A stretch of 22,082 nucleotides of DNA from Armatimonadota bacterium. GTDB lineage: Bacteria; Armatimonadota; Zipacnadia; Zipacnadales; UBA5352. The stretch is taken from contig JAYENL010000269.1 of NCBI GenBank assembly GCA_034722055.1, positions 1 through 22,082 of the forward strand, in the 5' to 3' direction. Below are positions 1 to 22,082 of this stretch, one piece after another. Below the pieces are notes generated by a model that had not been told where the DNA came from, made no database searches, and saw only the letters and a list, made by a program, of their open reading frames with translations. Both the position numbers and the translations under genes were made by a program. How positions within the stretch are numbered: position 1 is the first letter of the stretch; each line of letters opens with the position of its first letter.

Positions 1-74
1 CCCTGCCCTGCGGCGGAAAAGAGAGACGTCAGATCCCGCCCCACGGCAGGAGACGCCCATTCTTCAGCAGTCAG
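1..74 (+). other. 3' part of a putative structured intervening sequence replacing the 5' end of the DUF1559 gene
   Basis: In-frame translation of 3-74 (LPCGGKERRQIPPHGRRRPFFSSQ) has no GFTLIELLVVIA motif. Imperfect hairpin 2-16/36-50 (CCTGCC/GGCAGG, GGCGG/CCGCC). The element's 5' end is outside the window. Confidence 0.5.
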
Positions 75-677
75 ATCATTGCGATCCTGGCAGCCATCCT
101 GTTCCCGGTGTTCGCACGAGCCCGGGAGAAGGCCCGCATGACGTCATGCCTCTCGAACGTCAAGCAGATCTCTCTGGCGTGCGCCATGTACCAGCAGGAC
201 TATGACGAGAGGACCATAGGCGGCAGTGGTTACAAGAACAACTCGATTAACTGGCAGTTGAAGGTGCATCCCTACGTCAAGAACTGGGACGTCTTCCGAT
301 GTCCGAGCAACGGCAGGGGCGAGTTCACGTACTGGGGAGCGCAGCTCTACTACGGCTACTCGCGCCCGACACTGCAGTACACCACCATGGCGGACATCCG
401 GTACCCGGCGCAGACCGTGCGCCTCGGCGACGGCGTGCATCCCGCGGTGGAGTACCCCCGCGGCTTCGCACCCAACGCCTGCAAGGTCGGCAACCCCACC
501 TGCAGCAGCGGCCGTGAGCCGAGGGAGACCGACTTCATCCACAACGGCGGCGACAACGTGTCGTTTTACGACGGTCACGCCAAGTGGATCAACTGGCGCA
601 CCCTCTACGGGGCCGCCATGTACCGCTACAACCTGAGCACTGACGACCCCGGCATCTACTTCGAGGCCAACCCGTAG
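75..677 (+). CDS. DUF1559 / prepilin-type N-terminal cleavage-methylation family protein with H-X9-DG C-terminal motif; 5' end missing or interrupted
   Basis: From 75 the frame reads IIAILAAILFPVFARAREKARMTSCLSNVKQI..MYQQDYDE..PYVKN..VFRCPS..HNGGDNVSFYDGHAKW; stop TAG 675-677. The ORF-track GTG at 108 is the internal Val of FPVF, not a true start. Confidence 0.9.
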   Translation: MIAILAAILFPVFARAREKARMTSCLSNVKQISLACAMYQQDYDERTIGGSGYKNNSINWQLKVHPYVKNWDVFRCPSNGRGEFTYWGAQLYYGYSRPTLQYTTMADIRYPAQTVRLGDGVHPAVEYPRGFAPNACKVGNPTCSSGREPRETDFIHNGGDNVSFYDGHAKWINWRTLYGAAMYRYNLSTDDPGIYFEANP

Positions 678-711
678 CTCAGACGCGGGTATGTCGGAGT
701 CTGCGGTTCGG

Positions 712-744
712 AGGACCGGTCGCGTGCTGTGCGCGGCCGGTCCT
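712..744 (+). terminator. GC-rich intergenic hairpin (possible terminator or mRNA stabiliser, no U-tract)
   Basis: AGGACCGGTCGCGTG pairs with TGCGCGGCCGGTCCT (about 15 bp); non-Watson-Crick positions are G-U on the + strand. Confidence 0.4.
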
Positions 745-764
745 GTCATATGTGGGGATGCCCA

Positions 765-1760
765 ATGAAGCGGACGCTGCGGGGCCTACTTGTGCTGGCC
801 GCACTGCTGTGCGTCTGGGCGCTGCTGCGCTGGTGGCTCCCGGCGCTGCTGCGTCCAGAGCCTGAGAGGCGCGTGATTGTGACGGAGCCCCCGATGGTAG
901 AGATGAGACCCCTCATCGTCCGCGAGCCGCAGCAACAGCGGTGGCGGGACGTGGCGGGCGTGGCCTACGATGAGGCTTTCCGCCAGAGCTTCGCGTATGG
1001 CTCCCCGGGCCACGCGGCGAGGATCCGGTGCCGGGCCGAGGGCCAAACGCTGCACGGGACGATCATCGCCCGCGGCCTCAAGCCCTGGTTCGCCTATCAG
1101 CTCAAGCTGGTCGGGGCGGCGCCACTTCGGGGCACATCCGAGGAGGACAACACCGGCGATTCCGCCACGTGGTCAAGCTGGCGGCTCGGCCGTCTGGGGC
1201 GATGGTGGTGCGAGGACTGCCAGTGGAACGTGCTCGATGAGGATCTGGCCGAGCACCTCTCGGAGGGGCATGACGTTCGCGGCTACGTGCTCTTCGACTG
1301 GTTCGTGACCGACGCCAACGGCGACGCCGAGCAGGACTTCGTCATCGATACCAGCCTGCACGTGCTGTGGCGCGAGGAGCAGCGCGATCGCGGCCGCCAC
1401 GACACGGCGGTGCGGCCGTATGAGCTGCGCCGGGGCGACTACGGCTACGGGCCGGACGCCCCGGACGTCGAATGCGTCGGCATCTACGGGGAGTGGGAGC
1501 CGGATCGCCCGCGGCCGGGCCGAGTCAGGCTCCCGGCAGGGCAGTATCAGGTTCGGCTCAACCTCACCGAGGAGAGCTTCCACGCCAACATGGACGATGA
1601 GCGCATGCTGGAGGGCGGCGGCTTCTGGGCCTGGGTGCTGGAGGCCGACGTGAGCTTTGCGGTGAAACCCATCCCGACCCGCGCGAGCCGCCCGGGGTGT
1701 ATTCCCGGGTCACATGAGGGCGCCGGCCTGCTGTGGCGGCTCTTCAGGCGCCCGACGTGA
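765..1760 (+). CDS. hypothetical protein with N-terminal membrane anchor
   Basis: ATG 765 after GGGGA; MKRTLRGLLVLAALLCVWALLRWW hydrophobic N-terminus; GC3-biased codons; contains a CxxC...H...H motif. Confidence 0.75.
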   Translation: MKRTLRGLLVLAALLCVWALLRWWLPALLRPEPERRVIVTEPPMVEMRPLIVREPQQQRWRDVAGVAYDEAFRQSFAYGSPGHAARIRCRAEGQTLHGTIIARGLKPWFAYQLKLVGAAPLRGTSEEDNTGDSATWSSWRLGRLGRWWCEDCQWNVLDEDLAEHLSEGHDVRGYVLFDWFVTDANGDAEQDFVIDTSLHVLWREEQRDRGRHDTAVRPYELRRGDYGYGPDAPDVECVGIYGEWEPDRPRPGRVRLPAGQYQVRLNLTEESFHANMDDERMLEGGGFWAWVLEADVSFAVKPIPTRASRPGCIPGSHEGAGLLWRLFRRPT

Positions 1761-1767
1761 AGGGAGC

Positions 1768-4047
1768 GTGAGCGGAGTGAGAGCCTCGCTCCGCATCTGG
1801 CACCTGGTCGCAGGCCTGGCGACACTCGGCATCTGGGGCTGCCTGGTCGTGGCCCAGGAGGCGCCCACCGGGAGCCTCGTGCCCAACGCCGGCATCGAGG
1901 AGGGGGTGGGGGAGGAGCCGGCCGAGTGGCGCTTCTACTCCTGGCAGGACTCCGAGGGGTGGTGGGAGGCCCAGCGCGCACACTCCGGCTCGCGAAGCCT
2001 CGGCATCTCCGGGCTCAACGGTGGCTGGAGCGTGACCGTTCCGGTTCAGGCCGGCGCTCTCTACAGCCTCAGCCTCCGTTACCGCGCTGAGGGCGGGCCC
2101 GGTCGCGTGGTGCCCTTCGTTCGCCGTCCGATCGGCGACGGCGAGATGGCGACGCTGCTCTACCGCCCCACGGCGGCCATCCCGCACGATCAGCAGGGCC
2201 AGTTCGTGGATGGCCGGTGGATCGGCGGCGCCGACGAGGAGGGCTGGGTGGCGGCTGACTTCGGCGAGTTCACCGTGCCGGAGGGCGTGGAGGCCGTGTC
2301 GCTGCTCGTCAAGCTCCGCGCCGACCAGCCGGGCGTGAGCCTGCTGCTCGACGACGTCGTGATCCGCCCCCTGGAGCGGCCGGAGCTGGAGGACACCGCG
2401 CGCATGCTCCGCCGGTTCCCGGGCGGCGCCCTGTGGACGGACAACGAGAATCGCAAGATCCTCCCCGACCGGCCGCTCCCCGAGGGAGAGCCCCTGGACG
2501 CTATCTCCGTCTCGGCCGCCCGCGGGGAGTATGAGGCCTTTCAGCTCGCGGTCACCCCCACCACCAGCGCGCGCAACGTGGCCTTCACCTGGACGGACCT
2601 CTCGGGGCCGGAGGTGCTCCCGGCCGACCTGATCTTCTGCCGGCGCATTGAGACCATCACCATCGAGCGGCCCATGGGGCCCTACGGCCACCGGGGACTC
2701 ACCCCCGATCCGCTCACCGACCGCCTGCCGGTGGACATTCCCGAAGGCGTCAACCAGGGCTTCTGGTTCACGTTGCACGTGCCCCCGGGTCAGCCGGCCG
2801 GCGAGTACGAGGGACAATTGACGCTCATCGCGGGTGATGACCAGGTCACCACGGTGCCGCTGCGGCTGCACGTCCACGACTTCGCCATCCCGCCTCGCCC
2901 CAGTCTTGACGTGCACTCCCACCTGCGATCGCGCCTGGTGCTGGAGAGGGAGGCGGGCGATCCGGAGTACGCGCTGGCGCGCTACTACGCCGACATCTAC
3001 GCACACCGCAGCCGCTGCTCTCCGGGCGTGATCCCCCGGGTGCAGGTGCGGGGCGAGACGGCGACGGTTGATGCCGAGGAGTACATCGACCACCTGCTGT
3101 TCATGCACGAGGAGCTGGGCGCCAGGCGCTTCACTGTCCCCTCGCTGTGGATCGGCCATCGCGGGGAGCACGTCATGCCCGCCGACGCCCAGTGGCAGGG
3201 CATCCCCATCTTCGCCGACAAGGAGCTGACCGAGCTCAATCCCGCCTTCGAGCTGCCCTTCCGCGACTACATGACCACGCTGGTGGTGGCGCTTAAGGAT
3301 GCCGGGGTCTTCCTGGAGCCGACCGTGCACTTCATCGACGAGCCGCGGCTGGACGATGAGCGCACGCGCAACGGCATCCGGACTCTCAGCGAGCTGCTGC
3401 TGGACATCGAGCCGGAGCTGCGCATCGCGCACACCGTCAGCGCCCCACACCCGGAGCTGCTGGACGTCACCCACGTCTGGGTGCTGCACACCGACGCCTG
3501 GGAGCGCTCACTGGCGCAGATCCAGGCGGCCCGCGAGGACGGGGACGCCATCCTGGTCTACAACAACGGCGTGAACTACCCCAGCCATCCGCCCATCCGC
3601 GTCCGGCTCTGGCCGTGGCTGCTGCGCAAGTACGCCGTGGACGGCACCTACTCGTGGTGGGGGACGGTGTGCTGGCGGGGACCGGTGGAGGACCCCTGGA
3701 CGGCCGGCGAGGGCAGCTCCGGTGTGCTGCTCTACCCGCCGCGCAGCGAGGAGGAGGCGGGGCCCATCGACTCCATCCGCTGGGAGCTGTTCCGCGAGGG
3801 GCTGGAGGACTACGAGTACATGGCGCTGGCCGAGCGCCTGGCCACTGAGCTCGAGGAGGCTGGCGACGCCGAGGCGGCAAAGGCCGGCCGCCAGGCGGTG
3901 CAGGAGGCGTTGGCGCTGGTGGAGCGGTGGCCCACGGTTCGTGGCGCGAACGACCAGCCCTACACGCTGGACGTCACCGCCGTCGATGCCGCCCGCGAGG
4001 CCCTCGCAGAGGCCATCGAGCGCATGCGGGACGCGCTGCAGCAGTAA
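1768..4047 (+). CDS. secreted DUF4091 / GH123-like glycoside hydrolase with N-terminal carbohydrate-binding-like domain
   Basis: Signal peptide (start GTG 1768 or 1777); LVPNAGIEEG..W..HSGSRSL CBM4/9-like start; AARGEYEAFQL; WFTLHVP..PAGEYEG; FIDEP acidic pair; GVLLYP..SIRWELFREGLEDYEY DUF4091 signature. Confidence 0.8.
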   Translation: MSGVRASLRIWHLVAGLATLGIWGCLVVAQEAPTGSLVPNAGIEEGVGEEPAEWRFYSWQDSEGWWEAQRAHSGSRSLGISGLNGGWSVTVPVQAGALYSLSLRYRAEGGPGRVVPFVRRPIGDGEMATLLYRPTAAIPHDQQGQFVDGRWIGGADEEGWVAADFGEFTVPEGVEAVSLLVKLRADQPGVSLLLDDVVIRPLERPELEDTARMLRRFPGGALWTDNENRKILPDRPLPEGEPLDAISVSAARGEYEAFQLAVTPTTSARNVAFTWTDLSGPEVLPADLIFCRRIETITIERPMGPYGHRGLTPDPLTDRLPVDIPEGVNQGFWFTLHVPPGQPAGEYEGQLTLIAGDDQVTTVPLRLHVHDFAIPPRPSLDVHSHLRSRLVLEREAGDPEYALARYYADIYAHRSRCSPGVIPRVQVRGETATVDAEEYIDHLLFMHEELGARRFTVPSLWIGHRGEHVMPADAQWQGIPIFADKELTELNPAFELPFRDYMTTLVVALKDAGVFLEPTVHFIDEPRLDDERTRNGIRTLSELLLDIEPELRIAHTVSAPHPELLDVTHVWVLHTDAWERSLAQIQAAREDGDAILVYNNGVNYPSHPPIRVRLWPWLLRKYAVDGTYSWWGTVCWRGPVEDPWTAGEGSSGVLLYPPRSEEEAGPIDSIRWELFREGLEDYEYMALAERLATELEEAGDAEAAKAGRQAVQEALALVERWPTVRGANDQPYTLDVTAVDAAREALAEAIERMRDALQQ

Positions 4048-4076
4048 CGGAGGAGCCGCAGTATCTGGCGGGACGC

Positions 4077-6434
4077 TCACTCCTCTACCTTCACCAGCAC
4101 CACTCGCTCGACGCAGATGGCGTTCGGCTGATCCTCCCGGCCGTGGGGGAAGGCCGGGCCCTCGAACTTGATGCGCGCCCAGATGTCGAACTCCTGGTCG
4201 GGATTCTCCGGGTCCCAGGCGGCGTCGATGTCCACCTGGATGATCCAGCTCCAGAAGAAGTACAGGTAGTAGGATGGGCCGATCTCGAAGGTCCCCATCT
4301 TGTACCAGTGGTAGCCGGGTCCGGGCACATCCTCGGCCTCGATGCGGCCGCTGCCGGCGGCCTCGCGGTTCGCCTGGTCGTACAGCCCCCACGGCATGGG
4401 CAGCGTGTATCGCTCCACCGGATGATTGTCCGTGTCGATGGCGGTGGGGAACTCCAGGCGATTGGTGATGCCGCTCTCCGCCTCCTCGTCCCGCACCACC
4501 TTCACGATGTCCCTCCAGTTGCGCGTGACGTCGGCGGTGAAGTCGAACACCCGATCGGCCGGCAGGTCCGCGAACTTCTCGGGCGGCGGCACATAGGTGG
4601 GCAGCGCCGTGTAGCGCGTGATCTCGTCCTCGATTCGGGCGCGCTCCTGCTCCCGCTGAGCCTCCGGGATGCGCCGCTCGATCTCCGCCAGCCACGTCTG
4701 CGTGTAGCGGTCTGCGATCTGCTGCCGGTCGAGGGGCATCGTCTCCGGCTCGTTGCCCTCCGCGACCCAGGCGCGCGTGAGCTTCCGGAACAGCATCACG
4801 GTGGCCCGGTCGAGCGGCATGCGGGCGTGCCTCACACGCTGCAGCAGCGCCTCGTCGCCGGCCACGGCCTGCTCCGCGCGCTCGAAGATCGACTGCGCCT
4901 CCCGGATGAAGTCCAGTGTCAGGTAGCTGAAGGAAGGCAGCGTGGCGCCCATGGAGATATAGCTGATCCGCTGCTGGGAGGCCGCCTCCAGCGCCGAGAG
5001 GTACTCGCGGATCACGGGCCCTGCCGCGCCGTAGAAGCCATCCGTGAAGGTCGCCAGCAGCTCAGCGTAGTCGGCGTAGGGGTCCTCGAGCAGCTTCATC
5101 ATCATCCAGACCTTGAGGTCGCGCATGTCGGCGCGCACCGGGAACTCCAGCTCCGTGAACACGCCCTCCACGTTGTGCTCGGCGTAGAACTGGAAGTCCG
5201 GCTGATAGGTGTGAACGCTGGGCATGGGCAGGCCGCGCGGCCGGGCGTAGGTCACCGCGTAGTCCCAGATGCGCAAGTTCGGGGCGATCTCCGCCCACGT
5301 GAGCAGGAAGTCATGGAAGCTCTCGTTCTCCGGGTCCAGGATCGAGCGGGTGAAGTTGCTGGTCGTGTCGCACAGGCGGATGATGACGTTCTGCCGGGGG
5401 CGGATTGTCGCCGGCGGCTTCTGTGTGTACTGATAGGCCAGCGTGCTGATGTAGACGTCGGGGTGCTCGTCGGCGATGGCATCGGCGATGAAGTTGACGA
5501 AGTCCAGCAGCGGCCCGGCCTCCGAGCCCTCCCGCTCCGCGATGGCCTGGCAGCTCTCGCACTGGCACGCCCCCCGCCAGTCGTTCTGGGAGATGGAGTA
5601 GACCCTGGGCGGCGGCACGCCCCGCTGGGCGGCGTCCTCCGTCCCCTCCTCGATGTACCGGCTCAGCTTCTCCACGAACAGCTCCCGCAGCTCGTGGTTC
5701 GTCAGACACAGTTGCGTCCGCTCGGCCTTGCGCTCACCGTCGATGAGCGAGAAGTACTCCGGATGCGTCTCGAAGTACTGGTCCGGGGGGATGTAGGAGT
5801 TGAAGGTGTGCACGTGATAGGGCGGACCGTAGTCGTAGCTGCCCCCGTAGCGCGCGACGATCTCCGGATCGCCCTGCCGGTTGAGCCGGTTGCGGGCCGC
5901 GAAGGCCCCTCCGTCGCCGGCATAGGTGCGGTAGATGTCGCGGTAGCGCAGCACCGGCTGGCCGTGCATGTCGAGGTCGGTCAGCTCAATGGTCCGCCGG
6001 CTGGGCACGCTCTCGTCCCATGGCGTCCACCAGTGCACTCCCAGCGCGTCCTCGAGCAGATGATAGGCCGCGTAGAGCGTGCCGCGCGGGCGTCCGCCGA
6101 TGACGATGAGGTCATCCCCATCGGTCCGCACCACCCACTCCTCGCCCCCGAGCGCATCGCTCCCCAGCCCCATGTCCGCCGCACGCTGCGTCGGGCCCAC
6201 GTAGATCGCGGGACCTTCCGCCTCCGCCTCGTCGCCAAGCGTGAACTCGCACCCGGCCATCTGGCCCAGATACGCCGCCAGCTCCTCCGCGGCGGCCCGC
6301 TCGGCAACGGTGGCCTCATCGGCGACTACGATGCTCGCCATGGGCTCGCCGTCCGCCGCGACCGTCACGGCCTGTGCCCGGCCGGCGCAGATGAGCATGC
6401 AACACGCGAACGCTGTCAGCATCCTGGCCTTCAT
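4077..6434 (-). CDS. secreted DUF4838 domain-containing protein (putative glycoside hydrolase)
   Basis: Signal peptide; AAEELAAYL..RGTLYAAYHLLE..GVHWWTP N-domain; HTF..YFETHPEYF..QLCLTN; SQND..CQCESC; TLAYQYT; FYGAAG. ATGA overlap with the upstream gene. Confidence 0.85.
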   Translation of the reverse strand: MKARMLTAFACCMLICAGRAQAVTVAADGEPMASIVVADEATVAERAAAEELAAYLGQMAGCEFTLGDEAEAEGPAIYVGPTQRAADMGLGSDALGGEEWVVRTDGDDLIVIGGRPRGTLYAAYHLLEDALGVHWWTPWDESVPSRRTIELTDLDMHGQPVLRYRDIYRTYAGDGGAFAARNRLNRQGDPEIVARYGGSYDYGPPYHVHTFNSYIPPDQYFETHPEYFSLIDGERKAERTQLCLTNHELRELFVEKLSRYIEEGTEDAAQRGVPPPRVYSISQNDWRGACQCESCQAIAEREGSEAGPLLDFVNFIADAIADEHPDVYISTLAYQYTQKPPATIRPRQNVIIRLCDTTSNFTRSILDPENESFHDFLLTWAEIAPNLRIWDYAVTYARPRGLPMPSVHTYQPDFQFYAEHNVEGVFTELEFPVRADMRDLKVWMMMKLLEDPYADYAELLATFTDGFYGAAGPVIREYLSALEAASQQRISYISMGATLPSFSYLTLDFIREAQSIFERAEQAVAGDEALLQRVRHARMPLDRATVMLFRKLTRAWVAEGNEPETMPLDRQQIADRYTQTWLAEIERRIPEAQREQERARIEDEITRYTALPTYVPPPEKFADLPADRVFDFTADVTRNWRDIVKVVRDEEAESGITNRLEFPTAIDTDNHPVERYTLPMPWGLYDQANREAAGSGRIEAEDVPGPGYHWYKMGTFEIGPSYYLYFFWSWIIQVDIDAAWDPENPDQEFDIWARIKFEGPAFPHGREDQPNAICVERVVLVKVEE

Positions 6435-8284
6435 GGCTCTGTCTCCTCACGATCGTGGTCACGGCCCTCTCGTAGGCGCTCCGCGATGAAATCCGCAATC
6501 CGCTGCGTCGCCCCACCGTCGCGCAGACCCAGGTGGCGATCCAGGAAACACTCCTGGTCCTGCAGGCTTCGCTGCCTCGCCTCCGGCTCGACCAGCACCG
6601 AGCGGAGGGTGGGGAGGATGTCATCATACTCCCACACGCCAAGCGCTGCTCCCTCCTCCGCGTACGGATACTGATCCGGCCCCCCGGAGAGGTTCACGGT
6701 GAGAACCGGAGTGCGCAGCAGGGCGGCCTCCAGGGCGGTGGTCGAGAAGCGGGTGATGAGCACGTCCGCTGCAGCGATGAGGCGCAGCAGCGGCAGCTCC
6801 CCGTGGCGGATCAGGCGGGCGGCACGGCGGTGCCGGCGGAGCAGCGGCCTGTAGCGGGCCAGGTCCCGCTCGTGGGGGTGAGGCTTGATGACGAGGAGGG
6901 CATTCAGCTCCTCACACGCCTGGGCCGCCCCCTCCAGCCACCACCGCGGCTCGGTCCTGCGCAGCCTTCCCTCGATGGGCTGGGTGGTTACCAGGACCAG
7001 GCGGTCATGCTCCCCGAGCAGCTCAGACCTCAGCGGCTCCGCCGCCTCGCCCTCACTCACGTCGTCGTACAGGCAGTGGCCCGTGGTGGTGAAGCGTGTG
7101 TGCGGCGCCGCGAGCGGCTGCAGGACCTCCCGGGCGTAGGGGCCGAACACCAGGACATCGTCATACGGCAGCAGCGCTCCCGTCTGGAAGTAGGGGCCCC
7201 AGATGCCGTGCTGCACGCAGATGGTCGGAATCGTGCGGTGGCGGGCCTGCAGCACACCGGCCGCCAGAGCACCGCCGTAGGTGTTGAAGGCCACCAGCGC
7301 CGCCGACTTCAGCCTCCCCAGCACTCGCTCCCAGAGCCGCGCATAGTGGATGCAGGCCGTGACGTCGCGCGTCAGCGTGGTCCGCAGCCTGGAGCCGAGC
7401 AGCTTCAGCGCCGCCGGAGGCAGATCGGAGAGGGGGCCGACCTCAGCCAGCCGCCTGGCGGCCCGCGCGCCGGCGCGCCAGGCGGTGAGCACCTCCCGGC
7501 GCGCCTGCCTCACCATGTCAGGCTCGCAGAACGAGTGGATCGAGACCCGGGGGAGCTCCCCCTCTTCCATCGGCTCTCCGGGATCCCCGGGCGGGATGTC
7601 GATCGCCAGGCAGCGCAGCCCATGGTCCTCCTGGATGCGGCCGGCGATGCGATCGTAGAGCGGTATCAGCGTGGGCCCGAAGACTGCGAAGACCACGTCA
7701 GCGGTCCCCGGCACTTCCTCTCTGCCAGCTCTGCCGGCTCTGCCCAGAAAGCGCAGAGCCTGGGCCACGGGCACGGTCGGCGCCGTCAGCGCCCGCGCCC
7801 GCCGCTTCCACCACGGGGCTGACAGCTCCAGCGGCGCTCCAGCCGCATCCGCGATCACCGCCGCGATCTCGGCGACCATCTGCCTTCTCGACCACCAGCC
7901 GTCGCTCCCATGCAGCTCCCAGGCCAGCACCTCCTCGGGCGCCGCCTCCGTGGCACGGCGGGCCAGCTCCAGGTTTGCCAGCAGCGGCCCCAGAGAGAAC
8001 TTCACGAAGAGGTCGGCGGACAGATTCCAGGCCGAGTGCCCCCATCCCGGCCGGCTGTCAGCCAGCCAGTCGGGCAGCACCGCGGAGATCTCTCGGGCGA
8101 TGCGCTGGGACTCCAGGTTGAACTCGGGGAAGCGCTCCCGGAGCTGATCGTAGCCCGGCCCCGCCATGAAGACCGCCTCGTCAAAGCGCTCCACCAGCGG
8201 CAGCACCACGTCCCCGTCGCGCAGCACCGCCTCGGGGACGCCGGGGTGCACCAGAGCCGAGTCGCACACTACGAGTCGCTTCAT
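6431..8284 (-). CDS. GT-B fold surface-polysaccharide biosynthesis protein (UDP-GlcNAc 2-epimerase / CDP-glycerol glycerophosphotransferase-like C-terminus)
   Basis: IPTICVQHG, VLVFG, TTGH..YD, LVTTQP, IKPHPHE, ADVLITRFSTTALEAALLRTPV and DGGATQRI motifs. Start uncertain (8284, 8332 or 8356). Confidence 0.7.
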   Translation of the reverse strand: MKRLVVCDSALVHPGVPEAVLRDGDVVLPLVERFDEAVFMAGPGYDQLRERFPEFNLESQRIAREISAVLPDWLADSRPGWGHSAWNLSADLFVKFSLGPLLANLELARRATEAAPEEVLAWELHGSDGWWSRRQMVAEIAAVIADAAGAPLELSAPWWKRRARALTAPTVPVAQALRFLGRAGRAGREEVPGTADVVFAVFGPTLIPLYDRIAGRIQEDHGLRCLAIDIPPGDPGEPMEEGELPRVSIHSFCEPDMVRQARREVLTAWRAGARAARRLAEVGPLSDLPPAALKLLGSRLRTTLTRDVTACIHYARLWERVLGRLKSAALVAFNTYGGALAAGVLQARHRTIPTICVQHGIWGPYFQTGALLPYDDVLVFGPYAREVLQPLAAPHTRFTTTGHCLYDDVSEGEAAEPLRSELLGEHDRLVLVTTQPIEGRLRRTEPRWWLEGAAQACEELNALLVIKPHPHERDLARYRPLLRRHRRAARLIRHGELPLLRLIAAADVLITRFSTTALEAALLRTPVLTVNLSGGPDQYPYAEEGAALGVWEYDDILPTLRSVLVEPEARQRSLQDQECFLDRHLGLRDGGATQRIADFIAERLREGRDHDREETEP

Positions 8285-8380
8285 GACGCCGCCGGTCCTG
8301 AGCAACAGAGGGTCGGGATTATGCCGCGCCATGTTCTTCTCGCGGGCATGGAGCAAGACCTTCGGTGCGGGGGAGCGGGA

Positions 8381-8998
8381 TCAATCGCTGAGATGGAAGG
8401 CCAGCGTCTCGAGTTGCACGGTCAGGTCCACACCGCGCACCACAACCTCGTCGGGAACCTTCAGCGTCACCGGAGCGAAGTTCAGGATAGCCTTGACGCC
8501 GGCGTCGATGAGTGCGTCGGCGACTCCCTGTGCGGCCTGTCGGGGGACGGCGATGACGCCGATGCTCACGTCGCGATCGGCGATGACCTCCGCCAGACGG
8601 TGAAAGGCCATCACCTCGTAGCCGCGCAGCCGGTCGCCGATCTTGGCCGGGTTGTTGTCGAACACCGCCACGATCCGAAACCCCCGCCTCTCGAAGCCGG
8701 GGTAGTTGATCAGCGCCGACCCCAACGCTCCGGCGCCCACCACCACGACCTCCAGCTCCCGGTCCAGGCCCATCATGCGCTTGAGCGAGGAGTGGAGCTG
8801 CTCAACGTCGTAGCCGACGCCGGGCTGACCGAACTCGCCGAAGAAAGACAGGTCCTTCCGCACCTGGGCAGCATTGACCCCTGCGGCCTCCGCTATAGCC
8901 GCGGAGGAGATGGTGGGCTCGTTATGCCTCTCGAGGATCCTGAGATACCGGCATATCCGCAGCAGCGTGGGATCGGGCACCTGTTTGCGCTCTGGCAT
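8381..8998 (-). CDS. rex: redox-sensing transcriptional repressor Rex
   Basis: PTLLRICRY..ISS..AAQVRKDLSFFGEFGQPGVGY winged helix; VGAGALGSAL Rossmann motif; FDNNPAKIG; ILNFAP. ATG 8998 follows GAGG. Confidence 0.95.
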   Translation of the reverse strand: MPERKQVPDPTLLRICRYLRILERHNEPTISSAAIAEAAGVNAAQVRKDLSFFGEFGQPGVGYDVEQLHSSLKRMMGLDRELEVVVVGAGALGSALINYPGFERRGFRIVAVFDNNPAKIGDRLRGYEVMAFHRLAEVIADRDVSIGVIAVPRQAAQGVADALIDAGVKAILNFAPVTLKVPDEVVVRGVDLTVQLETLAFHLSD

Positions 8999-9298
8999 CT
9001 CTGGCTGCCTCATCTCGGCCGCTGGGCACGCCCCCGGCCGGTCGGCCGTGGTCTCCACAGATTGAACAGAAAGCACGTCTCAGTTCGCCGGAGGCCGGCG
9101 AAATCCTCCGTCTCGCCGTTGCTGCAGGACTGACCTGCCTGCGGCTGCGTCTCGACGCCGGGCCTGCACGGCGCCGCCCGTCTTCAGGAGGTTCCGACGC
9201 CCGAACGTGGAAGACGGCCCCGGAGATTGCTGCAGGCAGGCGCTTCTTAGGCGCGCTCGGCGATGTGTCACGCCACAGTTGTGGGAGAGGAGCTGGCA

Positions 9299-10357
9299 AT
9301 GCAGACACGCACGCTCGGTCGCACCGGCCTTGAGGTATCGATCATAGGCTTCGGGGGCATCCCCATCCGCCGGCCGCCACACGATGAGGCGGTGGAGCTG
9401 TACCGACTCGGGATGGACCTGGGGATTAACTACTTCGACGCCGCCCGCGCCTATGCGAAGTGCGAGGAGCGGCTCGGCGAGGCCATTCAGGGCCGGCGCG
9501 AGGACGTCATCATCTGCACCCGCGACCTCTCGCACACCAGGGGGGAGATGGCCGAGGCCATCGATACCAGCCTCCGGACGCTGCGCACCGACTACATCGA
9601 CATCTACCAGTGCCATGAGCTGCACCAGCCCGAGGACCTGCACGAGTGTCTGGCGCCGGGCGGAGCCTTCGAGGCCCTCGATGAGGCCCGGGAGGCGGGG
9701 AAGGTCCGCTTCATCGGGATGACCAGCCACAATCCCGACGTCATCATGTCCGGGCTGGAGACGGGCCTCATGGACGTTGTGCTGATCATGCTCAACTACG
9801 TCAATCGACGCATGGTCGAGGATGTGCTGCCCAGGGCTCGCGAGGACGGTGTGGGCGTGGCGGTCCTCAAGCCGCTGGGCGGCTGCATCCTGGCCGCCCA
9901 CGCGGACCTGGCGCTGCGCTGGGTGCTGTCGCAGGAGGGCGTGCACACCACCGTGCCCGGCATGTGGCGCCGGTTCGAGGTCGAGGCCAACGCCACGGTG
10001 GGCGGGCAGTTCCAGCCCCTCACCGAGAGCGAGCAGCGCACCCTCGATGAGATGCGCCAGGCCCACCTGCCGAGCACCTGCCGCCTGTGCTACCGGCATC
10101 ACGAGTGCCCGCACGGCGTGGAGATCAGCCGGCTGATGATCATGGACCTGCTGTACCAGCGCCACGGTATCGAGGAGGCCCTGGAGCGCGGCTGGGATGA
10201 GGACCTGCGGGCCGTCGAGCAGTGCTTCGAGTGCGAGATGCGCGACGAGTGCGCCGCCTCGTGCGAGTTCGGCATCGACATTCCGGCCACGCTGGAGCGC
10301 CTCTACCGCACCTTCTATCCGGTGCTCGAACGCGCCCGCCGGAGGTCCGCGGAGTAG
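9299..10357 (+). CDS. aldo/keto reductase family oxidoreductase with C-terminal Fe-S cluster-binding domain
   Basis: RTLGRTGLEVSIIGFGG; GINYFDAARAY; SLRTLRTDYIDIYQCH; GKVRFIGMTSH; C-terminal CRLC..CPHG and CFEC..C..SC; GAGGAG RBS before ATG 9299. Confidence 0.9.
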   Translation: MQTRTLGRTGLEVSIIGFGGIPIRRPPHDEAVELYRLGMDLGINYFDAARAYAKCEERLGEAIQGRREDVIICTRDLSHTRGEMAEAIDTSLRTLRTDYIDIYQCHELHQPEDLHECLAPGGAFEALDEAREAGKVRFIGMTSHNPDVIMSGLETGLMDVVLIMLNYVNRRMVEDVLPRAREDGVGVAVLKPLGGCILAAHADLALRWVLSQEGVHTTVPGMWRRFEVEANATVGGQFQPLTESEQRTLDEMRQAHLPSTCRLCYRHHECPHGVEISRLMIMDLLYQRHGIEEALERGWDEDLRAVEQCFECEMRDECAASCEFGIDIPATLERLYRTFYPVLERARRRSAE

Positions 10358-10416
10358 GCACGGTGGGCCGGGACGTGCGCACCATTCACGTAAGACGCCG
10401 CACCCGGGAGGAGCCC

Positions 10417-12828
10417 ATGATGAGCATGCATTGGATCTGGATCGTCGTCCTCACGCTCGGCCTGGTCGTGCCGCTTCAGGCCAGCACACAGCGCAGCTTC
10501 AGGCCGTTCATCTACGTGATCGACTACAGCGATCACTGGATCACGGATCCGGAGGCGATGGACGAGTTCGGCGAGACGCCCCCGGACCTGCTTCACATCG
10601 GCAAGGCGGTGCCTGTCACGCACAACTGGGGTCCGATCCCCTACATGGCCGGGGAGAATCAGAGCACCGGGGGTCCGGGACACACCCTCAGCCGCGAGAA
10701 CGTCCGCCTTCTCACTCCGGAGGAGCTGGAGGAGAAGATCGAGCGCATCACTGCGGCGGTTGAGCGCATCCACGAGGCCGGGGTCGAGTGGCTGCTGCCC
10801 TACATCTGCTTCTACACCATGGCCGGCGATCACGAGGAACGGGTGGGGGTCTGGGAGCTGTACGACGAGTGGGAGAAGTACGCCAGGTGGCTGGGGCCGA
10901 AGCCGCCGACAGGCCCCACCGAATGGCTCATGCGCACGCCCGACGGCGAGCGGGTCGATCCCGGCTACGGCTTCACCCCGCCCTACTTCGCCCCACTGCA
11001 CCGCTACGGAGCCTGCCCCAACAACCCCTCGTGGAACCAGTACAGCCGGGCCATCGTGAGGCTCATCGCGCAGTGCGGCTACGACGGGACATTCGTCGAT
11101 AACTCCACCCGGCACGGTCACGGCTGTCCGCACTGCCAGGAGGCGTTCCCGAGGTGGGTGCGCCAGAACTTCGACGAGGACACGCTCAGGCGCGCCTGCG
11201 GCGAGGACTACGGGGAGATCGAGTTCGGGAACCCGAAGCTGCAGGTGATCCAGGAGCGATGGAACAAGGCCGTCATCCGCGACCGGCTGGCGATGCTGCG
11301 AGAGGCGGGCAGGGAGATCAACCCGGACTTCATGACCTTCCCGAACTGCGGCAGATACCAGCACGTCATCCCGCTCGGCGATGGGTGCGACTTCCTGATG
11401 TTTGAGAGCGTGGACTCGCCCGGATGCCTGTTCGAGGGCGAGCCGCCCGAGGATCCGGAGGCCCTGGTGCAGGTGGCGCAGGACGCGGACCTGCAGACGG
11501 CGGCCATGGCCTACGAGGCGGTCCACAGCGAGGTGTTCTCGGAGGTCACCGCCACCGTGCACTACCCCAGCACCTGCCCGCCCGGCGAGCCCGTGGAGCT
11601 TGCGGTGGATGTCGAGACCGTGGGAGCCAGCAACCGCGATGCGGACTGTCTGGAGGAGCTGGCGCTTCGCCTCACGCATCTGCAGACCGAGGCATCGGAG
11701 AGCGTGCCCATGGGGCCGCTGCCCGGCGTCGGCGATCCCGCGCAGGTGGAGGGGGCGCAGCGCCCGCCGGCGAGGCTGACCGGCACCTGGACGCCGACAG
11801 AGCCCGGCGCATACGCCATCGACGTGGCCTACCGCTACACTGACGCGGAGCACATCGAGGTGGCGGACCGGACCCCGGTCCAGGACCGGCTGGGCCTGGG
11901 GAACCTCTATCGCGTCAACCTGGCGGGGCTGAGCTGCACCTTCACCAGCCGCTGCCGGACCGTGAGCCTGAGCTACAGGCACACGCGCGAGGGCCTGGAG
12001 CGGCTGCAGGAGCTGGCGATTGCCGAAGGAGCCGCCAGCGGTGGCAAGCACGCCCCTGAGGCCAGGGGCGAGCCGCTGGCGAAGTACGGCCGGTTCTTCG
12101 AGGCCCACGGCGACGTAGCCGAGGGCCTGGCCCCGTACGGCTCCGTGGCACTGCTGTATGCCTACTGGGGAGGCAACCCAGGCCAGATCGGTCGCGATAC
12201 CGGCCGGACCGTGGCCGAGCACCTGTCATCGTGCCACGTCCTCTTTCATGGCCTGCTGGACCGCGACCTGGCTGCCGCTGACCTCACGCCAGCCGCCGGC
12301 CGCACTCTCGTGCTGGTGTGCCCCCATTACGACCTGACCGACGACCAGATCGAGGCCATCAGGCGGTTCGTGGCCGATGGTGGCAGGCTGATCATCCACC
12401 GCGATGACGCCCAGATCAACTTCACGGCCATCGACGAGGTCCTCGGAGACGCCATCGACGACGCCGAGACCTGGAGCTGGGAGGATCCGCCGCAGCTTGG
12501 CGAGCCGCTGTGCGAGTCCACGGGACGGCTGCTGGGGGTGCGGTTCACGGCGTTTGCCGAGCCGGCGGATAGCCCGACGCGCCTGGTGCTGCACGGTGTC
12601 AACTACAACGTGACCGCGACGGAGAGCGACCCCGGGCAGCTCACACCCATCGCCCACATTCGCGTAAGAGTCCCGGTCCCCCCCGAGTGGGAGAGCGCCA
12701 CCGCTACCGTCTATGACCCGGATGCGGCGGCTCCGGTGACCATGGAGTGCAGCGTCGCCGACGGTGCCGCCGAGATGGAGCTTCCCACGCTCAATGTCTA
12801 CCAGATGATCGAGCTGCGGGCCGGTTGA
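10417..12828 (+). CDS. secreted putative glycoside hydrolase (TIM barrel plus GH42-trimerisation-like and beta-sandwich domains)
   Basis: GGAGGAG RBS; signal peptide; ACPNNPSW..GYDGTFVDN..GCPHCQEAF; LTDDQIEAIRRFVADGGRLI; LVLHGVNYN. Confidence 0.7.
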   Translation: MMSMHWIWIVVLTLGLVVPLQASTQRSFRPFIYVIDYSDHWITDPEAMDEFGETPPDLLHIGKAVPVTHNWGPIPYMAGENQSTGGPGHTLSRENVRLLTPEELEEKIERITAAVERIHEAGVEWLLPYICFYTMAGDHEERVGVWELYDEWEKYARWLGPKPPTGPTEWLMRTPDGERVDPGYGFTPPYFAPLHRYGACPNNPSWNQYSRAIVRLIAQCGYDGTFVDNSTRHGHGCPHCQEAFPRWVRQNFDEDTLRRACGEDYGEIEFGNPKLQVIQERWNKAVIRDRLAMLREAGREINPDFMTFPNCGRYQHVIPLGDGCDFLMFESVDSPGCLFEGEPPEDPEALVQVAQDADLQTAAMAYEAVHSEVFSEVTATVHYPSTCPPGEPVELAVDVETVGASNRDADCLEELALRLTHLQTEASESVPMGPLPGVGDPAQVEGAQRPPARLTGTWTPTEPGAYAIDVAYRYTDAEHIEVADRTPVQDRLGLGNLYRVNLAGLSCTFTSRCRTVSLSYRHTREGLERLQELAIAEGAASGGKHAPEARGEPLAKYGRFFEAHGDVAEGLAPYGSVALLYAYWGGNPGQIGRDTGRTVAEHLSSCHVLFHGLLDRDLAAADLTPAAGRTLVLVCPHYDLTDDQIEAIRRFVADGGRLIIHRDDAQINFTAIDEVLGDAIDDAETWSWEDPPQLGEPLCESTGRLLGVRFTAFAEPADSPTRLVLHGVNYNVTATESDPGQLTPIAHIRVRVPVPPEWESATATVYDPDAAAPVTMECSVADGAAEMELPTLNVYQMIELRAG

Positions 12829-12879
12829 TCCGGCGAACACGGGCGAAACGGCGTGAGCGGGTGCGATCTGAGATTGTCC

Positions 12880-12903
12880 GTTGCGGGCGAGGGCGCCCGC
12901 AAC
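12880..12903. terminator. perfect 10-bp intergenic hairpin
   Basis: GTTGCGGGCG-AGGG-CGCCCGCAAC, downstream of the 10417-12828 gene; no U-tract. Confidence 0.35.
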
Positions 12904-12992
12904 CCAGGTAAGTACTCGAGCTCGGGCCGCGCCGTGTTCTTTTTCGCGCGAAGCGTTAGGATTGCGCCGCGCGCTGCGTCCTGTTCTGTGAG

Positions 12993-13259
12993 ATGACACC
13001 AACACAGATCGCTGAGCTGATCGAGCGCGTCAGGAGCGGCCAGGCGGCCGCCTACGAGGAGCTGGTGCGGCGCTTCCAGCACCGGGTCTTCGCGCTGGCC
13101 TACGGCCGCCTGCTGGACTTCGAGGCGGCGCGCGATGTCACGCAGGAGACCTTCATCCGCGCCTACGAGCGCCTGGGGGACCTGCGCGACGTCGCCTCAT
13201 TCCCCGGACGAGCGGTTCGCCATCGAGACCGCCCGCAAGGCCATCGAGCGCGGTCGTGA
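12993..13259 (+). pseudogene. ECF RNA polymerase sigma-70 factor, N-terminal fragment (partial region 2 only)
   Basis: ELIERVRSGQAAAYEELVRRFQHRVFALAY..AARDVTQETFIRAYERLGDLRDVASFPG. Similarity stops at about 13208, where WL..I..N and region 4 are expected. Confidence 0.8.
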
Positions 13260-13767
13260 GGCGCTGGAGCAGTGGGATCGCGCCGCCGCTGGCGAGCATG
13301 CCCGGCGGGCGCTGGAGGCGCTCGATGAGCATGACAGCGAGGAGGATGAGGCCTACGCACTGCGACACCAGGCGCTGCATGTCCAGTACAGTGCCCTGCG
13401 GGCAAGCCCGGAGCGGGCGCGAGAGGCCGTGCGGAGGGCCGTCCGGCTTGCCGAGGAGACTGGCGACGAACGGCGCGTGGGTGAGCTGATGTCCTCGCTT
13501 TCCGGCATCGACCCGGACATCACGCTGCCGGAGCAGGAGGCGCTGCTGGAGCACGCCCGGGCCGTCTTCCAGCGTCTGGCGATTCCCCTACGGGTGGCGG
13601 AGACGTGGTGGCATCAGGCGGAGGCGGCATTCGAGGCGGGGCAGCACGACCGGGCCATGGAGATGATCCACCGCGGCCTGGGCGTGCTGGAGGGCGAGGC
13701 GGGCGGCTTGCTAGGGCTGCTGCACCTGGTGTTGCCGGCGCAGAATGGGTGTCGGGCTGGAAGCTGA
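13204..13767 (+). pseudogene. helical TPR-like fragment, probable C-terminal extension of the sigma factor, out of frame
   Basis: The +1 frame reads PDERFAIETARKAIERGREALEQWDRAAA..LLEHARAVFQRL..AETWWHQAEAAFEAGQHDRAMEMIHRGL. No credible start; it stops at TGA 13765-13767 inside the repeat element. Confidence 0.65.
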
Positions 13768-13833
13768 GAGCGCGCCGCGGCGCGCTCTCACCTGCGCCTG
13801 ACAAACGCCGTCATGCGCAGGCCGACCTACGCG
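13750..13833. repeat. 84-bp composite element, copy 1: REP palindrome with 57-nt double-hairpin insert
   Basis: 77/84 identical to 21760-21843 by manual alignment, no gaps. Confidence 0.9.
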
Positions 13834-13883
13834 AGTGAGGCGCGGCACAGGCCGTAGCCGTCGCTGCCTGTGCCGTCGCCGTC

Positions 13884-13907
13884 ATCCTGCCTATCCTGTG
13901 CATCCTG
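13884..13907. repeat. 9-nt period tandem repeat, ATCCTG core x3
   Basis: ATCCTG at 13884, 13893 and 13902, with a fourth at 13934. Confidence 0.7.
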
Positions 13908-13939
13908 TTCCAAAGACGTTGCCGTTGCAGCAGATCCTG

Positions 13940-14878
13940 TCAGGCGTACTCGATCCACCCGGCCTCGGCGAGCGGGTCGAGGAAGACCTTGACGCGCTCA
14001 ACCTCCTCGTCCGTAACCGGCCGCGCGGGGAAGAACATGCGCCGACTACACAGCCCCTGCAACTCCTGGGCGGTCTTCATGGCGCCGACGATGGTCCCTA
14101 CATTCCGGGTGCCCGGCTGGGAGGCGTAGAAGAAGGGGTAGACGGAGCTGAGTAGCTCCTGCAGCTCGCGGGTGCGCGGCACGTCCCCGCCGGTGCCGGC
14201 CTCGTGCAGGGCCACACAGAGCTTGGGGCAGGCGTTGGCCATGCCCATGACCGCGCCGTCGTAGCCCATCAGCAGAGCCGCCCCCAGCAGCGGCTCGGAG
14301 CCCTGCATCAGCGAGAAGCTGTCGTTGCCCTCCAGGGCATTGACCAGCTCGAAGCCCCGGACCAGGTTCCCGGTGCTGTCCTTGAGGCCGATGATGCGCT
14401 CCTCCTCGGCCAGGGTCAGGACGGTGTCCACCTCCAGCTCATTATCGCTGCGGCCGGGGATGTCATAGATGACCAGTGGCAGGGGGCTCGCATCGACGAG
14501 TGCCATGAAATAGGCGTGAAGCTGCTCCTGACCGTAGTAGTAATACCACGGGCAGGTCGCCACGATTGCGTCGGCGCCGATCTCCGCCATCTCCCCGGCC
14601 TGCTGCCTGCTCTCCTGGAAGGAGGCCGAGGAGACGCCGGCGAGCAGCGGGAGGCGCCCGCCCAGGGCGTCGGCGCAGGCGTCCACCATCTCATAGCGCA
14701 GCTCCCGGGGCATGCATGGGGCCTCGCCGGAGGAGCCCAGGGCGAAGACGGCGGTGCAGCCAGCGTCCACGAAGCAGTCCATCAGCCGGCCCACGGCATC
14801 CCGGTCGATCCCCTCGTTCTCGGTTAGAGGGGTGGTCGTCGGGGGTACAATACCTTTGAGGGCATCGGCTTGAAGCAT
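13940..14878 (-). CDS. dihydrodipicolinate synthase (DapA/NanA) family class I aldolase
   Basis: GIVPPTTTPL, LGSSGE, IYDIP and Schiff-base lysine in GLKDS; substrate not assignable. Confidence 0.9.
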   Translation of the reverse strand: MLQADALKGIVPPTTTPLTENEGIDRDAVGRLMDCFVDAGCTAVFALGSSGEAPCMPRELRYEMVDACADALGGRLPLLAGVSSASFQESRQQAGEMAEIGADAIVATCPWYYYYGQEQLHAYFMALVDASPLPLVIYDIPGRSDNELEVDTVLTLAEEERIIGLKDSTGNLVRGFELVNALEGNDSFSLMQGSEPLLGAALLMGYDGAVMGMANACPKLCVALHEAGTGGDVPRTRELQELLSSVYPFFYASQPGTRNVGTIVGAMKTAQELQGLCSRRMFFPARPVTDEEVERVKVFLDPLAEAGWIEYA

Positions 14879-15031
14879 GCTGGAGGAGCCTCCTCGGCAG
14901 ATCTGGGATGATGACCGCAGGATACCCCCGCGCGCCCGAGGCTGTCAAGCGGCGTCGAATCTCCGCGAGAAAAGCAGGATTCGGCGCGCAGGACGGGTAA
15001 ATGACCTCAGGGGCGAAATCCCTCCACACCA

Positions 15032-16087
15032 ATGGACAGCTCGATCGTTACGGACAGCCTGCAGAACGCCTGGGCGCGTACGCGGGCGTTGCTCCTCGAG
15101 CGCATCGATGTCGGCAGGTGGCTGAAGCTGGGCTTCATCGCCATGCTCGGCGCTGCGGGCGGAGGTGGCGGTGGCGGCGGCGCCGTTCAGATGCCCGGCG
15201 GTCCGTCCGGTGATGGTGACGAGTGGGGTGGGGCGGAGGAGTTCGGCACCGAAGCCCTGCAGGCTCTCTGGCAGGCGGGGGCGTGGCTGAGCGAGAACAT
15301 CGAGAGCCTGCTGGTGCTTGCGGTGGGCCTGGCGATCATCTGGGTCGTGCTGTTCGTCGCGTTCATGTTCGTCAAGGCCGTCTTCCGCTTCATCTTCGTG
15401 GACGGGGTGGCGGCGCCGGTGGAGCCGCGCCTCTGGGCGTCATGGGACCGGCACACCGGGCACGGGCTGTCGCTGGTGCTGTGGTATCTGCTGGTGGGGC
15501 TGGTACCGCTGATCCTGCTGGCGGCGGTGATGGTGCCTCTGGCGCTGAGCGGGGCTCTGGTCGCCAGCGGAGAGCGGCTGCCGGCGGCTCTGGGCGTAAG
15601 CGGGATCGTGGGGCTGGCCGCCCTCGTCATAGTGGTGGCGCTGGGCCTTGCTCTGGTCCGCTCGCTGACCGAGGACTTCCTGGTTCCGGCGATGTATGTG
15701 CGGCGGTGCGGCGTCTGGGAGGGCTGGCGGCACGTCGGGGGAGCCTGGCGCGGGCAGCTTCTGAACGTGGTGCTGTATTACATCCTGAAGGTGGTCTGTG
15801 CCATCGGCGCGGGCCTGATCGCGGGGTTCGTGGGCCTGGCGTCCCTGCTGATCCTGGTGCTTCCGGCGGCGACGCTGGTGGGGATCGTGGCAGGGGTGAT
15901 GTGGGCGGGCATCGACGGCGGAACGGCCGTCATGTCCCTGGGCGGCCCCGCCCTGCTGGCGATCATCCTGGGCGGAGCGGTCTACGGCTACTTGCTCAAC
16001 TGCTTGCTGCTTCCTATCAATGTGTTCTTTCAGGCCTACAGCCTGAGCTTCATCGGCAGGCTGGACCCGGCGCTTCGGACGATCTGA
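15032..16087 (+). CDS. polytopic membrane protein with Gly-rich segment
   Basis: WLKLGFIAMLGAAGGGGGGGG followed by several hydrophobic helices. Confidence 0.85.
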   Translation: MDSSIVTDSLQNAWARTRALLLERIDVGRWLKLGFIAMLGAAGGGGGGGGAVQMPGGPSGDGDEWGGAEEFGTEALQALWQAGAWLSENIESLLVLAVGLAIIWVVLFVAFMFVKAVFRFIFVDGVAAPVEPRLWASWDRHTGHGLSLVLWYLLVGLVPLILLAAVMVPLALSGALVASGERLPAALGVSGIVGLAALVIVVALGLALVRSLTEDFLVPAMYVRRCGVWEGWRHVGGAWRGQLLNVVLYYILKVVCAIGAGLIAGFVGLASLLILVLPAATLVGIVAGVMWAGIDGGTAVMSLGGPALLAIILGGAVYGYLLNCLLLPINVFFQAYSLSFIGRLDPALRTI

Positions 16088-16115
16088 CCCAACAAGGCAG
16101 TCGGGAGGTAGGCGG

Positions 16116-16571
16116 ATGGAGACCTATGGCATCTGGATCATCGCCGGCGTGGTCGCGCTGATCATCGAGCTGCTGTCCGTCACGTTCTTCATGTTGTGGG
16201 TGGCGGGCGGATGTTTCGTGGCCGCGATCATTTCGGCGCTGCTTCCCGGGGTGGTGTGGGCCCCCTGGGCGGCATTCGGTGTGTCCACCGCGCTGCTGCT
16301 CTACCTCGGACGCCCGATAGCGCAGCGATTCCAGCAGGAGAAGCTCATCCCCTCCAACGTGGACGCCATGGTCGGCAAGGAGGGCATCGTGCTGGAGACC
16401 ATCGACCCGGTGAGCAACACCGGTCGGGTGCGCGTGGGCTCGGATGAGTGGCGGGCCCGGGCCGACGAGCACATCGAGGCCGGCCAGCGCGTATGTGTGC
16501 TGGGGGTGGAGGGGGCGACGCTGGTGGTCACCGAGTGGGTCACCAGCGGCGCCTACCCGACCGAGGCGTAG
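16116..16571 (+). CDS. NfeD family protein (short form)
   Basis: N-terminal TM helices; MVGKEGIVLETI..GRVRVGSDEWRAR..I..GQRVCV..VEGATLVV OB-fold; GGAGG RBS; adjacent to an SPFH gene. Confidence 0.92.
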   Translation: METYGIWIIAGVVALIIELLSVTFFMLWVAGGCFVAAIISALLPGVVWAPWAAFGVSTALLLYLGRPIAQRFQQEKLIPSNVDAMVGKEGIVLETIDPVSNTGRVRVGSDEWRARADEHIEAGQRVCVLGVEGATLVVTEWVTSGAYPTEA

Positions 16572-16666
16572 GGGATGCGCCTCGGTGACGTCTCGTTCGG
16601 TCGTGAGCACCGCTCCTGCCCCATGGGGGAGCGTAACGTGCCGCGCGTTGCGAGGAGGTCCGTGCG

Positions 16667-17614
16667 ATGGAGTGGGCAGTGATGGTCTGGATAGTCTTCG
16701 GCATCATGGTGGTGGTGCTGGCGAGTCACGCGATCTACGTGGTCCGCCAGTATGAGCGAGGTGTCGTGGCGACGCTGGGCAGATACTCCAAGACCGTGGA
16801 CCCGGGACTGCAGTTCATCTTCCCGTTCGTGCAGACGCTCACCCGGGTGGACATGCGCGAGACGGTGCTGGACGTCAACCCGCAGGAGGTCATCACCGAG
16901 GACAACGTCGTGGTGACCGTGGACGCGGTGATCTACTTCGAGGTCACCGACCCCTTCCGCCGCGTCTATAACGTCACCGACTTCCGCCTCGCCGCCATGA
17001 AGCTGGCCCAGACCAACCTGCGCAACGTCATCGGTGACCTGGAGCTGGACGAGACGCTAACCTCGCGCGAGACGGTCAACGCCCAGCTTCGCACCATCCT
17101 CGACGATGCCACCGACAAGTGGGGCGTGCGCGTCACCCGTGTGGAGCTGCAGCGCATCGACCCTCCCAAGGACATCACCGAGGCCATGAGCCGGCAGATG
17201 AAGGCAGAGCGCAACAAGCGGGCGGCCATCCTGGAGGCCGAGGGCGTGCGGGAGTCGGCCATCCTGGAGGCCGAGGGTGAGCGCCAGTCGGCGATCCTGG
17301 AGGCCGAGGGCAAGGCCCAGGCCATCCGCGAGGTCGCTGACGCGGAGAAGTTCCGGGAGATCGCCGTCGCCGAGGGGCAGGCCCAGGCCACGATCAACGT
17401 CTACAACGCCATCCACGAGGGCAACCCCACGCACGATCTGCTGGCTGTGAAGTACCTCGAGACGCTCCAGCGCATGGCCAACGGGAAGGCCACGAAGATC
17501 TTCCTGCCCGTGGAGGCCAGCGGCGTGCTCTCGGGCATCGCGGCCATGGCCGACGCCTTCGAGGAGGGCCGCGTGGGCGCCGGCGGCGACGGAAAGGCAG
17601 GCGGTGAGGAGTAG
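16667..17614 (+). CDS. SPFH / Band 7 stomatin-like protein (QmcA-like)
   Basis: QEVITEDNVVVTVDAV, AQTNLRNVIGDLELDETLTSR, KWGVRVTRVELQRIDPP, RQMKAER, AILEAEG repeats; AGGAGG RBS. Confidence 0.95.
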   Translation: MEWAVMVWIVFGIMVVVLASHAIYVVRQYERGVVATLGRYSKTVDPGLQFIFPFVQTLTRVDMRETVLDVNPQEVITEDNVVVTVDAVIYFEVTDPFRRVYNVTDFRLAAMKLAQTNLRNVIGDLELDETLTSRETVNAQLRTILDDATDKWGVRVTRVELQRIDPPKDITEAMSRQMKAERNKRAAILEAEGVRESAILEAEGERQSAILEAEGKAQAIREVADAEKFREIAVAEGQAQATINVYNAIHEGNPTHDLLAVKYLETLQRMANGKATKIFLPVEASGVLSGIAAMADAFEEGRVGAGGDGKAGGEE

Positions 17615-17645
17615 TCCGACGACGCAGAACGACCTGGGAGGGAGA

Positions 17646-18785
17646 ATGATGCGAAGACCGCTCTGCGCACTCGTGTGCATGGCCCTGCTGTCCGCGGCCG
17701 GCGCCACGGCCGAGCGGGTCACCCTGACGGTGACCAACCCCCTGGAGGTCGCCAGGCAGAATGCCATCTGCGTTGCGCCGGTCTCGCTGCTCGGCCAGAC
17801 TGCTCCCGGCGCCCTCGTCGGCGCCAGCAGCATGGGACAGAAGGTGCCCGTCCAGCTCGATGACCTCGACGGCGACGGGACCGCCGACGAGCTGGTGATG
17901 GTCCTGGACCTGCCGCCCGGCGATACCAGCGTCTGGGTGGACACGGAGCGCCAGTGGGATGGCGGCGACTGGGCCGACGCGCGCACGAGCTGGCGGTATG
18001 ACAGGTACGCCGCGCTGGACACCGACCGCATGGGCTTCGGCCTCTACGGCAACTACGCGCCGCTGCACTTTATCGGCGCGCTGCAGTGGGACCTCTACGG
18101 CAAGCGCCCGGAGGCCTGGCGGCTGTCCCTCGACGAGCTGGAGAGCATCGACTACCACTCTGACAATCCGGTGGCGGTTGACATGCTCCTCGTCGGCAAC
18201 ACGGTGGCCCTGGGCGGGCCTCTCATGGGCGATTCACGCCCGGTCGCGGATGACAACGCCACGCATGTGTGCCGGCTCCTGTGCAACGGTCCGGTCCGCG
18301 CGGGGCTGGAGGTGCAGGTGGACGACTGGGAGACGGATGCCGGCGGCCTCTACGACGCCACCATCCGCTACCTCGTCTACGCCCACCACGCCTTCATCGA
18401 CGCCACCTTCAGCATTGATCCACAGCGCGACGGCCCCGGCGCCTTCGGCGTCGGCGTCCGCCGCATTCCCAATGCCAAGGCCTTCCTGGCCAGCGAGGAG
18501 GAGGGGATCCTGGGGCTGATGGGCCAGCAGGAGGGCATTATCGGCAGGACCGGCCTGGGCGTGCTCTTCGACCCCGAGCGCTTCCTGCGCTGGGACATGC
18601 AGTCGGGCGAGGCGGACGGGCACATCGTCTACCTCTCGCCCGAGCCCGAGGGGGGGCCGGTGACCTACCGGACTCGGCTGGTCGGCGTCTGGAGCGAGGG
18701 CGGAATGGCCGACAGCGACAGCTTCCTCGGCCATCTGCACGATCTGGCGGACCGCTTCCACAACCCGGTGACCGCCACGCGCTGA
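17646..18785 (+). CDS. secreted DUF4861 family protein
   Basis: Signal peptide; VTNPLEVAR..VPVQLDDLDGDGTADEL; WDLYGKR; YHSD..DMLLVGNTVALGG; NGPVRA. Confidence 0.8.
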   Translation: MMRRPLCALVCMALLSAAGATAERVTLTVTNPLEVARQNAICVAPVSLLGQTAPGALVGASSMGQKVPVQLDDLDGDGTADELVMVLDLPPGDTSVWVDTERQWDGGDWADARTSWRYDRYAALDTDRMGFGLYGNYAPLHFIGALQWDLYGKRPEAWRLSLDELESIDYHSDNPVAVDMLLVGNTVALGGPLMGDSRPVADDNATHVCRLLCNGPVRAGLEVQVDDWETDAGGLYDATIRYLVYAHHAFIDATFSIDPQRDGPGAFGVGVRRIPNAKAFLASEEEGILGLMGQQEGIIGRTGLGVLFDPERFLRWDMQSGEADGHIVYLSPEPEGGPVTYRTRLVGVWSEGGMADSDSFLGHLHDLADRFHNPVTATR

Positions 18786-18877
18786 CCGCCGCGCAGCCGG
18801 AGCAGGCGTATCAAACGGCCCGAGCCGCCACGCCGGCGCCGGGCCGCATTCATGGACCGCGAACTGGAGATGACGCT

Positions 18878-19663
18878 GTGAAGATCGGCATTCGCAACGG
18901 CTCGATGGGCTTCCCCGGTATGGCGGACCTGTTTCCGCAGGTGGCAGAGATCGGCTTCGACGGCGTGGAGCTGGACATCCGCGCCGACTACGAGAATGAG
19001 GCCGTCCTCTCGGCCCGGGAGCGGGCCGAGATCAAGCGGCTCTCAGAGGAGACCGGCGTTGAGGTGCCATCGCTGTGCGTCGGCGCGCTGTGGAGGTACA
19101 GCCCGGCGGCGAGCGATGACACGCTGCTGGATACGGCCAGGCATCTCCTGACCGCCAGCATCCAGGCGGCCGCCGACCTCGGCGCCGAGTGGATCCTGGT
19201 GCCCGTCACGCCGGCTGAGGAGGAGATCAGCCACGCGGAGTGCACTGCGCGGTGGATTCGCGAGATGGCGGCCATCGGCCCGGTGGCGCAGGAGGCCGGC
19301 GTGATACTGTGCCTCGAGAACGTCGGCCGGGGCTGCGGCAAGTCCGCCGAGGAGCTCCGGACCCTCGCGGAGGGCGCCGACAGCTCTGCGGTCGCCACCT
19401 ACTACGACATCGGCAACGCCACCGCCTTCGGCAACGACCCGGTGGCCGAGATCCGCGATCTGGGCGATCTCATCGGCGTGGTGCACGTCAAGGACCGCGA
19501 GGCCGACCTGCTGGGGGAGGGCATCGTGGACATTCCGGCCTGCCTGGAGGCCCTGCGGGAGATCGGCTATGATGGCTGGCTGATCCTGGAGACGCCGCCC
19601 ACCGACGATGCCATGCGGGCGGGCAGGCACAACCTGCAGTACCTACGGGACCTCGTGTCGTAG
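18878..19663 (+). CDS. sugar phosphate isomerase/epimerase (xylose isomerase-like TIM barrel)
   Basis: GFDGVEL, LCLENV, YYDIGN, VHVKD, LGEGIVD, GYDGWLILE metal-ligand motifs; GTG start after GGAG. Confidence 0.92.
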   Translation: MKIGIRNGSMGFPGMADLFPQVAEIGFDGVELDIRADYENEAVLSARERAEIKRLSEETGVEVPSLCVGALWRYSPAASDDTLLDTARHLLTASIQAAADLGAEWILVPVTPAEEEISHAECTARWIREMAAIGPVAQEAGVILCLENVGRGCGKSAEELRTLAEGADSSAVATYYDIGNATAFGNDPVAEIRDLGDLIGVVHVKDREADLLGEGIVDIPACLEALREIGYDGWLILETPPTDDAMRAGRHNLQYLRDLVS

Positions 19664-19856
19664 CGACTTCTCGCCGAAGTCCTGGGGTGTTGCAGACGGG
19701 TGGACGCCGGGCGCGCAGCGGACACGAGGGCGCCGACGTGACTGCAGACGGCCGGGCGAGCAGGGAAGCTCGCCCCTCCTGACGGCTCTGCATCTTGCGG
19801 GAGGGAACGATGACACCATTCATCTAATCCGACTCGATGCAGGAGGACGATGAGCA

Positions 19857-20486
19857 ATGTGCAGGCAGTGGCGTCAACTGCTCGTGGGGATTGTCGCCGC
19901 CCTGCTGTTCACGGCGACGCTGTGCTGTGCCCAGGACGATGAGGGGGGCGAGGCAGCGCAGGACGACGTGGAGCGCCTCCAGCGCGAGCGCATTGAGCAT
20001 CTCCGCGAGATGGCGCGTCAGCAGGCGGCGGGGCCCCAGAGGTACGTTATCCAGCTCCCGGGCGAGGGCCAGATGGCCCGCATCGGCGGCCCGCCGGCAC
20101 CGGAGATGGTGCCGGCGCAGCTCCACGTGGTGGGGGACTACGTCTACGTGGTGCGCGGCTGGATGCTCCGCCAGTACCTGGCCGATGACCGGCTTGAGCT
20201 GCAGGCGGCGGTAGATCTGCGCAGTGAGGACGAACTGCCGCCTGAGGGCGGCCCGCCAGCGATGCGCCGAGGGCCGGACGCCGCGGCGGTTCCGGTCCAC
20301 GTGCGGTTCTCGGCCAACGGCGACTTGATCTACGTGCTGCGCGGGTACATCCTGCGACAGTTCCTCGCCGAAGGCATGCAGCAGATGGCTGAGTTCGACC
20401 TCCGGACCGAGGAGGAGAGGCGACGCCCGCGCATCCAGATGCGGATGGGACCGTTCCCGGAGCGCCCGCCGCCGGACGCTCAGTGA
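19857..20486 (+). CDS. secreted hypothetical protein with two internal repeats
   Basis: AGGAGG at 19841; signal-like N-terminus; two copies of GDxxYVxRGxxLRQxLA..xDLRxExE. Confidence 0.75.
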   Translation: MCRQWRQLLVGIVAALLFTATLCCAQDDEGGEAAQDDVERLQRERIEHLREMARQQAAGPQRYVIQLPGEGQMARIGGPPAPEMVPAQLHVVGDYVYVVRGWMLRQYLADDRLELQAAVDLRSEDELPPEGGPPAMRRGPDAAAVPVHVRFSANGDLIYVLRGYILRQFLAEGMQQMAEFDLRTEEERRRPRIQMRMGPFPERPPPDAQ

Positions 20487-20543
20487 GCGAGCTGCCTTGC
20501 ATCCCGACCGCCAGCCTCTCCCGCGTCGATGCAGCCGTCTCGC

Positions 20544-21647
20544 TCACCACATCTCGACGGCGGTCTCGATCATGGCGACGTAGTTGTTGACCGTGAGCGG
20601 CGTGAGCTCACCGGTGTGAGGTGAGGCGCTGGGGCAGAGGATAAAGCCTCCGCCTGGCGCGCCCACCTCACAGGTGTGCTTGACCTTCTCGACGAGGACA
20701 TCGGTCGGATCGTGGTAGAGGTCGCCGATCTGGATGTTCCCCTCCAGGCAGACGCGGTCCCCGATGCGGCGCTCGGCGTCCTCGAAGGGCACGTCCCCCA
20801 GCGGGGGCGGCTCGATGGGGTGCAGGCAGTTGGCCCCCAGCTCCACGAAGTCCTCCAGAATGTGGCTGATGGGCCCGTGGCAGTGAATGTGGCGGAGCAT
20901 GCCCGCCTCCTGCAGGCGGTCCCGGACCGGCAGGCCGGGCTTGACCACGAACTCCCGGAAGTCCCGCGCCCCCGCCAGCGGCGGCGTCATGTACTCCTCA
21001 CCCGCGCTGGCGTAGACCGGCCCCACGCCGGCCTCGATGGCGTAGTCGAGCATGTCCAGCGTGCGCTCCAGGAAGACATCGACCATGCGGTTGACCGTCT
21101 CTCGCTCTGTCAGCGACCACACCGCCAGCAGGTCTGAGCCGGTCAGCAGCGCCAGCGTGTAGATGGGCACGGGGATCGCGCACATCACGATCCCGTCGTC
21201 CCCGATCTCCTCGTCCAGCTCGAAGAACCGCGACGGGTCCGGCCGCACCGGCTCGTAGGGGACCGAGAGCACCTTCTCCAGGTCCTCCAGGCTCTTCACG
21301 GGGAACTCGATCTGCAGGCCGGGCAGGCCGCGGGTGCTGGTCTTGCGGGTCGCCGTCAGCTCTCCTGCGGGCGTGTGTATGACCGTGCGGTGGATGATCC
21401 AGTCGCCCGCATCCTCTGAGGTGGTCTCCTCCTCCACGGGATGACCCGTCAGGAACCTGCCGCCGCCCAGCCCGAAGCCCACCTCGTAGTCGCCGTACTC
21501 CCGCACGGCCTCGATGACCGGTTGGTAGCTCTCGTGACGGGTTGCGCACCACTGCTCGTCCCAGGCCCGCACCCCCCGCACGTACATCGGGAAGTGGTCG
21601 GTCTCCTCGATCCGAAAGGCGGCCAGCATGCGCTCGCGGGACGTCAT
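20544..21647 (-). CDS. uroporphyrinogen decarboxylase (UroD/MtaA-like) family protein
   Basis: MTSRERMLAA..D; TPAGELT; HIHCHG; LHPIEPPPLGD; CLEGNI; GGGFILCPS; GGAGG RBS. Confidence 0.88.
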   Translation of the reverse strand: MTSRERMLAAFRIEETDHFPMYVRGVRAWDEQWCATRHESYQPVIEAVREYGDYEVGFGLGGGRFLTGHPVEEETTSEDAGDWIIHRTVIHTPAGELTATRKTSTRGLPGLQIEFPVKSLEDLEKVLSVPYEPVRPDPSRFFELDEEIGDDGIVMCAIPVPIYTLALLTGSDLLAVWSLTERETVNRMVDVFLERTLDMLDYAIEAGVGPVYASAGEEYMTPPLAGARDFREFVVKPGLPVRDRLQEAGMLRHIHCHGPISHILEDFVELGANCLHPIEPPPLGDVPFEDAERRIGDRVCLEGNIQIGDLYHDPTDVLVEKVKHTCEVGAPGGGFILCPSASPHTGELTPLTVNNYVAMIETAVEMW

Positions 21648-21759
21648 GAGCGTCCTCCAGGCGGGGAGCTGTGGCGGCAGGGCGCGCCTTCGCCGCCCTC
21701 CCGGGGCGCCCCTTCATCCTCAGGTACCGTGGTCATGCGGTGCGGCGGCGTCTGATGCA

Positions 21760-21843
21760 TGTCGGGCTGGAAGCTGAGAGTGCGCGGTCGCGCGCTCTCA
21801 CCTGCGCCTGACAAATGACGTCAGGCGCAGGCCGACCTACGCG
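21760..21843. repeat. 84-bp composite element, copy 2
   Basis: Direct repeat of 13750-13833, offset 8010 bp. Confidence 0.9.
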
Positions 21844-21929
21844 GACAACGCGCGTAACGAGTGCATGACAACCCCCCGGTGGTCATTCGCAGTCGTCTGC
21901 TGCCGCGGCTGTTGTCGTGCCGTACGGAG

Positions 21930-21969
21930 GTCGGGCGTGCCTACGCCCGACGCGGGCCGAAAGGCCCGC
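21930..21969. other. tandem double hairpin (40 nt)
   Basis: GTCGGGCGT-GCCT-ACGCCCGAC immediately followed by GCGGGCC-GAAA-GGCCCGC. Confidence 0.7.
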
Positions 21970-22024
21970 ATCCGTTGCCGTACCATTGAGGGCTGGCTCG
22001 AACGAGAATCGCGCTGCCGGCGAT

Positions 22025-22047
22025 GGCAGGCTGGAAGCCTGCCCCAC
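22025..22047 (-). repeat. REP-like palindrome (GTGG + 8-bp stem + TCC loop on the minus strand)
   Basis: GGCAGGCT-GGA-AGCCTGCC-CCAC on +; same architecture as the REP reconstructed from the composite repeats. Confidence 0.75.
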
Positions 22048-22082
22048 GGGTGTCTCTGGGGCTGCGGCCGTTGGTGCCGTTG

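Follow-up and report, generated by a model that had tools for sequence, protein, structure and literature searches.

The window analysed here, a stretch of 22,082 nucleotides of Armatimonadota DNA, starts at the first base of contig C269 (JAYENL010000269.1), so nothing upstream of it is assembled. A reading frame is open from 3 to 677, and within it the family motif of prepilin-like DUF1559 proteins, IIAILAAILFP, begins at nt 75; the 24 preceding codons are unrelated to the family and include no ATG, GTG or TTG. The fragment matches PF07596 (DUF1559) with an E value of 3.9e-8 and TIGR04294 only weakly (16.5 bits, under the cut-off of 19), the leader being absent, and the downstream frame is free of stops over 200 codons. 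The initial annotation had described a family match from nt 75 behind foreign, startless sequence and a downstream gene without stops, and both descriptions were borne out. Its hairpin near the window start fared less well: the inverted repeat exists (15-nt arms, 87% paired), but it only modestly beats shuffled sequences (z -2.2, with 8 of 200 shuffles equally good) and is not conserved among related elements. The features of this region are collected in Table 1. The remaining window (729-22082) looks ordinary and holds GH123-like, DUF4838, CoA-binding/DNA-binding regulator, DHDPS, DUF7544, SPFH, DUF4861, AP_endonuc_2 and URO-D-like genes, together with several ORFs lacking a Pfam match.

Table 1. 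Features at the start of the window
Feature	Positions	Strand	Basis or remark
Final 74 nt of an IS1182-family insertion sequence, within its 3' non-coding region (199 nt in the source genome)	1..74	+	Same end at C250, C176, C106 and C28
Hairpin in the right end of the insertion sequence, arms 2-16 / 36-50	2..50	+	No conservation among relatives
Right terminal inverted repeat	60..74	+	Agrees with the left repeat at 14/15 bases
Right-hand 5-bp target-site duplication (ATCAT) at the midpoint of the target palindrome	75..79	+	Duplication seen in complete elements elsewhere
3' arm of the interrupted palindrome coding V-I-A-I-I-A-I	80..86	+	Site unoccupied in the G001 orthologue
3' remnant of a prepilin-like DUF1559 / H-X9-DG gene that lacks its start codon and prepilin leader	75..677	+	PF07596; G001 orthologue

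The interrupted gene and its family

A simple truncation of the gene and an assembly mis-join at 74/75, both of which the initial annotation had allowed for, were ruled out by the repeat ends, the read depth and the recurrence of the joint in other assemblies. Four brine-metagenome runs from one study (X1 to X4) were available. In X1 and X2 a single contig at single-copy depth spans positions 51 to 1500 and thus crosses the joint, with only 24 letters to its left, fewer than the 31 that the bridging rule asks for, and joints of the same kind were found in dozens of other assemblies.

In a genome of the same genus (G001) the orthologue is intact: it shares 91.6% identity over 191 aa, has the same gene next to it downstream and represents the empty site. 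The DNA upstream of this orthologue best matches the start of contig C125 of the source genome (76% over 155 nt; E 1e-19 with the leader included, E 0.19 for the upstream part without it), and C125 ends exactly two bases into the insertion pentamer; as judged from these matches, C125 probably carries the 5' half of the window gene. One X1 contig links a leader matching that of C125 to an element end (loose end at 86) that may be a right end, in which case C125 would not be the partner or the locus would have been rearranged. In X4, the window gene (75-539) carries a left end (record 29, depth 6.2, like its neighbours) and differs by a few SNPs, and the opposite orientation at the same site reflects either an independent insertion or an inversion.

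The source genome (G000) contains 54 DUF1559 leaders, eight of which run into an element, while a ninth (C125) breaks at the site, so at least 9 of the 54 are interrupted. Bases 2-4 of the terminal repeat spell TGA, TAG or TAA in the leader frame at all 106 matched N-side junctions, and an in-frame stop is present at 78 of 79 cluster ends, the exception being L137, whose 5' junction has no stop and whose N-side end was missed by the pattern. Since the stop lies at the junction itself, an insertion produces a clean null and the gene is knocked out. The interrupted gene would yield a leader peptide of 16-18 residues at most, and the 3' part in the window is probably a recent pseudogene fragment. 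Downstream frames are intact in 7 of 7 cases in the source genome, as is expected because the copies are recent and near-identical.

One intact paralogue (L319) exceeds the cut-offs of TIGR02532, PF07963, PF07596 and TIGR04294 and thus combines the N-terminal methylation motif, the DUF1559 domain and the H-X9-DG motif. In Fimbriimonas, 79 pseudopilin-like genes have been reported (PMC4072686). Some paralogues of the source genome stand in tandem clusters of 2-5 with near-identical leaders (C95, C57, C72 and C319), and an N-gap lies inside one DUF1559 copy of C95.

Element anatomy and transposase

Window positions 1-74 are a repeat that recurs at four other contig ends of the source genome (identity 100%, 100%, 100% and 98.6%). 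At C106 the repeat precedes another IIAIL half, and at C250, C176 and C28 it adjoins the reverse complement of a leader half (M..RGFTLIELLVVIAI). A search with the terminal motif alone recovered 16 element ends in this genome. Five are of the window type and five of a second type (C154, C230, C203, C275 and C249); the other six bound three complete 106-bp elements (C57, C64 and C149), each of which sits between the two halves of one gene. Ends of the second type enter the N-terminus of a transposase 113 nt inside; the local 68-aa N-terminal piece is 99% identical to the transposase P0001 (510 aa), and the longest right-end copy (C28, 224 nt) opens with the last seven codons and the stop of P0001. 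As the second-type ends read into the transposase and C28 matches its C-terminus, window positions 1-74 form the right end of an element roughly 1.85 kb long. This length is inferred as 113 + 1533 + 199 nt, the middle being absent from the assembly; full-length copies in the source genome are known as ends only, never on one contig. For the copy in the window, the transposase gene is on the same strand but upstream of where C269 begins.

The single ORF is flanked by terminal inverted repeats that match at 14 of 15 positions in the source genome, and 32 complete relatives measure 1757-1888 bp. Read depth over positions 1-49 reached 8.2 times that of a single-copy contig in X1, 9.2 times in X2 and about 6 times in X4, indicating that the population carries more copies than the five assembled. 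In each of the multi-copy genomes examined, elements faced either way with respect to the host gene. The 106-bp elements have the features of MITEs, being short, non-coding and multicopy, with the terminal repeats of the family and the same target duplication; the three copies of the source genome are 99-100% identical to one another and about 81% identical to copies in two other genomes. This identity (C57, C64 and C149 against L022, L049 and L081) extends over the whole length of the MITE, and the terminal repeats vary, equalling the local insertion sequence ends in G014 and differing from them at two bases in G000. A further element of 198 bp (L008:1430-1630) is reduced to the left end and the beginning of the transposase, its deletion reaching exactly to the 3' duplication. 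A read-through fusion of transposase and pilin was also considered and discarded, since the transposase is read in a different frame from the one left open across the right end, and the sole nearby start codon of that open frame varies among copies.

P0001 passes the IS1182 model NF033551 (333 bits against a cut-off of 270) and contains the PF05598, PF13751 and PF01609 domains. Across 135 sequences, D144, D257 and D324 are invariant and E455 is nearly so, and the catalytic aspartates are presumably to be sought among the first three. An AlphaFold model built with these 135 sequences reached a pLDDT of 95.6 (an earlier model from 12 sequences, at 53.5, was set aside), and structural alignment placed Tn5 transposase first (Z 16.7, rmsd 4.5, 267 residues aligned) and piggyBac second (Z 13.3, rmsd 5.8, 279 aligned); in the model, therefore, the DDE residues are predicted to lie on an RNase H fold. 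No PDB sequence matched the transposase at E<=0.1, and no Foldseek match to the model was found at E<=0.001. Residues conserved specifically in the clade fall in a helical insert (155-245) and elsewhere, making the insert a candidate target-binding region. The near-identical copies, the empty orthologue and the opposite orientation in X4 point indirectly to transposition activity.

Target site and specificity

The codons V-I-A-I-I-A-I of the prepilin-like genes spell the palindrome GATCGCG-ATNAT-CGCGATC. Among unoccupied sites in the source genome, all 15 perfect and all 36 degenerate occurrences (ATnGCnATnATnGCnAT) lie in the DUF1559 family. The palindrome arms alone occur 183 times, of which 36 are in the family; the centre must therefore matter, and yet off-target insertions carry other centres. 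A tyrosine-recombinase site with a 7-bp core, an idea drawn from the palindrome, was dropped when the DDE transposase and the 5-bp duplication were found.

In the source genome, 15 of the 16 element ends lie at the same codon of DUF1559 genes, and the off-target end (C249:127) is inside another transposase gene, presumably IS4-like, of which no intact copy is assembled. Loci fetched by transposase similarity gave the same picture in 42 clusters at 95% identity, with 85 of 86 readable ends on target. This set comprised 94 distinct ends, after exclusion of seven fragments (L202, L204, L214, L217, L219, L220 and L222) and of loci below 36% identity other than L137; 79 ends join a gene half, five match the site with a short flank, eight are too short and two are of other kinds, one of the latter (L196) proving to be a variant gene half. 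At 68 loci with at least 36% identity, the left end was not found in 13 and the right end in 20. A search of five other genomes with the terminal repeat only placed 93 of 94 ends on target; these genomes were chosen for their many junctions, and the 96 matches (95 distinct) included one chance match (L230), two variant prepilins interrupted at the same codon (L285 and L301) and one true off-target (L315). The on-target rate of the clade in these dispersed protein-coding paralogues is thus about 99%, a description rather than a test, as kin are not independent. Four off-target flanks (C249, L151, L315 and one in X3) keep a near-match of an arm and not of the centre. The initial annotation had proposed that an element targets this conserved multicopy site and had advised looking for similar inserts at the same codon in paralogues and related genomes; such inserts were found in both, and the proposal proved correct.

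In a quick tree, 41 on-target transposases group in a single branch (SH-aLRT 99) together with five whose flanks are short or were not found; the on-target enzymes make up 42 clusters at 95% identity and 16 at 70%. L137 (34% identity) lies outside this branch on a long branch of its own, yet uses the same site. The junction pattern was matched in 24 of 67 genomes of the order (none with the reversed control), of which 19 were judged by eye to be real and five chance, and among 401 genomes of the phylum only G225 added a paired match, other matches outside the order being single and chance-like. Among the GTDB junction matches listed, the named records with genuine junctions belong to Armatimonadota or WS1, plus one labelled Chloroflexota; the 57 unclassified records among the at least 129 matches listed are chance-like except for a divergent prepilin (L126). 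The GTDB pattern contains the target itself and was therefore not used for specificity. The clade is found in one Armatimonadota order and is specialised for one codon of the multicopy DUF1559 genes.

Insertion duplicates the 5 bp ATNAT at the palindrome centre, as exact direct repeats in 10 of 14 short elements and in 15 of the 18 long elements that have an N-half on one side and a C-half on the other. The 14 short elements are without exception of this N-C type; among the 32 long elements, 14 have N-N or C-C flanks, most simply through assembly across a collapsed repeat. In the source genome the left and right duplications pair in only 3 of 5 cases; we tentatively attribute this, like the N-N and C-C joins, to collapsed assembly. 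Wobble bases are alike at occupied and empty sites, and no preference for perfect palindromes was seen, occupied sites being no more perfectly palindromic than empty ones, so that neither hairpin strength nor wobble-base read-out is supported. The four mismatched short elements are all perfect inverted repeats.

A non-native, complemented central base (ATG) was observed at 12 of 106 junctions on the N side, at 2 of 109 on the C side and at none of 63 intact sites (Fisher p 0.005 between the two sides, with junctions that are not independent). Fill-in of a coding-strand hairpin would give such an N-side bias; carry-over of the donor flank and later correction of the palindrome are alternatives. 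In five relatives (G011, G014, G016, G026 and G027), five of five junctions with a complemented centre are left ends on the N side. In a hand count over these relatives and the source genome, about 60 ends fit a transposase antisense to the target gene and 37 a sense orientation, a mild bias.

Target recognition and comparison with known systems

The reading that we consider probable is that window positions 1-74 belong, as its right end, to a DDE insertion sequence of the IS1182 family that targets the DUF1559 codon by directly reading out the palindrome, with the gene family as its safe haven. A transposase dimer bound to the two ends would recognise a degenerate palindrome of 17-19 bp (ATnGCn-ATnAT-nGCnAT) through contacts between protein and DNA, needing no guide RNA; strand transfer with a 5-bp stagger would follow at its centre. 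At times the transposase may act on a hairpin or cruciform form of the site, and this would account for duplications in which the central base is complemented on one side. As the palindrome occurs only in the DUF1559 family (about 54 members in the source genome), each jump kills one paralogue and spares other genes, and the multicopy family would thus serve the element as a safe haven. Recognition by the transposase itself is inferred.

We regard it as unlikely that the same insertion sequence is directed by a host protein or a DNA structure (a bound host factor, a cruciform or a transcription-induced hairpin) rather than by sequence read-out. IS1272, a member of the IS1182 family, is described as targeting hairpins of unrelated sequence (PMC4923244, PMC5678879); the present target can fold (-8 to -12 kcal/mol), the complemented centres resemble coding-strand hairpin fill-in, and a sister clade inserts at a fixed 11 nt from TTGACA, suggesting protein tethering in the family. 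However, terminators and other hairpins are unused, 15 of 16 and 93 of 94 ends lie at one sequence, and perfect arms are not enriched at occupied sites.

In that sister IS1182 clade, 30-32% identical to P0001, the right end lies exactly 11 nt before TTGACA at 5 of 5 loci with enough flank (L203:3109, L206:2372, L209:2121, L211:3105 and L212:2389), and one left end (L205:1031) has TTGACT at the same offset, which looks like targeting of -35 promoter boxes, possibly via RNA polymerase. The offset is absent from three further left ends of the clade, and from L201 and L215, which are more distant. A small ORF also appears to precede the transposase gene in the elements of this sister clade.

Direct read-out by the transposase was also weighed against a switch useful to the host, in which precise excision or flipping would toggle pilin-like genes or swap promoters or leaders among C-terminal cassettes. 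The fold resembles that of piggyBac, and piggyBac excises seamlessly; the long elements show N-N and C-C joins; and in X4 the window gene has a left end where the source genome, X1 and X2 have a right end. Several SNPs set X4 apart, so that an independent insertion would explain the last difference. Whichever way the element points, the gene is dead; no empty allele was seen in X1 or X2, where the contig is unbroken from 51 to 1500 (contigs drop rare variants), and the 63 intact sites carry no excision footprints. With 14 of 14 short elements of the N-C type as well, the recombination joint for C-terminal cassettes suggested in the initial annotation found no support, and we consider a switch very unlikely. 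Doubtful, too, is a further-reaching view in which this clade, about 99% specific as a one-protein DDE system for a 17-19-bp coding palindrome, would also excise precisely or flip in the manner of piggyBac, the insertion sequence and its MITEs acting as reversible pilin switches and the enzyme as a ready-made, site-specific integrase needing neither RNA nor accessory protein.

High specificity is also shown by IS110/IS1111 elements, in which a DEDD recombinase is guided by a bridge RNA to repeated host sequences, and the 3' non-coding region of the present element, consistently long (84-199 nt in 39 clusters, 140-200 nt in the form that would yield a guide), folds in some members, two of them at z -4.7. 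We nevertheless consider RNA guidance highly improbable: the enzyme is of the DDE and not the DEDD type, the target is constant across the clade, unlike that of a reprogrammable guide, and the 39 3' regions match the target no better than shuffles (best 12-mer 9.08 against 8.95, a comparison that a short bipartite guide could escape), conserve no motif beyond the terminal repeat and share no conserved fold (median z near -0.3). The 42 5' regions gave a best 12-mer of 8.93 against 8.35 in shuffles, probably owing to the ribosome-binding site. Rfam models found no match at E<=1 in window positions 1-800 and none at E<=0.1 in seven loci that hold complete or incomplete elements, a search that a family unlike the Rfam models could escape.

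Group I introns and IStrons occupy fixed positions in conserved genes, and the fixed insertion codon, the intact downstream frames and the G at this end of the insert would fit the RNA splicing or translational bypass, restoring the prepilin, that the initial annotation had put forward as possibilities; this is scarcely credible for an insert with the anatomy of a DNA transposon that sits in either orientation, brings an in-frame stop, ends in C rather than G at 33 of 79 cluster ends, has 106-bp MITEs at the same site and gave no intron match in the Rfam search, its intact frames being those expected of recent copies.

Palindrome targeting is already known in the IS1182 family (PMC5678879 and PMC4923244, both citing Siguier 2015). 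The present elements share with IS1182 members such as IS1272 the transposase family (NF033551, PF05598 + PF13751), short terminal repeats, palindromic targets and both orientations, and pathway c of Fig. 13 in PMC5678879, as drawn there with the loop duplicated, fits their geometry. IS1272 uses sequence-variable hairpins, mostly terminators, deleting part of them and making no duplication (PMC5678879, PMC4923244); the present clade, in contrast, inserts at one fixed coding sequence, preserves both arms and generates a 5-bp duplication. The ISAba32 subgroup of IS1202 (bioRxiv 10.1101/2022.12.17.520857) likewise shows strict targeting within a DDE subgroup, a 5-6-bp duplication, a safe-haven argument and a mechanism given as unknown; unlike the present elements, which lie inside a protein-coding gene in both orientations, its members stand beside XerCD sites (xrs) in one orientation and leave the sites intact. 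Pokey and the R elements of eukaryotic rDNA also persist at one conserved site of a multicopy gene family, although these are eukaryotic elements with an RNA gene as target, and Pokey inserts widely elsewhere as well (PMC3315735). A search of the openly accessible literature listed no paper on an insertion sequence aimed at DUF1559 genes or prepilin leaders, or on this fixed coding target.

Long fixed targets are rare among simple DDE insertion sequences, and here one target has been kept across transposases of 16 clusters at 70% identity. The clade, for which sequence search returned no solved relative, therefore offers a clean system for studying how an IS1182 transposase picks its target, and if the enzyme alone gives the specificity, it would be a candidate for a compact site-specific integrase. 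The elements resemble a bacterial counterpart of rDNA-targeting elements, with a dispersed protein-coding family as the safe haven; they prune the pilin-like repertoire of their hosts and break assemblies at DUF1559 genes. If the reading as a switch were true, the insertion sequence and its MITEs would give reversible on/off control over members of a large surface pilin-like repertoire.
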